This document shows, piece after piece, positions 1 to 64,000 of a stretch of DNA of 64,000 bases. The DNA is taken from sequence record PQ821640; one strand, 5' to 3'. Positions within the stretch are counted from its first letter, which is position 1, and each line of letters opens with the position of its first letter. Origin of the DNA: Escherichia phage SD2. A model generated the notes under the pieces. The model had not been told where the DNA came from and made no database searches. It worked only from the letters and a program-made list of their open reading frames with translations. A program made the position numbers and the translations under genes.

Positions 1-1116
1 TTACTCTGCTGGTTCCCAAGTACCTGGAATCATCTTACGTACACGTACACCTGTTGGTTTAGTAGGTATTCCACCATCGGAAAACTCTTCATACTCAATC
101 TCAACAAATTTACCAATTAACATTTCGGCATTTTCTGCTTTACGATAGTTAATGGTTTCATCTGAATCCTTACGCATCAGGAATTCGACTACTTTACCAT
201 TTTCCATCTCGCCTGTCAATACCCCGTCACCATTTTTATCACGTTTTGCACTTACCACTTTAACTTCAAGCGTCTGCCGTGGTTTACGTTTAATAACATC
301 ATAAGAACGTTTATCAAACTCGTAAACACCTTGTGCATTACGATACACAACACCTTCAGCTTTCTCACGCAGAGCTTTTGCATAGAACGCATCAAACTGC
401 TCTTGGTTTTCAATGTACTCTGTATGTACTACACAAATAAGTTCATCTAAACCTTTATCTTCAACAACTTCTTTTAGAGCAGCCAAAACTTCAACCCTCT
501 TCTCAAATGGTACAGATGGCACAGGAACATCATATACATAGTATTTAAGAAGCGGAGTGTTAGCATTATGCTTTTTCCACGCACTATTGATTTGTTGAAG
601 GCTAAGGACACCCAAACCAGCAAAAACTTCACCGTCAAGAGGATGACCAACTACTTCTTTAATGAAGGTTGGAATTTCTTTCCAGTGAGGTGGAAGTTTA
701 TATACTTCCCCAGCTTTAGATAAGCATTCACCTTGCATGTTAATCATTGAACGTAGACCATTCAATTTATACTGTGCATAACCTGGGAACAAAACACGAT
801 CAGCATAATCTTTATAATCCTGACATTTCATGGGTGTGGAAGGAACATGGTTTTCAGCTTCCTCTTTTGTTTTATAATACCCATTCTTAAGTTGCTTTGT
901 CCATTTGGCAAGAGCTTCTATTTCAGCTTGTTCTTCTGCTGTTGTTTCATTTGAGCGACCAATATTTTTAGGTTCTGCTGTATAAGATTTGCTAGTAATC
1001 TTTCCACCTAATTGACCATGAGCAACAGTTACAACACTACCTTCGGTATAGACTGACCACTGTTTAATTTTACCTGTAGAAGTTTTACCATACAATGTAG
1101 GATTAGTTTGTTTCAT
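1..1116 (-). CDS. ATP-dependent DNA ligase
   Basis: Motif I KxNGxR (YKLNGLR) and motif IV EGVVYR in the translation; start chosen at ATG 1116 behind a GGAGG site rather than the upstream ATG at 1164; stop at window position 1-3. Confidence 0.8.
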   Translation of the reverse strand: MKQTNPTLYGKTSTGKIKQWSVYTEGSVVTVAHGQLGGKITSKSYTAEPKNIGRSNETTAEEQAEIEALAKWTKQLKNGYYKTKEEAENHVPSTPMKCQDYKDYADRVLFPGYAQYKLNGLRSMINMQGECLSKAGEVYKLPPHWKEIPTFIKEVVGHPLDGEVFAGLGVLSLQQINSAWKKHNANTPLLKYYVYDVPVPSVPFEKRVEVLAALKEVVEDKGLDELICVVHTEYIENQEQFDAFYAKALREKAEGVVYRNAQGVYEFDKRSYDVIKRKPRQTLEVKVVSAKRDKNGDGVLTGEMENGKVVEFLMRKDSDETINYRKAENAEMLIGKFVEIEYEEFSDGGIPTKPTGVRVRKMIPGTWEPAE

Positions 1117-1306
1117 CTTTAACCTCCAGTTGCGAAAGAACCCATTTAGCCATTTCAATTTCACCGTGTAGTCTGCCTAGTTCATAGGCATCATCAATAT
1201 TACCACCAGTGTAATCATCCACCATAAAGTAAGGATCTTCGCTACTGTTAGGTGCGTTTGCAATTCTCGTTAGTTCTTCAATAAATGTCATAGTTACCCT
1301 TACCAA
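1103..1306 (-). CDS. hypothetical protein (67 aa)
   Basis: ORF in the co-directional early operon; overlaps ligase start by a few codons. Confidence 0.4.
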   Translation of the reverse strand: MVRVTMTFIEELTRIANAPNSSEDPYFMVDDYTGGNIDDAYELGRLHGEIEMAKWVLSQLEVKDETN

Positions 1307-1524
1307 TTATACACAAGAGTTTGAATCTCTTCCATCAAATCTTCAAGATCTGTATCAACGTATTCAGAAGATGTTGCCATAAAGTATGTAATCATTGTGA
1401 ACCCTTCCGAAGAAAGGGCATCAAGGATATCATTAAACATATCTTCCATTTCAGTATTCTCACCAAATGAGAATAACATTTGTTGATCTTCGCTTACACC
1501 TTTAACATAGATAGCTGTACTCAT
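1300..1524 (-). CDS. hypothetical acidic protein (74 aa)
   Basis: Tightly packed co-directional ORF. Confidence 0.4.
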   Translation of the reverse strand: MSTAIYVKGVSEDQQMLFSFGENTEMEDMFNDILDALSSEGFTMITYFMATSSEYVDTDLEDLMEEIQTLVYNW

Positions 1525-1527
1525 ATA

Positions 1528-1848
1528 TTAATCCTTAAGACGTTCATTTAAATCTGCAATAACATCACCTAAATCTTCACATTCCAGTGTTAACTCTGAA
1601 ACTTGTCCACTCAAATAACAAACTTCTTCATTTAGATCTGAAATAATGTTTTCTAATGAATCTACTTGGTCATCATACGAACGTTTTGTTTCTTCAAGTT
1701 CTTCCGTAAGATCATTAATCAAACGGAGCAAAGATAAGATATAACCGTCTCCTGTCTCGTTCCTCCACTCACTTCCGTAGCGATAAATAATAATTTCACC
1801 ATTATCGACTACTGTAAAATACTTACCTTCACCAGAATAAATTTCCAT
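1528..1848 (-). CDS. hypothetical protein (106 aa), acidic coiled-coil-like C-terminus
   Basis: ORF with overlapping stop/start packing in the operon. Confidence 0.45.
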   Translation of the reverse strand: MEIYSGEGKYFTVVDNGEIIIYRYGSEWRNETGDGYILSLLRLINDLTEELEETKRSYDDQVDSLENIISDLNEEVCYLSGQVSELTLECEDLGDVIADLNERLKD

Positions 1849-1857
1849 ACACTCTCC

Positions 1858-2262
1858 TTATTGTAGCTTAAGTGAACTGCGAAGACGTTTCTCTTGCTGA
1901 TCACGAATATGTTGTGGAACCTCATGAATTGAGTCGTTACCGTGCCTATTTTCAACAACTAAAGAGATAACTTGATAACCAAACTCTTCAGCAAGAGTTA
2001 AATAAGGTTTAAGTTCTTTCTCTGTGGTTGAAGTGTTAGAGACAATAATCTTTTTAATATTAGATGCCATAGCATCACGAACAATACTCTGACACCATGC
2101 GTGTGCTTTACCTACATTCTCTGGCTTCCAATCGTAAACACCACTTTCTGTGTAATGATATTGATCTGCCTCACAGATAGGCCAATAACCTTCAGAAATA
2201 ATTTCTGCTACTGTAGATTTACCTGCACCTGAAACACCACGTAAAATGATAAGTTGTTTCAT
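1858..2262 (-). CDS. P-loop kinase, polynucleotide 5-prime-kinase-like
   Basis: Walker A GVSGAGKST at the N-terminus; size and layout resemble the T4 Pnk kinase domain; sits directly downstream of a ligase-like and a phosphoesterase gene. Confidence 0.6.
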   Translation of the reverse strand: MKQLIILRGVSGAGKSTVAEIISEGYWPICEADQYHYTESGVYDWKPENVGKAHAWCQSIVRDAMASNIKKIIVSNTSTTEKELKPYLTLAEEFGYQVISLVVENRHGNDSIHEVPQHIRDQQEKRLRSSLKLQ

Positions 2263-3195
2263 TTAGCCTCCAAAGAAGTTTTCTATTTCTTTACGTCGCT
2301 CTTGTGGATCTAAAGCAGCCCATTGAGTCTTAGTAAAGTTGTTTCGAAGCCATTCTAGCAAAGTATAATATTCTTCGTCAACAATTTGTTTAGCATTTTT
2401 TGGGTTGTCCCAAATCATATCCCACTTCTTATTGCCACCACGCATAAGGAATTTCTTAGCAAGATAGTATGGTGACTTAATCTTTAACAGCAAGTTAAAC
2501 GGATAGTTTGTTTCACGAACAACAAACCCTTCGTGCTTACAATGTTTAGACATTTCAACAACATCTGAAAATTTAATCATCGGATAAACTTCAGGACGTT
2601 TAAATTTTGTAATAGATGCAATCCCATCGAGCACACCTTCAGGTAACATGAAACTTGTCCCATCAAGATTTTGAATCCTTGCTCCAATTAAGTATGCGCC
2701 TGGTTCTTCTTCGACAATATGTGGATCAGAAGCATCACAGATTTCAAAAAGGAAAGTTGCTTTTGCACTTTCTGTCCACTTAATGAAATATTCTATGTCA
2801 TCACACTCTGAAACAATATGGTTCTTGGCAAGAATTGCAAAATCTGACTCTAGGCTCCCTGTTGTTGATACAATAAGTTGCCCTTTGTACACACCTACAG
2901 ATGCCATAAAACCGTTTACTTTACGGACAGCATCTACAAGTTGGTCTGCTGGAAGATCTGTACCATTCTCAAAACGATTAAAGATTTTAGTAAAAGGCCA
3001 AATAACAACATTATCTTCTGAGTCAACAACCAACCCACGACAATCTAGAAGTCGTTTGTCAACGTTCCACAAGTTATCCCAGAATACATTGTTTTTGTAT
3101 TTAAGTACAGCAAGACCAGCATACTCTCCAGATTTAACTTCTTTTTTATGTACTAAACCTTTTGCAATCAGGTCATCACAATTGAACTTAGCCAC
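2263..3195 (-). CDS. ligase-family nucleotidyltransferase, probable RNA ligase
   Basis: Covalent nucleotidyltransferase motifs: motif I KVNG, motif IV EGFVVR, motif V LLKIK; distinct from the DNA ligase at 1-1116. Confidence 0.5.
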   Translation of the reverse strand: MAKFNCDDLIAKGLVHKKEVKSGEYAGLAVLKYKNNVFWDNLWNVDKRLLDCRGLVVDSEDNVVIWPFTKIFNRFENGTDLPADQLVDAVRKVNGFMASVGVYKGQLIVSTTGSLESDFAILAKNHIVSECDDIEYFIKWTESAKATFLFEICDASDPHIVEEEPGAYLIGARIQNLDGTSFMLPEGVLDGIASITKFKRPEVYPMIKFSDVVEMSKHCKHEGFVVRETNYPFNLLLKIKSPYYLAKKFLMRGGNKKWDMIWDNPKNAKQIVDEEYYTLLEWLRNNFTKTQWAALDPQERRKEIENFFGG

Positions 3196-3196
3196 C

Positions 3197-3748
3197 TTAA
3201 TCTCCTTTGATTATCTTATGATGGTCTACAACAACAATATCACGCTTATCCATAATAGAGATGATTTCGTCAAAATGCAAGATTTTTCCGTGTGCGTCCC
3301 AACCAACATCCAACATTTTCCCATACAAATGATCAGGGAATGATCCGTGAGAGTGCCCGTGTAGCATGATTGAACCATGCCCTTGTTTATTCCAGGCAGC
3401 CATAGGATAATGACTTAAGACGAAGAACAGTTTCTGATATTTCACTTCGTCATAATACACCACCTCACCATATTCTGCAAGCACTTCTCGGTGTTTGCTG
3501 TAGTCATGGTTCCCAACACAGTAAGTAATATCCCCTTGAAGACGTGAAGCAATCTTACGGGTATCTTCTTCAGTCCCGAAACAGAAGTCGCCCAAGTGCC
3601 ACATCTTGACACCAGGACTCGTAGCACATTTATTCCATGCTTCAATCAGGGCTTCTGTCATATGATCCATATCTTCCCACTGGCGATATTCAGGAGCAAA
3701 CTCTCGAATACGTTTGTGCATAAAATGCAAATCACTTGTAATAAACAT
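3197..3748 (-). CDS. calcineurin-like metallophosphoesterase
   Basis: Motifs DLHF, GDFCFG, GNHD, HGHSHG in canonical order. Confidence 0.75.
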   Translation of the reverse strand: MFITSDLHFMHKRIREFAPEYRQWEDMDHMTEALIEAWNKCATSPGVKMWHLGDFCFGTEEDTRKIASRLQGDITYCVGNHDYSKHREVLAEYGEVVYYDEVKYQKLFFVLSHYPMAAWNKQGHGSIMLHGHSHGSFPDHLYGKMLDVGWDAHGKILHFDEIISIMDKRDIVVVDHHKIIKGD

Positions 3749-4110
3749 TAGTATAATCCCTCGCTGAATAGTTCACTGTCGTGACCATTTCTTTCATAGT
3801 TAATTTGTTTGGCGTTATCTGCAATGATATAAGCATCTTTGCGACTCCACCAGTTATAATACTGATCAATAAACCATTGATTATCAGGTAAGCAAAACAG
3901 TTTATCAATCAACCCTGCATCTTTTAAAACATTAAGTTGTGCAGATAATACAGGATTTGCATGCCTAACACAAGGAATAATTAACTCTTCGCCATTGTTG
4001 AGGATATACTTATTCGCAGCGCATACTATAACACGTTGAGCATAGTGATCCTCACCAATCCAAGTAAGAGGTTGGTAACAAATATCATGTTGATTAGTAG
4101 CGCACATCAA
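3748..4110 (-). CDS. hypothetical protein (120 aa)
   Basis: ORF with start overlapping upstream stop. Confidence 0.45.
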   Translation of the reverse strand: MMCATNQHDICYQPLTWIGEDHYAQRVIVCAANKYILNNGEELIIPCVRHANPVLSAQLNVLKDAGLIDKLFCLPDNQWFIDQYYNWWSRKDAYIIADNAKQINYERNGHDSELFSEGLY

Positions 4111-4265
4111 TTTTCTCCGTACTCTTTTAATCTATCAGCGAAAAAACTGTAATCAGGAAGTAAAAGATCATTACTCGTATCGTTACAGTTTTCTTCATCT
4201 TTATAGATAAAACGCCCTTCATCCTCTTCTTGCTCTGACCAAACTGAGTAATGCATAATACCTAC

Positions 4266-4640
4266 TTAATAGTTAACACGTTTAATTTCAACACCATAGG
4301 ATGAAATAAAATTTTCCTTAGCTAACATATATTTAGCGGCAGCAGAAGGATTTGATGTATGAACATAGATAGTTTTAAGAGCATCCCATTCACCAGCGTA
4401 CAACATACATTCTACGTCTAAGAACGCATGATATCCTTCTTGATCTTCTCCAAGATCATTATCGAAGTGTATCTCTGAGATGTTATTGAAATTATCTTCA
4501 TCTGAAACAAAAGATAACCAATCCTCAAAAGATTTTAACCAAATGGCATCCTCATAACCATAATCTTTAGGATCTCTTAAATCGTCTAACCAAAGAATTT
4601 TAGCCACTATCAACCCCCTTCCTGTTTCTCTTCTTTCCAA
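4266..4640 (-). CDS. hypothetical acidic protein (124 aa)
   Basis: ORF in early block. Confidence 0.45.
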   Translation of the reverse strand: MERRETGRGLIVAKILWLDDLRDPKDYGYEDAIWLKSFEDWLSFVSDEDNFNNISEIHFDNDLGEDQEGYHAFLDVECMLYAGEWDALKTIYVHTSNPSAAAKYMLAKENFISSYGVEIKRVNY

Positions 4641-4801
4641 GTTTTACCATTATCTACCAACTTCTTAGAAACAGCAAATCTTTCTCCATTGATATAAAAC
4701 AAATAAAGAATAAAGGATTTTCCTATAGTTACAGTATCTACTACTTTTACACGCTTCACACCTTGCATGTATTTGGCTTTACCTGAATAAATAAGGAACA
4801 T
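4610..4801 (-). CDS. hypothetical protein (63 aa)
   Basis: Short ORF, packing consistent with operon. Confidence 0.3.
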   Translation of the reverse strand: MFLIYSGKAKYMQGVKRVKVVDTVTIGKSFILYLFYINGERFAVSKKLVDNGKTWKEEKQEGG

Positions 4802-5079
4802 TACTTATTCCTTTTGTTGTTGATCACATCTAAAGCTGTGTAAGGTTTGTTTGTACCGCTGTATTCAAGAATAATTGGTACATATTCATAGATCAACTCA
4901 AAAGTACCATACATAGAATCTGCAACTGAAATAAGCATTTCAGTGCCTTTGTCGTTCTTAATTAATGAAAATCTTGCCCCTGGTTTATTGAGCACTTCAT
5001 ATTTCTTACCTGCTGTCAGCAAACCTGAATACCATTCATTTTGCACAACAGACAAACACTTCAGATAAGTTTTTCTCAT
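4801..5079 (-). CDS. hypothetical protein (92 aa)
   Basis: ORF in early block. Confidence 0.4.
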   Translation of the reverse strand: MRKTYLKCLSVVQNEWYSGLLTAGKKYEVLNKPGARFSLIKNDKGTEMLISVADSMYGTFELIYEYVPIILEYSGTNKPYTALDVINNKRNK

Positions 5080-5417
5080 TTCTTTTTGCTCCTTCTTTTA
5101 GGTTTCTCGTATAAACCTAACACAGCCGATTCTTTTGCACAAATAGGAACTGACTTCATTCCTCGTTTTTTAGCTTCTGGTAGATTCAAAACCCACCAGC
5201 CAAACCAGTACAATTCATCTTCTGTGAAAGGATCTGCCATAGGATCTGCATCACGTGCTTCAAATTTAGCAAGAGCTTCTTCTATCTTTTCTATTGGAGT
5301 ATCAAAGACAAAAGCCTCTGTGTCAAATTTTTGTTTCTTAGGAGCGGCTTTTGCCGCCCCGTCTTTAGATGCGCGCTTTGTTACGGATCGCTTCTTCGGT
5401 GTTTTCGCCATCAACAA
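5076..5417 (-). CDS. hypothetical protein with lysine-rich basic termini (113 aa)
   Basis: KKRSVTKRASK N-terminus and RRSKKK C-terminus suggest nucleic-acid binding. Confidence 0.4.
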   Translation of the reverse strand: MLMAKTPKKRSVTKRASKDGAAKAAPKKQKFDTEAFVFDTPIEKIEEALAKFEARDADPMADPFTEDELYWFGWWVLNLPEAKKRGMKSVPICAKESAVLGLYEKPKRRSKKK

Positions 5418-5604
5418 CCTCCATGCGGTGTAAGAAATCTTGCTGGAATCGCCAATACTGTTGACCAGTCCTTACATCTTCGTAGATCACAACAGGATCA
5501 AATACTTTAGATACACCCGCTGGTTTAGGAAAGCCAACTACACGATATAAACCGCCTTTGCTAATACAAGAATATGTTACATCAGTTAAAATTTCTTTTT
5601 TCAT
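5365..5604 (-). CDS. hypothetical protein (79 aa)
   Basis: ORF; overlaps neighbour so true start uncertain. Confidence 0.3.
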   Translation of the reverse strand: MKKEILTDVTYSCISKGGLYRVVGFPKPAGVSKVFDPVVIYEDVRTGQQYWRFQQDFLHRMEVVDGENTEEAIRNKARI

Positions 5605-5798
5605 TTCTTAATAAACTCCAATACAGGTACGTGATCAGCAGTTAAAGTTACACAATTGTAACTTACCTTTTCAACTTCAGAGAATGCTTCAACCCATAGC
5701 AAGAAATTCTCTTTAGCTTCTTCATAATTCAATGTTGACTTAACAACATGGAACTCACCAAGGATTACTCTGTAGATTGTTTGCATAGTTTGATTCAT
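5601..5798 (-). CDS. hypothetical protein (65 aa)
   Basis: Short ORF in early block. Confidence 0.3.
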   Translation of the reverse strand: MNQTMQTIYRVILGEFHVVKSTLNYEEAKENFLLWVEAFSEVEKVSYNCVTLTADHVPVLEFIKK

Positions 5799-5864
5799 TT
5801 ATTTTTCCTTTGTTTAAAATGTGTTAAACAATCGCAAATGCTTGTGACGCACTTTGTGATCCCA

Positions 5865-6272
5865 CTAATTAATGTCAGCACTATGATTGTTGAGAGTATA
5901 GGATACTCCATCGCCCAAGTCAACATGAATCTCAACTCCTAACTGTCTTTCTAATGGTAAACGTTTTGAGAATTGATAATTACAAAGTTTACAGTCTAAG
6001 TCAAGCAACTCATGTTTGCTTAAACCTGCAACGATAACTTTGCTTCCCACTGTCCACTCAATACCTTCAAAGTTATCTTTTCTTTTCAAAATGTCAAGTA
6101 AGAAGATGATTTGTTGCCATTCCGTAGACAAGTCTTCTTCATAGAAGGCAGAACAAAAAGTTTTATCATCGTAGAAAGCATACATTATGCCTCCATCTAT
6201 TGTTTCACTTCTAACGTAACGTGTGACCCTCATTATTCCCTCCTGTATGGCTCTGTAACGAGCTAATAGCAC
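5865..6272 (-). CDS. hypothetical protein (135 aa), first gene of leftward block
   Basis: ORF adjacent to divergent AT-rich control region. Confidence 0.45.
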   Translation of the reverse strand: MLLARYRAIQEGIMRVTRYVRSETIDGGIMYAFYDDKTFCSAFYEEDLSTEWQQIIFLLDILKRKDNFEGIEWTVGSKVIVAGLSKHELLDLDCKLCNYQFSKRLPLERQLGVEIHVDLGDGVSYTLNNHSADIN

Positions 6273-6574
6273 CTAAGATATGCAATCACCTTACCTCACA
6301 GTAAAACTCGTTACAATCGTTTTTAGGAGGTTTAGGTTGTACTTAAAAATAATCTAAAAAGGTGTTGACAAACGCAAAAAAGTATGCTACCCTAACCCAC
6401 GAAAAACGCCGAGCGCAGCGAGGGGGTGTTATCTAATCTTGTGATACATGATCTAACAGACAACTGAGTAGTCTACATATAGCACTATGTTATGTCTATA
6501 ATACTAACATACATGCTCTATACTAACAATAGATTATTTATTAATTTTATTATTAATTAAATAATAAATATCTA

Positions 6575-6603
6575 TTGACTTTAGATCTATCTGTATGTAG
6601 AGT
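6575..6603 (+). promoter_or_regulatory. sigma70-like promoter (TTGACT-N17-TAGAGT)
   Basis: -35 and -10 hexamers with 17-nt spacer about 40 nt upstream of the 6643 start. Confidence 0.45.
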
Positions 6604-6642
6604 AGAGAACATAAAGTCCTAACTCAACTAAGGAGATAAAGA

Positions 6643-7536
6643 ATGAAAGTTAGTATTCTGCATGGTGTTGACTGTTATGTTACTGATGTAGACGTTAAAG
6701 TGTTTACATTCTCTGGTGGAGAACAACATGTTCAATTAGATACGAATCTATCAGGTTTCAATCATGCTACAGACAGAATCTTACTCACTTTAGAAGTAAG
6801 ATCTGCTAAAGACTTGATGACTTTGGTTATGACTAAGAATGCATTGGACAATATGCTATATCATAAACCGTATTGTGTTGATTTACTCATGTTGTATGTG
6901 CCGTATGCACGGCAAGACAGAGTGTGTGAGCCTGGGGAAGCATTCGGAGTTAAAGCATTTGCTTCTATAATTAATTCATTAAATTTCTCACGTGTTATCG
7001 TTGCTGATCCGCATAGTGATGTTACTCCAGCAGTGTTTGACAGACTCTGTGTAATACCTCAAGAAGAGATTGCTTACGAAACTTTAAAGTGGAAGTTACG
7101 TATGGAGAATTTTGCTCTTGTTAGCCCTGATGGTGGTGCTCTTAAGAAAATATTTAAATTATCTAAGAAAATGTCTTTAGATGTGTTCTGTGCAGAGAAG
7201 GTTAGAGATACCGCAACAGGTGCTATTGTTCGTACAGACATTTCTGTACAGGATTTCAATAAGCGTAACCTGATGATCGTAGATGATATCTGTGATGGTG
7301 GTAGAACTTTTATCGAATTGGCTAAAGTGCTACGTGCTCGTAACGCAGGTAAGATTGAGCTATATGTTACGCACGGTATCTTTTCTAAAGGTCTTAAAGA
7401 GTTAAGTGAGCACTTTGACTGCATTCATTCTCTTAATGTGTGGGAAGATAACATCCAAGAAGATTCTGGTGTTCTTGTTAAGAATCAGTCAGATTTGCAA
7501 CAACAAATTGTATCTCCATACGTGTGGAATTTTTAA
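6643..7536 (+). CDS. ribose-phosphate pyrophosphokinase-like protein (PRPP synthetase family; possibly ADP-ribose pyrophosphokinase)
   Basis: PRPP-binding loop MIVDDICDGGRT and DPHS motif; AGGAG site before ATG. Confidence 0.75.
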   Translation: MKVSILHGVDCYVTDVDVKVFTFSGGEQHVQLDTNLSGFNHATDRILLTLEVRSAKDLMTLVMTKNALDNMLYHKPYCVDLLMLYVPYARQDRVCEPGEAFGVKAFASIINSLNFSRVIVADPHSDVTPAVFDRLCVIPQEEIAYETLKWKLRMENFALVSPDGGALKKIFKLSKKMSLDVFCAEKVRDTATGAIVRTDISVQDFNKRNLMIVDDICDGGRTFIELAKVLRARNAGKIELYVTHGIFSKGLKELSEHFDCIHSLNVWEDNIQEDSGVLVKNQSDLQQQIVSPYVWNF

Positions 7537-7546
7537 ATAATAAGTG

Positions 7547-7575
7547 TTGACAATAGGGAGTATGCTTAGTAAGAT
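7547..7575 (+). promoter_or_regulatory. sigma70-like promoter (TTGACA-N17-TAAGAT)
   Basis: Consensus -35 with 17-nt spacer; same motif recurs upstream of many units in this window. Confidence 0.5.
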
Positions 7576-7607
7576 ACTCCCACATTAACAAACAAGGAGA
7601 CATAACT

Positions 7608-9341
7608 ATGAATATTTTTGCACCTTTTGCTACTGATTGGTACAAACCTGGTCACAAGCAGATGTACAACCAAAATACAAAACTTATTTTCTCTAATTTA
7701 ACTCCTCGTAATGATAAAAACTTTGCACACTATGCAGATCGTGAAGCACGTGGTGTGATTGTTTTAGGTATTCGTCGAGCAGTCACTGATGCTCTTGTAA
7801 CTATGTGGGATAGCTTCTTTAAAATGTCTCGTAGTGCAGCAGTAAATAAATTTTATCGTATGTCTAAAAATGCGTTAGGTGCTTCTGCTCCTTCTGCTGA
7901 ATGTTGGGGAGAATTGCACGACTTAGGTTATCTTCCGCTGGAAGTTCGATCTCTGCCAGAGGGTGTTTTGTGTCCTATTGGTGTTCCTGTATTTACTGTG
8001 CATAATACTTTAGAAAAATTCTTTTGGTTAACTAACTATGTGGAAACACTGTTGTCAGATGAAACTTGGAAGACAATGACTAATGCCACAGCAGCTTTTC
8101 AGTATAAGCGTATCGCTATGGCATATGCGATGGCAACGTGTGATAATATTGATCACGTTAACTTCCAGTGTCATGATTTTAGCCTACGTGGTTTAAGTAA
8201 TATCGAAGATGGTTATAAGAGTGGTATTGCTCATTTAGCATCTTTCACAGGGACAGATAATATTCTGGCTATTGAAACTGTGCATGATTATTATGGTATT
8301 GATTATGATCAGTTTGTTGCAGGTTCTATTCCGGCAACAGAACATTCAGTAGCAACTACTAACATTGGAGCTATTGTTGAAGACCTGAAGAAACATTTCC
8401 CACATCTTAAAGATGATGTAGATGGTCTTCGTTATGTAGCAGAGAAAGAGTTTCTTCGTCGTTATATTGAAGAAATTGTTCCAGAAGGTTTTTGTTCATA
8501 TGTAGCAGATTCCTATGATTACTGGGCTGTCTTGACTCGAATTCTGGTAGAATTGAAAGATTCCATTATGTCACGAAATGGTCGTCTTGTTATTCGTCCA
8601 GATTCAGGAGATCCGGTTAAAGTTGTTGCAGGATACAATGTTGAATCTTTTGATAACTATGAAGACCTCTTAAATAATGGTATTGCGACAGCCACTGAAG
8701 TAGTTCATTTGGCTGATGTTAATAAGTATTACAATGTTCTTCAGGATTGCAGTGTTGCTGACTGTATTGATGAAACTTATGAGATTCCTTATTGTGAAGC
8801 AGTAGGTTCTATTCAAATCCTTTGGGAAGTGTTTGGTGGTACTATCAACCGAAAAGGCTACAAGGTTCTTGATCAGCATATCGGTATGATTTATGGTGAT
8901 TCCATTACTGTTGAACGAGAACACGAGATCTTACGCCGACTGAAGAAGAAAGGTTTTGCAGCTTCCAATATTGTATTTGGTGTTGGTAGTTATACTTATC
9001 AGTTCAATACACGAGATACTTTCGGTTTTGCTGTTAAAGCAACAGGTAGTATCATCGGTGAACACGAAATTTTGGTAAGTAAGGAGCCTAAAACTGATCC
9101 TGGTAAACGCTCTGCAAAAGGTTTTATTAAGGTTGTTAAGGATACCAATGGTAATCTTTCTCTTGTAGATAATCTTTCTTTTAAAGATATCCAGGATGAA
9201 GACAATGAGTTACAAGTTATCTTCAAGGATGGTAAGGTTATTACACCACAAGTAGAAGGCCGTGATGAAACATTCACTGATATCCGCAACCGTGTTGATG
9301 TAGAGGTTCTTCGTACTATGGGAACCATCCAGGTTGACTAA
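7608..9341 (+). CDS. nicotinamide phosphoribosyltransferase-like protein (NadV/NAMPT family)
   Basis: N-terminal DWYKPGHKQMY resembles the NAMPT start; 577 aa; immediately follows the Prs-like gene. Confidence 0.7.
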   Translation: MNIFAPFATDWYKPGHKQMYNQNTKLIFSNLTPRNDKNFAHYADREARGVIVLGIRRAVTDALVTMWDSFFKMSRSAAVNKFYRMSKNALGASAPSAECWGELHDLGYLPLEVRSLPEGVLCPIGVPVFTVHNTLEKFFWLTNYVETLLSDETWKTMTNATAAFQYKRIAMAYAMATCDNIDHVNFQCHDFSLRGLSNIEDGYKSGIAHLASFTGTDNILAIETVHDYYGIDYDQFVAGSIPATEHSVATTNIGAIVEDLKKHFPHLKDDVDGLRYVAEKEFLRRYIEEIVPEGFCSYVADSYDYWAVLTRILVELKDSIMSRNGRLVIRPDSGDPVKVVAGYNVESFDNYEDLLNNGIATATEVVHLADVNKYYNVLQDCSVADCIDETYEIPYCEAVGSIQILWEVFGGTINRKGYKVLDQHIGMIYGDSITVEREHEILRRLKKKGFAASNIVFGVGSYTYQFNTRDTFGFAVKATGSIIGEHEILVSKEPKTDPGKRSAKGFIKVVKDTNGNLSLVDNLSFKDIQDEDNELQVIFKDGKVITPQVEGRDETFTDIRNRVDVEVLRTMGTIQVD

Positions 9342-24535: not shown

Positions 24536-25942
24536 ATGGCAACTTTTCGTGATAAGGTAGTTTCCGTAACCCTTACCTACGGTGCTACTTCAATTAGTGA
24601 AACACAGTTTGATATCCCTCTAATTCTTACAGGGCATAACGTTACTGGCAATCTTGTAGATTATTTCACTTCTTCAGACGCACTTCTGCAAGCAGGTTTT
24701 GGCACTGCCGATCCAGCTTATAAAATGGCAAAACTACTATTTGACGGTCTGTTCGCACCAGAACAAGTTATCGTCGGTAAGCGTGATGTTTCTAAAACAA
24801 CTCTAACTCCAGTAGTTGAAGATAGTGCAACTTACGTTATCACTATTAAAGCAAATTCAAAAAGCAAGGACTTCAAGTTTGTTGCCGATGATACTGCAAC
24901 TGCTCAAGAGATTGTTGTTGGTTTAACAGAAATGATCAACGCAGACATGGTGTATAAAGAATTCTTCACTGTGTCAAACGATGGTAGTGTTATCACTGTA
25001 ACCCCAGTTGCAGGTAAATACGCTACTATGGATAGTTCAGGATTCACAACTAAAGTAGAATATGCAAATGATATCTTAGAAGATATTGCTAAAATTGCAG
25101 ATTATGAAAACAGTTGGTTCTGGTTACTATCTGATTCTCACGCAGAACAAGATATTATCGATCTAGCAGGTTATGTAGAAGAGCACGATAAAGTGTATTT
25201 CTTCTCTACCTCGCAACCAGGTGTTCTAACTAAACAAGAAGATAACATTCTAGAACGCTTAGGTGATATGGGCTACAATAACACTTGTATGGCATTGTGG
25301 ATGACTAACGCTGATACAGTGTTCCCAGAAGCTGCTGTAGTTGGTTCTATCTGCTCTGCAACACCAGGTACTACTACCCTGCATGGTAAAACCCTTGTTG
25401 GTATCGAGATTGAAAAACTTGGTCAGACAGCAGAAAACTTTATCGTTCAACAGAATGGTAATATTTACCGTAAAGAACACGGTGTTCTGTTCTACCGTGA
25501 TGGTTTCATGGTTAGTGGTTTTTATGTTGACTATGTGGTACACGCTCTGTGGTTCAAAGCTCGTGTAGAAGAATCTCTGTTCGCTCTATTTAAACAGCAA
25601 TCTATGCTTGGTAGTGGTGTTAGAGCAACTTCTGCTGGTCTTGCTTTGATTCGTCAGGCTGTTACTGCAAACCCAATCCAAGTAGGTATTAACAATGGTT
25701 CTATTGCCAATGAGGTAGTAACTTCAGAGGAAACAGGACTTCTGGTAAGCCTTAAACCTACTATCTATATCCCATCTCGTGCAGATATGACTGATGCTCA
25801 AATCAATGCACGTTTGGTTGATGGTATGGTTATTGAATACGTATATGCTGGATTCTTCCACTATGTTAAAGTGCAGGTAAACGTTCTGACGAACCGCACT
25901 GCAAATAGCCAGAATTCCAATAGCTCTACTGTATCTTCATAA
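24536..25942 (+). CDS. tail sheath protein (by position and size)
   Basis: 468-aa ORF behind AGGAG, hairpin after stop, followed by a tube-sized gene. Confidence 0.5.
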   Translation: MATFRDKVVSVTLTYGATSISETQFDIPLILTGHNVTGNLVDYFTSSDALLQAGFGTADPAYKMAKLLFDGLFAPEQVIVGKRDVSKTTLTPVVEDSATYVITIKANSKSKDFKFVADDTATAQEIVVGLTEMINADMVYKEFFTVSNDGSVITVTPVAGKYATMDSSGFTTKVEYANDILEDIAKIADYENSWFWLLSDSHAEQDIIDLAGYVEEHDKVYFFSTSQPGVLTKQEDNILERLGDMGYNNTCMALWMTNADTVFPEAAVVGSICSATPGTTTLHGKTLVGIEIEKLGQTAENFIVQQNGNIYRKEHGVLFYRDGFMVSGFYVDYVVHALWFKARVEESLFALFKQQSMLGSGVRATSAGLALIRQAVTANPIQVGINNGSIANEVVTSEETGLLVSLKPTIYIPSRADMTDAQINARLVDGMVIEYVYAGFFHYVKVQVNVLTNRTANSQNSNSSTVSS

Positions 25943-25950
25943 TTAAAAGC

Positions 25951-25970
25951 AGCGGGGGAAACCCCGCTTA
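25951..25970 (+). terminator. hairpin, terminator-like
   Basis: AGCGGGG-GAAA-CCCCGCT stem-loop; weak T-run. Confidence 0.4.
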
Positions 25971-26000
25971 TATGAAAAGTAGTATAAAAGGAGATCCACT

Positions 26001-26480
26001 TTGGATAAAATGCTTACTGGCGTAATGGCCTATGATCCTTCTCAAGTAATCCTATCTTTGGGTGGTTGGGAACCTTGGGGTTTCGCCGCAGATACCAAAA
26101 TTGTTATTAACAAAACTAACGATATCATCAACCCATATTCAGGTACTGATGGTGACGTTTCCTTGGCGCTTAGTCGTAACCGTTTAGGTACGCTAACAAT
26201 GTCACTGCAACGTACTTCCCCAGCAAACGAAGTTCTTGCTGCTTATGCACAAACGATGTATTCTACTCGTCAAGTAGCATTTAGCGTATATCTAGAAGAC
26301 CCTCGCGGATATTATATCAGCACAATTGGTTGGATTCAAAGCCAACCGGACGACACTATTGGTGAAACTATTCAAGAAAACCAATGGGTAATTGGTCTTA
26401 AAGATGCAAGCCTACTTCGTTCTACTGTAGGTGTTGGTGTTAACGCACTTAACTCTATTAGTGCTCTAACTATTCAGTAA
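26001..26480 (+). CDS. tail tube protein (by position and size)
   Basis: 159-aa ORF (TTG start) between sheath and chaperone genes. Confidence 0.45.
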   Translation: MDKMLTGVMAYDPSQVILSLGGWEPWGFAADTKIVINKTNDIINPYSGTDGDVSLALSRNRLGTLTMSLQRTSPANEVLAAYAQTMYSTRQVAFSVYLEDPRGYYISTIGWIQSQPDDTIGETIQENQWVIGLKDASLLRSTVGVGVNALNSISALTIQ

Positions 26481-26483
26481 TAA

Positions 26484-26509
26484 AAAGGGCAGAAATGCCC
26501 TTTATTTTT
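26484..26509 (+). terminator. rho-independent terminator
   Basis: AAAGGGCA-GAAA-TGCCCTTT hairpin plus ATTTTT. Confidence 0.6.
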
Positions 26510-26523
26510 AAAGAGAGGAAATA

Positions 26524-27006
26524 ATGGAACAACAAAAAGATAATACTATTGCAAAATTTGCTCGTCCAGAAGTAATGGTTGAAATTGATCTGGATGAAGG
26601 ACGCAGTGTAAAATTTAGAGTTCTCAAGTGGAGTCCAACTAAAGTTTTTGAAAGGATTCCAGAACTAGGTAGTGTACTGGCTGTTCCTATGACAATGTAT
26701 AATACTGCTCTTATGTCAGCAGACGAAGATCTAGAAGCTCGTATTGCTATGGCACTGATCCAATTATTCAGTGGTCTGGAAGAAAAAAACTTAGCCGCAT
26801 TCTTACGTAAAATTTTAGATGAAGTCTACACAGAAGCAGGACACAGTGTTTCCGATAATTTTGATGAATTGTTTTTTGCTCACCCAGAATTAGTTGTTGA
26901 CTTAGCTGCAAAAGTTCTTGAGGTGAACTATGCCCCTTTTTTCAAACGAGGTTTCGGAAAACTGTTGACCCAATTTCAAGGAATAGAGACTCTAGCGAAG
27001 AGTTAA
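26524..27006 (+). CDS. tail assembly chaperone (G-like)
   Basis: 160-aa acidic ORF immediately upstream of the tape measure gene. Confidence 0.45.
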   Translation: MEQQKDNTIAKFARPEVMVEIDLDEGRSVKFRVLKWSPTKVFERIPELGSVLAVPMTMYNTALMSADEDLEARIAMALIQLFSGLEEKNLAAFLRKILDEVYTEAGHSVSDNFDELFFAHPELVVDLAAKVLEVNYAPFFKRGFGKLLTQFQGIETLAKS

Positions 27007-27053
27007 GTCCGGCAATTAAATCAGCAATTGAAATTGCCTCACAAACCCTTAGC

Positions 27054-27281
27054 TTGACATGGTATGAAGTAATTCTTTGTAAGGTAATTAAGAATACCTC
27101 CGAAACCTTGTCCTCGTTAGATAATTATGGTGTAGATTATCTACTTAAAATTTATGAATATTTAACATTCGAAGACTATGTACAAGATCTTCACGTTAAA
27201 GATGCGGATATTAAACGTGGTCAACAGAGAACAATAAGAGAACTGGATACGGCTATGAAAAAATTAATTCCAGATTCATAA
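27054..27281 (+). CDS. possible chaperone extension (GT-like) or small independent ORF
   Basis: -1 frame stays open from 26970 across the end of the 26524 ORF; no canonical slippery heptamer seen. Confidence 0.3.
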   Translation: MTWYEVILCKVIKNTSETLSSLDNYGVDYLLKIYEYLTFEDYVQDLHVKDADIKRGQQRTIRELDTAMKKLIPDS

Positions 27282-27300
27282 GTAATACGGAGGATTACCC

Positions 27301-29280
27301 TTGTTAGAAATTAACACTTCCAAGATTAAGAATACAGTAACGTTTACTGTAGATAAAGACAGTTTAAAAAATACTAAAGACGCAATTAAAAACCTTAAAA
27401 CTTTTACAGAATCTATTGAACCATCTTTAAATATGACTAAAATGCGTCGTCAATTTAAAAGTATGGAAGAGTATGCTAAAAGAATAAGGCAGCAAATGTC
27501 AGGTCTTGGCGGCGGTAATCCTCCACCAATCCCACCAACCGGAGGTTCAAGAGGTGGTGGAAAAGGAGGAAGTGGTAGAGGTGGTTCTGGATCTTCTGGA
27601 GGACGTAAAACACCAGAGGAAAGAGCCGCAGAAGCCGCCGCTAAACGTGCAGCACTTGCTAATATGAAGCAAGACGATTTTAGTTTTAAAGCTATGCCTT
27701 TTACAAAAGCAGACAGCAGAATTCTAGAAAAATCTAAAAAGATTGTAGAAGAAACTGTTGAACTTTATCGTAAAGGTGTGATCACTAGCCAACAAATGAA
27801 TAATACTTTGGCTAGACAGTTAGAAGAACTACGCAGATCTCATAAAGAGAAGAATGCACAACTTCTTGATGAAGAGAGAGCTAGACGTAGAATTGCCCGT
27901 CTGCAAGAAGCAGAAGATAAAAGAAGACAGCGTATCCGAGAAAGAGAAAGAAAGGATTTCGAACGTCAGCAAAGAAGAGAGAAAGAAGCAAGACAACGCG
28001 ACAGACAACGTAAGCTATCTGGTGTAGGTAATGCTGCTATTGCTCTTAACCCTGCTATGTTTGGTGCTGCTCTTTTAGGTGCTGGTTTATATCAAGGTAT
28101 AAGCAAAATAGCTGAAAGTATCACAACTGCGGCAGAACGTATTAATATGGTTAGTAAAGGTGGTCAGAACGTACAGGTAAACCCTAATGCAATTTTAACA
28201 ATGCGTACTTGGGGTGAGATGAACGGTGTAGACTCTGCCAGCATTATTAAAGCCATTGACAATATTAAAGACGTTCGTGAACGTTTAGGTAATACTGTAC
28301 TCCACTCCGAATTTGATGAAAAATCAGGTAAATGGAAAGGTGGAGATAGTGGTATTAATGAAATCATGAACCAATTTGGTTGGTCGAAAGAAGACGTTGC
28401 TAAATTCCAGAACAGACCTTTAGATTTTGTTCAAGCACTTGTTAATGAAGGTCAAAAAAGAGGAATGAACTCCGCGCAAATTGGTCGTTTGATGGAAAAC
28501 CTTGGTGATGACTTAATGCACTACCAACGTATGTTTTTGGATAACGGTAAAGAGTACATGAAAGTCTTGGATATGTTAAAAAATTCAGGAGCAACTCTTA
28601 ACGATGAAAACATCAAAGCAGCACAAGATTTTGTTAAGCTGAGAGCACAAATTAGTGCAGCAGGAGAAGGTTTTACCAATAACTTACTTATAGGATTCAT
28701 GGATGGTTTAAAATCTGCACCAGATTTTGCAGAGAATATGAAAACTTTCCAAGAAGCTGCTCGTGGTCTTGGTGAAATGTCTGGTAGTATTGTAAGTAGC
28801 CTTGCAAAAATTGCGAAATATTTCCTTGATTTTTCAAATAAGGTTGGGCCAAAAAACAATTCTAAAGAAGCTGTAAGAGATTATTATAATGGTACGCAGT
28901 ATGGGTACGATGCACAGGTTGGTGGTAATCCTTGGGCTTATTGGCCTATTGGAAGAGATCAACATAAACCTGAAAATCAACCTTTAGGTGACTTTGATAG
29001 TAGTTTCTTAACTAGTGCCTTAAACCCAAGTGCTTCTAGTATCGGTTACAATAGACCTGATTTAACAGCATCTATGCTAACACCACGCCAAGGTGTTCCA
29101 GTACCATTAAGTGTAGAGAATACGGTTGTTATCCCAGACAACGCATTCCAGATTAATGTTATTCCAGATGGCTATGGTTTTAGTAATTATCTAGATGCGA
29201 CAATGAATACCAGTTTTAGTAACTTCTCACAAGGTTTAACTCTTCAGTTAAGCAGTGGACAATCTTCTACTGGTGGTTAA
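27301..29280 (+). CDS. tail tape measure protein
   Basis: 659 aa, glycine-rich tract, charged helical RRQR repeats, hydrophobic segment; TTG start behind GGAGGA. Confidence 0.6.
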   Translation: MLEINTSKIKNTVTFTVDKDSLKNTKDAIKNLKTFTESIEPSLNMTKMRRQFKSMEEYAKRIRQQMSGLGGGNPPPIPPTGGSRGGGKGGSGRGGSGSSGGRKTPEERAAEAAAKRAALANMKQDDFSFKAMPFTKADSRILEKSKKIVEETVELYRKGVITSQQMNNTLARQLEELRRSHKEKNAQLLDEERARRRIARLQEAEDKRRQRIRERERKDFERQQRREKEARQRDRQRKLSGVGNAAIALNPAMFGAALLGAGLYQGISKIAESITTAAERINMVSKGGQNVQVNPNAILTMRTWGEMNGVDSASIIKAIDNIKDVRERLGNTVLHSEFDEKSGKWKGGDSGINEIMNQFGWSKEDVAKFQNRPLDFVQALVNEGQKRGMNSAQIGRLMENLGDDLMHYQRMFLDNGKEYMKVLDMLKNSGATLNDENIKAAQDFVKLRAQISAAGEGFTNNLLIGFMDGLKSAPDFAENMKTFQEAARGLGEMSGSIVSSLAKIAKYFLDFSNKVGPKNNSKEAVRDYYNGTQYGYDAQVGGNPWAYWPIGRDQHKPENQPLGDFDSSFLTSALNPSASSIGYNRPDLTASMLTPRQGVPVPLSVENTVVIPDNAFQINVIPDGYGFSNYLDATMNTSFSNFSQGLTLQLSSGQSSTGG

Positions 29281-29286
29281 TGCATA

Positions 29287-29312
29287 AAGCCTCGCTTCGG
29301 CGGGGCTTTTTA
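29287..29312 (+). terminator. rho-independent terminator
   Basis: AAGCCTCGC-TTCG-GCGGGGCTT hairpin plus TTTTTA. Confidence 0.6.
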
Positions 29313-29318
29313 TTTGTC

Positions 29319-29347
29319 TTGACAAAGAGTTGTTTTTCGTGATAAAA
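29319..29347 (+). promoter_or_regulatory. sigma70-like promoter (TTGACA-N17-ATAAAA)
   Basis: Consensus -35 right after the terminator. Confidence 0.35.
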
Positions 29348-29395
29348 TGAGTGATAAGGGAGAATGTTTCTTATCACATTAAGAGGTAAAATTAT

Positions 29396-30106
29396 ATGGC
29401 AGCAAACACTCCAGAACAACACGTTCAAGCGGTTTATAAAGCGGAACAAGATATAAACTCTACAAAAAACACAAATAACTCTGCCTCTACTGTGAAAGGG
29501 GAGAATGGTTTTTGTATTTTAGCAAGCGTTTACAATAGTGCAAGTGATCAATATATTCAAAACTACCAAGCTATAGTTTTTGATGCTGTTCCAAATATCG
29601 GTGTAAAACGTCAAGCAGATGTAACTAGTTATCCTGTAGAAAATGGAGCTAACGTATCTGATCACGTTCAAGTTAAAAATAATACTTTCTCTTTATCAGG
29701 AATGATTACAGAGACACCTGTGAGATTGATGCGAGATATGCTATATAGTGCTGGTGTTAACGGTACTCGTATCAGTCAAGCAATTACTTACTTAGATAAA
29801 ATATTTGATGAAAGACAGCCTATCATTTTAATAACAGAACATAAGGTGTATGAGAATGTTATTTTGAAAGGCATATCATACGAATATCAAACAGAATATG
29901 CAATGCAATTTGACTTGGAATTTGAACAAGTAAGATTAGTTTCTTACGGAGAAACCAACGCTATTGCACTTAAGACAAAACCAAATAAGAATACAGGTGT
30001 TAAAAACAAGAAAGGTACTAGTCCAGATGCTGATTTGGATGCAAGAACAGGGAAAGCAACTGGTACAGAACATCTTAGTGATCACAGTGCAGATGGTAAA
30101 AAATAA
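29396..30106 (+). CDS. tail or baseplate structural protein
   Basis: 236-aa ORF at start of baseplate cluster. Confidence 0.35.
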   Translation: MAANTPEQHVQAVYKAEQDINSTKNTNNSASTVKGENGFCILASVYNSASDQYIQNYQAIVFDAVPNIGVKRQADVTSYPVENGANVSDHVQVKNNTFSLSGMITETPVRLMRDMLYSAGVNGTRISQAITYLDKIFDERQPIILITEHKVYENVILKGISYEYQTEYAMQFDLEFEQVRLVSYGETNAIALKTKPNKNTGVKNKKGTSPDADLDARTGKATGTEHLSDHSADGKK

Positions 30107-30117
30107 GGAGAAAATTT

Positions 30118-30537
30118 TTGGCTATTTCATCTTATTCAAAGATCAGTAGAAGCACATCTAATAGTGGCTACAATGCAGTATTTATTGATCGAAATTTAGG
30201 TTATTATTCTTGGTACTTACCTACAGAACAGTACCCAGACCAAACATATACGGTAACTCTCGATGGAGTAGATTATGATATACGTTTGAGATGGAATACA
30301 AGAGATCAAGCGTGGCAAATGCAATTAGGATTATCAGGAGACAACCCTAGTGTAACTTTTAAAGTAACCAATGGTTTAGATCTTCTAGAACCATATAAGT
30401 ATATAGAATCTGTGCCGGATGGTCAACTCTATTTGGTAGATACTGTTAAAATAAACGGTAGACCTAATTACTATGACACAGGTGTAGATAAAAGATTTGC
30501 TTTGGTTTATATCGACGCTCTTCCATATCAAGCATGA
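30118..30537 (+). CDS. tail or baseplate structural protein
   Basis: 139-aa ORF, TTG start behind AAGGAG. Confidence 0.35.
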   Translation: MAISSYSKISRSTSNSGYNAVFIDRNLGYYSWYLPTEQYPDQTYTVTLDGVDYDIRLRWNTRDQAWQMQLGLSGDNPSVTFKVTNGLDLLEPYKYIESVPDGQLYLVDTVKINGRPNYYDTGVDKRFALVYIDALPYQA

Positions 30538-30553
30538 TAAAAGGAGTTTTTAA

Positions 30554-31564
30554 ATGGCAGAAGAAAGAAATTACACAAAAGCTCCTGCACCCAATCTAAA
30601 CAGAGCATACAAACTGTTAATAGGTACAGCTACTAATACTAAAGAAAAAAGGACAAAAAATTCCTCTTTCAAATCTACAGTAGACTTAGATACTAAACTA
30701 GGGGATGCTAAAAAATCAACCCCTAATTTGTATGTTATTACGGAGCACCAAATATCTTTCACAATAAGAAAAGATAATAATAAAGATCCTAATCAAGCCG
30801 AGATAACTATTTATAACCTAAGTGATGATACTGTTAATTATATTAACAAAGGTATTCGTAACAACTTGGCTGTTGCTTTGGCAGTAGGTTATGAAGGTCA
30901 AGAGTTAATTATGATCTTTAAGGGAACGGTGCAATGGGTGAGTGATACTTTTAACAATACAGACAGACGTACAGTGTTACATTGTCTGGATGGTGGTATT
31001 AACATCTCCGAAGCAAGGACAAGCAGAAGTTATCCGAAAGGTACAAAAGTAAGTAAGGTTGTTAAAGATTTGGTTAAAGATTTAGGTACTACAGAAGGTA
31101 ATATTCACGTAGACACAGAGAAAACTTTATCATCTGCAACAGCTATGTGTGGGAACACATCACATTACTTAGAAAGTATCTGTAAAGGTATTGATCATAA
31201 TGTGTCAATACAAGACGGATCTGTTTACGTAACACCAAGATCACAAATGTCTAGTGCAAGATGCGCATATATTAGTGCAGAAACAGGTTTAATTGGTAGT
31301 CCAGAACCTTTCCACAATGATATTAAACCGACACAAAAAGTAACCAAATCTTCTAAGAAAGCTAAAAAGCCTACAGATGGTGTTAAGTTCAGATGTGAAA
31401 TGAACGGTGCTATCCTACCAGAAAAAACTGTTTGGCTCAAGAGCCATAACTACGATGGTGGTTTTAAGGTAGTATCTGTTGTTCATACAGGAGATAGGGA
31501 AGGTAAAGACTGGACAACTGAAGTAGAGTCTGTATCTGTATCTGCAATTATTAAGAAGGGCTAG
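30554..31564 (+). CDS. baseplate hub-like protein
   Basis: 336-aa ORF preceding the spike and wedge genes. Confidence 0.35.
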   Translation: MAEERNYTKAPAPNLNRAYKLLIGTATNTKEKRTKNSSFKSTVDLDTKLGDAKKSTPNLYVITEHQISFTIRKDNNKDPNQAEITIYNLSDDTVNYINKGIRNNLAVALAVGYEGQELIMIFKGTVQWVSDTFNNTDRRTVLHCLDGGINISEARTSRSYPKGTKVSKVVKDLVKDLGTTEGNIHVDTEKTLSSATAMCGNTSHYLESICKGIDHNVSIQDGSVYVTPRSQMSSARCAYISAETGLIGSPEPFHNDIKPTQKVTKSSKKAKKPTDGVKFRCEMNGAILPEKTVWLKSHNYDGGFKVVSVVHTGDREGKDWTTEVESVSVSAIIKKG

Positions 31565-31566
31565 AA

Positions 31567-32304
31567 ATGGATGCTTTAAATTTTGTAACAGCAATCCGTG
31601 GATTAATCAACGAGCAAGTTGCGGAAGTACATACATCTTTACCTGTAAGGGTAATTGGTGTAGATTATGGATCTAAGACAGTAACTTTAGAATCTATCGT
31701 AAAAAATACCAGATCTACTGAAGATGAAATAGATTACCCAACATTCCACGATGTTCCTTTTATGGTAAATGGTGGTGGTACAGGTAGAATTTCATTTCCA
31801 ATTAAAGCAGGAGATATTGGTGTTGTTGTCTTTTCAGAAAGAGATCCGTCAAACGCTTTCCAGACAGACGGGGATACAGCCAGCAGCGGAACATTAATTC
31901 AACCTTGTGGTTTGTATCCAGCCTGTTTTATTCCTAAGATAGCAACAGCTACAGATTCTTCAGAAGAAGTAGATTCTGAAAAAGTTGTTATCTCAAATAA
32001 TAAGCAAACTTACGCTTCGTTTGATCCTAACGGTAATATATCTGTGTACAACACACAAGGTATGAAAATAGATATGACACCAAACAGTATCGTTCTTACT
32101 GATGCAGGAGGAGGAAAACTTACACTGCAAGGTGGGACTATGACATATAAAGGTGGTACTGTAAATTTAAACGGTTTAACAATCACACCTGACGGTCGTA
32201 TGAAAGATAGTGGTGGCATTGGTTTACACACACATACACACCCTGTACGCGGTGTTGAAACTGGTGGTAGCACTGTTACTTCCGACAAACCAAATGGAGG
32301 TTAA
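31567..32304 (+). CDS. baseplate spike protein (gpV/gp5 N-domain-like)
   Basis: N-terminal pattern PVRVIGVDYGSKTVTLE...IKAGDIGVVVFSERD typical of gpV OB-fold; Gly-rich C-terminus. Confidence 0.5.
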   Translation: MDALNFVTAIRGLINEQVAEVHTSLPVRVIGVDYGSKTVTLESIVKNTRSTEDEIDYPTFHDVPFMVNGGGTGRISFPIKAGDIGVVVFSERDPSNAFQTDGDTASSGTLIQPCGLYPACFIPKIATATDSSEEVDSEKVVISNNKQTYASFDPNGNISVYNTQGMKIDMTPNSIVLTDAGGGKLTLQGGTMTYKGGTVNLNGLTITPDGRMKDSGGIGLHTHTHPVRGVETGGSTVTSDKPNGG

Positions 32305-32307
32305 CAG

Positions 32308-32943
32308 ATGGGAATACCATTTGATTTAAAACTTGATGGTTCTAACGATTTAGTAATGGTGGATGGTGATTTAACACTAACCACAACTAAAAGTGAAATT
32401 GCAGCACAGACGCTTGGAATAACACTTAGAACTTTCCGTGGAGAATGGTTCCTCAATTCTAATTTTGGGGTTCCATATCTGCAAGAGATTATTGGTGTTG
32501 CCAAGAAGAAAGAGATTGTTGATCGCATTTTCTTATCAACTATCGCAAGTAATGTTTATATAGATAATATTAATTCCTACACGTCCTCTTATGATAGAGA
32601 TGATAGGTATTACTCAATGAACGTTACTGTTACAGTTGGTGAACAAGTTGTTAGTGCGCTGTTCAGTACACAGCCGTCTGAAGAATATATTTATCCAGAA
32701 GCTGGTGATGATAATGCAGCAATCACTTGTGAAGCATTTGAAATTGTTGAATCTGCAAATAGACTCTATCGCTTTATTAACATTGTTGGTCTTCCTAAAG
32801 ATACTTATTCTACTTGGTGGAATGAATGGTCTAACGAGGCATTGCTTGAAAAATACCTTGTTAACGAAGCCAATAAAGGTCTTGCAACCAATTACAACTA
32901 TGCTATAACAGCAACAATGGGAGCTACAAATAATAATGGCTGA
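32308..32943 (+). CDS. baseplate wedge protein (gp25/gpW-like)
   Basis: N-terminal GIPFDLKLDG...DLVMVDGDL...EIAAQTLGITLRT pattern of gp25-like proteins. Confidence 0.45.
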   Translation: MGIPFDLKLDGSNDLVMVDGDLTLTTTKSEIAAQTLGITLRTFRGEWFLNSNFGVPYLQEIIGVAKKKEIVDRIFLSTIASNVYIDNINSYTSSYDRDDRYYSMNVTVTVGEQVVSALFSTQPSEEYIYPEAGDDNAAITCEAFEIVESANRLYRFINIVGLPKDTYSTWWNEWSNEALLEKYLVNEANKGLATNYNYAITATMGATNNNG

Positions 32944-33409
32944 TTTAACTACAATCAAGGTGTCTGATCTACCTGTAACAACATCTGTTTCAGACACAGA
33001 TTATTTTGTAACAGATCAATCAGGTATCACTAAGAAAACATCATTACGTGTTCTTCTTGCGGGTGCTGGTGTTACACGAAATCGTCTTTCTGCAAGGGGT
33101 ACTGTCACAAATACCCTAGCTTTAGATATTAGCACGGCAGAGTATTTCTCTGCCACTTTATCTAGTCCAACTTGCAGTATTTCATTTAGTAATGTTCCAG
33201 TTACAACTAACATTGTTCAAAACTTTACTCTATCCCTACGTCAAGGAAGTGGAGCAAATAAAGTAACGTGGCCTCAATCTGTTAAATGGAGTTTTGGTCG
33301 CGCTCCTGTTTTGAGTTATAAACAGGGAGCTACAGATATTTTTGAATTTGTTAGTTATGATAATGGAGCTACCTGGATAGGTAGTTTAGTGATGGCAGGA
33401 GTGATTTAA
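32936..33409 (+). CDS. small tail fibre-related protein with fibre N-terminal motif
   Basis: N-terminus TIKVSDLPVTTSVSDTDYFVTDQ parallels the N-terminus of the 38462 tailspike. Confidence 0.4.
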   Translation: MADLTTIKVSDLPVTTSVSDTDYFVTDQSGITKKTSLRVLLAGAGVTRNRLSARGTVTNTLALDISTAEYFSATLSSPTCSISFSNVPVTTNIVQNFTLSLRQGSGANKVTWPQSVKWSFGRAPVLSYKQGATDIFEFVSYDNGATWIGSLVMAGVI

Positions 33410-36285
33410 TGTCAAGAATTAAGCACAGAATTGACAATGTTTTTCAACTGATCGATGGACATATTCAGTTCTTAGATCGTAATACAGGTTTAACTGTAGA
33501 TCCTACAGTGCAACACTATGTATTAAACCCACAAAACGTTCTAGCTAATAACAGACACTTTATAAACTGGACTGCTCAAGAAGGGCAACCAAACGGGGAT
33601 GCTACAACAGAAGGTCAATCCGTGCTTATTCTTGGTTGCGCTTATGCATACCTGGCTTCCGGCGATACAAAGTATTTAGACTCTGCTAAAAAATATTGGC
33701 AAGCATATATAGATTACTTCTTTGGTGGTCAACCTATCCCAGATCCGCCAGCAAAATATCGCCCTAACTGGATTATTAACGGTAAAGAACCGCGTCTTGC
33801 ACACTATCCTCTTACAGATGATGGCTACCCTACACACGGAGGTTTTAAGGGTAGCTTAATGACGTGGACTAACGGTAGAACAGTTATTCCTCATGGTGCT
33901 CCTCATTGGGGAGAATACCTTGACAAAGCATGGTTTGCTTTTAATGGTAATCTAGGATGGAACTCTGTAAACGCTACAGTATATGCTGTTAATGCAGATG
34001 GTACAACAGATTGGTCTAAGAAGGGAGATCAATGGGATGTTGATTGGATCATTGATCGTCTAGGACGTAAAGTTGACTGGGATGGGAATATCTTAGAAGA
34101 AGGTTTTCCAACATCTCAATACGGAACAGTTCAACTAAAAAATACTTCTGTAAACGGTACATATAAATTTAACTACGCGACTTGTAACCCTGTTGAACAC
34201 GGTGGTTATTTAATGGAGCGTAACACTATGTGGCATAACAGACCAGTTAACGTTCCGGTAGAAATGGGCTTTCAGGATAATGCGTCAGATGCTGAAACTT
34301 GGTGGTGTGATGCTAATTACCTGATGTACCAAATTACAGGAGAAAGAAAATATTGGCTATGCTGGCAGTCTTCACTGTTAGTGTGTCAAGATTACTCAAA
34401 CATTGATATGTTTGATAAATTCTTCCGTAAGTCTACATATGCAACTATCCCGTTTACAGATGGCATCTCTTACGATTATTCGTATCCATCTACAGCAATA
34501 CCTAAATATTCAAGAGATACTTTAGGCTATATTGTTATTAGACAAGATGTTGCTGCTCAAACAACATTAGAACAGCAAGCCATTTGGTTTAAAGTTGATC
34601 AGAACTCTAAGTTACGAGTCCAGTTTCAAGGTGTAGATGACGCAGGACATGGTATTCTTTTCCGTCCAGAGTTGGAATTAAGTAAGACCAAAGATGAAAA
34701 TAACACAGTAACTTACCGTTGTGGCTTACCACTGGGTACAGCTCATATGACAAGCATGGATATTCCACTATCCAGCTTTATGAGAAGCACCCCTCCGAAT
34801 GGTGGAACATATATTATCGCAGACCCGCGAATTATTGTTGACTGGGGTGACAATACTGTGGTACAATATAAGTATGTAACAGGTATTGCTGGAACTAATA
34901 ATGACCAGATTGTTACTGCATCAATGGATACGGATGGTGGTATCACTGTTGGTTTTTGGTTAACTCCTACATCAAAAGCTAATGTTAAGTCTATCACATA
35001 TAGAACATATGAAGATGATTTTAACATGACTATCACGGATGCTCAAGGTTGGAGATGGTGGGCTATGCTGCCTAAAACGCAAGGAGCATGGAGTACGAAG
35101 ACTTTATCAGCTTCTGATTTTCAGTTAAGTGCTTACCAGCCTAATCATCCAGATACAGATCCTAAACCTTCGGCAATAAATCTTACTGCGGTAGATCAGG
35201 TAAATTTAGTTCTAGATACGGCTCCTGTCAATGGTTTAACAGGAACAATAGATTTCTATTGTATTAACGATGTACCTGAAAGATATTCATCATCTTCTGG
35301 TGATGATTATACCATGTACTTCCGTATCACTGTACAGGCTTCAAGTCCTCATACTGCTAAGTTAGGTGATTGTACTATTATTGACTATAAGTTAAATAGT
35401 CTTAATTACACACCAGGAATAATTCCATTCTCTAATATCAGTGACCCAAACACTGCATTATACGATGGATGGCGTGGTATTCCATACCCAGGATACCAGT
35501 ATCCTTCCTTATACTGTTTCGCAGGTAGGGATATTGATTGGACACGTTTAAACAACAGTATTGATTTCTTGTATGATGCTCAAATGTGGTTTTATAACAC
35601 GTTTGATCCTGTGATGCCTGGGCCTATGGCACAAGCATATGTGTGGGATCGTTGGGATGCAAGAAAATACGGTGAACCGAATACGTTTACAATGAAACAC
35701 TGGAATGAAAAAGCGTGGGATGGTTATGAAGCTCGTGCATTTTACTGTGCTTGCCATGCAGTATACGAACTTGTACAAAGAGGAGAAACACCTCCTGAAA
35801 AACTAGTAACAGTTTGTAAAAATTGGATCAACTATCTTAAATGGTTCCAAGACAATAATGATGGAAGAACACCAACTATCTTTAACCCAGATGGTACAGT
35901 TCTTGCACCTATAGATGACTTTACTAGTCATATGTCTGCACTGTTTATGGCGGGTTGTTCAATCATGGGTTTGGCAGGTTATGATTCACAAATTCCAAAC
36001 ATTGGTATTGTAGCAGACAGATGTTTTGATCTGATTCAGCAAAACTATATTGTGCTTTCCCCTAACCATCCGATGAATGGTTCTTGGAGTGTTGCACCGC
36101 GTCCAGATTCAGATAACGGAATGTTCTTTGGTTTCCATGCTGGAGAACTATTACGTGGTTTTGGTTTATATGCCTTGTATCGTAAACTAAACCCTCAAAA
36201 CGCTTTACCAATTTTGGACAATAGTAACATACCGACACTAACTGTTCTAACTATGAATGATATTAGTGTTGATGTAACCAAATAA
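33409..36285 (+). CDS. large tail-associated protein with alpha/alpha-barrel glycoside-hydrolase-like segments (candidate depolymerase)
   Basis: 958 aa; segments LILGCAYAYLASGDTKYLDSAKKYWQAY and WWCDANYLMYQITGERKYW resemble (alpha/alpha)6 barrel enzymes. Confidence 0.4.
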   Translation: MSRIKHRIDNVFQLIDGHIQFLDRNTGLTVDPTVQHYVLNPQNVLANNRHFINWTAQEGQPNGDATTEGQSVLILGCAYAYLASGDTKYLDSAKKYWQAYIDYFFGGQPIPDPPAKYRPNWIINGKEPRLAHYPLTDDGYPTHGGFKGSLMTWTNGRTVIPHGAPHWGEYLDKAWFAFNGNLGWNSVNATVYAVNADGTTDWSKKGDQWDVDWIIDRLGRKVDWDGNILEEGFPTSQYGTVQLKNTSVNGTYKFNYATCNPVEHGGYLMERNTMWHNRPVNVPVEMGFQDNASDAETWWCDANYLMYQITGERKYWLCWQSSLLVCQDYSNIDMFDKFFRKSTYATIPFTDGISYDYSYPSTAIPKYSRDTLGYIVIRQDVAAQTTLEQQAIWFKVDQNSKLRVQFQGVDDAGHGILFRPELELSKTKDENNTVTYRCGLPLGTAHMTSMDIPLSSFMRSTPPNGGTYIIADPRIIVDWGDNTVVQYKYVTGIAGTNNDQIVTASMDTDGGITVGFWLTPTSKANVKSITYRTYEDDFNMTITDAQGWRWWAMLPKTQGAWSTKTLSASDFQLSAYQPNHPDTDPKPSAINLTAVDQVNLVLDTAPVNGLTGTIDFYCINDVPERYSSSSGDDYTMYFRITVQASSPHTAKLGDCTIIDYKLNSLNYTPGIIPFSNISDPNTALYDGWRGIPYPGYQYPSLYCFAGRDIDWTRLNNSIDFLYDAQMWFYNTFDPVMPGPMAQAYVWDRWDARKYGEPNTFTMKHWNEKAWDGYEARAFYCACHAVYELVQRGETPPEKLVTVCKNWINYLKWFQDNNDGRTPTIFNPDGTVLAPIDDFTSHMSALFMAGCSIMGLAGYDSQIPNIGIVADRCFDLIQQNYIVLSPNHPMNGSWSVAPRPDSDNGMFFGFHAGELLRGFGLYALYRKLNPQNALPILDNSNIPTLTVLTMNDISVDVTK

Positions 36286-36293
36286 GGAAAATA

Positions 36294-38453
36294 ATGAAAC
36301 AGGCTATTTTTACTGTAACTCGAAATACGAGAGTAAATGCCAGTTCATTCAGCTATAAGACCGTCGATGGAACGGCGGTCGCTGGTAGAGATTATGTAGC
36401 TAAACAGGGAACAGTAACGTTCCCTTCTGATGCAGATTCTGCTACTGTAGTGGTTGATGTATATGAACGTCCGGCAAACTCTTTAGATCTTTATTTTACT
36501 CTTGAGATTACTAGCATAAGTCAAAATAACATGATGATCAATGAAGAAATTCGTTGTGTTATTACGACTAATCAATCGAATACAACCCCGCTAACTTGGC
36601 CTGTTGTGAAGTCTAGAATGTTTGATCCTAAGTTTTGGACAATAGATTCTCAAGCAACAGAAAGTTGTTCTATTATCTCTAATGGTGATTCTTTCACAGC
36701 AAGAATGGTTAATAGGACAGTGGCTGGTCTTGCTGGGATTATTTGGTCAACTTACGATAAATATGATCACAAAGGATTAGGCTACCAAGAACATTCTGAC
36801 TTAAGTAAAGAGAAACTTTGGTTTAAGATGGAACTTAGTCAAGGTGTTCCTGGATTAAAAGAAGAAAAATTATTGCCATCCTTAACAGTGACACTGAAGG
36901 ATGAAACAGTTCATTATGTATCTCTAAACTTTTATGCAGAAGAAGTTTCAGAGGATGGTAAAACAGCAACAATCAAATTAGATTTCTCAAACTTAAAATC
37001 GGGGCCAGAAAATAATATTGTTGTTGACACTACACAAATAGATAATATGTTCTTCTCCTTGATCTCAACGAGGTATCAAGAAATTGAAGATATTATTCCT
37101 GTGGATAATGTGGATCTTTCCTTTAAGTTTACCATACTGGAGCCTGATACTGGTTACAGTATGATGAATATGGGTAATTTAAATGTTCCAGCACACACCA
37201 TAAGAATGTGTACATCTTATGATGATATGTATAACCTGACCCCAGAGCGAGTTATTTCTAACACCTATAGATTAGGTTATAGGGATATGATTAACCACTA
37301 TAATGGTATGTCACACTATTATCAGTTTAGTTGGGATGCTGGTTCTAATAAATGGGCTTTGAATAGAACAGAATATTTAAACCCAGCAACAGAAGCATGG
37401 TTTGATAATTTCCACGCTAATGCAAAAGCTATGGGCTACACAGTAATGAATTCCTTAAGTTTTGAACTTATGAGTACAGTGTGTCCTGTAGAATGGGTAC
37501 AACATACTTGGAATGATGATCTTGCTGCTACAGGTTATGAGCCACCAAGTTATGTATTATCTCCTTCGATTGATGAAGGGATGAATTATTTACAAGGTGT
37601 GATAAATAAGATAGCCTCTATATCCGCTGCTAATGATCTTCCGGTTATTATTCAGGTTGGTGAACCGTGGTGGTGGTATAACACAGCTACCAATCTACCG
37701 TGTATTTATGATTATACAACCAAAGTTGCATTTAATAATGAAACTGGATTATATGCACAAGATGTTGGTACAGTTAAGAATTATAAAACTGGTACACCAT
37801 ATGATGAATATTATGCATTCCTATCTAAAACATTAGGACTGCGTGTTGCTAAATTTGCAACAGATACTAGATTAGCATATCCTGGAGCAAAAGTTACATT
37901 GTTACCATTTGTGCCATCCATTTTGGGTAATGGTATGATGGAGTTTGTTAACTTCCCTAAAGATTATTATATCCCAGAAAACTTTGACTTTTATTGTTCA
38001 GAATGTTATGACTGGTTGTTGGAAGGTAAGATGGAAAAATCTTTCGACGCTATCACAATACCTAATGAGCAACTAGGTTTTAGTTACGATAAGATACATT
38101 ATCTTGCAGGGTTTGTTCCAGATGCAACTCTAGCACCATTATATGGCTTTGATCCTGAATCAAACTATAGAACATATTTGTGGAAAATGATTATAGGTAA
38201 TATTGTATTGAATGACCAGAAGTTTGTTGGTTTATATCAATACATATGGGCTTACCCACAAATAATGCATGATTCAATAACTGTTCTTAATTCAAAATCC
38301 CAAGTGTTTTATATGGGTAATGTGCCTTTGAATTGCTACTTGCAAGATATCACTCTTAAACAGGTAAATGTTGAGATTGCCACTATAAGTGGAATTACAT
38401 TAGCCACTAAATCTGGAGAAGATTTAGTAACAACACAAAAATTTTATATATAG
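36294..38453 (+). CDS. large tail fibre or baseplate protein with Calx-beta-like N-terminal segment
   Basis: N-terminal DGTAVAGRDYVAKQGTVTF resembles a Calx-beta motif; 719 aa. Confidence 0.35.
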   Translation: MKQAIFTVTRNTRVNASSFSYKTVDGTAVAGRDYVAKQGTVTFPSDADSATVVVDVYERPANSLDLYFTLEITSISQNNMMINEEIRCVITTNQSNTTPLTWPVVKSRMFDPKFWTIDSQATESCSIISNGDSFTARMVNRTVAGLAGIIWSTYDKYDHKGLGYQEHSDLSKEKLWFKMELSQGVPGLKEEKLLPSLTVTLKDETVHYVSLNFYAEEVSEDGKTATIKLDFSNLKSGPENNIVVDTTQIDNMFFSLISTRYQEIEDIIPVDNVDLSFKFTILEPDTGYSMMNMGNLNVPAHTIRMCTSYDDMYNLTPERVISNTYRLGYRDMINHYNGMSHYYQFSWDAGSNKWALNRTEYLNPATEAWFDNFHANAKAMGYTVMNSLSFELMSTVCPVEWVQHTWNDDLAATGYEPPSYVLSPSIDEGMNYLQGVINKIASISAANDLPVIIQVGEPWWWYNTATNLPCIYDYTTKVAFNNETGLYAQDVGTVKNYKTGTPYDEYYAFLSKTLGLRVAKFATDTRLAYPGAKVTLLPFVPSILGNGMMEFVNFPKDYYIPENFDFYCSECYDWLLEGKMEKSFDAITIPNEQLGFSYDKIHYLAGFVPDATLAPLYGFDPESNYRTYLWKMIIGNIVLNDQKFVGLYQYIWAYPQIMHDSITVLNSKSQVFYMGNVPLNCYLQDITLKQVNVEIATISGITLATKSGEDLVTTQKFYI

Positions 38454-38461
38454 GAGTAAAA

Positions 38462-40810
38462 ATGTCAACTACAATTACTAATTTACCCGAAACATCAAAA
38501 GTTAATGATTCTGATTACCTGGTTTTAGACCAACCTGATAAGACTGTTAAAAGCACAGTTTCCAACTTTCTTACTGACACTGGGGTGGTTTTAGCCACCC
38601 AGCTAGAAGATATTTCTGGAGCTACCAAGTATCCAGAACTTCAAATGTCGCGCTGGAGAGATGAAGGTGATGTTCGTGGGTGGGGTGCAAAGGTTGATGG
38701 TGTAACAGATGACTCTGATGCATTGATTGCAGCAATTAACTCTGGTCGTTCTAAATTGATCTTACCAGCAGGACGTTGTGTTATCTCTAAAACTTTAGAG
38801 ATTCCTGCCGGGGTAACTCTTGAAGGGCAGGGTATTGATTATTGGGATACTTGGCGTCCTGATGAAACTCGTTTGTTGAAGAGTTGGGATAAAGGAACCC
38901 ATATTGTAGTAACTGGTACAGGTCTTCGTAATAAGACGTTTGGTAACTTATCTAATGAACGTCCTGTTAAAACTGTATCCGGTACTGTCTGTGAGTTTAC
39001 TAAGTTTACTAATGAAGATGCATCAGGTACTACTCCAGCCACGTTGAAGTCATTCAGTGTAGCTGTGTCTGTAACCCATGCATCCCAGTTAAAGAACTTA
39101 CGTATTCTACTCAATAATGATGGTATTGATGGATATAACGATTTTGTCTCTACAGCTTTGGGTGATGATTGGGACATTGGTCTGCATGTATATGATAGTT
39201 CAGAAGCTGTTGTTGAGAATGTTCAGGTATGCGGTTACTGGAGAGTTGCAGGTACTCTGCTAACAGAGAATGATGGTTCCTTCACTATGATAGGGAATCC
39301 AGAAAGAACTCGATTCAATCGTTTCTTTACTCAGGGTATCCGTGGTCTGTTGATTCGTAATAGTCCACAGATTGATGTAGTTAGTAATACAACTGACTCT
39401 GTTACGTTTAAGAAACAGACCTCTTTACGTATTACTGCAACTAACTCATTCAGAATCCCTGGTAGTGCAACACAATATGTATTCACCGGTTCTACTACTG
39501 ATGGTACTAACATTACTTTGACTGGAGTTACACCAGCATTGCCAGTATCTATTGGGGTTATTCGTTTCCCTAATATTGGGAATAACTTCTCTGGTACTGT
39601 GTTTGAGAATACTGTTACTACAAGTTTTGAACACTCGTCTGGTAAATCATCGGATACACTTGGTCTGCCTGTAGCATTCGCTATGGAGATTGATGGTTAT
39701 CCTATGCGTAACCTTCGCTTCGATAAGTTTAAAGCACAGACTACCTTTGATAAGGGTAATACCCTATTTGGTGATTGCCGTGACATTAAGATTACTTCTT
39801 CTGAATTTGAGAATGGTTTAGTAGTAGCTTATAGCCTTGCAGAGACTCAAGGGTATACAGGTAACCTTCGTCTGTTTGCATCTGATCTTCAGGCATCTAC
39901 TGATACAACTGGATTTAATCCAAGAGATGCATTCTTAGATAATAAACAGATTAAGACAGACTTTACCGATGGTTCCTTTATTTTGAAGAACTGGCGAGAT
40001 ACCAATACACGAATTCAGTTCTCTGATGGTAGTGATGGTATTGTCATGCGAGAAGGAGCAAGTGAAGCATCTCCTGGCGGGTACTATATGTATACCAAGG
40101 ATGGATTACGTTGGCTTTCCCTGAATGGTGTAACCAAAGGAATAGATTTCGCTGTCTCCAACGGCAGTATTAAATATGCTACTGACAACAGTGTGGTATT
40201 TAACTGGTACGGTGCATCTGGAAACATGAACTTTAAAGGTACTATTTCCCCTCTGGTAGATAATTCTAAATCATTGGGTACAGGTACATTCCGTTGGTCA
40301 CAGTTGTTTGCTGGTAGTGGTACTATCAATACATCTGATGCAAGAGAGAAAACAACTCCTCATGCTATTACGGATGATATATTAGATGCTTGGGGTGATG
40401 TATCTATTATTGCTTTCCAATGGCTTAACATGGTTAAAGCTAAAGGTGGTGATAGTGCTCGTTGGCATTTTGGCGTTATTGCTCAACAGGTCAGAGATGC
40501 ATTCAATGCGCATGGTATTGATGGAACCAGATTGGGTCTGCTTTGCTATGACGAATGGGAAGACCAATACGAACCTGTAATGGCTACTCGTGATGTTGTA
40601 ACCCGTATTGAAGTTTCTGAGGGAGTATTCGTAGAAAGAGTCACTCAAGAAGAATATGATACTGGTGAGACTAAGTTAGTTGTTGCAGCAGGTAGTCGTT
40701 GGGGTATTCGTCCAGATCAATGTGCTTGGTTAGAGGCTGCTTACCAACGTAGACGTAGTGATAGAATTGAAGAACGTTTAGCTGCTTTAGAGAAACGTTT
40801 ATCAAATTAA
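38462..40810 (+). CDS. tailspike with pectate-lyase-like beta-helix and C-terminal self-cleaving chaperone domain
   Basis: WGAKVDGVTDDSDALIAAIN motif; C-terminal SDAREK cleavage-site motif followed by a conserved chaperone-like tail ending RLAALEKRL. Confidence 0.65.
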   Translation: MSTTITNLPETSKVNDSDYLVLDQPDKTVKSTVSNFLTDTGVVLATQLEDISGATKYPELQMSRWRDEGDVRGWGAKVDGVTDDSDALIAAINSGRSKLILPAGRCVISKTLEIPAGVTLEGQGIDYWDTWRPDETRLLKSWDKGTHIVVTGTGLRNKTFGNLSNERPVKTVSGTVCEFTKFTNEDASGTTPATLKSFSVAVSVTHASQLKNLRILLNNDGIDGYNDFVSTALGDDWDIGLHVYDSSEAVVENVQVCGYWRVAGTLLTENDGSFTMIGNPERTRFNRFFTQGIRGLLIRNSPQIDVVSNTTDSVTFKKQTSLRITATNSFRIPGSATQYVFTGSTTDGTNITLTGVTPALPVSIGVIRFPNIGNNFSGTVFENTVTTSFEHSSGKSSDTLGLPVAFAMEIDGYPMRNLRFDKFKAQTTFDKGNTLFGDCRDIKITSSEFENGLVVAYSLAETQGYTGNLRLFASDLQASTDTTGFNPRDAFLDNKQIKTDFTDGSFILKNWRDTNTRIQFSDGSDGIVMREGASEASPGGYYMYTKDGLRWLSLNGVTKGIDFAVSNGSIKYATDNSVVFNWYGASGNMNFKGTISPLVDNSKSLGTGTFRWSQLFAGSGTINTSDAREKTTPHAITDDILDAWGDVSIIAFQWLNMVKAKGGDSARWHFGVIAQQVRDAFNAHGIDGTRLGLLCYDEWEDQYEPVMATRDVVTRIEVSEGVFVERVTQEEYDTGETKLVVAAGSRWGIRPDQCAWLEAAYQRRRSDRIEERLAALEKRLSN

Positions 40811-40820
40811 GCAAGCAAGG

Positions 40821-41015
40821 ATGCTTGCTCCTACTAGAAAAATAAAGAGGTACTATAAGGAGACGCAAAGGGCGTATTCCCTACCTGCTGATATTGCCCC
40901 AGGTACTACTGCCATTAGTCTTAGTGCTGCTGTACTTGTGCATTCAGCGGGTTCTGTAGACCTTGGGGAATTAGCTGTATCTCGTGATTTAAAAAGTAAT
41001 GAGAACGCATTATGA
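40821..41015 (+). CDS. hypothetical small protein (64 aa)
   Basis: Short ORF; start overlaps a hairpin. Confidence 0.25.
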   Translation: MLAPTRKIKRYYKETQRAYSLPADIAPGTTAISLSAAVLVHSAGSVDLGELAVSRDLKSNENAL

Positions 41016-41257
41016 GAAAGTTTTTAATCGGAATGTTTTGTACATATCCTGATAATAAAGTCAGCTCTACTAAAGTTTGGAATGCTATTGGTATGATTGT
41101 TATGTCCAGTATGTTTATTTATTTGGGAATTGATAAAGAAATTCCTGAATGGATGGGCTGGGCTTTTGTTTTTATGATCACACCATCCAGACTAATGAAG
41201 AATTTAATAGATTTACGTTGGGGTAGATCACCTGCCCCTGATAAGGAGGATAACTAA
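41012..41257 (+). CDS. holin-like small membrane protein (81 aa)
   Basis: Two hydrophobic segments (VWNAIGMIVMSSMFIYLGI and WMGWAFVFMITP) and charged C-terminus. Confidence 0.35.
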   Translation: MRKFLIGMFCTYPDNKVSSTKVWNAIGMIVMSSMFIYLGIDKEIPEWMGWAFVFMITPSRLMKNLIDLRWGRSPAPDKEDN

Positions 41258-42744
41258 TGGCAGATTATGGTTTAACAGATGCTGGTTTTGTCATTCCAAC
41301 GTTTGATGATATTTTAAATAATTATATGACAGCATTGAAAAACACTTTCGGTGCAGATACAGCTACATCCGAAGATACTGTCTTTGGTCAACTGTTTCGT
41401 ATTATTGCATATACAGATTACACCCTTTGGGAAGGTATGCAAGGTGTTTACAATACCCAAACCTTAGATGGTGCAGAAGGTATTTACCTTGATGAAATTT
41501 TCTCTAAAAGGGGTTTTTATCGTAAAGCTGCTTCTGCTGGTAGTGGTTATGCTTATGTTAAATCTAACAATAAGGCAGCTTGGACTTATGAACTAAGCAC
41601 AGATGTTTATTTTAATGCCGATAACGATTTGACATATTATGTCAGTGCACCAACAATGTTGAATGCTAAGATTGGAGCATATACCATTTCTAAAGCAAAC
41701 GCAACAGCTTCTGGTGAAACTTCTATTACTTTCTACATTCAAAGTGCTATTGATGGTGGTCTTAACAGTAAAACACTAAGTCCTAGCAATACAAACTTTA
41801 TTGTAGATCTCACGAATTTCATTAAAGCTAACGTATCAACAACAGATCGTGCTTTAGTATGGAATGATGCGAGTAATGTTTATATGGGTTATAATCCAGA
41901 AGATAATGTTAACCCAATAGGTCTAGTAACACCAGTGAAATTTTATGCATCCATTGCAATTGGTACAAAATGGAGTGAAATTCCAGTTACGTGTTCAGAC
42001 GTTGGTTATAATCCAGTAGGTACAGAAAGTATTACAGGTATTTCTTCAACGTTTACAGGCTTTTTAGATACAGGTAACTTCTATCCTTTCTCTCCAGGTA
42101 CAGATGTTGAAACAGATGCAGAATTCCGTTCTCGTTTCAATGATAATATGGATGAAGCTAATGCTGCTACTCGTGCTGCTATTGTTAAAGCTCTATTACT
42201 GACAGATGGTGTGACAAAGGTTAAGATTTATGATAACCCTACACTACACGATCAAGAACATGCTCCAGCTATGACATTCCAAACTATTGTGTACGGTGGT
42301 ACAGCAGAAGAAGTTGCACAGGTTATTTATAATACTAAGCCTATCAACACCTTAACTTATGGTACGACAGCAATTACTATCATAACAGAAGATGGTGGTC
42401 AAGAAGTAATTCGTTTTTCTCCTGGTGATAATGCGGAATACTCACTTAAACTGGTATATCAAACTGGTAATGGTAGTGTGTTAAGTACAACAGAAAGAGA
42501 AAATATTGTTTCTGCTCTTGCAAACTTACAGGCTTATTTTGAATTAGGGTCAACAGTAACTAACGACCAGATAAAAGGTGTAATTTATTCTGCACTTGCG
42601 TTCGGACGCTTGACTTCTCTCCGTGTTTATGTTAAACTTAATACTGAGGATGACAGTAAATATAATGAGGGAGATATCACTCCAGCGTACAATGTTGTAC
42701 CATCCTTTGACCTTGATAATATTTCCTACGAGTACGGAGTCTAA
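41257..42744 (+). CDS. baseplate J-like protein
   Basis: N-terminal pattern (GFVIPTFDDIL...LDGAEGIYLDEIFSKRGFYRKAASAGSGYAYV) typical of baseplate J family; followed by I-, H-, G-like genes. Confidence 0.5.
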   Translation: MADYGLTDAGFVIPTFDDILNNYMTALKNTFGADTATSEDTVFGQLFRIIAYTDYTLWEGMQGVYNTQTLDGAEGIYLDEIFSKRGFYRKAASAGSGYAYVKSNNKAAWTYELSTDVYFNADNDLTYYVSAPTMLNAKIGAYTISKANATASGETSITFYIQSAIDGGLNSKTLSPSNTNFIVDLTNFIKANVSTTDRALVWNDASNVYMGYNPEDNVNPIGLVTPVKFYASIAIGTKWSEIPVTCSDVGYNPVGTESITGISSTFTGFLDTGNFYPFSPGTDVETDAEFRSRFNDNMDEANAATRAAIVKALLLTDGVTKVKIYDNPTLHDQEHAPAMTFQTIVYGGTAEEVAQVIYNTKPINTLTYGTTAITIITEDGGQEVIRFSPGDNAEYSLKLVYQTGNGSVLSTTERENIVSALANLQAYFELGSTVTNDQIKGVIYSALAFGRLTSLRVYVKLNTEDDSKYNEGDITPAYNVVPSFDLDNISYEYGV

Positions 42745-42746
42745 AA

Positions 42747-43376
42747 ATGGCAGTGAGTGTTGACCATGTGACAACGTGGGATAGTATCAATGAAGATGTT
42801 AAAGACCTACTGATTGAAGATTTTAAATCTTCTCCGAACATTGTCAAACTACTCTATATCATTTCTAGCGAAAAACAAAAGATAGATCAGGCAATGATCT
42901 ATCTTGCCAAACACCGCTTAATCTCTACTGCAACTGGTAAGTATTTAGATCTTATTGGTGAAGAGATGGGGATGGAGAGAAATGGTGCTACGGATGAAGA
43001 GTATCGTACAATATTAAAAATCAGGGCTTATCGTGTTGCGTCTTCTGGTACGCGAGATGATATCATTGATATGTTCGCTCGTTTTACAGGAACAGAAAAA
43101 GAAACGATCAATACATACGTTGGATTAAATAAAACATTCGACGTATTCTTTTATAATTTGTGTCTACAATCCGATCAGGCAGTAGCACAGTTACTTAACG
43201 TTTTCCCGATCCTAAGTAGTTATCGCTTAGGTGCGAAAGCGGGTGCAGCCTTTGGTTTCACTTCCTATTATGCCACAAAGCCACCTCATGGTATAGGTGG
43301 TTTAGGTTCTCTTTACACAGAGGCTGAAGGAGATGATACAGGGCGAATGACTATGCTGATAGCTCAAATAGAATAA
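42747..43376 (+). CDS. baseplate protein I-like
   Basis: 209-aa ORF directly after the J-like gene. Confidence 0.4.
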   Translation: MAVSVDHVTTWDSINEDVKDLLIEDFKSSPNIVKLLYIISSEKQKIDQAMIYLAKHRLISTATGKYLDLIGEEMGMERNGATDEEYRTILKIRAYRVASSGTRDDIIDMFARFTGTEKETINTYVGLNKTFDVFFYNLCLQSDQAVAQLLNVFPILSSYRLGAKAGAAFGFTSYYATKPPHGIGGLGSLYTEAEGDDTGRMTMLIAQIE

Positions 43377-43389
43377 GGAGTTACTCTTA

Positions 43390-44370
43390 ATGGCAAAGCC
43401 ACAATACTACCCTGACTGGGCGACACAAACAGTAACCCTCCCAGGAACGGGAAACACAAACAAGATTAGACCAAAAGAAACCATCCGTAATGTTGGTATG
43501 GACTTTGGTCAGATTATGACTTGTGAAGAAATGAACTGGATCTTAAACAATATTGGGTCTTGGATTCGCTATATGCAAGATGAATTCTTCCCAACATTGC
43601 CTACTACATATCTTCCTATAGTCGGTACTAAAATTACAATGGCAGGTGATGCTACAGGTGAAGTTACATGGAACGGTAATGCTGCTGTAACATTGTCTAT
43701 CCAAGTCGTAGATAACAGTCATAATCACTTATCAGCTAACATTACAGACGCAACATCAAACCAAGTTGTAGGGAATGTCCTTGTTAAGCGTGATAATGGT
43801 GGTGCTATCTATGCAGGTGATATTTACACTTGTGGTACAGGTGCTACAGATCCTGCAACATTATTTTTTAGAAACTATAATGGACAAACAGTAGGCAATA
43901 TGTCTTCTGAACCAGGTGCAGGTGGTCAACTCTATATTTATAGAATAAATCCATCTACTGGAGGAACATCTTGTGGAGTCCGTTTGTATGATGCAGGTTA
44001 TGTTTTAATAGACAATCCTCGTTCTAATTCTGGTCAAGATACTGGCAATGGTAATGCTCTTGTAAGATTAGATTATCTTAACTCAAGACTAAACTCATTG
44101 CAAAGTACACTGCAAAATAATATTAACAACGTTAATAGCAACTTGCAAGGCCAAATTAATAACATTAACAATAGAGTTTCTTCTGTTGTGTCTTCTATCC
44201 GTCTAGGTACACGTATTAAAGCTGGTGTATCTGAATCTCCTTTCTATGCTGGTCACGTGATCACAGGCTGGGGTTTTGGTGATAAGAAAGAACTTCGTGG
44301 TGCTTGGTATTGGTCTGCTCCGCTACAATATTACATTAATGGTAGGTGGATAACAGTAACCAACGTTTAG
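43390..44370 (+). CDS. tail fibre protein
   Basis: Asn/Gln-rich repetitive segment NNINNVNSNLQGQINNINNRV; followed by assembly-chaperone-sized gene. Confidence 0.5.
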   Translation: MAKPQYYPDWATQTVTLPGTGNTNKIRPKETIRNVGMDFGQIMTCEEMNWILNNIGSWIRYMQDEFFPTLPTTYLPIVGTKITMAGDATGEVTWNGNAAVTLSIQVVDNSHNHLSANITDATSNQVVGNVLVKRDNGGAIYAGDIYTCGTGATDPATLFFRNYNGQTVGNMSSEPGAGGQLYIYRINPSTGGTSCGVRLYDAGYVLIDNPRSNSGQDTGNGNALVRLDYLNSRLNSLQSTLQNNINNVNSNLQGQINNINNRVSSVVSSIRLGTRIKAGVSESPFYAGHVITGWGFGDKKELRGAWYWSAPLQYYINGRWITVTNV

Positions 44371-44382
44371 TAAGGAGAACAC

Positions 44383-44934
44383 ATGAAAAAAGATGTTATT
44401 TACACTGGCTTTGAACTATATCAACCAGAATTGACAGAAGAAAATGTCATCTATCTTTCAATAGGTGCTGGTTTTCTTAAAGATAAAGATGGTAATGATT
44501 GGTACGAAATTCAGAAATATTTATCCAAAAATTACCCTGATGCCTATTTCTTAACTCTAGATCACAACAATGTAGTTGTTGCAGCTACGAAAGATGTTTC
44601 TACATATTTTCCCGCTGGTCTTACTGTTCTTGTAACATACAATGTTCCAGATAAGATAGAAGAAGAAAGCAACCTAGGATCGTGGAGATATGACAATGGT
44701 AAGTTTGTTTCTCATAATGGGTTTGCAATAGAAGATGCCAACCTTAAGATGGAAAAAGAATTAACTTGGGCCACAAATCAAATATCTGCAATTCAAGATT
44801 TAGAGGAATTACAAGGTTTATCTGAAGAACAAAAAGATTGGTTAGGAAAAGTTAAACTATATCGTGCAACACTGATTCAAATTAACGTTGAAGATGCACC
44901 TAATATAACTTGGCCTACAAGACCTAAGAAATAG
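44383..44934 (+). CDS. tail fibre assembly chaperone-like protein
   Basis: 183-aa ORF directly downstream of the fibre gene. Confidence 0.4.
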   Translation: MKKDVIYTGFELYQPELTEENVIYLSIGAGFLKDKDGNDWYEIQKYLSKNYPDAYFLTLDHNNVVVAATKDVSTYFPAGLTVLVTYNVPDKIEEESNLGSWRYDNGKFVSHNGFAIEDANLKMEKELTWATNQISAIQDLEELQGLSEEQKDWLGKVKLYRATLIQINVEDAPNITWPTRPKK

Positions 44935-44943
44935 GGGTAATGT

Positions 44944-45285
44944 ATGGAGCTAACAGAAGTATGGGATATCGCTAAAGAGGCGATTATCCCTCTTATTGGT
45001 GTAATCTGGGTGGTCTTCAAACAGAAGATAGATGATATAGCAAGTGATTTGGATAAAATGGAAGACAAATACCGTGAACTAGAAAAGAAGTTGGTGTTTG
45101 TTGAATCCACTTATGCTACCAAAGCAGAACTTGCTCAAATGCTTAACCAGATCAACTCTACATTAATGGCAAATAATACTGCCTTAGAACAGAAGATTGA
45201 AAAAATAATGGATTTAAAAAATGCTCCTGTTCAATTAATGCTAGAGGAGATTACGAAGCGCACACAAAGTAAGGACAAAAATTAA
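44944..45285 (+). CDS. hypothetical coiled-coil protein (113 aa)
   Basis: Charged helical sequence; start overlaps downstream gene. Confidence 0.35.
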   Translation: MELTEVWDIAKEAIIPLIGVIWVVFKQKIDDIASDLDKMEDKYRELEKKLVFVESTYATKAELAQMLNQINSTLMANNTALEQKIEKIMDLKNAPVQLMLEEITKRTQSKDKN

Positions 45286-47699
45286 TGGCGAATTTTCCAA
45301 CATATCCTGCTACGACACTAGAACAAGGTGTTGATCTGGTTATATTCTCGTCTAACCAGATGCATGATGTTATTAACGGGGATGCTACAGCAACTGTAGA
45401 AACCGAAACAGGTTTAATACCTACACTGCGTAAAGCACTTGTTGATAACTTCTTCTTTAAGAGTCCTGTTGCTTGGTCAGCAGGATCAACTGAAACTGTA
45501 TTTAACCAGTTACGTTATTTTGAAAACGGTATCTTGAGTGGGTACTACTATGCCCCATCTGCCACTACTGCGAACCCTGTACCTATGCAGGGTACACCTG
45601 TAGGAGATAGTAACTGGACTCTGTACGCTCTTAAAACTGAACAGTTAGCTTCAGATGTGTATCCTTGGTATTTTAAAGGTGCTACAGGATATGAAACAGA
45701 AATCAGTCCTCCTTATATCTTTGATAATGCTATTGTCACCATTAACGGTGTAATTCAGATTCAAGGTGAAGCATTTACTATCAAAGATAGTAAAATTATT
45801 CTGGCAGAACCATTAGGTTTAGATCCGTCTACTGGTCTACCTAACAAATTGTTTGCTTTTATTGGTAAAACAACAGCCTCTACTTCTTATGTAGAGAAAA
45901 ACCTTTTGTCATCTACCACTGGTGCAGCAATGGTTGGTCTTCCATCTGGAGGCAACCTGTTACAAGCTCAATACTTTGTAACGCCTGAACAGTTTGGTGC
46001 AATTGGTGATGGAGTTACCGATGATACTCAAGCAATTCTAAAAACCATTACTTTCGCTAACACGAATAACATTCAAGTACGTGCAGATAAGAATTATAGA
46101 TTCACAAGCTCAATTGCTATGTCTGGTATTCGTTGGTATGGTGGTACATTCACTGGTAACGGTGGAACAATGATTTCTACTGTGTCCTGTTGGATTGAAA
46201 ACGTTCGCTTTGAAAAATGTTATGTTAAGATGTTAGGTGGTGATTGTCGATTCTATCGTAATATCTTCTCCAACGCAACATCTACAGCAGCATTTTTAAT
46301 GCAAGCAATGACAAGTGAAGGTACGTTGGACTTCAGTTACAACGAAATGTATGGTTGTAAATATGCGATCCTGCAACAAGGTACTGGAGAAGTAATGACC
46401 TATGGGCGTTACTCTAACAACTACATTCACGATATCAAAGGTGATGCTATTGAACTTAACGTAGTTCAAAAACACTACACTGAAGGTTTGATCATCGAGA
46501 ATAACCACATTGCTAACGTAGATGCTTCTGGACAAGGGGCAAACTGGGGTATTGGTATTGGTGTAGCAGGTAGTGGCCCATATGGTGTTGATGCTCCTGA
46601 TTCACAATATGTACGTAACTTCAGTATCGTTGGGAATAGGGTTTACAATTGCCGTCAATGTTTACACGTTGAAATGGGTAAAAACTTTACGATACGTGAT
46701 AATGAAGTTTATCCTAACACAGCAGTTTCAACAGGTACAGGTTTAACTACTTGTGGTGTTGCATTATACGGATGCCAAGATTTTGAAGTTGATGGTTTAA
46801 CTGGTTATCTGCTTAATGATCCGTCTGTTTCAACACGCATGGTCTTTATTGACTGGGGTGTTAACAGTGGAAGATATGCGGGGCCACCAATTAACTTTAC
46901 AATTAAGAATTTGGATATTCCAGAATCTTCAATTGAAATTGCAACGGCTGGATCAGATGCCTGGGAAAACTCTACAATTGTTAGTAACATCAATTGTAAT
47001 GTTTTTAAATGGCGTGGACTACCATCTAGCTCTACCTTTAATAATATTCGTTGCCGTAGTATTGACTTTATTGGTCAACACGGAAGCGGAGAAGGAAGTG
47101 GTGGCGGTTTCTATACTCGCAGCCAATTCACTTATATGAAGTGGGTAGGATGTACAGCACTTAGCGGAGATGAAACAACAGTTTCTTTTGCTAAAATCTA
47201 CACGGATCGTTGCGATCAGGTTGGAAATAACTTTGGTGTTCCAACTGCTGTTGATGGTACAGGTCATCGTGGGCCAGTCTTAACCACTATTTCTGAACAA
47301 TATTTTACAGATTATGATGAATTCCCAGGTGGGCGTGACTTCCCTACTGGAACAGTTATTCATTGTGCAAGCGGTAAAAAACACGTTGTTACAGTAGGTG
47401 GTGCTTTCTTTAGTAATAATGAGAAAATAAAAGCAACTGTTACAGGTCAAACCTATCTACAGTCTAATGCTTTAAACTGGGCTAGTAATGGCTACGCTAA
47501 AGCAGCAGGTACTAAGATTGTTATTCCAGGTGCAGGTGCAAATGGCGGCGATCTTGTGACAACTATAGCACGTGCTACGTATGTGACAAATAGTTTGTAC
47601 ACAATAGATATTGCAGATCCAATTGTAACACCTACAGCAGAGAATACAAAAATTAAAGCTCTGAACCCTGTTACTTTTGTTACTGTCAATAATGCTTAA
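45285..47699 (+). CDS. tailspike with pectate-lyase-like beta-helix (candidate depolymerase)
   Basis: FGAIGDGVTDDTQAILKTITFANTNN motif; 804 aa; terminator after stop. Confidence 0.6.
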   Translation: MANFPTYPATTLEQGVDLVIFSSNQMHDVINGDATATVETETGLIPTLRKALVDNFFFKSPVAWSAGSTETVFNQLRYFENGILSGYYYAPSATTANPVPMQGTPVGDSNWTLYALKTEQLASDVYPWYFKGATGYETEISPPYIFDNAIVTINGVIQIQGEAFTIKDSKIILAEPLGLDPSTGLPNKLFAFIGKTTASTSYVEKNLLSSTTGAAMVGLPSGGNLLQAQYFVTPEQFGAIGDGVTDDTQAILKTITFANTNNIQVRADKNYRFTSSIAMSGIRWYGGTFTGNGGTMISTVSCWIENVRFEKCYVKMLGGDCRFYRNIFSNATSTAAFLMQAMTSEGTLDFSYNEMYGCKYAILQQGTGEVMTYGRYSNNYIHDIKGDAIELNVVQKHYTEGLIIENNHIANVDASGQGANWGIGIGVAGSGPYGVDAPDSQYVRNFSIVGNRVYNCRQCLHVEMGKNFTIRDNEVYPNTAVSTGTGLTTCGVALYGCQDFEVDGLTGYLLNDPSVSTRMVFIDWGVNSGRYAGPPINFTIKNLDIPESSIEIATAGSDAWENSTIVSNINCNVFKWRGLPSSSTFNNIRCRSIDFIGQHGSGEGSGGGFYTRSQFTYMKWVGCTALSGDETTVSFAKIYTDRCDQVGNNFGVPTAVDGTGHRGPVLTTISEQYFTDYDEFPGGRDFPTGTVIHCASGKKHVVTVGGAFFSNNEKIKATVTGQTYLQSNALNWASNGYAKAAGTKIVIPGAGANGGDLVTTIARATYVTNSLYTIDIADPIVTPTAENTKIKALNPVTFVTVNNA

Positions 47700-47702
47700 T
47701 TA

Positions 47703-47725
47703 AAAGGGGCGAAAGCCCCTTTATA
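47703..47725 (+). terminator. rho-independent terminator
   Basis: AAGGGGC-GAAA-GCCCCTT hairpin plus TTAT. Confidence 0.5.
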
Positions 47726-47739
47726 AAAGGAGTAGTAAA

Positions 47740-49710
47740 GTGATTTTAACACGTCCAAATAGTGCCATTGCAGACATGGTAGAGTCTCGCTATAGAAAGC
47801 GTAGAAGTTTTGCAAGTGGTTTTACCTTAAGAGATGCTCGTGAAGCATTGCTCTTTGAAGCTGACGGTAACTACTATCAGTGGAAAGGTTCTCTACCTAA
47901 AGTTGTACCTGCTAACTCTACTCCTACATCTACTGGAGGGATTTCAGATACAGCTTGGAAAAATGTGGGTAATGCAGATGACATTGCTCAAATAGAATCA
48001 GAATTAGATGCTATTGAAGCTGAAATTGAAGATCTTAGAGAATCCATCCCAGAAGCTGGTAAATCAGCTTACCAGATTGCCGTAGACAATGGTTTCCAAG
48101 GCACTGAGACACAGTGGTTGGCTTCTTTAAAAGGTGATCCAGGTGCTCCATTAAAGCTATTAGGGACACTATCTAATACCAACCAATTACCTACAAGTGG
48201 AAACAATGCAGGGGATGCATGGATTGTAGGCGAGAATATGTATGCTTGGGATGGTACTGCTTGGAGAAAAGTAAACTCACAGGGGCCAGAAGGTAAATCT
48301 GCTTATGAAGTATGGCTTGCAGCAGGAAATGAAGGTACAGAACTAGACTATCTTGCTTCAATTAAAGGTGATAAAGGGGAGCCTGGCCCAGAGGGGCCAC
48401 AAGGTGTGCCAGGTAACAATGCTAATGGTTTTGATTACCAAGGCGCAGCTAATTCCGTTTCAGATCTTCCTTCTGCATCTCATGGAAACACATCTCAAGC
48501 ATGGAGTGTTGGTACATATCTATACGTGTCAAACGGTGTAGAATGGATCAATATGGGTGCTATAGTGGGGCCAAAAGGAGATAAAGGCGACAAAGGAGAT
48601 AAGGGTAACACTGGTGATTCAGCTTATCAAGTCTGGTTAAATGCTGGTAACGTTGGTACTATTGACGAATATATTGCCTCTCTGAAAGGAGAAAAAGGTG
48701 ATAAGGGAGACAAGGGTGATCAAGGTGCACAGGGTATACAAGGCTTGACGGGGCCAACTGGTGCAGGGTTGACCATTATTGACATTCTGACTAGCACTTC
48801 TGAACTACCACAAACTGGAGAAGATGGTGATGGTTATCTGATCAATAATGAACTTTGGGTCTGGTTGCAAGGAGCCACAGAGTGGACAAATGTTGGTCGT
48901 TTAGCTGGTACTCCAATCACTGCAAAAGGACACGTTGCGTCTGCAAGTGCACTTCCTCCTACAGCCAATTACGGTGATGCTTATCTGACGGAAGATACAG
49001 GTCATCTTTACATTTACACCTATAATGAACAAACTCAAACTGCTGAATATGTAGATATGGGTAGTTTGAAAGGTGATAAGGGTGAAAAAGGTGAGAAAGG
49101 TGACGCTGGTACTAACGGTACAGACGGTGCAACTTGGATTGTTAAAACAACAGATCCAATCTCTAGTGATGGTAAACAAGGTGATTATGCCTTTAATATC
49201 TCCACTGGCGAGGTGTTCTTAAAAACATCTGCAACTGTCTGGACTTCTCAAGGTACACTACCTAGTATCACAGATGCACCTAGTGATGGTAAGACTTATG
49301 CTCGTAAAGATGGGGCATGGGAAGAACTCACTAATTCTGTAGATGGTCAAGATATAGTTCCAACAAAAGTAACAACTAATTTTATAGAGGTTACAGCATA
49401 TACCAACAATTCTGTTACAGGGGACTGGACACCTCCAGGAACACATAACATGAATGTGTTGAATCTTACTGGTAACGCTACTATAAAAGCATGGCCTGGT
49501 GTCGAAGATAGTACAAAACCTAAACCATTCTCTGCAATAGTTTATCTTATCCAAGATGCCACTGGAGGTCGTACTGTTACTTTAGATCCATCTTACAAAG
49601 TAATTGGTTCCAGTGATATTAATACAGATCCTAACGGAGTAACAATACTACAACTAACATATTGTGGTGTTGGCGATTACGTGGATGCTATTGTTGCTAA
49701 ACGCACATAA
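47740..49710 (+). CDS. collagen-like tail fibre protein
   Basis: Four Gly-X-Y tracts (GDKGEPGPEGPQGVPG, KGDKGDKGDKGNTGDS, KGEKGDKGDKGDQGAQGIQGLTGPTGAG, KGDKGEKGEKGDAGTNGTDG) and three SAYQ...WL...GTE...YLASLKG modules. Confidence 0.6.
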   Translation: MILTRPNSAIADMVESRYRKRRSFASGFTLRDAREALLFEADGNYYQWKGSLPKVVPANSTPTSTGGISDTAWKNVGNADDIAQIESELDAIEAEIEDLRESIPEAGKSAYQIAVDNGFQGTETQWLASLKGDPGAPLKLLGTLSNTNQLPTSGNNAGDAWIVGENMYAWDGTAWRKVNSQGPEGKSAYEVWLAAGNEGTELDYLASIKGDKGEPGPEGPQGVPGNNANGFDYQGAANSVSDLPSASHGNTSQAWSVGTYLYVSNGVEWINMGAIVGPKGDKGDKGDKGNTGDSAYQVWLNAGNVGTIDEYIASLKGEKGDKGDKGDQGAQGIQGLTGPTGAGLTIIDILTSTSELPQTGEDGDGYLINNELWVWLQGATEWTNVGRLAGTPITAKGHVASASALPPTANYGDAYLTEDTGHLYIYTYNEQTQTAEYVDMGSLKGDKGEKGEKGDAGTNGTDGATWIVKTTDPISSDGKQGDYAFNISTGEVFLKTSATVWTSQGTLPSITDAPSDGKTYARKDGAWEELTNSVDGQDIVPTKVTTNFIEVTAYTNNSVTGDWTPPGTHNMNVLNLTGNATIKAWPGVEDSTKPKPFSAIVYLIQDATGGRTVTLDPSYKVIGSSDINTDPNGVTILQLTYCGVGDYVDAIVAKRT

Positions 49711-49712
49711 TC

Positions 49713-49737
49713 AAAGCCCCTTCGGGGGCTTATTATT
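49713..49737 (+). terminator. rho-independent terminator
   Basis: AAGCCCC-TTCG-GGGGCTT hairpin plus ATTATTT. Confidence 0.55.
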
Positions 49738-49749
49738 TAAGGAGATTAA

Positions 49750-52569
49750 ATGTATCCTATTCCTTTATTTATGTCAACAACACCAGCTTCAGTAGTAACA
49801 GCTACATCTATAACCACTTCCTCTATTGGTATTGCAATAGTTGGTAGTAAAAAGCAACTGACATACACAGTTTCACCAGAAGATGGTGCGTTATTTGATA
49901 TAGCTTTTTCATCTTCAGATAATACCAAAATGGTTATAGATAATAACGGTATGATGGAGTTTGTTGCTGAAGGCGGTTTTGATGCAATAATGACAGCTAA
50001 AAATAATTTAGGTGCTGTCTTAACTGATCAATCTGGTGGCTATGCTTCAGAATTAAGTGTGTACACTGAAAGTCTGTCTGCTATGGATGCAGGAACTACT
50101 CAACAATTGGTTGCTACAATCAGTCCAGAAGGTGCTAAAGACCTTCCAGACATGGTAATTACGTACACCACAACAGATCCAGAAGTAGCTACTGTAAGTC
50201 CTACAGGATTAATAACTGCTCTTAAAGATGGCAGTTGCCGTATAGGTTGCACTGCAACTTATCAAGGAACAGTGGTGGCCTCTGATAGTTCTTATTTAGG
50301 TGTTAATGCTATTCCTGTTATTTCTAATGTAACAGCCGTGGCAAACAGCTATGGAGACATTCGTGTTGCTTGGGATGTAGCTGATCCGCTAGATGGTGAT
50401 ACTTATACTGTAGAAGTATTAGATTTGAGTAATAACAGTGTCCAGTGGACTACAACAACCACGAATACTTACGCTTACTTTGATATCTCTGACTCTATTC
50501 CTCTTTATGGGTTTGCTCCAACATACCTTAAAATTAGCGTTAAGAGCACCAAAGCAGCACCCGTTATCTTTAATAACTCAATAGCTACAGATGATTCATT
50601 CATTAAAGAAGTTATTGTCTTTGCTGGACAAGATAACGTAAATGCACACTTTACAGAACTATCTGGTGCAAATAAAGCAGCAATGAGTAGCACAACAGCC
50701 CGTAATGCATATGCTACGCAACGTGGTTTAGCAAATGCTGAAGTTCTTCCGTTAAATACAGCTTCTGGATCATCAGCAGCAGATAAATATGCTGACGATA
50801 AAGCCGGAACAGGTACACCAGACAACTACTGGTATGATCTGGATAACACAGCAGATGGGCCATGCTTAACTAACTTTATCACTAAAGTCACACCTTATGC
50901 AAGTAAGGTTAAAGCGATTATTTGGGGACAAGGTGAAAATGATGCTGTATCAGCATCTTCAACTGTTGCAGGTAGATACAGTAACACTACACGTTACCAT
51001 GATGCTACGATAGCCATCTTTGATAAGATGCGTACAATAGTTCCTGCTTCTCAAGCAAAAATTGTTTGGCAGATCCTAGGACGTTCTTATTTATATGGTG
51101 TAGAAGTTAATGGTGTGGATTGGCAGAAATACAGAAATGTACAAAGAACCATCTCTACAGCACGTGACGATGTTATCATTGGTTCTTGGGTGGATGGTGC
51201 TGAACGCTACAGTGGTTATGTTTATGAAGAAGGTATTGCTGGTCGTATCCATTATATTTCTTCTGTATACCAAACAGCAGCTACAAAACTTGCTAAATCA
51301 GCAGCAGACGGTACAGACTTAACATCAACACCACCTGTTTGGGTTGATATGGCTGTTCCAACTGGAGCAACAGCTACTTCCCAAGCTAATCAAGATACAA
51401 TTTTAGCATGGGATGCTCAAGGTTATAGTAAACACTACTTCCGTAATATTAACGTCTTAACAGCATCTGTATTAACTGAACAAACCCTTAATACGAACAG
51501 TTATACGTTTACCTATGCAGATCAAGTAGAACAATATGGTTTTGCAGCAGGAACTACTATATTTGATGTTGCATATTATGACGAAGCAAATGATGTGTTA
51601 TCTCCTTTAGTACGTTTTAATGTTAGCGTTACAGCAGGAAAAGTAGAAGATAAACCTGTCGTGATGGACTATGATTTGACGCAAGAAACTCTTCCATCAG
51701 ATGTTAAGGTTAATGGTGGGAACTCTTTTGCTCGTGCCTCTGGAGATAAACTTGTAGCCACTAACACCTTGGTTGCTCCGTTGGAGTATGTTGGTACTAC
51801 CCCTGTAGGTAGACGTGTAACAGCTAACACAGCTACACAAATTTTTGTCAACAACGCCTTAACAAGTGCAAGCCCGTGGGTAAAGACCAACTTAACTGTT
51901 GCAGCTTCATCTGATAACTCTCCGGCTGGAACTACTGCTAATGTATTCAAATTAACTCCGACTACAACCTCTGGTAGTCATATCTTAACTGCAACATATA
52001 CTAACGCGTACAACATATCTGCCGGACGTAACTGGTCTGCCTCTGTTTTCTTGAAAGCGAACGGGATTACTAAGGCCAAACTAAGATTAAAAGCAGGAAC
52101 TGAAGTTAATGAGGGTACTTTTGATTTAGCAGCAGGTACATTCACAGGAAGTGAAGCTAATATTATATCTATGGGCAACGGTTGGTATCGTGCTATTCTG
52201 CATAAAACAGGGATAGCCAAACAGTCCTCCATAAGTTTTGAAATAATTGCCTTGGATGCAACTGGTGCGGAGATTTTCGCTGGAGATGGTACTAGTAACC
52301 TTGCAGTTTGGTTGCCACAGCTTGAAGGTGCTTCTACAGGAGACACATCAAAAGCTGGATCGCCTTATGTCTGCACATATCCTGGAAATTTAGGAGGAGT
52401 ATCCTTCACTATACCAAGGAACGGACATACTGGTGTGGATGTTTACTATTCCAACGGAGACGTTGTTCGTGACGTATTCTCTGGTACGGCATCTACTTGG
52501 ACAATAAACTACTCCAGCTTGTACGATTGGGGATCAGTCTTTATTACAGGTTTGAAATATTACGACTAA
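49750..52569 (+). CDS. tail fibre or spike with SGNH/sialate-O-acetylesterase-like domain
   Basis: Blocks VIVFAGQDN and IIWGQGENDA match esterase blocks I and III; Ig-like N-terminal repeats; 939 aa. Confidence 0.55.
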   Translation: MYPIPLFMSTTPASVVTATSITTSSIGIAIVGSKKQLTYTVSPEDGALFDIAFSSSDNTKMVIDNNGMMEFVAEGGFDAIMTAKNNLGAVLTDQSGGYASELSVYTESLSAMDAGTTQQLVATISPEGAKDLPDMVITYTTTDPEVATVSPTGLITALKDGSCRIGCTATYQGTVVASDSSYLGVNAIPVISNVTAVANSYGDIRVAWDVADPLDGDTYTVEVLDLSNNSVQWTTTTTNTYAYFDISDSIPLYGFAPTYLKISVKSTKAAPVIFNNSIATDDSFIKEVIVFAGQDNVNAHFTELSGANKAAMSSTTARNAYATQRGLANAEVLPLNTASGSSAADKYADDKAGTGTPDNYWYDLDNTADGPCLTNFITKVTPYASKVKAIIWGQGENDAVSASSTVAGRYSNTTRYHDATIAIFDKMRTIVPASQAKIVWQILGRSYLYGVEVNGVDWQKYRNVQRTISTARDDVIIGSWVDGAERYSGYVYEEGIAGRIHYISSVYQTAATKLAKSAADGTDLTSTPPVWVDMAVPTGATATSQANQDTILAWDAQGYSKHYFRNINVLTASVLTEQTLNTNSYTFTYADQVEQYGFAAGTTIFDVAYYDEANDVLSPLVRFNVSVTAGKVEDKPVVMDYDLTQETLPSDVKVNGGNSFARASGDKLVATNTLVAPLEYVGTTPVGRRVTANTATQIFVNNALTSASPWVKTNLTVAASSDNSPAGTTANVFKLTPTTTSGSHILTATYTNAYNISAGRNWSASVFLKANGITKAKLRLKAGTEVNEGTFDLAAGTFTGSEANIISMGNGWYRAILHKTGIAKQSSISFEIIALDATGAEIFAGDGTSNLAVWLPQLEGASTGDTSKAGSPYVCTYPGNLGGVSFTIPRNGHTGVDVYYSNGDVVRDVFSGTASTWTINYSSLYDWGSVFITGLKYYD

Positions 52570-52571
52570 TA

Positions 52572-52601
52572 AAAAAGGAGCCATTAGGCTCCTTTTCTTT
52601 T
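52572..52601. terminator. bidirectional rho-independent terminator between convergent operons
   Basis: AAAGGAGCC-ATTA-GGCTCCTTT hairpin with T-runs on both strands. Confidence 0.6.
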
Positions 52602-52604
52602 ATC

Positions 52605-53036
52605 TTAATCAGTGAAAATTACGCTTACATCTTCTTTAGAAAAGAGTTTATGATTTTCACCTTTTGTCTCAAGAGTTTCATACAGGTTAAGAAGTTCTGA
52701 AACATCTTTCTCTACCAGTTTCTTCAATGTTGCAATTTTCTGTTTGCGATTCTTAATACGTTCAGCTACAACCTTACGTTGGTATCCGGCAGTACGATAA
52801 CCTGAGAAAGTTACACCAGTGAGACTTGCAGTTACAGGATCGTAATGACGTTCAATCTGAAATTTATTAAAAGGTACAGCGTCATCACGAATAATCTTAC
52901 CGCCATTACTTACTTGACGAAGACCAGTAACTTGTTCCAGTCGTGCCATAGAAATCTTTGGAGACAGACCAGAATCCAGGTTCATACCGTTGTTAATCAG
53001 TGCTTTCAGGGTGATTTTGCTGTTCAGTGTACTCAT
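52605..53036 (-). CDS. hypothetical protein (143 aa)
   Basis: ORF behind GAGGAA; overlaps 3-prime end of methyltransferase gene by 44 nt. Confidence 0.4.
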   Translation of the reverse strand: MSTLNSKITLKALINNGMNLDSGLSPKISMARLEQVTGLRQVSNGGKIIRDDAVPFNKFQIERHYDPVTASLTGVTFSGYRTAGYQRKVVAERIKNRKQKIATLKKLVEKDVSELLNLYETLETKGENHKLFSKEDVSVIFTD

Positions 53037-53724
53037 TTAGTCGTTCCTCTGCTTGCTTAAAAATATTTACATCGGCTTCACAGCCTAAGTATTCTCTACC
53101 TGTTAAAAGTGCCGCAACTTGTGTTGTTGCACTTCCAGAGAAGAAGTCTAAGACTACATCTCCTTCGTTGGTATGTATATTAATAAGGTCACAAAACAAA
53201 GTCAAGTGTTTTTGTGTCGGATGAAAACGATCTGCTCCTTGATAGATAGGATACTCAAACACACCCTTATGGTAGGAAGCATTGAAGGTTGGCTTCGAAC
53301 CTTTAACACAAACAATAGCCATCTCTTTAGCGTTACTAAGGTAGTTAACACCACTATTGATGGGTACAGGGTTTGTTTTAATCCATTCAATAGTACGGAA
53401 CATACGAAAACCAAGCGGTTCAAGGATTTCACGTAGTTCCTGGATCTTCCAGATATCATACCAAACTATGCAAGTACCACCTTTTCTAAGCACCCTATAG
53501 GCTTCTTTGAATACTTCTTTAAAGTAAGGAATATCTACAACATCCCAGTCACCAAAGTTGTAAGATACACGGAATCTATCCGTATCTTTTCCAGTAGGTT
53601 CTCCAGATTGAAAATTTGTGTCACGAGAAATAGCATATGGTGGGTCAGTAAGAATCAAATCTACACTATTGCTTTCGAGGGTTTGCAGGTAGTTTAATGC
53701 GGTGTTGTTTACAAATTCGCTCAT
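52993..53724 (-). CDS. DNA methyltransferase (beta-class amino-MTase, N6-adenine or N4-cytosine)
   Basis: Motif IV DPPY (LILTDPPYAI) N-terminal to motif I FxGxG (VLDFFSGSATT). Confidence 0.75.
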   Translation of the reverse strand: MSEFVNNTALNYLQTLESNSVDLILTDPPYAISRDTNFQSGEPTGKDTDRFRVSYNFGDWDVVDIPYFKEVFKEAYRVLRKGGTCIVWYDIWKIQELREILEPLGFRMFRTIEWIKTNPVPINSGVNYLSNAKEMAIVCVKGSKPTFNASYHKGVFEYPIYQGADRFHPTQKHLTLFCDLINIHTNEGDVVLDFFSGSATTQVAALLTGREYLGCEADVNIFKQAEERLNEYTEQQNHPESTD

Positions 53725-53733
53725 TATATCTCC

Positions 53734-53763
53734 TTCAAAGAAAAGGAGCCGTTAGGCTCCTTA
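53734..53763 (-). terminator. rho-independent terminator (minus strand)
   Basis: AAGGAGCC-TAAC-GGCTCCTT hairpin followed by TTTCTTTG on minus strand. Confidence 0.5.
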
Positions 53764-53784
53764 TATTCACACAATATTTAATTA

Positions 53785-54732
53785 TTAGAAACAGTGCAGG
53801 AAGTTTCGACCATATTGCAAACCAATAGGAGCAAACGGGATATCATCATCGAAATCTTGAACAACAGGTTCTGGTTCTTTCGGTGCTGGCTCTTTCTTCT
53901 CTACTTTTTTAGTTTCTTTCTTAACTTCTTGTACTGGAGTAGACATTCCACGGATAGCAGCAGCTACTTTATCAGACAAAGCAAGAACTTCACGAGCAGC
54001 TTCAATAATTTCTTCTGCCGTTACAGTTTTACCTGTATGATCACGACAAGCGTTAAGAATTGCGTGTCCAACTGAAGCACCAAGATCATAGTCAGTCACA
54101 TCAACGCCACGATCTTTAGCAATTTCAGCTTTCAGAGTAACAGTTGCAGATTGTACCACACCAGCCAAGTCGAAAGCATCACCTTTCACACCAGCACGTA
54201 GAAGCTCCAGAGCGCCGTTTATAGCGTGTCCTGTTTCAATCCCTACGGTATCACGTTTTTTGTAGTTAGGCTTGCTACCGTCATTATTAGAGGGCTTATT
54301 TCCACCTTTTGAAGAGGATTGCGCTTGCTGAACACCTTCTGTTGAAAGAATAGTGATTTTACCTTTAGAGGAGTTGTAGTATGTTTTGCCATTCCATTCG
54401 GAAGGTTTAACATCCATAGTTAGTTCTACACCTTTTTCGATAGTAACCCACTTATCACCATCTTTAACTTGCAGGTTTTCATGTTCTGGGTGCAGTTTAA
54501 CTTCACCTAGGCTAACCCAAACACCTTTATCATCAGCACCAGCACCTTTCTCTTTAATAAGCAGAGATGCTTTGTGAGTTGATTCAATTTTCTTATCTGG
54601 CTGACCTGCAACCTTAATATAAGAGACTTTCATTTCATCAAACTTATCTAGTTTGACATATTCGACAATACCTTCAGCCCAGAATGCTTCTTTTTTAGTA
54701 CGACGGTCGATTTCAGAATTAATTACTGGCAT
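53785..54732 (-). CDS. single-stranded DNA-binding-like protein with host-SSB C-terminal tip
   Basis: C-terminus DFDDDIPF matches the E. coli SSB tail tip; Gly/Ser/Asn-rich linker; N-terminal domain not obviously canonical. Confidence 0.5.
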   Translation of the reverse strand: MPVINSEIDRRTKKEAFWAEGIVEYVKLDKFDEMKVSYIKVAGQPDKKIESTHKASLLIKEKGAGADDKGVWVSLGEVKLHPEHENLQVKDGDKWVTIEKGVELTMDVKPSEWNGKTYYNSSKGKITILSTEGVQQAQSSSKGGNKPSNNDGSKPNYKKRDTVGIETGHAINGALELLRAGVKGDAFDLAGVVQSATVTLKAEIAKDRGVDVTDYDLGASVGHAILNACRDHTGKTVTAEEIIEAAREVLALSDKVAAAIRGMSTPVQEVKKETKKVEKKEPAPKEPEPVVQDFDDDIPFAPIGLQYGRNFLHCF

Positions 54733-54748
54733 AAATTCTCCTCTATAA

Positions 54749-55147
54749 TTACATTACTTTAACACAAAACTCTCGTAAAAGAGTAGCGTCAGTTTCTTCC
54801 AACAGGTATTTACCAAGACCAATACCAAATCCTATTTCACCACTTTCAAAATGGAGAATTTGTATCTTTTCTCCACCAAGGTTAATTACTTTTGCTTTTC
54901 CAGGATTGTCCAAAACATCTCGTATTGTGTCCTGTAGTAGCATTAGTTCACGTTTTGTGATAGTGGTTTCAGATATCTCTTTGTCTTCTACCCGCACTGT
55001 TAAACGGTTGTATCCACCAAAGAGACATAGTATTTGAATAAAAAAGGTATTATCTTGAGGTTCAACATCTTTTTTAGTTAGTTCAAGACGATTAGTTTCT
55101 CTACTATAGAACGTCTCGACTAAGATTTTAGAACGATTGTCTGTCAT
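54749..55147 (-). CDS. hypothetical protein (132 aa)
   Basis: ORF behind GAGGA. Confidence 0.45.
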   Translation of the reverse strand: MTDNRSKILVETFYSRETNRLELTKKDVEPQDNTFFIQILCLFGGYNRLTVRVEDKEISETTITKRELMLLQDTIRDVLDNPGKAKVINLGGEKIQILHFESGEIGFGIGLGKYLLEETDATLLREFCVKVM

Positions 55148-55158
55148 TCAAGTCCTCA

Positions 55159-55187
55159 TAATAACACATAATTGTAAGGTTTGTCAA
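55159..55187 (-). promoter_or_regulatory. sigma70-like promoter on minus strand (TTGACA-N17-TTATTA)
   Basis: Consensus -35 in the 43-nt gap upstream of 55147; very short leader makes it uncertain. Confidence 0.3.
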
Positions 55188-55190
55188 CAC

Positions 55191-55805
55191 TTAAATCTTA
55201 AATTCTTCGTTGTTAAACGAATCCAGTGTACGTACTTCTGGTTCTTTGGGGATGAAAACGTCTTTTACAAAGCGGAACATAGGGAAACGTTCTGCCATTT
55301 TACGGACGTGTGCTTCTTTACCTGTGTATCGGTGATTAATAGTGCAAATATTAGTTTTCAATGCAAATTCAAAATCTGGATGATATACATAATTTAGACC
55401 ATCCCAGTAACACAGGCAAATAGCTACGTCAAAATTCCATACGATTTCACTGCGTACACCTTCTTCCATGATCATAAAGTTAAACTTAAGATCTTTATAG
55501 TATGCTTCAAATACCCATTTCAGATGTGGTAGTTCGGCATAAGTATGTTCTGTTTGCTTAGTGAGTTGTTTAACATTACGTGCACCAACACCCAACATCA
55601 AAAACTTCTCTACTAGCACGAGTGTATTGTGGTTAGGCATACGCAAGTAAATGTCAATGTCTTGTGCAGGTTTCTCTAATCGCCAATCACGTACAGCACC
55701 GCCAGCTACAATTGCAAACGGATCTACCAGTTGGCACATACGTAATACTTCTAAAGCGCGTACTTTTTGATCTTCAATATTCATATTTTCTCCTATCGTG
55801 TCCAC
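55191..55805 (-). CDS. nucleotidyltransferase with CCA-adding-enzyme-like head motif
   Basis: GGAVRDWRLEKPAQDIDIY resembles the pol-beta-type GGAVRD...D.D head motif of tRNA nucleotidyltransferases; only 204 aa. Confidence 0.5.
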   Translation of the reverse strand: MDTIGENMNIEDQKVRALEVLRMCQLVDPFAIVAGGAVRDWRLEKPAQDIDIYLRMPNHNTLVLVEKFLMLGVGARNVKQLTKQTEHTYAELPHLKWVFEAYYKDLKFNFMIMEEGVRSEIVWNFDVAICLCYWDGLNYVYHPDFEFALKTNICTINHRYTGKEAHVRKMAERFPMFRFVKDVFIPKEPEVRTLDSFNNEEFKI

Positions 55806-56389
55806 TCTTTGTGTTGTTCTACATGCTCAAGCATTTCATTATACAGTGCTTTAAGATGTGGAACAACTCTTTCATCTTCAGTTTCAAAGAATTTTGTAAG
55901 CTGCTCTGCCTTAGCTTTCAACCAGCAAAGATGTGCTTCAATTTCAGTATTAAAACGTCCCAGCGTTATAACACGTCCATCGCGTTGAATATGGGCTTTA
56001 TACTTTTTACGATCTTTTTCGTAACTACAGCCTACCATAGTTCCATGAGATCTTTTACTTACTCTATAAGCTAAGAACTTGTTAAGATCTCCTGTTACTA
56101 AAAGACAGGTATCGGGAGAGTAAACTCTCCCTCCTATAATATCTTTATCAAGTTCTAAGTTTTCCCAGTTATCCCAAGTTTGCAACCAGGAGTAGAAATT
56201 GGAGAACAACTTCCATTCTTCACAAACCGTCACCCCATTATAACAAGGATCACGTTCTTGTTGGCAAGGGGAGTAACACCTCCCCAACATAGCCATCCAT
56301 TTCATATAATGCGGCGTTAGTTTCTTACTACCAGGTAGCGTACTCTCGCCTTCCAAATCATTAATACCTTCACCATATACGGTAAGCAT
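55793..56389 (-). CDS. homing endonuclease-like protein with AP2-type DNA-binding domain
   Basis: C-terminal KKYKAHIQRDGRVITLGRFNTEIEAHLCWLKA matches the AP2 pattern; wedged between polymerase and nucleotidyltransferase genes. Confidence 0.45.
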   Translation of the reverse strand: MLTVYGEGINDLEGESTLPGSKKLTPHYMKWMAMLGRCYSPCQQERDPCYNGVTVCEEWKLFSNFYSWLQTWDNWENLELDKDIIGGRVYSPDTCLLVTGDLNKFLAYRVSKRSHGTMVGCSYEKDRKKYKAHIQRDGRVITLGRFNTEIEAHLCWLKAKAEQLTKFFETEDERVVPHLKALYNEMLEHVEQHKEWTR

Positions 56390-56416
56390 AAAAACTCCTT
56401 TAAAATCAAAGAGATG

Positions 56417-59400
56417 TCAGTGACAAGACGCCCATGAATTACCAACATCGTAACCAGCAGTGAGAGGTACATTAAGATTGTAATACTCACCAGCTTTATT
56501 AACAGCGATAGATGCTAATTCTCCAGCACGACTGTAGGCTGTAAACCAACCACCTTTCGGAGATTCATGTACGTTAGCCCAAATCTTGCCAGTACGTTTC
56601 TCTTCCTCTTCTTTCCAGGCATTAACTTTATCCAAACATTCTTTATCAATTTTCTTTTGTTCTTCTGGATCATCAACTTGAGTCCAACCTAAAGATTCTT
56701 TAGAGAACCATTTAAAATGCACCAGATCACGAGTTACTTCAAGCTGTGCTTCATCGTGATATGCAATCATTTGTTGAACGAATGACTTATTTTTCCAGTC
56801 ATCAACAAAAAAGTCAACAGCTAATCCTTCTTCTTCGATAAGATCGTCGTAGATAACCATTGCTCTTTTTGCACAAATAACACCACCACTCTGGAACAGA
56901 GAGTTAAGTATTGCGTGTGCAGATCGTGTAGGTACTTTCCTACCATCAATACCCAGAATGTATTTCTTACCTGTTTTAACCCAGAAATCATGCAGACGTT
57001 CTTTAAGAAGTGCAAGAGGTTTTGCAGCTTCCCAGAAAGCATCGTATACAAGCTGTCCTGTATACATATCACTACCAATAGTTTTTGCTACTTTTGCAGC
57101 TTGAGCACCATAAGTAATACCATACTTAACAGATTTAGCAGGGCTTCGTTCAAACTTACGACCAATAGTGTCAGAAATACGTCGAGCCATCATTGTATGA
57201 ACATCATTAGGTTTTTCCAACAATAGAGCATTACAATATTCGTGTGGTTCCTGCTCGTACCGCCAACAATTCCCTGTAATCGTGATGCAGTCTTTCTGAC
57301 GCATAACCCATGTACCGAGTTCTGTTTGTGGACACCAAACATCTTCTACACCCCATTCTTCAATAGTCAGACTTTGAACAGGGATGTGAGAGCGGTTAGC
57401 CAACGTTGCCACTTTTACTTTCTGGTCTTTCGTATTGAAGGCTACAGAAATATTACCCCCATGAACCAGGTATGAGGCAGTTAAGGCTGCTTCAAAAAGT
57501 TCTCCTGGGTTCTGCGCCCAGCGCCAAACAGGTTTTTGTTTATGTTTGTGCCAGTAACCATCCGCAATCAAAAAACCTTCCAAGAAAGCCACACGCTCGG
57601 CATGAGACATATTAACTACACGTTCTACCCACGGAACATCCCATTTACCTTGTTGAACAGAAGTTAAACTATTTACTTGATCTTGTTCCATGTTAAATGG
57701 AGCATTACAAATAATGTTATCTCCTGTGCAAAGCTCGGCAGTTGTTCTGACTTTAGGCACATAAGTATTCCCTGTACTACGAGTATTAACATACCAACGG
57801 TGATCTGCTGTTGCACGATAAGTATGGGATTTTCCTTTAATCTCAAACGTCTTACTATTTTTATAGAAGACCTTACCTTTTACTTTAGTCCATTCTTTAA
57901 GTCCTGTTTCTGGGTTATATCCTAAGATTTCATCCCCTTCTTGTAGATCGTGATAACCAACCCAACCTTTACGGGTTAGTGCTTGTGCATCCATAGGTAC
58001 ACAGTAGTGTGATTCTATTTTTGCCTCAAGAGAATCAAAGTCATAACCAATTTGGAAGTATTTTGGAACTTCTACACCAAATAAGTTACGCATTTCATAT
58101 CCGTACAGAGATGTTACACGTGGGATATTTGCTACTAACCTATGTTTCATACGAGACGTAGCTGCATCGCACGTTGCAGCAGGGGTTGGTATACGACCAT
58201 CAGCCCTTACTGCCGCCAGATAACCTTTATCGTAATCCTCTTCATCCTCTTCCCAATCAGCGCCACCCCCTAGAATAGAGTTCCTACGATGTTTATACGT
58301 AAGATACTGCACAATCTGCGTAGCATAAGGAAACTTTTCACCTAGTGCTTCCAAGTTAGGACAAATATCCTTCTCTTGCCCTTTTGTAAAGGAAGGGTTA
58401 GTAAGCACTTTAACACCACGACCTTTAGCTTTAGCAATACGATCTCTTAGTTTCCATTCCAAAGTTTCTGGTGTGCACTCCAGATGATCACATCTATCCT
58501 GGCAGAAGTTAGATGCTAATGTTTGATCAACATAGTCACGAATAGCTTTCTCCATTTGTGCTTCATCTTTCTTAATCTTAGTGCCAGATTTAAGAGTGAT
58601 ATCTTTATCTTTATATTCAGATGGACTCCAACCTAAACCAACTAACCAATTTTTAATATGTGTAGTGTCGTCTAAAGTAGCAGGTACTGTAGGATCACAA
58701 ATAGGTTCTTCTGCTGGAATAGGTAGTTTAAACTCTTTACCTAATGCAAATAACCACCAACCATCTTCTTTTTGTACAAGTTCACCAGAATGTTTCTCTG
58801 CAAACTTTATCATGTTACTTGAAGGTTCACCATTCTTTTTAAACTGTAGTTTAGGTGGAATGAATGATTTCAAATAACCTTTAGTAGCAGGTTTAGGAGG
58901 TAGTACAGGTTCTGCCTCTAAACGACATGCTTCCATTCGAGCATCCAGATCACGAATATTATCTTCTGCTTGTTTCATATTGAAAGCAAAGCCACGGTGC
59001 TCTTGACGTGTAATAATATCAGCTACACGTTGTTCTAAGTTAAATGGTTCAGACCACTTATTATAATCACCCCACTCTTCCATCAAATAACGGAACACTG
59101 CGGTGTTAGCTTTGTTATCGTAAATACAGTAATACAACATATCTGCTGCAAATGTTCTAAATCTTTCAGTTTCAGGGATGTTTTTTCTAAAATCAATTTT
59201 AACATCCCCTCCAGCTTTCTTAGATAACTCTGCCAGACTATGACCACCGAAGCGATCAGGGTTTAGTGTCTTACTTAAGATCATAGTATCACAAATTTCA
59301 ATGTTACTATTACCCCAAGTATTGTACTTAATACTGTAGTTGAGTTTAAAAAATAATTTAATTGCCAGTAAGTCGAAGTTAATGATGTTGTGTCCGACTA

Positions 59401-59731
59401 CTTTGGTAATTTTATAGTTTGAATTACCTTTAAATTTACCTGTTCCATTTACAAAATCAGGAAAATCTTTAAGAGGGAAATGGGTATATTCTAAATGCTC
59501 ATATTCCTCCAGTCGGTATTCATACTTTCCGTCAGTCTCAATATACGGACGACCATCGAAAAGATATTTATCACCATCATGGAAAGCAATAATCTCTCCA
59601 GTATCATGACTTTCGCACACAATACAGTGCATTGCAAAACTATCTTTTAAACGATATGGACTTGCCAAGTAATCTACACTTTCGTCATTAAGCAAGTTGT
59701 TACTTTCAATGTCGAAAGTAAAAGCTCCCAT
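56417..59731 (-). CDS. DNA polymerase, family A, interrupted by an intein
   Basis: Exo I FDIES; motif A DFDSLEAKI; motif B RSPAKSVKYGITYGA; motif C YHDE; 1104 aa including insertion. Confidence 0.8.
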   Translation of the reverse strand: MGAFTFDIESNNLLNDESVDYLASPYRLKDSFAMHCIVCESHDTGEIIAFHDGDKYLFDGRPYIETDGKYEYRLEEYEHLEYTHFPLKDFPDFVNGTGKFKGNSNYKITKVVGHNIINFDLLAIKLFFKLNYSIKYNTWGNSNIEICDTMILSKTLNPDRFGGHSLAELSKKAGGDVKIDFRKNIPETERFRTFAADMLYYCIYDNKANTAVFRYLMEEWGDYNKWSEPFNLEQRVADIITRQEHRGFAFNMKQAEDNIRDLDARMEACRLEAEPVLPPKPATKGYLKSFIPPKLQFKKNGEPSSNMIKFAEKHSGELVQKEDGWWLFALGKEFKLPIPAEEPICDPTVPATLDDTTHIKNWLVGLGWSPSEYKDKDITLKSGTKIKKDEAQMEKAIRDYVDQTLASNFCQDRCDHLECTPETLEWKLRDRIAKAKGRGVKVLTNPSFTKGQEKDICPNLEALGEKFPYATQIVQYLTYKHRRNSILGGGADWEEDEEDYDKGYLAAVRADGRIPTPAATCDAATSRMKHRLVANIPRVTSLYGYEMRNLFGVEVPKYFQIGYDFDSLEAKIESHYCVPMDAQALTRKGWVGYHDLQEGDEILGYNPETGLKEWTKVKGKVFYKNSKTFEIKGKSHTYRATADHRWYVNTRSTGNTYVPKVRTTAELCTGDNIICNAPFNMEQDQVNSLTSVQQGKWDVPWVERVVNMSHAERVAFLEGFLIADGYWHKHKQKPVWRWAQNPGELFEAALTASYLVHGGNISVAFNTKDQKVKVATLANRSHIPVQSLTIEEWGVEDVWCPQTELGTWVMRQKDCITITGNCWRYEQEPHEYCNALLLEKPNDVHTMMARRISDTIGRKFERSPAKSVKYGITYGAQAAKVAKTIGSDMYTGQLVYDAFWEAAKPLALLKERLHDFWVKTGKKYILGIDGRKVPTRSAHAILNSLFQSGGVICAKRAMVIYDDLIEEEGLAVDFFVDDWKNKSFVQQMIAYHDEAQLEVTRDLVHFKWFSKESLGWTQVDDPEEQKKIDKECLDKVNAWKEEEEKRTGKIWANVHESPKGGWFTAYSRAGELASIAVNKAGEYYNLNVPLTAGYDVGNSWASCH
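57269..58003 (-). mobile_element. intein (245 aa) in DNA polymerase between motifs A and B, LAGLIDADG-like remnant
   Basis: Starts with Cys after ESHY (CVPMDAQALTRKGW), TADH block B-like, internal FLEGFLIADGYW, ends ITITGN followed by Cys. Confidence 0.55.
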
Positions 59732-59772
59732 TCTCCCTCCTTAAAATATTTCTAAAGTCTTAATTTGTTAAT

Positions 59773-59801
59773 ACTGTACCATAAATTAATTGTTTTGTAA
59801 A
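59773..59801 (-). promoter_or_regulatory. sigma70-like promoter on minus strand (TTTACA-N17-TACAGT)
   Basis: About 40 nt upstream of the polymerase start; overlaps a GC hairpin. Confidence 0.3.
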
Positions 59802-59816
59802 GGGGCTTTCGCCCCT
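59801..59816. terminator. GC-rich hairpin, terminator-like
   Basis: AGGGGC-TTTC-GCCCCT stem-loop between two minus-strand genes; weak T-run. Confidence 0.35.
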
Positions 59817-59821
59817 TCTTG

Positions 59822-60217
59822 TTATTTATTGTCAGCACTTAATTGTACTTTAATAAGGCAATTAGGGACACCATTGGTATTTCTCAAGCCTACACGGTCA
59901 ATTTTAACTGTTCCTGTTAAGCCACTAAAAGTGGAAACAATGTTATTAATGTTTTCATCCTTACTAGCGATATCAAGAACAACTTTATCACTAACATTTT
60001 TCAACATACGATCTACAAGCTCTCCCACAAAACCACTGGTAGTTTGAATGAGAAGGTATAGGCAACCATCCTCAAACCACAAATGTTCGCCATAAGCATA
60101 ACCGTATGGTTCTAACTCCGATCCATCTTGAAATTTAAACTTGGCAACAGTTTTCGTATAATCATACCCTAACGCAGAAGGGGATACCCCATAGAGGATA
60201 TTTTCGTTGTCTTTCAT
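59822..60217 (-). CDS. hypothetical protein (132 aa)
   Basis: Start at ATG 60217 behind AAGGAGAG; the longer ORF-track version would overlap the primase gene. Confidence 0.5.
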   Translation of the reverse strand: MKDNENILYGVSPSALGYDYTKTVAKFKFQDGSELEPYGYAYGEHLWFEDGCLYLLIQTTSGFVGELVDRMLKNVSDKVVLDIASKDENINNIVSTFSGLTGTVKIDRVGLRNTNGVPNCLIKVQLSADNK

Positions 60218-60227
60218 ATTTCTCTCC

Positions 60228-62000
60228 TTAATAAGAACCATCAGGAATATTCTCTGGGTTACTTGTGTATTGATCGTAATCGTGAAGTGTCGCTGTTTTA
60301 ATCTCATAGAAGAAACTACCTGCTGCACCAGTCTCTGAGAACTCACGGTTCTTTAGGATGTAGCAATATGTGCGGTTACGTTCCATAGGATCTTCAGCTT
60401 GTTTATCACGCTCCAGCGCAATTGTGATACCAGCACCTTTAGCAAGGAAGCTACTACCCATTGCATCATCTTCTACAATATGTTCATTACTATTGTTAGA
60501 AGACTTTTTAACGTGTGAAATTACAACAATGGTAATTGCGTACTCTTTCATAATGCGTTTGAGCCACGTCGCAAGTTCCTCTTGTTGTGACACGTCCATA
60601 CCAGAAAGCAAGTCAGAATAAGGGTCGATAACAAGAATGGTTACTCCGAAATAAATAATCATTTCCAGAACCTTCTCTTTAATCACATCTACGTTAGCTC
60701 CACGATCATCACAAACATAGAAACGTGGTGTTCCATCTTCTCGTTCGTAAAAATCACGAATCTTTTCTTCATTATCTTTTAAAATCTTTTCCTTCTCTTC
60801 TTTTGTTTTACGGTGAAGAGGGATGTGCAAGAATGAAGACAGTAAGTTACGAGAATACTTCTTATACGTTGCCTCCAAAGATAAAATACCAAGAGTATGT
60901 TCTGGGTGTGCAAGAATAATGTGCTTTGTAATCTCGTTAACCAACAGTGTTTTACCGATACTTGTTTTTGCAAGTATAACAGTAATTTCTTCTTCTACCA
61001 AGCCTCCACCTAACATATTAGAAGCAACACGCATGAATGGAGGAAGGGTGATCATTTTAGCTTCCAGGCATTCCAAGGCTGCTTCATACAGTACGTTAGA
61101 AGCATAAACACCAGCAGGTGTGTACAGTTTAGCTTTGAAAAAGCGATCAAGAAAGTGATCAATTTTTCCTTCTACTAGTGCCTGGTTAGGATCTTTAACA
61201 TCCGTTAGTTCCATCACGTAAACTTTATTACGTGGTAAGATTTTAACACATTTCTCAACTGCTGCACGTCCAGCTTCATCATTATCCATACATAGAACAA
61301 TCTTTTTAAATTGATCTAAGAATTTATAACGATGTTGAAGCTGCTTATGCAGAGATGTTTCGCCACAAGTACCAGATACTACAGCAGGAACAGGATATTT
61401 ACCGCCCTTGTTATAATCTTTTAGCATCTGTGTTGCAGCCAGCATATCGTGTTCACCACCAACAATTAGAATAGTACCGCTGTGGTTACGATATTTAAAC
61501 TCACCAAAAAGATCACAATCCTTTCCTGTTTCACCAATAGGATGCGAAAAATCTTTTGGATCGATACGTTGTTTATACCCAGCAATATTGTAATCTTTAG
61601 TTGTAGGGTATAGTGTTGAAATTACTTCGCCAGTAGCTTCATCGTACATATAGCGTACACCGAAAGGTTTAGAGATATCTTCACGAATACCGCGATAACC
61701 TTTTGGATTAGTTCCAGTGCTGGCTTTTAGTTTATCATGTACTTCTGGATTAAACTCACTACCCAAGATATCCTCCTCTTCAATTTCTTCGCCGTGTGCA
61801 TTTAACCATTTTTGATCAGGGATAGTAAAGCCACAAGAAAAACAATGTGCGCCTCGATGGTCTTCATCGGCATCTAAGCCATATACCATCAAATTGTTTT
61901 GTGATCGATCACGCCCTCCTTTCATACAACGAGGACACCCAGTATGTCCTTCTTGACTTAGGTCAATGTTATACCCATATTTATTTACAACATAAGACAC
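60228..62000 (-). CDS. DNA primase-helicase (T7 gp4-like)
   Basis: N-terminal zinc ribbon CPRC...CFSC, TOPRIM-like LCMDNDEAGRAA, helicase Walker A AKTSIGKT. Confidence 0.8.
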   Translation of the reverse strand: MSYVVNKYGYNIDLSQEGHTGCPRCMKGGRDRSQNNLMVYGLDADEDHRGAHCFSCGFTIPDQKWLNAHGEEIEEEDILGSEFNPEVHDKLKASTGTNPKGYRGIREDISKPFGVRYMYDEATGEVISTLYPTTKDYNIAGYKQRIDPKDFSHPIGETGKDCDLFGEFKYRNHSGTILIVGGEHDMLAATQMLKDYNKGGKYPVPAVVSGTCGETSLHKQLQHRYKFLDQFKKIVLCMDNDEAGRAAVEKCVKILPRNKVYVMELTDVKDPNQALVEGKIDHFLDRFFKAKLYTPAGVYASNVLYEAALECLEAKMITLPPFMRVASNMLGGGLVEEEITVILAKTSIGKTLLVNEITKHIILAHPEHTLGILSLEATYKKYSRNLLSSFLHIPLHRKTKEEKEKILKDNEEKIRDFYEREDGTPRFYVCDDRGANVDVIKEKVLEMIIYFGVTILVIDPYSDLLSGMDVSQQEELATWLKRIMKEYAITIVVISHVKKSSNNSNEHIVEDDAMGSSFLAKGAGITIALERDKQAEDPMERNRTYCYILKNREFSETGAAGSFFYEIKTATLHDYDQYTSNPENIPDGSY

Positions 62001-62012
62001 ATGATTCTCCTA

Positions 62013-62282
62013 CTAAAATGATTCGTTTGTCTCCATAATATATTGCATTTCCAAATCTTCCATATGTTTCTTAAATTGGTAAACAATTTCCGATGGGGAA
62101 ATATCTATATCAAAAAGTTCTTTTGTACCAGAATAGAACCTAATACCATCAACAATAAGGCCACCATAATAATCCCAATCACTTTCTCGTGAAAAAGGAT
62201 TAGGTTCTTCATAATAGTAATCTACTTCAACAATAATAGGTTCTTTATTATCTTGTTTATACTCAAAATCAAAAGTGTTCAT
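62013..62282 (-). CDS. hypothetical protein (89 aa)
   Basis: ORF whose stop and start abut neighbouring genes. Confidence 0.4.
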   Translation of the reverse strand: MNTFDFEYKQDNKEPIIVEVDYYYEEPNPFSRESDWDYYGGLIVDGIRFYSGTKELFDIDISPSEIVYQFKKHMEDLEMQYIMETNESF

Positions 62283-63226
62283 TATAAATCCTCGATAAGC
62301 AGTCTGCGGGTTTCATTTAAATCATCAATATTGTAGTTATCTCTTACATATTTAGCAAGAGCCAATCCTTTCTCAATACAAACATCAGGAGATTCGATTA
62401 AGTATTCTACAATATCTTTCCACTCTTTAACTGAATCAGCAAAGAAGATTAGGTCTTTAAATTCTTCAGTATAGTAGTTCTCTCGTGGAGAACAAACGAG
62501 TGGCAAACCTTTAGCACCAGCCTCAAGAATTTTTAAATTACTTTTGGCATTATTAAAATGATTATTTACTAATGGAGCTATGGAGATTTGATGACCATCG
62601 TATGCTTCCATATAACACTCATAAGGACGAATACCTTCATAAACACAATCTGGTTGAATCTCTTCTTTAATTTGCAACCATTGAGCACTACTTAACTCTT
62701 CGTGATCTCTACGAAATCCACATAAAGTTAAATCTTTACCAAAAGCAGGAAGAATTGCTAAATCATGTTTATGTGTTTCACTTCCCGCCCAAACCAGTGG
62801 GCTTTTAGAATAACGATCTTTAGTAAGAACAAACTGCCCTTCATCAAAAGGTAGTCCGTTAGGCACAATATGTACATTATCATTGTATTGGCTTAATTCA
62901 ACCTTTAATGCTGGAGTTGTTGTAGTTACAAGATCGCTTCTTTCAAGGAACCATTTTAGGTCATCTCGGATTTGATTTTCAAATAATCCTTCCAGCATAT
63001 GCCCTTCAGGAATAATTAAAGAATCATCCAGATCCATTACCAATTTAAACCCAAGTTGTTTAAGAGCCAGGAAACCTGGCTTTCCACGAGTTGGTACTCC
63101 ATTGAATACAAAAATATTATGCTTAGGATTAATAGTCAGTTTGCGTTTATATGGCAAAATGATTCTATGAAAATCACATACACTATACCTTTCATGTCCA
63201 CGTGTGTCAAGAATAATATTAGGCAT
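62282..63226 (-). CDS. glycosyltransferase-like protein (GT-B fold), paralog 1
   Basis: C-terminal SIAPLVNNHFNNAKSNLKILEAGAKGLPLVCSP resembles the GT-B sugar-donor motif; paralogous to next gene. Confidence 0.45.
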   Translation of the reverse strand: MPNIILDTRGHERYSVCDFHRIILPYKRKLTINPKHNIFVFNGVPTRGKPGFLALKQLGFKLVMDLDDSLIIPEGHMLEGLFENQIRDDLKWFLERSDLVTTTTPALKVELSQYNDNVHIVPNGLPFDEGQFVLTKDRYSKSPLVWAGSETHKHDLAILPAFGKDLTLCGFRRDHEELSSAQWLQIKEEIQPDCVYEGIRPYECYMEAYDGHQISIAPLVNNHFNNAKSNLKILEAGAKGLPLVCSPRENYYTEEFKDLIFFADSVKEWKDIVEYLIESPDVCIEKGLALAKYVRDNYNIDDLNETRRLLIEDL

Positions 63227-63237
63227 ATGGCTCCTTG

Positions 63238-64000: not shown

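What the first reader, a model, noticed from the sequence alone, without database searches (positions are those of the whole stretch)
53785..54732. Phage SSB-like protein ending in the exact E. coli SSB tip motif DFDDDIPF
The C-terminal eight residues are identical to the acidic tip of host SSB that recruits many replication and repair partners, preceded by a Gly/Ser/Asn-rich linker. The N-terminal domain does not obviously resemble the bacterial SSB OB-fold by eye, so this may be a different DNA-binding scaffold that has acquired the host interaction tip, either to recruit or to titrate host SSB-interacting proteins.
Basis: seen in the sequence. Interest (0 to 1): 0.6.

Follow-up and report, generated by a model that had tools for sequence, protein, structure and literature searches.

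The report
Phage SSB with capped host-type tip
This is most likely the phage's own single-stranded-DNA-binding protein, carrying the host SSB docking motif, but here the motif is followed by a conserved 15-residue extension that also occurs on many other phage SSBs and often sits next to a homing endonuclease gene.

Summary
The ORF (53785-54732, minus strand, 315 aa) is real and is phi92 gp156. DFDDDIPF is present but at residues 293-300, not at the C-terminus: 15 more residues (APIGLQYGRNFLHCF) follow. The Gly/Ser/Asn-rich stretch is an inter-domain linker, not the segment before the tip.

Structure prediction gives an N-terminal OB fold, a conserved four-helix bundle, a disordered linker, the tip and the extension. 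The gene lies in a T7-like replisome module, and the closely related complete genome has no other recognisable SSB.

A 2026 preprint describes the Vequintavirus ortholog (Bas52_0087) as an SSB-like trigger of the DRT10 defence. The SSB-like reading is therefore already known for the family.

I found no description of the extension in the searched library:
- Tip plus extension occurs on at least seven unrelated ssDNA-binding scaffolds, mostly prophage SSBs.
- It is almost always 15 residues long.
- It is under in-frame purifying selection (pN/pS 0.40).
- It is present or absent among 99%-identical phages.

In related myoviruses it travels with an HNH homing endonuclease. Homologs of that endonuclease sit directly behind tip-ending genes in 71 of 73 loci. 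The extension's function is unknown.

The parts
55158..55187 (-). Sigma-70-like promoter (TTGACA, 18-nt spacer, TATTAT, with TG) upstream of the two-gene unit
   Evidence: 11 of 12 consensus matches. This is a consensus match only. Inferred to drive the gp157-like gene and this gene.
54749..55147 (-). Upstream 132-aa ORF (phi92 gp157-like, PHROG 16560, unknown function), always directly upstream of this gene
   Evidence: The same small gene precedes the homolog in nieznany, ukendt, L131 and L132. A small gene also sits there in I29, V18 and Bas52; its homology to gp157 was not tested.
54738..54743 (-). Ribosome-binding site GAGGAG, 5 nt before the ATG
   Evidence: Read from the sequence. phi92 annotates an AGGAG RBS at the same place.
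53785..54732 (-). CDS of the SSB-like protein (315 aa, 34.4 kDa, pI 6.05); equals phi92 gp156; member of PHROG 4477
54337..54732 (-). Residues 1-132: OB-fold domain
54253..54336 (-). Residues 133-160: disordered, basic Gly/Ser/Asn/Lys-rich inter-domain linker
   Evidence: pLDDT 46-69; pI 10.3. The rV5-like homologs carry an extra beta domain at this position.
53947..54252 (-). Residues 161-262: four-helix bundle, the most conserved part of the family (D161, G164, G168-H169-A170, N172, Y215-D216, G218-A219, G222)
   Evidence: D161 aligns with D252 of Bas52_0087, and A257 with Y351. Both are sites of DRT10 escape substitutions.
53857..53946 (-). Residues 263-292: disordered Lys/Glu/Pro-rich linker
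53833..53856 (-). Residues 293-300: DFDDDIPF, identical to the last eight residues of E. coli SSB, but internal here
   Evidence: This is the only part of the protein that matches solved SSB chains.
53788..53832 (-). Residues 301-315: extension APIGLQYGRNFLHCF
   Evidence: Predicted disordered.
53795..53813 (-). 19 nt inside the extension (ATGGTCGAAACTTCCTGCA) identical to the first 19 nt of the annotated HNH endonuclease gene of phage nieznany; no endonuclease gene follows here
   Evidence: tblastn with the endonucleases finds nothing in the window or in JohannJBalmer.
53743..53762 (-). Intrinsic-terminator-like hairpin (AAGGAGCC-TAAC-GGCTCCTT followed by a T run), 22 nt after the stop codon
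   Evidence: An equivalent hairpin follows the extension-less alleles of ukendt and L131.

Best explanation
The gene most likely encodes the phage's own single-stranded-DNA-binding protein, serving a T7-like replisome (family-A polymerase plus primase-helicase).

Architecture: an OB fold that would bind ssDNA; a conserved four-helix bundle that probably mediates self-association; and a flexible tail carrying the host SSB docking motif.

In this phage the docking motif is capped by a 15-residue extension. My reading is that the extension is a second short linear motif that works together with the tip. By removing the free terminal carboxylate it would weaken binding to the classical host SSB partners. 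It may add or switch to another, still unknown, conserved partner.

The extension probably reached this lineage by co-conversion with an HNH homing endonuclease that inserts at the 3' end of SSB genes. That endonuclease has since been lost here.

Shown: the architecture, the genomic context, the distribution of the extension, in-frame selection on it, and its association with the endonuclease.

Inferred: ssDNA binding, the oligomerisation role of the helical domain, the effect of the extension on partner binding, and the direction of the homing events.
For: SSB role:
- OB fold at high confidence, with ssDNA-binding OB proteins as best matches.
- Disordered tail with the E. coli tip.
- The gene lies next to a nucleotidyltransferase, an HNH gene, a family-A DNA polymerase and a Toprim/DnaB_C primase-helicase.
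- Distant homologs (27-30% identity) sit directly after primase-helicase and DNA polymerase A (L136, L137), or beside ribonucleotide reductase and a 5'-3' exonuclease (L135).
- The complete genome of JohannJBalmer (about 97% identical to the window) has no annotated SSB. tblastn with E. coli SSB or T7 gp2.5 finds only this tail.
- Tips differ between family members (DDIPF, DDLPW, DGLDF, DDVAF, EDAPF); I infer this tracks the host, which was not tested.
- The ortholog Bas52_0087 is described as SSB-like and is genetically required to trigger DRT10. Its escape substitutions map to the helical domain.
- Some Phapecoctavirus homologs are already named SSB in NCBI and UniRef.

The extension as a functional module:
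- The same tip plus extension occurs on canonical SSBs of HK75, epsilon34, g341c and mEp235, and on at least six other scaffolds.
- Its length is 15 residues in 96 loci, with pN/pS 0.40 in frame against 1.27 and 1.43 out of frame.
- All 5 differences in 48 nt between the window and nieznany are synonymous in the SSB frame.
- The tip stays conserved in front of the extension.
- It is rare in plasmids, 14 of 72,556 records.
- An HK75-type ssb gene is found in 412 of 5,426 complete E. coli genomes; 304 carry at least 80% of the gene.

Homing origin:
- Extension plus HNH gene is present in nieznany, L132, I29/rV5 and L106, and both are absent in sister phages.
- 71 of 73 loci holding a homolog of that HNH gene have an upstream gene ending in an SSB tip.
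Against: - No biochemical data exist for any family member. ssDNA binding is inferred from fold and context.
- The extension is dispensable. Proteins in the same 90%-identity cluster exist with and without it (295 vs 310 aa; 396/397 vs 411/412 aa).
- In V18 a deletion removed the extension and restored a terminal ...DDSIPF.
- AF2 leaves the extension disordered and undocked, even with an alignment of extension-bearing sequences only.
- No partner has been identified. Neighbouring genes of extension-bearing SSBs are heterogeneous.
- The first five residues of the extension logo were fixed by my own search pattern. Only positions 6-15 and the length are independent evidence from that set.
Confidence: 0.65

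Rival explanations
1. The extension is a functionless passenger. It would be read-through sequence brought in by homing-endonuclease insertion at the tip/stop-codon junction, perhaps only making the allele immune to cleavage. It would be tolerated because the phage SSB does not depend on a free tip.
For: - Presence and absence among 99%-identical phages correlates with the endonuclease gene in Vequintavirus. Of 31 extension-bearing rows, 19 list an endonuclease; of 29 extension-less rows, none does.
- The same contrast appears in the pairs nieznany/ukendt and L132/L131.
- Endonuclease-adjacent SSB genes usually have altered ends: tip+1 residue in 47 of 73, and +4, +10 or +15 in 5.
- A deletion in V18 restored a terminal tip.
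- The extension is predicted to be disordered.
Against: - In-frame purifying selection (pN/pS 0.40 against 1.27 and 1.43 in the other frames) and a fixed 15-codon length.
- All window/nieznany differences are synonymous in the SSB frame but not in the endonuclease frame.
- 118 of 120 extension-bearing IMG/VR loci have no homolog of this endonuclease.
- The extension is retained in all phi92-like phages and in hundreds of E. coli prophages without the endonuclease.
Confidence: 0.2
2. The extension is a removable or destabilising cap. Either it is a pro-peptide cleaved after Phe300 to expose a normal SSB tip at the right time, or it is a C-terminal degron (hydrophobic end of the type ...[IL]-[YHN]-x-[ILVMF]) that keeps the level of phage SSB low.
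For: - The tip in front of the extension remains as conserved as a terminal tip. This is expected if the tip must eventually work as a tip.
- The F-A-P junction is invariant in the family-based set, which was not forced by my search pattern.
- The length to the C-terminus is fixed and the last residues are hydrophobic.
- From my own knowledge, non-polar C-terminal tails are recognised by cytoplasmic proteases such as ClpXP and FtsH. I did not test any motif match.
Against: No protease site or degron consensus was matched by any test here. The phages that carry the extension share no obvious common protease. A degron would not explain the conserved AP-I/V-G-L part.
Confidence: 0.15
3. The protein is not the replicative SSB. 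It would be a dedicated host-interference factor (a decoy that titrates host SSB partners) or an accessory recombination or repair mediator.
For: - Bas52_0087 is linked genetically to ExoI-controlled DRT10 activation. The authors suggest competition with SbcB.
- The OB domain is not basic.
- The most conserved part is the helical domain, not the OB fold.
Against: - Conserved position directly after primase-helicase and DNA polymerase in distant relatives.
- No other SSB candidate in a genome that encodes its own replisome.
- In this phage the tip is capped, which should make it a poorer decoy for carboxylate-dependent pockets.
Confidence: 0.12

Closest known systems
Bas52_0087 of Escherichia phage RudolfGeigy (Bas52, Vequintavirus), the 'phage-encoded SSB-like protein' that triggers DRT10 (bioRxiv 10.64898/2026.04.29.721553)
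   Same: Same family. BLASTP E 1e-15 over the helical domain plus tail, and 3e-14 over the OB domain. Same order of OB fold, four-helix bundle, disordered region and FDDDIPF tip. The escape residue D252 corresponds to the near-invariant D161 here.
   Different: Bas52_0087 has a second beta domain (408 aa), ends exactly at ...DDDIPF, and has no endonuclease downstream. The window protein has one OB domain and the 15-residue extension. The preprint shows no ssDNA-binding data and does not mention extended tips in the passages I read.
E. coli SSB (bacterial-type SSB, PF00436 / TIGR00621)
   Same: The octapeptide DFDDDIPF is identical. A disordered linker precedes it. An OB fold serves as the predicted DNA-binding unit.
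   Different: There is no sequence similarity outside the tail. An extra four-helix bundle is present. The tip is not C-terminal here, whereas partner pockets contact the terminal carboxylate.
Bacterial-type SSBs of temperate phages and prophages with the same tail (HK75, mEp235, mEpX2, epsilon34, g341c; 'SSB-1' of lambdoid recombination modules, PMC12315714)
   Same: Same bipartite tail. HK75 ends ...NEPPMDFDDDIPFAPVTLPFPRHAIHAI, also with a 15-residue extension.
   Different: The body is a canonical SSB OB domain. TIGR00621 ends at the IPF, so the extension lies outside the model. These genes sit in recombination modules next to Erf, Sak4 or exonuclease genes, not in a replisome module. According to PMC12315714 these phage SSBs have not been studied experimentally.
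T7 gp2.5
   Same: It fills the same slot in a T7-like replisome module. From my own knowledge, it has an acidic C-terminal tail whose terminal Phe contacts the phage polymerase and helicase.
   Different: No sequence similarity. It is not among the top structural matches. gp2.5-like proteins (L055, L104) form one of the other scaffolds that carry the same tip plus extension.
Free-standing homing endonucleases beside phage SSB genes (from my own knowledge: T4 SegG next to gene 32)
   Same: An endonuclease gene sits at the end of an SSB gene. Presence is patchy among near-identical phages, and the neighbouring SSB sequence changes with it.
   Different: Here it is an HNH (or endonuclease VII-like) enzyme with a shared Zn-finger N-terminus. 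It sits behind SSB genes of at least 15 unrelated body types, and the only feature they share is the tip.

Membership tests
Bacterial-type SSB (PF00436 / TIGR00621) | Sequence match of the DNA-binding domain to the SSB OB-fold models | tested here: not met
   Pfam: 0 families at E<=1. NCBIfam: 0 families. A profile search against PDB sequences matches SSB only over the last ~24 residues of the profile, i.e. the tip. tblastn with E. coli SSB hits only the tail.
Bacterial-type SSB (PF00436 / TIGR00621) | OB fold followed by a disordered linker | tested here: met
Bacterial-type SSB (PF00436 / TIGR00621) | Acidic tip ...DDDIPF at the very C-terminus, with a free Phe carboxylate | tested here: not met
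   The tip is residues 293-300 of 315. This feature is met in 95 of 116 family members.
Bacterial-type SSB (PF00436 / TIGR00621) | High-affinity ssDNA binding as an oligomer | not testable with these tools
   Needs purified protein.
PHROG 4477 / Bas52_0087-type phage SSB-like proteins | Sequence homology over the OB and helical domains | tested here: met
   PHROG 4477, E 1.5e-101. BLASTP to Bas52_0087, E 1e-15 and 3e-14. 359 representatives at 50% identity with E<=1e-3.
PHROG 4477 / Bas52_0087-type phage SSB-like proteins | OB fold(s), four-helix bundle, disordered C-terminal region and SSB C-tip | tested here: met
   compared with the legend of Fig. S6 of the preprint. There is one OB domain here instead of two.
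PHROG 4477 / Bas52_0087-type phage SSB-like proteins | Required for activation of the DRT10 defence | not testable with these tools
   The preprint reports protection against Stephanstirmvirinae in general. Values for individual phages are in a figure that is not held.
T7 gp2.5-like SSB | Sequence or fold similarity to gp2.5 | tested here: not met
T7 gp2.5-like SSB | Encoded within a module holding a family-A polymerase and a gp4-like primase-helicase | tested here: met
Tip-plus-extension tail module (defined here) | D-[FY]-D-x-D-[IV]-P-F, followed by A-P-[IV]-G-L and ten more residues ending in a hydrophobic residue; 15 residues after the Phe | tested here: met
   APIGLQYGRNFLHCF. Compare.
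Tip-plus-extension tail module (defined here) | Purifying selection on the peptide | tested here: met
   pN/pS 0.40 in frame against 1.27 and 1.43. 5 of 5 differences to nieznany are synonymous.
SSB-3'-end-associated HNH homing endonuclease cassette | Zn-finger HNH gene starting within or just after the end of the SSB gene | tested here: not met
   There is no endonuclease homolog in the window or in JohannJBalmer. Only the first 19 nt of the nieznany gene are present, and they lie inside the extension.

The most novel reading that the evidence does not exclude
The 15-residue extension is a portable switch on the SSB interaction hub. By capping the tip and adding a second motif, it would redirect phage SSBs away from carboxylate-dependent host partners such as exonuclease I. 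It could direct them towards another conserved target. It could also hide the tip from defence systems that sense phage SSBs or the titration of ExoI (DRT10, Retron-Eco8, Hna, AbpAB, Hachiman). It would spread between unrelated SSB scaffolds by co-conversion with a homing endonuclease family that homes to the tip-coding sequence.
Probability: 0.3. Interest if true: 0.8.

Novelty: new variant of a known kind. Interest (0 to 1): 0.6.

Why it matters
The SSB C-terminal tip is the central docking site for a large set of bacterial replication and repair proteins. It is thought to need a free terminal phenylalanine.

Here a conserved, selected extension sits behind an otherwise perfect tip. It occurs on many phage SSBs, including prophage copies in several percent of complete E. 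coli genomes. This means either that these tails work differently or that phages deliberately mask the tip.

Phage SSBs are recurrent triggers of anti-phage defence, so the extension may bear on defence activation. The BASEL collection holds near-isogenic natural pairs with the extension (Bas54, DrSchubert, EmilHeitz, and the phi92-like phages such as Bas62) and without it (Bas52 and others). This makes the question directly testable.

The endonuclease family that sits almost exclusively behind SSB genes also offers a concrete mechanism for how interaction tails could be exchanged between unrelated proteins.

Tried and rejected
Searches that gave nothing useful:
- Pfam, NCBIfam and PDB-sequence searches gave nothing beyond the tail.
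- BFVD returned only uncharacterised phage proteins.
- Foldseek against the PDB gave nothing with E<=0.001.
- The afdb50 library was not available.
The 45-residue version returned only short fragments, so full-length extension-bearing proteins had to be collected with a degenerate DNA pattern instead.
- Literature searches for the motif string and for extended phage SSB tips found nothing. This applies only to the library searched.

Ideas about the extension that I considered and rejected or could not support:
1. Docking motif for one phage annealing protein. Rejected, because upstream neighbours are Erf (23), Sak4-like (13), exonuclease (7) and others.
2. Docking motif for the adjacent HNH enzyme. 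Unlikely, because only L106 among the 120 extension-bearing loci carries a homolog next to the SSB gene, and the window has none.
3. Conservation caused by the overlapping endonuclease reading frame. Rejected, because the differences are synonymous in the SSB frame and non-synonymous in the other.
4. Beta-clamp-binding hexapeptide (x-hydrophobic-x-L-x-aromatic). Judged by eye only. The usual Gln is missing and variants such as LGHGY do not fit. Not supported, and not testable here.
5. Intramolecular docking onto the helical bundle. AF2 with an alignment of extension-bearing sequences only leaves the extension at pLDDT 41-54. This negative result is weak evidence.

A second canonical SSB elsewhere in the genome was looked for and not found.

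Full report
**What is there.**
The window is a phi92-like myovirus (Justusliebigvirus). It is collinear with Escherichia phage JohannJBalmer at 95-99.5% DNA identity across the aligned blocks. The ORF at 53785-54732 on the minus strand encodes 315 aa and is 96.5% identical to phi92 gp156, a 'conserved hypothetical protein'.

The gene has a GAGGAG ribosome-binding site. It follows a 132-aa gene of unknown function, which is preceded by a strong sigma-70-like promoter. A terminator-like hairpin comes 22 nt after its stop codon.

DFDDDIPF is present, and 4e-7 chance occurrences are expected. However, it occupies residues 293-300 and is followed by APIGLQYGRNFLHCF before the stop codon. A Lys/Glu/Pro-rich stretch precedes the tip.

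**Architecture.**
No Pfam or NCBIfam model matches. PHROG 4477 ('unknown function') matches at E 1.5e-101. Solved structures match only through the tail.

AlphaFold2 with a 55-sequence alignment gives four parts:
- an all-beta domain at residues 1-132 (pLDDT about 84-96);
- a disordered linker;
- a four-helix bundle at residues 163-260 (pLDDT 91-97);
- a disordered C-terminal region that includes the tip and the extension (pLDDT about 50).

The helical bundle is the best-conserved part of the family. It carries two G-H-A-x-N-like motifs and a D-Y-D-x-G-A motif.

**Why an SSB.**
The gene lies in the replication module, downstream of:
- a Toprim/DnaB_C primase-helicase;
- a family-A DNA polymerase;
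- a free-standing HNH gene;
- a nucleotidyltransferase.

In relatives of only 27-30% identity, the homolog again follows primase-helicase and DNA polymerase A directly, or sits with ribonucleotide reductase and a 5'-3' exonuclease.

The complete JohannJBalmer genome encodes its own polymerase, primase-helicase, ligase and exonucleases but has no annotated SSB. E. coli SSB or T7 gp2.5 used as tblastn queries find only this tail.

Across 359 family representatives the tail ends in acidic tips of different flavours (DDIPF, DDLPW, DGLDF, DDVAF, EDAPF). I infer that this reflects matching to the host's own SSB tip, which I did not test.

**Prior knowledge.**
A preprint of April 2026 (10.64898/2026.04.29.721553) isolated escape mutants of BASEL phage Bas52 against the DRT10 reverse-transcriptase defence. 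Both substitutions mapped to Bas52_0087, which the authors describe as follows:
- an 'SSB-like' protein with two OB folds, a four-helix bundle, a disordered region and a C-tip FDDDIPF;
- functionally linked to host exonuclease I.

I verified three points:
- Bas52 is phage RudolfGeigy, and bas52_0087 is the Vequintavirus member of this family.
- It aligns with the window protein over both domains.
- The escape residue D252 is the near-invariant D161 of the window protein, at the start of the helical bundle.

Some Phapecoctavirus homologs are already named 'single-stranded DNA-binding protein' in NCBI and UniRef, while all phi92-like copies are 'hypothetical'. The general reading, an SSB-like phage protein with the host tip, is therefore known for the family. 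No ssDNA-binding experiment has been reported in what I could read.

**The extension.**
Of 116 homologs, 95 end exactly in ...PF. Nineteen family members, plus one protein of a different scaffold (P0116), carry 15-17 extra residues of the pattern [AS]-P-[IVL]-G-L-Q-Y-x-x-[HN]-....

A profile of tip plus extension retrieved fragments of ordinary bacterial-type SSBs from Salmonella, E. coli, Proteus, Providencia and Klebsiella with the same tail. tblastn found it in the annotated SSBs of HK75, mEp235, mEpX2, epsilon34, g341c and others. HK75 SSB is a canonical SSB whose TIGR00621 match ends at IPF and is followed by APVTLPFPRHAIHAI.

Of these, 93 are canonical SSBs. The rest fall into at least five other body types, including gp2.5-like proteins and a ~243-aa family next to Sak4-like ATPases.

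Properties of the extension:
- **Length:** it is 15 codons in 96 loci.
- **Conservation:** positions 6-15, which my pattern did not constrain, show a consistent pattern ending in [IL]-[YNH]-x-[ILV].
- **Selection:** pN/pS is 0.40 in the SSB frame against 1.27 and 1.43 in the other frames.
- **Tip:** it stays conserved in front of the extension.
- **Distribution:** it is rare in plasmids (14 of 72,556 records, several of them phage-plasmid-sized or mislabelled chromosomes). It is common in prophages: an HK75-type ssb gene is found in 412 of 5,426 complete E. coli genomes, and 304 carry at least 80% of the gene.
- **Neighbours:** they vary (Erf 23, Sak4-like 13, exonuclease 7), so no single phage partner is implied.
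- **Structure:** AF2 leaves it disordered, also with an alignment of extension-bearing sequences only.

I found no description of this extension in the searchable literature.

**Link to a homing endonuclease.**
In Phapecoctavirus nieznany the extension is followed, with overlap, by an HNH endonuclease gene. The sister phage ukendt has neither, although the upstream DNA is almost identical.

The same contrast appears elsewhere:
- A phi92-related metagenomic phage carrying both (L132) differs from one carrying neither (L131).
- In Vequintavirus, 31 of the 60 best records have the extension and 19 of these list an endonuclease at that spot. The other 29 lack the extension and none lists one.
- V18 carries a 5'-truncated remnant of the endonuclease gene. 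The deletion also removed the extension and recreated a terminal ...DDSIPF.
- Bas52 has neither.
- A contig with an unrelated 351-aa SSB scaffold and the extension also carries this endonuclease, frameshifted, right after the stop codon.

The endonucleases share a Zn-finger N-terminus but differ in their nuclease domains.

Searching viral contigs with the nieznany enzyme gave 73 loci with enough upstream sequence. In 71 of them the upstream same-strand gene ends in an SSB-type acidic tip:
- exactly at the tip in 19;
- with one extra residue in 47 (Asn in 36);
- with 4, 10 or 15 extra residues in 5.

The protein bodies of these upstream genes fall into at least 15 clusters that share nothing but the tip. 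For comparison, only 1 of the 116 family homologs has a one-residue addition.

I infer that this endonuclease family homes to the tip-coding 3' end of SSB genes. I also infer that insertion or co-conversion commonly alters the end of the protein.

The window has the extension but no endonuclease. Its extension DNA is 43/48 identical to nieznany's, although the proteins are only about 60% identical. All five differences are synonymous in the SSB frame. Homology stops at the stop codon.

The simplest history is that the extension arrived with an endonuclease cassette that was later lost. A Dam methylase and a 143-aa gene now lie downstream.

**Mechanism and its limits.**
Known partner pockets (DnaG-C, ExoI, RecO, chi, PriA) bind the terminal Phe side chain and form a salt bridge with its carboxylate (PMC5872125). 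An internal Phe300 cannot make that contact. As encoded, this tail should therefore bind classical partners less well.

The tip nevertheless remains perfectly conserved in front of the extension, and the extension itself is under selection. I therefore favour a bipartite motif that changes the partner repertoire.

I rank two other readings lower:
- a pure hitch-hiking scar, disfavoured by selection, fixed length and wide occurrence without the endonuclease;
- a cleavable cap or degron, which was not testable here.

[quoted passage not shown] An effect of the cap on defence sensing is therefore a reasonable, testable idea, but nothing here shows it.

**Verdict.**
This is a real gene and a real motif. 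The protein is most likely the phage's replicative SSB, from a family recently recognised as SSB-like. That discrepancy is the interesting part: a conserved, mobile 15-residue cap on the SSB tip, together with an endonuclease family dedicated to SSB gene ends.

Noticed in passing
L006:5905-6399, L008:3600-4223, L132:3944-4372, L106 (about 280-700, minus strand); loci L140-L219: A family of Zn-finger HNH (or endonuclease VII-like) homing endonuclease genes sits almost exclusively just downstream of genes ending in an SSB acidic tip. This holds in 71 of 73 loci, across at least 15 unrelated protein bodies. In those alleles the tip usually carries one extra residue (IPF-N in 36).
   Followed up: partly
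window 57269-58000 (minus strand), inside the DNA polymerase ORF 56417-59731: A 244-aa in-frame insertion is absent from JohannJBalmer's otherwise 98.6-99.5% identical polymerase. It starts with Cys and ends ...TITGN followed by Cys. It has a weak LAGLIDADG-like match (FLEGFLIADGYW). It looks like an intein. phi92's polymerase gene has the same length.
   Followed up: partly
window 55793-56389 (minus strand): A free-standing HNH endonuclease gene (PHROG 953, E 8.5e-74) lies between the DNA polymerase and the nucleotidyltransferase. It is unrelated to the SSB-associated endonuclease family. phi92 has no gene at this position (its annotation goes straight from gp158 to the polymerase gp159).
   Followed up: no
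window 54749-55147 (minus strand): A 132-aa protein of unknown function (PHROG 16560) is always encoded directly upstream of the SSB-like gene in Stephanstirmvirinae. A small gene holds the same position in Vequintavirus. With the promoter at 55187-55158 and the terminator at 53762-53743, the two genes look like one transcription unit, so it could be a partner of the SSB-like protein.
   Followed up: no
L005:3569-4075 (HK75 ssb); E. coli genomes: Prophage ssb genes of the HK75 type, which carry the tip-plus-15-residue tail, occur in 412 of 5,426 complete E. coli genomes. They are annotated simply as 'ssb', so the unusual C-terminus is invisible in annotation.
   Followed up: partly
window 38349-41011 and 10282-14366, compared with JohannJBalmer: These are segments without close DNA similarity to JohannJBalmer. 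One lies between tail-fibre genes. Another lies in the tRNA region near the genome ends. Both are probably variable receptor-binding and tRNA-cassette regions.
   Followed up: no
P0004 (L132:3001-3957): One homolog has a duplicated tip followed by the extension: ...NDDVPFDDDIPFAPIGLQYGMNLLHAMP. This may be a trace of recombination at the tip-coding sequence.
   Followed up: no
rV5-like homologs (P0063, P0066, L008:2357-3628): The longer family members (about 400-423 aa) carry an extra beta-rich domain inserted in the linker between the OB fold and the helical bundle. This is the 'second OB fold' of the Bas52_0087 preprint.
   Followed up: no

What the first reader, a model, noticed from the sequence alone, without database searches (positions are those of the whole stretch)
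55191..55805. Compact nucleotidyltransferase with CCA-adding-enzyme head motif
The 204-aa protein carries GGAVRDWRLEKPAQDIDIY, close to the pol-beta-type catalytic head of tRNA nucleotidyltransferases, but is about half the length of a full CCA enzyme. With the RNA-repair-like cassette and tRNA array it may restore trimmed tRNA 3-prime ends, or it may be an unrelated minimal nucleotidyltransferase.
Basis: partly seen in the sequence, partly recalled or inferred. Interest (0 to 1): 0.5.

Follow-up and report, generated by a model that had tools for sequence, protein, structure and literature searches.

The report
Compact Gad2-family phage nucleotidyltransferase
This is a real, conserved phage gene for a small nucleotide-transferring enzyme that shares only the catalytic head of tRNA CCA-adding enzymes; it belongs to the family named after Gad2, a phage protein that disarms the bacterial Gabija defence, so it is probably not a tRNA-repair enzyme.

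Summary
The ORF and the GGAVRDWRLEKPAQDIDIY motif are real. The true start is most likely the ATG at 55784, giving 197 aa rather than 204. The window is a phi92-like E. coli myophage (Justusliebigvirus).

A confident AlphaFold model (pLDDT 90) matches class II CCA-adding enzymes and poly(A) polymerases best. Only motif A (GG...DxD) is kept, however. The RRD ribose motif, the EDxxR base template and the tRNA-binding body and tail are all absent, and the Pfam and NCBIfam CCA models score below threshold.

The protein belongs to a large family of about 200-aa phage proteins, with 1468 cluster representatives. A 99%-identical homolog carries a precomputed hit to Pfam PF26128 "Gad2". Profile-profile comparison with Gad2 homologs (one of them experimentally verified) gives 97.5% probability and E 6e-12. 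The Gad2 C-terminal ~230 aa are missing.

The gene sits directly after the DNA polymerase gene. It lies about 42-53 kb from the tRNA array and the RNA heal-and-seal cassette. All 15 phage tRNA genes already encode CCA, and the family also occurs in a phage with no tRNA genes.

Best reading: an active stand-alone nucleotidyltransferase of the Gad2 kind, probably a counter-defence enzyme with an unknown acceptor. CCA repair is unlikely. This is a new member of a known kind, of modest interest.

The parts
55191..55784 (-).
   Evidence: ORF. AGGAG plus 5-nt spacer plus ATG. 197-aa homologs. An in-frame stop upstream of the ATG in the HNH-less contig L014.
55647..55703 (-). Motif A: GGAVRDW...D49-I-D51 (numbering of the 204-aa ORF). 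This is the glycine loop plus two catalytic aspartates of the Pol-beta fold.
   Evidence: Invariant A34, G35, G36, A37, R39, W41, D49, D51 in 60 homologs. Aligns with GGAVRD...DRD of E. coli Cca and AGGxITSLF...DLD of Gad2.
55506..55508 (-). E100, candidate third catalytic carboxylate on strand beta4.
   Evidence: E in 49 of 60 homologs. Lies in predicted strand 95-103. The assignment is an inference.
55416..55436 (-). Motif-B-equivalent NFDVAIC (residues 124-130). It is collinear with RRDLTIN of Cca and FDFTVCM of Gad2, and the two arginines are absent.
   Evidence: MAFFT alignment A4. Column counts: F125 54/60, S128 40/60, I129 45/60, C130 50/60.
55281..55328 (-). Motif-D-equivalent helix YTGKEAHVRKMAERFP (residues 160-175). 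It has conserved Y160, H/Y166, K169, R/K173, F174 and P175 but no EDxxR template.
55194..55250 (-). Low-confidence C-terminal tail (residues 186-204) ending ..LDSFNNEEFKI. Close relatives have a Pro-rich linker plus an acidic/aromatic end (..LDDAWDDNI).
   Evidence: pLDDT 66-81. Alignments.
55790..55794 (-). Shine-Dalgarno AGGAG, overlapping the TAG stop of the upstream HNH gene.
55158..55187 (-). Sigma-70-like promoter (TTGACA-18-TATTAT with TG) immediately after the stop codon. It would start a separate unit for the 132-aa and SSB-like genes.
   Evidence: Best site of the region, 11/12. The total number of sites in the region is no more than chance.

Best explanation
The gene encodes a catalytically competent, single-module nucleotidyltransferase of the Pol-beta superfamily. 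It is a stand-alone 'head' plus the first helix of the neck, of the kind seen in class II CCA-adding enzymes and poly(A) polymerases. It belongs to the large phage family that Pfam names after Gad2 (Gabija anti-defence 2).

Shown:
- the fold;
- the invariant GG...DxD active-site motif;
- homology to the N-terminal nucleotidyltransferase domain of Gad2 homologs, one of them experimentally verified;
- the absence of the tRNA-recognition parts and of the nucleotide-template motifs of CCA enzymes.

Inferred:
- It uses two-metal chemistry (D49, D51, probably E100) to transfer a nucleotide from an NTP onto an acceptor hydroxyl that is not a tRNA CCA end. With the RRD ribose sensor missing, a dNTP donor cannot be excluded.
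- It does so as a counter-defence enzyme that blunts a nuclease-based host defence of the Gabija type. It is made together with the phage DNA polymerase.
- The acceptor is unknown. Candidates are a DNA or RNA 3' end, a defence protein or a nucleotide. The mechanism of Gad2 itself is also unknown.

My probabilities: homologous to Gad2, about 0.9. Some counter-defence role, about 0.45. Specifically anti-Gabija, about 0.25.
For: Family and fold
- AlphaFold model, pLDDT 90.3.
- Foldseek top 42 PDB hits are all class II CCA-adding, A-adding or PAP enzymes, E 4e-6 to 3e-4, about 190 aligned columns.
- PF26128, named Gad2 by the tool, is recorded on the 99%-identical protein P0001 and on other members.
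- hhalign of the family (A2) against a verified Gad2: 94.5%, E 8e-8, 114 columns. Against 7 Gad2 homologs: 97.5%, E 5.7e-12, 122 columns.
- The same profile aligns only 22 columns with E. coli Cca, at 6.6% probability.
- PHROG cross-hits: Gad2 hits phrog_1614 at 2e-6, and the window protein hits Gad2's phrog_4400 at 2e-3.
- The Gad2 authors' own homolog list includes short 214-228-aa forms, one with GGSLRDYF.

What is known of Gad2
- Knocking out gad2 makes SPbetaL7 Gabija-sensitive, a homolog restores resistance, and AlphaFold predicts a nucleotidyltransferase domain.
- Its mechanism was still listed as unknown in 2026.

Hints of a host-interaction role
- Between Justusliebigvirus and Phapecoctavirus the gene is only 36% identical, while neighbouring DNA polymerase is 83%, the SSB-like protein 61% and p132 55%.

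Active site
- GG, R39, W41, D49 and D51 are invariant in 60 homologs.
Against: - The link to verified Gad2 is remote (21-25% identity over about 120 residues). It covers only the catalytic domain.
- The ~230-aa C-terminal part of verified Gad2 is missing, and it could carry the specificity for Gabija.
- Bacillus Gad2 has GGxITSLF where this family has invariant GGAxRDW.
- gad2 sits in a dedicated anti-Gabija locus in SPbeta phages. This gene holds a fixed, syntenic position between DNA polymerase and SSB in two genera and in related metagenomic contigs. That pattern looks more like a replication-module gene than a swappable anti-defence gene.
- Long Gad2 homologs in Vequintavirinae sit elsewhere in the genome.
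- The PF26128 model is not in the local Pfam copy, so I could not see its score or its coverage of this protein.
- No biochemical or genetic data exist for this clade.
Confidence: 0.45

Rival explanations
1. tRNA 3'-end repair. The compact enzyme re-adds C, C or A to phage or host tRNAs whose CCA ends have been trimmed. It would work alongside the phage tRNA array and the RNA ligase cassette.
For: - Motif A is almost identical to that of CCA enzymes.
- The best fold matches are CCA-adding, A-adding and PAP enzymes.
- The phage invests in tRNA biology: 15 tRNA genes, and a kinase, an Rnl1-type ligase and a phosphoesterase.
- Similar small phage proteins are often annotated 'tRNA nucleotidyltransferase'.
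Against: - Motif B RRD is replaced by WNFD, and this position varies across the family (D/G/P/S).
- Motif D EDxxR is absent.
- There are no body or tail domains to hold a tRNA: 197 aa against 412 aa.
- Pfam PolyA_pol scores 19 against a 23-bit cut-off. NCBIfam CCA equivalogs score 14-15 bits against cut-offs of 281-290.
- The core is not basic: median pI 7.0.
- The gene lies about 42-53 kb from the tRNA array and the repair cassette, in the replication module.
- All 15 tRNA genes encode CCA.
- The family occurs in a 47.7-kb Vibrio phage record (annotated as a partial genome) with zero tRNA genes. In 8 of 9 other loci no tRNA gene lies within about 6 kb.
- The host already has Cca.
Confidence: 0.08
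2. Replication-associated terminal transferase. The enzyme works at the phage replisome and adds untemplated nucleotides to DNA or primer 3' ends, for example to process or protect genome ends or replication intermediates. This would serve the phage's own replication rather than counter a defence.
For: - The gene lies directly downstream of DNA polymerase A, and an HNH gene is inserted between them only in some genomes.
- The order pol - NTase - p132 - SSB is conserved in Phapecoctavirus and in related metagenomic contigs.
- In unrelated phages the homolog lies next to DnaB/PrimPol, RNase H-like exonuclease/TK/RNR, or primase-helicase in a T7-like phage.
- Loss of the RRD ribose sensor is compatible with dNTP use (inference).
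- Acidic/aromatic C-terminal tails in close relatives resemble the tails of SSB and T7 gp2.5 that recruit replisome partners (the resemblance is from my own knowledge).
Against: - The gene diverges far faster than the replication genes around it: 36% against 55-83% identity.
- The only tested relative acts against a host defence.
- A neutral core pI gives no sign of a strong nucleic-acid-binding surface.
- Position in a replication module may only reflect shared middle-gene timing.
- ICP1 carries a truncated 137-aa version, which suggests the protein is dispensable.
Confidence: 0.2
3. Small-molecule nucleotide synthase. The enzyme joins nucleotides into a linear or cyclic product that jams or inhibits a host defence. 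One possibility is keeping the nucleotide-inhibited GajA nuclease switched off; another is competing with immune signals.
For: - There is a precedent: MNT-like phage nucleotidyltransferases make cGAMP and c-di-AMP that compete at TIR-STING.
- The small single-domain architecture has no obvious macromolecule-binding module.
- The core pI is neutral.
- That GajA is inhibited by nucleotides is from my own knowledge and was not tested here.
Against: - The defining motif of that MNT-like phage clade (GS-x-AY[GAN]T-x4-SDxD) is absent; this protein has GGAVRDW...QDID.
Confidence: 0.1

Closest known systems
Gad2 (Gabija anti-defence 2; SPbetaL7 ORF_159 and a Brevibacillus laterosporus prophage homolog; Pfam PF26128)
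   Same: - Homologous catalytic domain: hhalign 97.5%, E 5.7e-12.
- Shared AGG...DxD(Y/F), Q-I/L-M strand, F-D-x-x-(I/V)-C and (H)E/D-F motifs in the same order.
- Phage-borne.
- The Pfam Gad2 hit is recorded on the 99%-identical protein.
   Different: - Only about 21-25% identical.
- Lacks the ~230-aa C-terminal region.
- Keeps the CCA-like GGAxRDW where verified Gad2 has GGxITSLF.
- Sits in the replication module, not in the SPbeta anti-Gabija locus.
- Anti-Gabija activity is untested for this clade.
Class II CCA-adding enzymes, A-adding enzymes and bacterial poly(A) polymerase (Pfam PolyA_pol head, PF01743)
   Same: - Pol-beta fold head.
- Motif A GGAVRD...DxD.
- Collinear equivalents of motifs B, C and D.
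- Best structural neighbours.
   Different: - No RRD and no EDxxR.
- No body or tail domains.
- Below the Pfam and NCBIfam cut-offs.
- Profile alignment to E. coli Cca covers only 22 residues.
2la3 / NP_344798.1 of Streptococcus pneumoniae: stand-alone 'CCA-adding enzyme head domain' protein (191 aa, function unknown)
   Different: 9% identity. Not detected by the family profiles at sequence level. Its function is also unknown.
MNT-like phage nucleotidyltransferases that make competitor cyclic dinucleotides (BCP1 and Av05; Ho et al., bioRxiv 10.1101/2022.06.09.495361)
   Same: Small phage-encoded Pol-beta-superfamily enzymes used, or proposed, as counter-defence.
   Different: A different clade with a different signature: GS...SDxD against GGAxRDW...DxD.
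MenT / AbiEii nucleotidyltransferase toxins
   Same: Small nucleotidyltransferases acting on tRNA 3' ends. SPbetaL7 Gad2 and a T7-like phage homolog are toxic when overexpressed.

Membership tests
Class II CCA-adding enzyme / tRNA nucleotidyltransferase | Motif A: GGxVRD followed by the DxD catalytic carboxylates | tested here: met
   GGAVRDWRLEKPAQDIDIY. G35, G36, R39, D49 and D51 are invariant in 60 homologs. Aligns to Cca residues 4-25.
Class II CCA-adding enzyme / tRNA nucleotidyltransferase | Scores above the curated thresholds of the family models (Pfam PolyA_pol head; NCBIfam CCA equivalogs) | tested here: not met
   PF01743: 19.0 bits against a 23-bit cut-off. NF009814: 14.8 against 290. 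TIGR03671: 13.7 against 281.
Class II CCA-adding enzyme / tRNA nucleotidyltransferase | Motif B: RRD (ribose 2'-OH and triphosphate recognition) | tested here: not met
   The collinear segment is W-N-F-D-V-A-I-C. The two Arg positions are variable and non-basic, and the Asp is kept in only 19 of 60. Cca has KRRDLTINA.
Class II CCA-adding enzyme / tRNA nucleotidyltransferase | Motif D: EDxxR amino-acid template that selects CTP and ATP | tested here: not met
   The collinear helix is T-G-K-E-A-H-V-R-K-M-A-E-R-F. There is no conserved E-D pair and no conserved Arg at the template position in either plausible register. The sequence alignment is weak, and no residue-level structural superposition was available.
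Class II CCA-adding enzyme / tRNA nucleotidyltransferase | Neck (full), body and tail helical domains that bind the tRNA acceptor/T arm | tested here: not met
   The protein ends about 30 residues after the motif-D-equivalent helix: 197 aa against 412 aa for E. coli Cca. Target-normalised TM-score is only 0.24-0.33.
Class II CCA-adding enzyme / tRNA nucleotidyltransferase | tRNA-dependent addition of C, C, A | not testable with these tools
   Needs an in vitro assay or cca complementation.
Gad2 family (Pfam PF26128) | Match to the Pfam Gad2 model | tested here: met
   A precomputed, unmarked (E<=1e-5) PF26128:Gad2 hit is recorded on P0001, which is 195/197 identical to the window protein. The model is absent from the local Pfam copy, so its score and coverage were not seen.
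Gad2 family (Pfam PF26128) | Detectable homology to experimentally verified Gad2 | tested here: met
   hhalign 94.5%, E 7.7e-8 to the verified B. laterosporus protein. 97.5%, E 5.7e-12 to a 7-sequence Gad2 alignment. BLASTP E 3e-5.
Gad2 family (Pfam PF26128) | Intact nucleotidyltransferase active-site motifs (GG loop, DxD) | tested here: met
   Invariant in both alignments.
Gad2 family (Pfam PF26128) | Full-length architecture of verified Gad2 (about 400 aa: N-terminal NTase plus a ~230-aa C-terminal region) | tested here: not met
   The window protein aligns only to Gad2 residues ~17-142 and has nothing beyond. Short 214-228-aa forms do appear in the authors' own homolog table.
Gad2 family (Pfam PF26128) | Location in a variable anti-defence locus | tested here: not met
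   The position is fixed: DNA pol - NTase - p132 - SSB.
Gad2 family (Pfam PF26128) | Inhibition of Gabija defence | not testable with these tools
   Needs plaque assays on Gabija-expressing hosts.
MNT-like phage CDN-synthesising nucleotidyltransferases | GS-x-AY[GAN]T-x4-SDxD catalytic signature and NP-x-h2[DE] site | tested here: not met
   The signature described is absent from the sequence.
MenT/AbiEii toxin nucleotidyltransferases | Match to defence/toxin models, or closest fold | tested here: not met

The most novel reading that the evidence does not exclude
The compact enzyme is tethered to the phage replisome through its C-terminal acidic/aromatic tail. It adds untemplated (deoxy)nucleotides to DNA 3' ends and so masks phage genome ends or nicks from DNA-end-sensing nucleases such as Gabija. 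This would give the first chemistry for the Gad2 family, in a minimal 197-aa form.
Probability: 0.12. Interest if true: 0.7.

Novelty: new member of a known kind. Interest (0 to 1): 0.3.

Why it matters
- Annotation. Small phage proteins with a GGxxRD...DxD head are often labelled 'tRNA nucleotidyltransferase/CCA-adding enzyme'. This case shows that label rests on motif A alone and that the defining tRNA features are missing.
- Mechanism. Gad2's chemistry is still unknown. This clade offers a minimal, domain-only, well-folded version in easily handled E. coli phages. The family has more than a thousand sequence clusters, so it is a convenient entry point for finding the acceptor substrate.
- Limits. 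None of this is unexpected for a specialist. The near-identical protein already carries a Pfam Gad2 hit and is called 'nucleotidyltransferase' in RefSeq.

Tried and rejected
- Profile comparison of the family with E. coli Cca to map motifs B-D: only 22 columns of motif A aligned, at 6.6% probability. Motif correspondence therefore rests on a 12-sequence MAFFT alignment and on secondary structure.
- PDB sequence searches with the protein, the family profile and the Gad2 profile: only borderline motif-A hits, or none.
- Fusion partners: 10 longer homologs gave no Pfam hit for their N-terminal extensions. These turned out to be an unannotated repeated ~90-aa module.
- PADLOC scan: nothing.
- AFDB50 fold search: library unavailable.
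- Literature search for 'PF26128': no papers. The Nature version of the Gad2 paper is not held, so the often-mentioned active-site-mutant result could not be checked and is not used.
- Synteny with the long Gad2 homologs of the related Vequintavirinae: not syntenic.
- Idea that the primase-helicase shares the acidic tail: it does not; it ends ..PDGSY.
- Idea that P0190 (400 aa) is Gad2 itself: rejected. Its NTase domain is C-terminal and it has no Bacillus phage match.
- Link to the NAD salvage genes (a nucleotidyltransferase as a missing NMNAT): considered only because ICP1 has its homolog 2 kb from PRPP synthetase. Dropped, because in this phage the genes are about 46 kb apart and the fold is Pol-beta, not the HxGH class.
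Full report
**What the window is.** The region around the finding is 96-98% identical at nucleotide level to Escherichia phages alia, PD06, VEcB and others of the genus Justusliebigvirus (phi92-like myophages, Stephanstirmvirinae).

The gene order on the minus strand is:
- primase-helicase;
- a 131-aa ORF in the related genomes;
- DNA polymerase A;
- an HNH endonuclease;
- the target gene;
- a 132-aa protein;
- a 315-aa SSB-like protein;
- an N6/N4 DNA methyltransferase.

**The observation.**
- The 204-aa ORF 55191..55805(-) and the string GGAVRDWRLEKPAQDIDIY (residues 35-53, nt 55647-55703) are there.
- The GTG start is probably wrong. It lies inside the HNH gene.
- An ATG at 55784 is preceded by AGGAG with a 5-nt spacer.
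- The RefSeq and metagenomic homologs begin at that ATG and are 197 aa.
- In a near-identical contig without the HNH gene, an in-frame TAA lies five codons upstream of it.

**It is a real, widespread gene.**
- PHROG 1614 'nucleotidyltransferase' matches at E 6e-34.
- tblastn finds it in 195 phage records. These include Justusliebigvirus at 95-100% identity, Klebsiella phages at about 50%, Phapecoctavirus at about 37%, and Vibrio, Aeromonas and Pseudomonas phages at 26-35%.
- An exhaustive profile search finds 1468 cluster representatives at E<=1e-3 and 420 at E<=1e-10. Nearly all are 175-220 aa.
- In 60 diverse members A34, G35, G36, A37, R39, W41, D49 and D51 are invariant.
- Also strongly conserved are D40, E100 (49/60), Q/N109, F125, C130, W133, Y160, H/Y166, K169, R/K173, F174 and P175.

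**Fold.**
- With that alignment AlphaFold gives a confident model: pLDDT 90.3, pTM 0.83. Low confidence is confined to the first residues, a loop near residue 85 and the C-terminal tail.
- The top 42 Foldseek hits in the PDB are all class II CCA-adding enzymes, A-adding enzymes or E. coli poly(A) polymerase. E-values run from 4e-6 to 3e-4 and query-normalised TM-score is about 0.5-0.55.
- Target-normalised TM-score is only about 0.25-0.33, because the targets are twice as long.
- In the viral structure library many 165-220-aa phage proteins have the same compact fold. They carry labels such as 'Poly A polymerase head domain protein', 'nucleotidyltransferase' and 'tRNA nucleotidyltransferase', and include ICP1 ORF223.

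**Is it a CCA-adding enzyme? Only motif A says so.**
- Pfam PolyA_pol head scores 19 bits against a cut-off of 23.
- NCBIfam CCA equivalogs score about 14-15 bits against cut-offs of about 281-290.
- The family profile aligns with E. coli Cca over only 22 residues, at 6.6% probability.
- PDB sequence searches give E 0.03-0.9 over the motif-A stretch.

A MAFFT alignment with Cca(1-163) and Gad2 N-termini places the later motifs collinearly and shows what is lost:

| Motif | E. coli Cca | This protein |
|---|---|---|
| B | KRRDLTINA | WNFDVAICL |
| C | [24 protein letters not shown] | DGLNYVYHPDFEFALKTNICTIN |
| D | FGEDPLRVLRVARF | YTGKEAHVRKMAERF |

- The two arginines of RRD are not conserved, and the Asp is kept in only 19 of 60 sequences.
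- The E-D...R template is not conserved in any register.
- The protein stops about 30 residues later, so the body and tail that hold the tRNA are absent.
- By the family's own defining features it is therefore not a member. It shares the catalytic head, and so plausibly the two-metal nucleotidyl-transfer chemistry.

**Context argues against a dedicated tRNA role.**
- The tRNA array (10089-13525, + strand) and the RNA repair cassette lie about 42-53 kb away, beyond the whole structural module.
- The cassette consists of a P-loop kinase (1858..2262), an Rnl1-type ligase (2263..3195) and a metallophosphoesterase (3197..3748), all on the minus strand.
- That cassette is a self-sufficient heal-and-seal set.
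- All 15 phage tRNA genes already encode their CCA.
- A family member sits in Vibrio phage 1.264.O (47.7-kb record, annotated as a partial genome), which has no tRNA gene at all.
- Of nine other family loci, only one has tRNA genes within about 6 kb.

Instead, the neighbours in divergent phages are replication and nucleotide-metabolism genes:
- DNA pol A and primase-helicase;
- DnaB, PrimPol and methyltransferases;
- an RNase H-like nuclease, thymidine kinase and ribonucleotide reductase;
- HhH/FEN-like and RNase H-like (polymerase) proteins in the Vibrio podophage;
- primase-helicase in a T7-like Pseudomonas phage.

**What family it does belong to.**
- The precomputed Pfam column lists PF26128 for most members. 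The context tool names that family 'Gad2'.
- It records an unmarked hit (E<=1e-5) on P0001, which is 195/197 identical to the window protein.
- Gad2 is 'Gabija anti-defence 2'. Deleting it from Bacillus phage SPbetaL7 makes the phage sensitive to Gabija. A Brevibacillus laterosporus prophage homolog restores resistance. AlphaFold predicts a nucleotidyltransferase domain (bioRxiv 10.1101/2023.05.01.538930).
- I took the verified 394-aa homolog and six more from the paper's Supplementary Table 10.
- hhalign of the window family against the verified protein gives 94.5%, E 7.7e-8 over 114 columns.
- Against the seven-sequence alignment it gives 97.5%, E 5.7e-12 over 122 columns. This covers residues 19-159 here and about 17-142 of Gad2.
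- Shared motifs are AGG, DxD-(Y/F), the Q-(I/L)-(M/I) strand, F-D-x-x-(I/V)-C and (E/D)-F.
- PHROG cross-hits agree.

Differences from verified Gad2:
- Identity is low, at 21-25%.
- Verified Gad2 has a further ~230 residues that are missing here.
- Bacillus Gad2 has GGxITSLF where this family has the invariant, CCA-like GGAxRDW.
- The authors' own homolog list, however, contains short forms (214 and 228 aa), one with GGSLRDYF.
- gad2 sits in a dedicated anti-Gabija locus, whereas this gene has a fixed place in the replication module.
- Long Gad2 homologs in the related Vequintavirinae sit near the spanin and terminase genes, so they are not syntenic.

**How it most likely works.**
- Shown: a well-folded, single-module Pol-beta-type nucleotidyltransferase with an intact GG/DxD site, homologous to the Gad2 catalytic domain, without tRNA-binding or base-template elements.
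- Inferred: it transfers nucleotides to a non-CCA acceptor, and it probably serves as a counter-defence enzyme.
- One further hint: between the two Stephanstirmvirinae genera the gene is only 36% identical, while its neighbours are 83% (DNA polymerase), 61% (SSB-like) and 55% (p132). This is the pattern of a host-interaction gene rather than a core replication enzyme.
- The chemistry is open. A 2026 review still lists the mechanism of Gad2 as unknown.

Candidate acceptors, none tested:
- DNA ends. Gabija is described as DNA-end sensing and as licensed by RecBCD inhibition.
- A defence protein. Nucleotidylylation, as by MNT antitoxins on HEPN toxins, is a precedent from my own knowledge.
- Nucleotides themselves. 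Phage MNT-like enzymes that make competitor cyclic dinucleotides are a precedent, but that clade's signature is absent here.

The missing RRD motif means dNTPs cannot be excluded as donors. This is inference.

**Transcription unit.**
- The gene is the last of the polymerase unit.
- The best sigma-70-like site of the region (TTGACA-18-TATTAT with TG, 11/12) lies right after its stop and before the 132-aa gene.
- The count of such sites in the region is no higher than chance, so this is only suggestive.

**Verdict.**
- The tRNA-repair interpretation is not supported. The 'other minimal nucleotidyltransferase' alternative is supported and can be named: a Gad2-family phage nucleotidyltransferase.
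- This is a new member of a known kind. The near-identical protein already carries the Pfam Gad2 hit and is called 'nucleotidyltransferase' in RefSeq.
- What remains unknown is the substrate of the whole family and whether this domain-only, replication-module clade acts on Gabija.
- Interest is modest (0.3). It would rise if the enzyme proved to edit DNA ends at the replisome.

Noticed in passing
window 56417..59731 (-), insertion roughly 57239..57994: The DNA polymerase A gene encodes 1104 aa here but 859 aa in phage alia and in contig L014. PHROG polymerase matches split at residues 579/832. The extra ~250 aa contain a LAGLIDADG-like LEGFLIADGY and end ..ITITGN|C, so this looks like an intein with a homing endonuclease. 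ESCO5 (1110 aa) appears to have one too.
   Followed up: partly
window 55793..56389 (-): The HNH endonuclease gene between DNA polymerase and the nucleotidyltransferase is present in some near-identical phages (L015, alia) and absent in another (L014). It appears to be a mobile homing-endonuclease insertion. Its stop codon overlaps the nucleotidyltransferase Shine-Dalgarno sequence.
   Followed up: partly
window 53785..54732 (-): The 315-aa SSB-like protein (annotated SSB in ESCO5 and ESCO9) carries the E. coli SSB tail motif DFDDDIPF. The motif lies 17 residues before the C-terminus (..DFDDDIPFAPIGLQYGRNFLHCF), not at the very end. There is no Pfam hit.
   Followed up: no
window 55194..55250 (-); alignments A1/A2: Close homologs of the nucleotidyltransferase end in a Pro-rich linker plus an acidic/aromatic tail (..LDDAWDDNI, ..LDEAWDECF, ..PWDEEF; here ..LDSFNNEEFKI). 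This is reminiscent of the SSB and T7 gp2.5 tails that recruit replisome partners. More distant members lack it.
   Followed up: partly
window 55191..55784 vs L003 (phage ESCO5): The nucleotidyltransferase is 36% identical between Justusliebigvirus and Phapecoctavirus. The flanking DNA polymerase is 83%, the SSB-like protein 61% and the 132-aa protein 55% identical.
   Followed up: yes
window 1858..3748 (-): RNA heal-and-seal cassette: P-loop kinase (AAA_33), T4 Rnl1-type RNA ligase and a metallophosphoesterase. It is complete without any nucleotidyltransferase.
   Followed up: partly
window 6643..9341 (+): PRPP synthetase and a 577-aa nicotinamide/nicotinate phosphoribosyltransferase (NAD+ salvage genes) lie just upstream of the tRNA array. 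ICP1 also has a PRPP synthetase about 2 kb from its truncated nucleotidyltransferase homolog.
   Followed up: no
window 10089..13525 (+): All 15 tRNA genes of the array end in an encoded CCA.
   Followed up: yes
window 55158..55187 (-): Near-consensus sigma-70 promoter-like site (TTGACA-18-TATTAT, TG-extended) between the nucleotidyltransferase stop and the 132-aa gene.
   Followed up: partly
proteins P0066, P0073, P0115, P0160, P0190: Some family members carry one or two copies of an unannotated ~90-aa N-terminal module (MKxMKFRV..SxEHSExIQxxLFxxGYxW...EEYxL..G.FVK..DYFKQP) in front of the nucleotidyltransferase domain. There is no Pfam hit.
   Followed up: partly
phage records MG065639, MG065645, MG065656: GenBank records named 'Campylobacter phage A150/A145/C3' (host C. 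jejuni) are about 98% identical to this E. coli phage group over 24 kb. This is an odd host assignment.
   Followed up: no
window 62282..63978 (-): Two paralogous glycosyltransferase-like genes sit upstream of the primase-helicase. Phage alia has four annotated glycosyltransferases there. Whether their target is DNA or the cell surface is unknown.
   Followed up: no
L004 (Vibrio phage ICP1, ORF223): ICP1 carries only a truncated 137-aa version of the family, covering the N-terminal two thirds. Some isolates have two adjacent small ORFs annotated under the match.
   Followed up: no

Follow-up and report, generated by a model that had tools for sequence, protein, structure and literature searches.

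The family A DNA polymerase gene of Escherichia phage SD2 is interrupted by what we regard, with high confidence, as a genuine intein, very probably competent for splicing, which is polymorphic among related phages and has moved between phage genera, presumably by homing. The analyzed DNA (record PQ821640, a stretch of 64,000 nucleotides, hereafter the window) comes from a phage that was placed among the phi92-like coliphages (Justusliebigvirus). The features of the intein and of its surroundings are collected in Table 1.

Table 1. Positions in the window of the polymerase intein, its host gene, and associated features
Feature	Position	Strand	Basis
Precursor gene of the intein-containing family A (T7-like) DNA polymerase, 1104 aa	56417..59731	-	ORF listing, Pfam, PHROG
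N-extein, precursor residues 1-576, ending in motif A	58004..59731	-	T7 gp5 alignment; intein-free allele
Motif A DFDSLEAKIESHY, last part of the N-extein	58004-58042	-	
Intein, 245 aa, Cys1 ... Thr-Gly-Asn245, precursor residues 577-821	57269..58003	-	Absent from PHB05; AF2; Foldseek
HINT N-terminal lobe, intein residues 1-102, block A Cys1	57698..58003	-	Beta-strand-rich model; family alignment
Block B T65-A-D-H68-R-W70, within the HINT N-terminal lobe	57794-57811	-	
Single LAGLIDADG half-domain, intein residues 103-211, invariant Gln164	57371..57697	-	
LEGFLIADG motif, intein residues 141-149; Asp148 at the catalytic position	57557-57583	-	
HINT C-terminal lobe, intein residues 212-245, block G Thr243-Gly244-Asn245	57269..57370	-	Family alignment
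Block F Cys224, within the HINT C-terminal lobe	57332-57334	-	
C-extein, precursor residues 822-1104 plus stop; +1 nucleophile Cys822 at 57266-57268	56417..57268	-	
Motif B RSPAKSVKYGITYGA, in the C-extein	57104-57148	-	
ORF adjoining the polymerase gene, candidate HNH/AP2-like	55793-56389	-	PHROG
Second intein, 158-aa mini-intein in Walker A of the large terminase (gene 15042-17126)	15168..15641	+	Family HMM

Extent of the intein and insertion polymorphism

Read on the minus strand, positions 57269 to 58003 form 245 codons (CVPMDAQALTRKGW...KDCITITGN), running from CVPMD to ITITGN, with Cys as the next residue. A preliminary description of this DNA had given exactly these coordinates, the Cys start, and the TGN end followed by Cys, leaving the strand unstated. 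It had also located the segment between motifs A and B of a family A polymerase, and a TADH sequence within it, and both points held: the motifs flank the segment at 58004 to 58042 and at 57104 to 57148, and TADH corresponds to intein residues 65 to 68.

The interrupted gene matches Pfam DNA_pol_A (E=7.8e-11, above the gathering score) and the PHROG DNA polymerase families, and it is 99 to 99.5% identical in nucleotides to its counterparts in phi92, PD114, PD06, and PaulScherrer. Furthermore, the intein-free polymerase allele aligns with T7 gp5 (E=7.6e-21) over both motifs, with the DASGLELRCLAHF motif opposite polymerase motif A, and in the spliced polymerase motif A (D-x-x-x-L-E) precedes motif B (R-x-x-x-K-x-x-x-Y-G), the order expected for family A. 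The insertion point lies 12 residues past the catalytic Asp of motif A, between palm and fingers, and the C-extein resumes with CWRYEQ.

The polymerase of PHB05 contains both exteins at 100% protein identity and lacks exactly the 245 residues, its empty site reading TCTCTTGAGGCAAAAATAGAATCACACTAC directly followed by TGTTGGCGGTACGAGCAGGAACCACACGAA. At the nucleotide level, the exteins of the window and of PHB05 are 99.1 to 99.2% identical, and all the differences (21/21) are synonymous. In the phage collection, the intein is present in 33 of the 126 records matching the polymerase gene, and many records show about 78% query coverage in two pieces at 99% identity. VEcB is another phage with an empty site. 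In the comparison with intein-free polymerases that had been proposed as a check, PHB05 is without the insert, so that the segment is not a domain common to all homologues.

The segment could also be read as a structural or regulatory insertion peculiar to this lineage and retained in the mature polymerase, for which the in-frame position, and nothing more, would speak. Because the PHB05 polymerase, otherwise 100% identical, is without exactly these 245 residues, a structural domain is excluded; moreover, the same domain recurs in proteins and at positions that have no relation to each other, bounded in every case by Cys...TGN and Ser, Thr, or Cys, and a HINT fold is predicted for it, so that we consider an insertion of this kind extremely improbable. 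A bacterial intein-like (BIL) domain was likewise rejected, the +1 nucleophile being always there and the insertion lying in the catalytic core.

Predicted fold and homologue family

In the AlphaFold2 model (pLDDT, 95.1), the intein presents a HINT fold with one inserted LAGLIDADG half-domain. Its best Foldseek matches are intein homing endonucleases (E=1.5e-7), and the 43 PDB structures matched at E<=1e-3 are all HINT-fold proteins, mostly inteins, together with BIL and hedgehog autoprocessing domains.

Since curated libraries cover this family poorly (for the intein alone, the best Pfam match was LAGLIDADG_3 at E=0.084, NCBIfam and PHROG gave no match, and single-sequence phmmer against the PDB found nothing better than E>=0.3), we built a family alignment instead. 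An exhaustive phmmer search of 1.84 billion representatives recovered 2255 homologues of the intein, versus only 9 from a word-indexed search, and among solved inteins the family profile matches the Spl DnaX mini-intein (E=4.3e-7). Matches of this strength cannot be put down to chance. Among the 147 distant homologues examined, which occupy a wide variety of insertion sites, every one starts with Cys1 and 145 end in TGN; position +1 is held by Ser (64), Thr (43), or Cys (40). The preliminary idea of an intein with a partial LAGLIDADG domain is therefore borne out by the exact presence or absence of the segment, by the modeled HINT fold with its half-domain, and by junctions kept in 147 of 147 homologues.

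In an alignment of 116 sequences, conservation extends to C1 (116/116), T65 (115/116), H68 (116/116), and W70 (115/116) in the N-terminal lobe, and to C224 (116/116), T243 (116/116), G244 (115/116), and N245 (116/116) in the C-terminal lobe. The penultimate His is absent from the window intein, with Gly244 in its place, as Gly is in 115 of the 116 family members. A penultimate His is common, not obligatory: phage inteins (mycobacteriophage) with a penultimate Gly do splice, and in inteins lacking this His, putting it back can even impair splicing (PMC5050341). Because the segment occupies an essential position in the polymerase and phages with the intein are viable (phi92 and PaulScherrer are among the propagated isolates carrying it), we infer that it splices, and its splicing route and endonuclease activity are likewise putative, whereas the insertion, the fold, the conserved residues, the polymorphism, and the horizontal transfer are documented by the present data.

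Putative splicing route and relation to class 3 inteins

According to the splicing scheme that we propose, the 1104-residue precursor would be translated, the HINT domain (residues 1 to 102 and 212 to 245) would excise the 245-residue intein, and ligation of ...IESHY to CWRYEQ... would give an 859-residue polymerase, the same as that encoded directly by intein-free sister phages. The putative catalytic residues are Cys1, Thr65 and His68 of block B, Asn245, and the +1 Cys. Splicing may start either at Cys1, as in class 1, or at Cys224, as in class 3, with a branched thioester at block F, two start points being possible because the complete class 3 triplet, Trp70-Cys224-Thr243, accompanies Cys1. 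The positions of the triplet agree with the published definition (B:12, F:4, and G:5).

The Trp-Cys-Thr triplet is shared, with identical spacing, with class 3 inteins (Msm, Mle, and Mch DnaB-1; Bethlehem DnaB; mycobacteriophage TerL P-loop), H68/W70/C224/N245 in the window intein corresponding to H65/W67/C124/N145 in class 3. In particular, Cys and Asn are 21 residues apart, as in the Mle and Mch DnaB class 3 inteins (C124/N145). Further likenesses are the similar N-terminal block pattern, CVPxDTxxLTxxGW, the occurrence of the family mainly in phages, and the presence of the solved class 3 structures 6zgq, 6rix, and 6bs8 among the better mini-intein fold matches. However, different from class 3, the window intein has Cys1; its +1 residue is Cys where class 3 has Ser or Thr, and Gly replaces the penultimate His. 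The intein of mycobacteriophage Bethlehem gp51 (RDF) shares the Gly-Asn C terminus but resides in a different host protein.

Tori and Perler reportedly expanded the definition of class 3 in 2011, and they are said to have proposed a standard phage-intein progenitor for it. Class 3 was defined by a missing N-terminal nucleophile (PMC2807308, PMC3196547), and of the 37 WCT inteins that InBase contained in 2009, Ser1 or Cys1 was present in just 3; because Cys1 occurs in 116 of 116 family members, the intein is not filed as class 3 under the original definition. One structural study argued that a stepwise origin of class 3 from class 1 is impossible (PMC7664689).

Inteins in the terminase and at polymerase motif B

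The terminase intein ending in TGN, mentioned in the preliminary description, exists, and it splits the Walker A motif (GGAAG/C...VTGN/SGKS, with slashes at the junctions). Both inteins begin with Cys1, end in Thr-Gly-Asn, and have a Cys located 21 residues ahead of the final Asn. With the family HMM, the terminase mini-intein obtains 41.3 bits, compared to 13.5 and 0.2 bits for two controls, inteins of no relation to it, and BLASTP aligns only 12/31 residues of the two window inteins, in block A. The suspected relationship thus holds as common membership in a clade of phage inteins, and it fails at the level of close kinship.

Every full-length Justusliebigvirus match, PHB05 included, has the terminase intein, which for this reason appears to be fixed. 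Other relatives, e.g., nieznany, contain at motif B (site b) a related intein of 324 residues, which in nieznany has two LAGLIDADG motifs, and no record has both this intein and the one at the window site. The two insertion sites are separated by 50 codons.

Horizontal transfer and the LAGLIDADG half-domain

Horizontal transfer of the intein between phage genera is evident from nucleotide identities, which between genera amount to 91.7% for the intein versus 72.5% and 79.7% for the flanking exteins. Between the window and PaulScherrer, the polymerase gene has 40 differences, with none over gene nucleotides 1576 to 2510 (935 nt; the intein plus flanks). The synonymous differences separating the window from PHB05 are distributed over the gene, with no concentration at the insertion site, so this pair shows no clear co-conversion tract.

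The intein is probably mobile. Its spread would take place in co-infected cells, by homing into empty sites, and the double-strand break may be made by a dimer of its own half-domain; alternatively, the spread may proceed via ordinary recombination. In the model, the half-domain consists of one alpha-beta-beta-alpha-beta-beta unit with one motif, the acidic metal-binding residue being retained where the LAGLIDADG helix reaches its C-terminal end, and its single LEGFLIADG departs from the two motifs required in the PI-SceI type. PI-SceI, TliVMA, PI-PfuI, and PI-PkoII, the best overall structural matches, have the LAGLIDADG region inserted in HINT at the same point; however, they contain two half-domains per chain and often an extra DNA-recognition region, in 360 to 540 residues, compared to one half-domain in 245 residues. 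The free-standing or intron-encoded I-CreI, I-CeuI, and I-MsoI have longer DNA-contacting hairpins and near-palindromic sites, whereas the window domain is embedded in an intein and its empty site shows no notable dyad symmetry around the insertion point (best score within +/-12 nt, 7/11 matches, not unusual for this gene, in which about 1% of positions reach this value, with 50 positions tested).

To our knowledge, all the intein-encoded LAGLIDADG enzymes are of the two-motif kind, and we know of no description of an intein homing as a dimer of excised single-motif LAGLIDADG inteins. A literature search covering titles and the openings of abstracts found no single-motif LAGLIDADG intein endonuclease described.

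We give somewhat less than even weight to the reading that the intein splices with a dead endonuclease, the half-domain being a leftover of a two-motif enzyme retained as part of the fold, and that the pattern of presence and absence derives from ordinary recombination in co-infection and vertical descent, not from homing. The single motif, the lack of notable dyad symmetry around the insertion point, the spread of the window-PHB05 differences, and the outcome of that search of titles and abstract openings would all fit such a history, as would the 324-residue relative in nieznany, whose two motifs go together with about 90 extra residues exactly where the window intein is shorter.

Different from what a dead enzyme would suggest, the half-domain has a dN/dS of 0.037 between the window and ESCO5, near the 0.023 of the N-terminal HINT lobe; the residue at the catalytic position is acidic in 115 of the 116 aligned sequences, with D/E exchange, and Gln164 is invariant. 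By these measures, the half-domain is conserved and not decaying, and the word "remnant" used in the preliminary description does not suit a domain under strong purifying selection that is kept across more than 100 diverged relatives. Nor is the LAGLIDADG domain needed for the fold, because the mini-inteins P0008 and P0009 belong to the same family. Moreover, the endonuclease-free terminase mini-intein is fixed, whereas the polymerase intein is polymorphic. Finally, in a neighbor-joining tree (raw identity distances, no support values), the window intein falls in a clade of 75 inteins, all single-motif, which occupy at least five insertion-site classes and therefore imply repeated invasion of new sites after the reduction in size. 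The site classes are crude and based on regular expressions, so the roughly 21 site changes counted should be taken as an upper-end figure.

The open reading frame adjoining the polymerase gene

A second source of mobility had been seen in an AP2-type homing endonuclease gene directly upstream of the polymerase gene. This ORF is on the minus strand at lower coordinates and lies therefore downstream (3') of the polymerase gene. If it encoded a free-standing endonuclease cutting intein-free alleles, it could mobilize the intein in trans, as might be suggested by its match to the PHROG "HNH endonuclease" profile phrog_953 (E=8.5e-74), by the RefSeq label "HNH endonuclease" of its PHB05 homologue, and by an AP2-like stretch noticed by eye (YKAHIQRDGRVITLGRFNTEIEAHLCW). 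However, the PHROG alignment covers only positions 198 to 399 of 420, Pfam yields neither HNH nor AP2 at a threshold as loose as E<=10, no PDB sequence matches, and the BASEL authors counted zero homing endonucleases in the sister phage PaulScherrer (PMC8594841). Furthermore, ORF and intein do not covary: the ORF occurs in PHB05, whose polymerase has no intein, and in nieznany, whose intein is the other one, and it is missing from the intein-bearing ESCO5. On this last ground, the ORF was rejected as a trans-acting homing enzyme, and we hold mobilization in trans to be very unlikely. It follows that the mobile-element hotspot suggested earlier stands as regards the inteins and not as regards the ORF, which lacks Pfam support and does not track the intein.

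Prior annotation and significance

The intein is already known, and its basic finding is ordinary. In the GenBank record of phage PaulScherrer (Bas60; MZ501100), two features read "intein-containing DNA polymerase precursor" and "intein," and the element is the same: its 735 nt are identical at 100%, and both the gene and the point of insertion are shared. The mat_peptide of that record is one codon off, V...TGNC instead of C...TGN, because Cys flanks both junctions. In the BASEL study, comparative genomics led to the PaulScherrer intein, and two inteins are listed for this phage in Table S5 (PMC8594841). The finding as first stated thus adds little, since inteins in phage replication proteins are common and the element is annotated in a sister genome and in a published table.

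The other 32 matching records have, among the matches listed, no intein feature under the match, and in the phi92 RefSeq record the gene is labeled just "DNA polymerase I." A practical use follows: 32 listed records, phi92 RefSeq included, name the 1104-residue precursor as polymerase and leave the intein unmarked. Our literature search found no published analysis of the fold, splicing class, or endonuclease of this intein. What goes beyond the preliminary description is the coexistence of Cys1 with the class 3 triplet, the conservation of the half-domain, and the related intein at motif B. The first of these is relevant to the debated evolution of class 3 splicing, and a strongly conserved half LAGLIDADG nuclease is of potential interest to intein specialists.

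It is possible to hypothesize that inteins of about 250 residues, of which hundreds of diverged examples occur, both in phage polymerases and elsewhere in other proteins, form a large class that homes by means of a dimeric single-motif LAGLIDADG enzyme and that, combining Cys1 with the class 3 triad, may splice by either route. We put this forward tentatively, as a proposal that is rather unlikely to hold in full; if true, these inteins would be living candidates for the standard phage-intein progenitor of class 3. The phi92-like and Phapecoctavirus phages represent a tractable natural system, since culturable E. coli phages with an empty site, a site-a intein, or a site-b intein would make homing, and the interference between neighboring inteins, directly measurable.

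The insertion and its identification as an intein

The window phage is a phi92-like Escherichia coli myophage of the genus Justusliebigvirus, subfamily Stephanstirmvirinae, and its polymerase region shares 99.0-99.5% nucleotide identity with those of phi92, PD114, PD06 and PaulScherrer. Minus-strand translation exactly reproduced the 245-residue segment, from Cys to TGN and followed by Cys, noticed in the preliminary description; DFDSLEAKIESHY lies directly before it and RSPAKSVKYGITYGA 40 residues past its end. The insert-free protein aligns with T7 DNA polymerase across both motif A and motif B (E=7.6e-21), with DFDSLEAKIESHY/CWRY opposite T7 DASGLELRCLAHF/MARF (slashes mark junctions). It follows that the insertion is located 12 residues after the catalytic Asp of motif A, in the catalytic core.

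Coordinates of the features (in the window unless a record is named)
Feature	Coordinates	Strand	Remarks
Polymerase precursor gene	56417-59731	-	1104 aa (ORF)
Polymerase intein	57269-58003	-	245 residues, CVPMDAQALTRKGW...DCITITGN, then Cys
198-aa ORF	55793-56389	-	immediately downstream of the polymerase gene
Terminase mini-intein, 158 aa	15168-15641	+	inside terminase gene 15042-17126
Ribose-phosphate pyrophosphokinase gene	6643-7536	+	PHROG E=3.8e-91
Nicotinamide phosphoribosyltransferase gene	7608-9341	+	PHROG E=1.5e-188
Intein mat_peptide, MZ501100 (PaulScherrer)	42564..43298		= L001 3846-4580
324-aa two-motif intein, nieznany (L003, NC_052659)	4001-4972		also in ukendt, nepoznato, AV126, phiWec187

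The polymerase of the sister phage PHB05 has exteins (the parts flanking the intein) 100% identical in protein to those of the window and lacks exactly the 245 residues (junction ...IESHY-CWRYEQ...), which eliminates the alternative of a conserved structural domain, an outcome that the preliminary description took as refuting the intein reading; the two genes differ at 21 nucleotides, all synonymous. Moreover, the AlphaFold2 model of the segment, built on 35 family members (mean pLDDT 95.1), found its best PDB matches among the homing-endonuclease inteins TliVMA, PI-SceI, PhoVMA and PI-PfuI (Foldseek E 1.5e-7 to 6e-6), followed in the list by many mini-inteins, and the family profile matched solved inteins, namely, the Spl DnaX mini-intein (E=4.3e-7) and the AceL NrdHF class 3 intein (E=1.3e-4).

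Searched exhaustively with phmmer, 1.84 billion representative sequences yielded 2255 homologues; among the top 150, the limits of the segment could be set in 147. Each of these begins with Cys, 145 finish with Thr-Gly-Asn, and the +1 position holds Ser in 64, Thr in 43 and Cys in 40. Their insertion positions are many, including the window's own site (homologues P0011, P0018 and P0022), polymerase motif B, the TGR/SPN polymerase motif and unrelated proteins (for example, with flanks ...DVYP/SAYANGW...). Since splice-junction residues bound the domain whatever the host site, the domain is an intein. Thus, four independent lines (presence/absence, fold, sequence and family behaviour) identify the segment as an intein, confirming the original observation and supporting its interpretation, with the corrections described below.

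Anatomy and the LAGLIDADG half-domain

In the model, the HINT splicing domain comprises residues 1-102 and 212-245, and residues 103-211 form a single helix-hairpin-helix-hairpin unit, the first long helix of which (134-148) is the LAGLIDADG helix.

Entries of the anatomy comparison
Entry	Value
TliVMA intein endonuclease domain	8.0
WhiA	7.8
I-Tsp061I	7.5
PI-SceI	6.3
I-DmoI	6.2
I-CeuI	6.0
PI-PkoII	5.9

The related intein of Phapecoctavirus nieznany, of 324 aa, carries two LAGLIDADG motifs (GRFLGWLLSDGYY and AFLEAFWMADGH), whereas that of the window has one, and the ~90 additional residues align precisely with the gap in the window intein; what the latter retains of a LAGLIDADG nuclease is therefore the C-terminal half. 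Among the 147 delimited homologues, 115 measure 235-265 aa and 29 measure 290-380 aa.

This half had been regarded as a remnant, but the evidence points the opposite way. An alignment of 116 single-motif members, chosen among representatives of clusters formed at 50% identity, shows an acidic residue at the motif's catalytic position in 115 sequences (Asp in 103, Glu in 12), Gly149 in 115 and Gln164 in all. Furthermore, dN/dS against the copy of ESCO5, a Phapecoctavirus with an intein at the same site, is 0.037 for the half-domain and 0.023 for the N-terminal HINT lobe. Mini-inteins occur in the same family (P0008 and P0009), so the half-domain is dispensable for folding. In a crude neighbour-joining tree without support values, the window intein falls within a clade of 75 inteins, all single-motif, occupying at least five insertion-site classes, which suggests that this architecture kept entering new sites. 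No notable dyad symmetry was found in the empty insertion site; DNA cutting by the half-domain, if any, would presumably be as a dimer.

Splicing residues and the class 3 triplet

The splicing residues are Cys1, Thr65/His68, Asn245 and the +1 Cys. In addition, Trp70 (two residues past the block B His), Cys224 and Thr243 (exactly 21 and two residues, respectively, ahead of the terminal Asn) occupy positions B:12, F:4 and G:5, which in class 3 hold the defining Trp-Cys-Thr triplet; in the DnaB inteins of Mle and Mch, H65/W67/C124/N145 are spaced identically. The triplet is conserved in at least 115 of the 116 family members. However, class 3 inteins by definition lack an N-terminal nucleophile, splicing being started by the block F Cys (PMC2807308, PMC3196547), whereas Cys1 is always present in this family; hence, we did not file the window intein as class 3. 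In InBase 2009, only 3 of 37 triplet-bearing inteins had Ser1 or Cys1. The intein may splice either as a triad-bearing class 1 intein or through the class 3 pathway. The penultimate Gly is found in 115 of the 116 members, and a Gly-Asn terminus is also known in splicing mycobacteriophage inteins (PMC5050341).

The terminase intein

In the large terminase, the Walker A motif is interrupted by a mini-intein without endonuclease (GGAAG/CVSAETEY...HIFVTGN/SGKS). Scored with the polymerase-intein family HMM, this mini-intein reached 41.3 bits, the match extending over both terminal blocks, against 13.5 and 0.2 bits for two unrelated control inteins. It shares Cys1, a Cys at Asn-21 (Cys137) and Thr-Gly-Asn, with Phe at the triplet Trp position, yet BLASTP between the two inteins gave only 12/31, in block A. 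The proposed relatedness therefore holds at the level of one broad phage clade, the kinship being distant rather than close. In contrast to the polymerase intein, it is present in every full-length Justusliebigvirus match found, including PHB05, and thus appears fixed.

In PQ567651 (phage cardinal), MG065639, MG065645 and MG065656, the terminase match is split in two over 3054 bp, compared to 2085 bp; the extra insertion of ~970 bp may represent an intron or another intein.

Neighbouring genes

The preliminary description placed an AP2-type homing endonuclease gene upstream of the polymerase. The ORF in question lies downstream, has no Pfam model (HNH, AP2 or other) at E<=10 and no PDB match, and its AP2-like stretch is a resemblance by eye only. 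PHROG families annotated as HNH endonuclease do match it, although the best profile is covered in its C-terminal half only, and the expected HNH-like stretch (LELDKD...) has, by eye, Lys at the usual catalytic His position; the ORF may represent an atypical or inactive relative. The ORF occurs in the intein-free PHB05 and is absent from the intein-bearing ESCO5.

Elsewhere in the window, the adjacent ribose-phosphate pyrophosphokinase and nicotinamide phosphoribosyltransferase genes form, by PHROG match, a phage-encoded NAD+ salvage pair.

Distribution and mobility

The polymerase gene matches 126 records of the phage collection, and the intein at the window's site (site a) is found in 33: 11 Justusliebigvirus at 95-100% identity and 22 Phapecoctavirus-like at ~92%. 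Between the genera, nucleotide identity is 91.7% (peak 98%) for the intein versus 72.5% and 79.7% for the flanking exteins, a difference indicating that the intein has been transferred horizontally. The polymerase genes of the window and PaulScherrer differ at 40 positions, with none in the 935 nt of intein and near flanks, where ~11 would be expected under an even spread.

The two-motif intein (32% identity) interrupts motif B in 12 records (site b; KSVKYG/C...LTGN/C-TYGAQ), lying 50 codons further downstream than site a, and no record carries both. Except around the two sites, the polymerases of ESCO5 and nieznany share 94-100% identity.

MG065639, MG065645, MG065656 and MG065689 are named 'Campylobacter phage' (host Campylobacter jejuni) and share 98.6-99.8% identity with these E. 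coli phages over both the terminase gene and the site-b polymerase intein; their host label looks doubtful. A small, basic protein is repeatedly interrupted by the intein family at the conserved DVYP/SAYANGW motif, in P0002-P0005 and in some 21 of the 147 members (for P0005, precomputed PF19846).

Prior annotation and significance

Record MZ501100 (PaulScherrer, Bas60) annotates an "intein-containing DNA polymerase precursor" and an "intein" mat_peptide, which is one codon off the canonical Cys1...Asn (Val start, Cys end) because Cys flanks both junctions, making the alignment ambiguous. According to the BASEL paper, comparative genomics served to identify inteins; PaulScherrer is credited in Table S5 with 2 inteins, 1 intron and 0 homing endonucleases. 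The other 32 matching records listed have no intein feature under the match, and a 2024 paper gives no inteins as reported in coliphages (PMC11162368). From the MZ501100 annotation and the BASEL count, the polymerase intein itself is already known, and the basic finding is ordinary. In the literature consulted, the conserved single-motif nuclease half, the combination of Cys1 with the triplet and the two alternative insertion sites appear undiscussed in print, and, if borne out, they would make the family moderately interesting beyond that finding.
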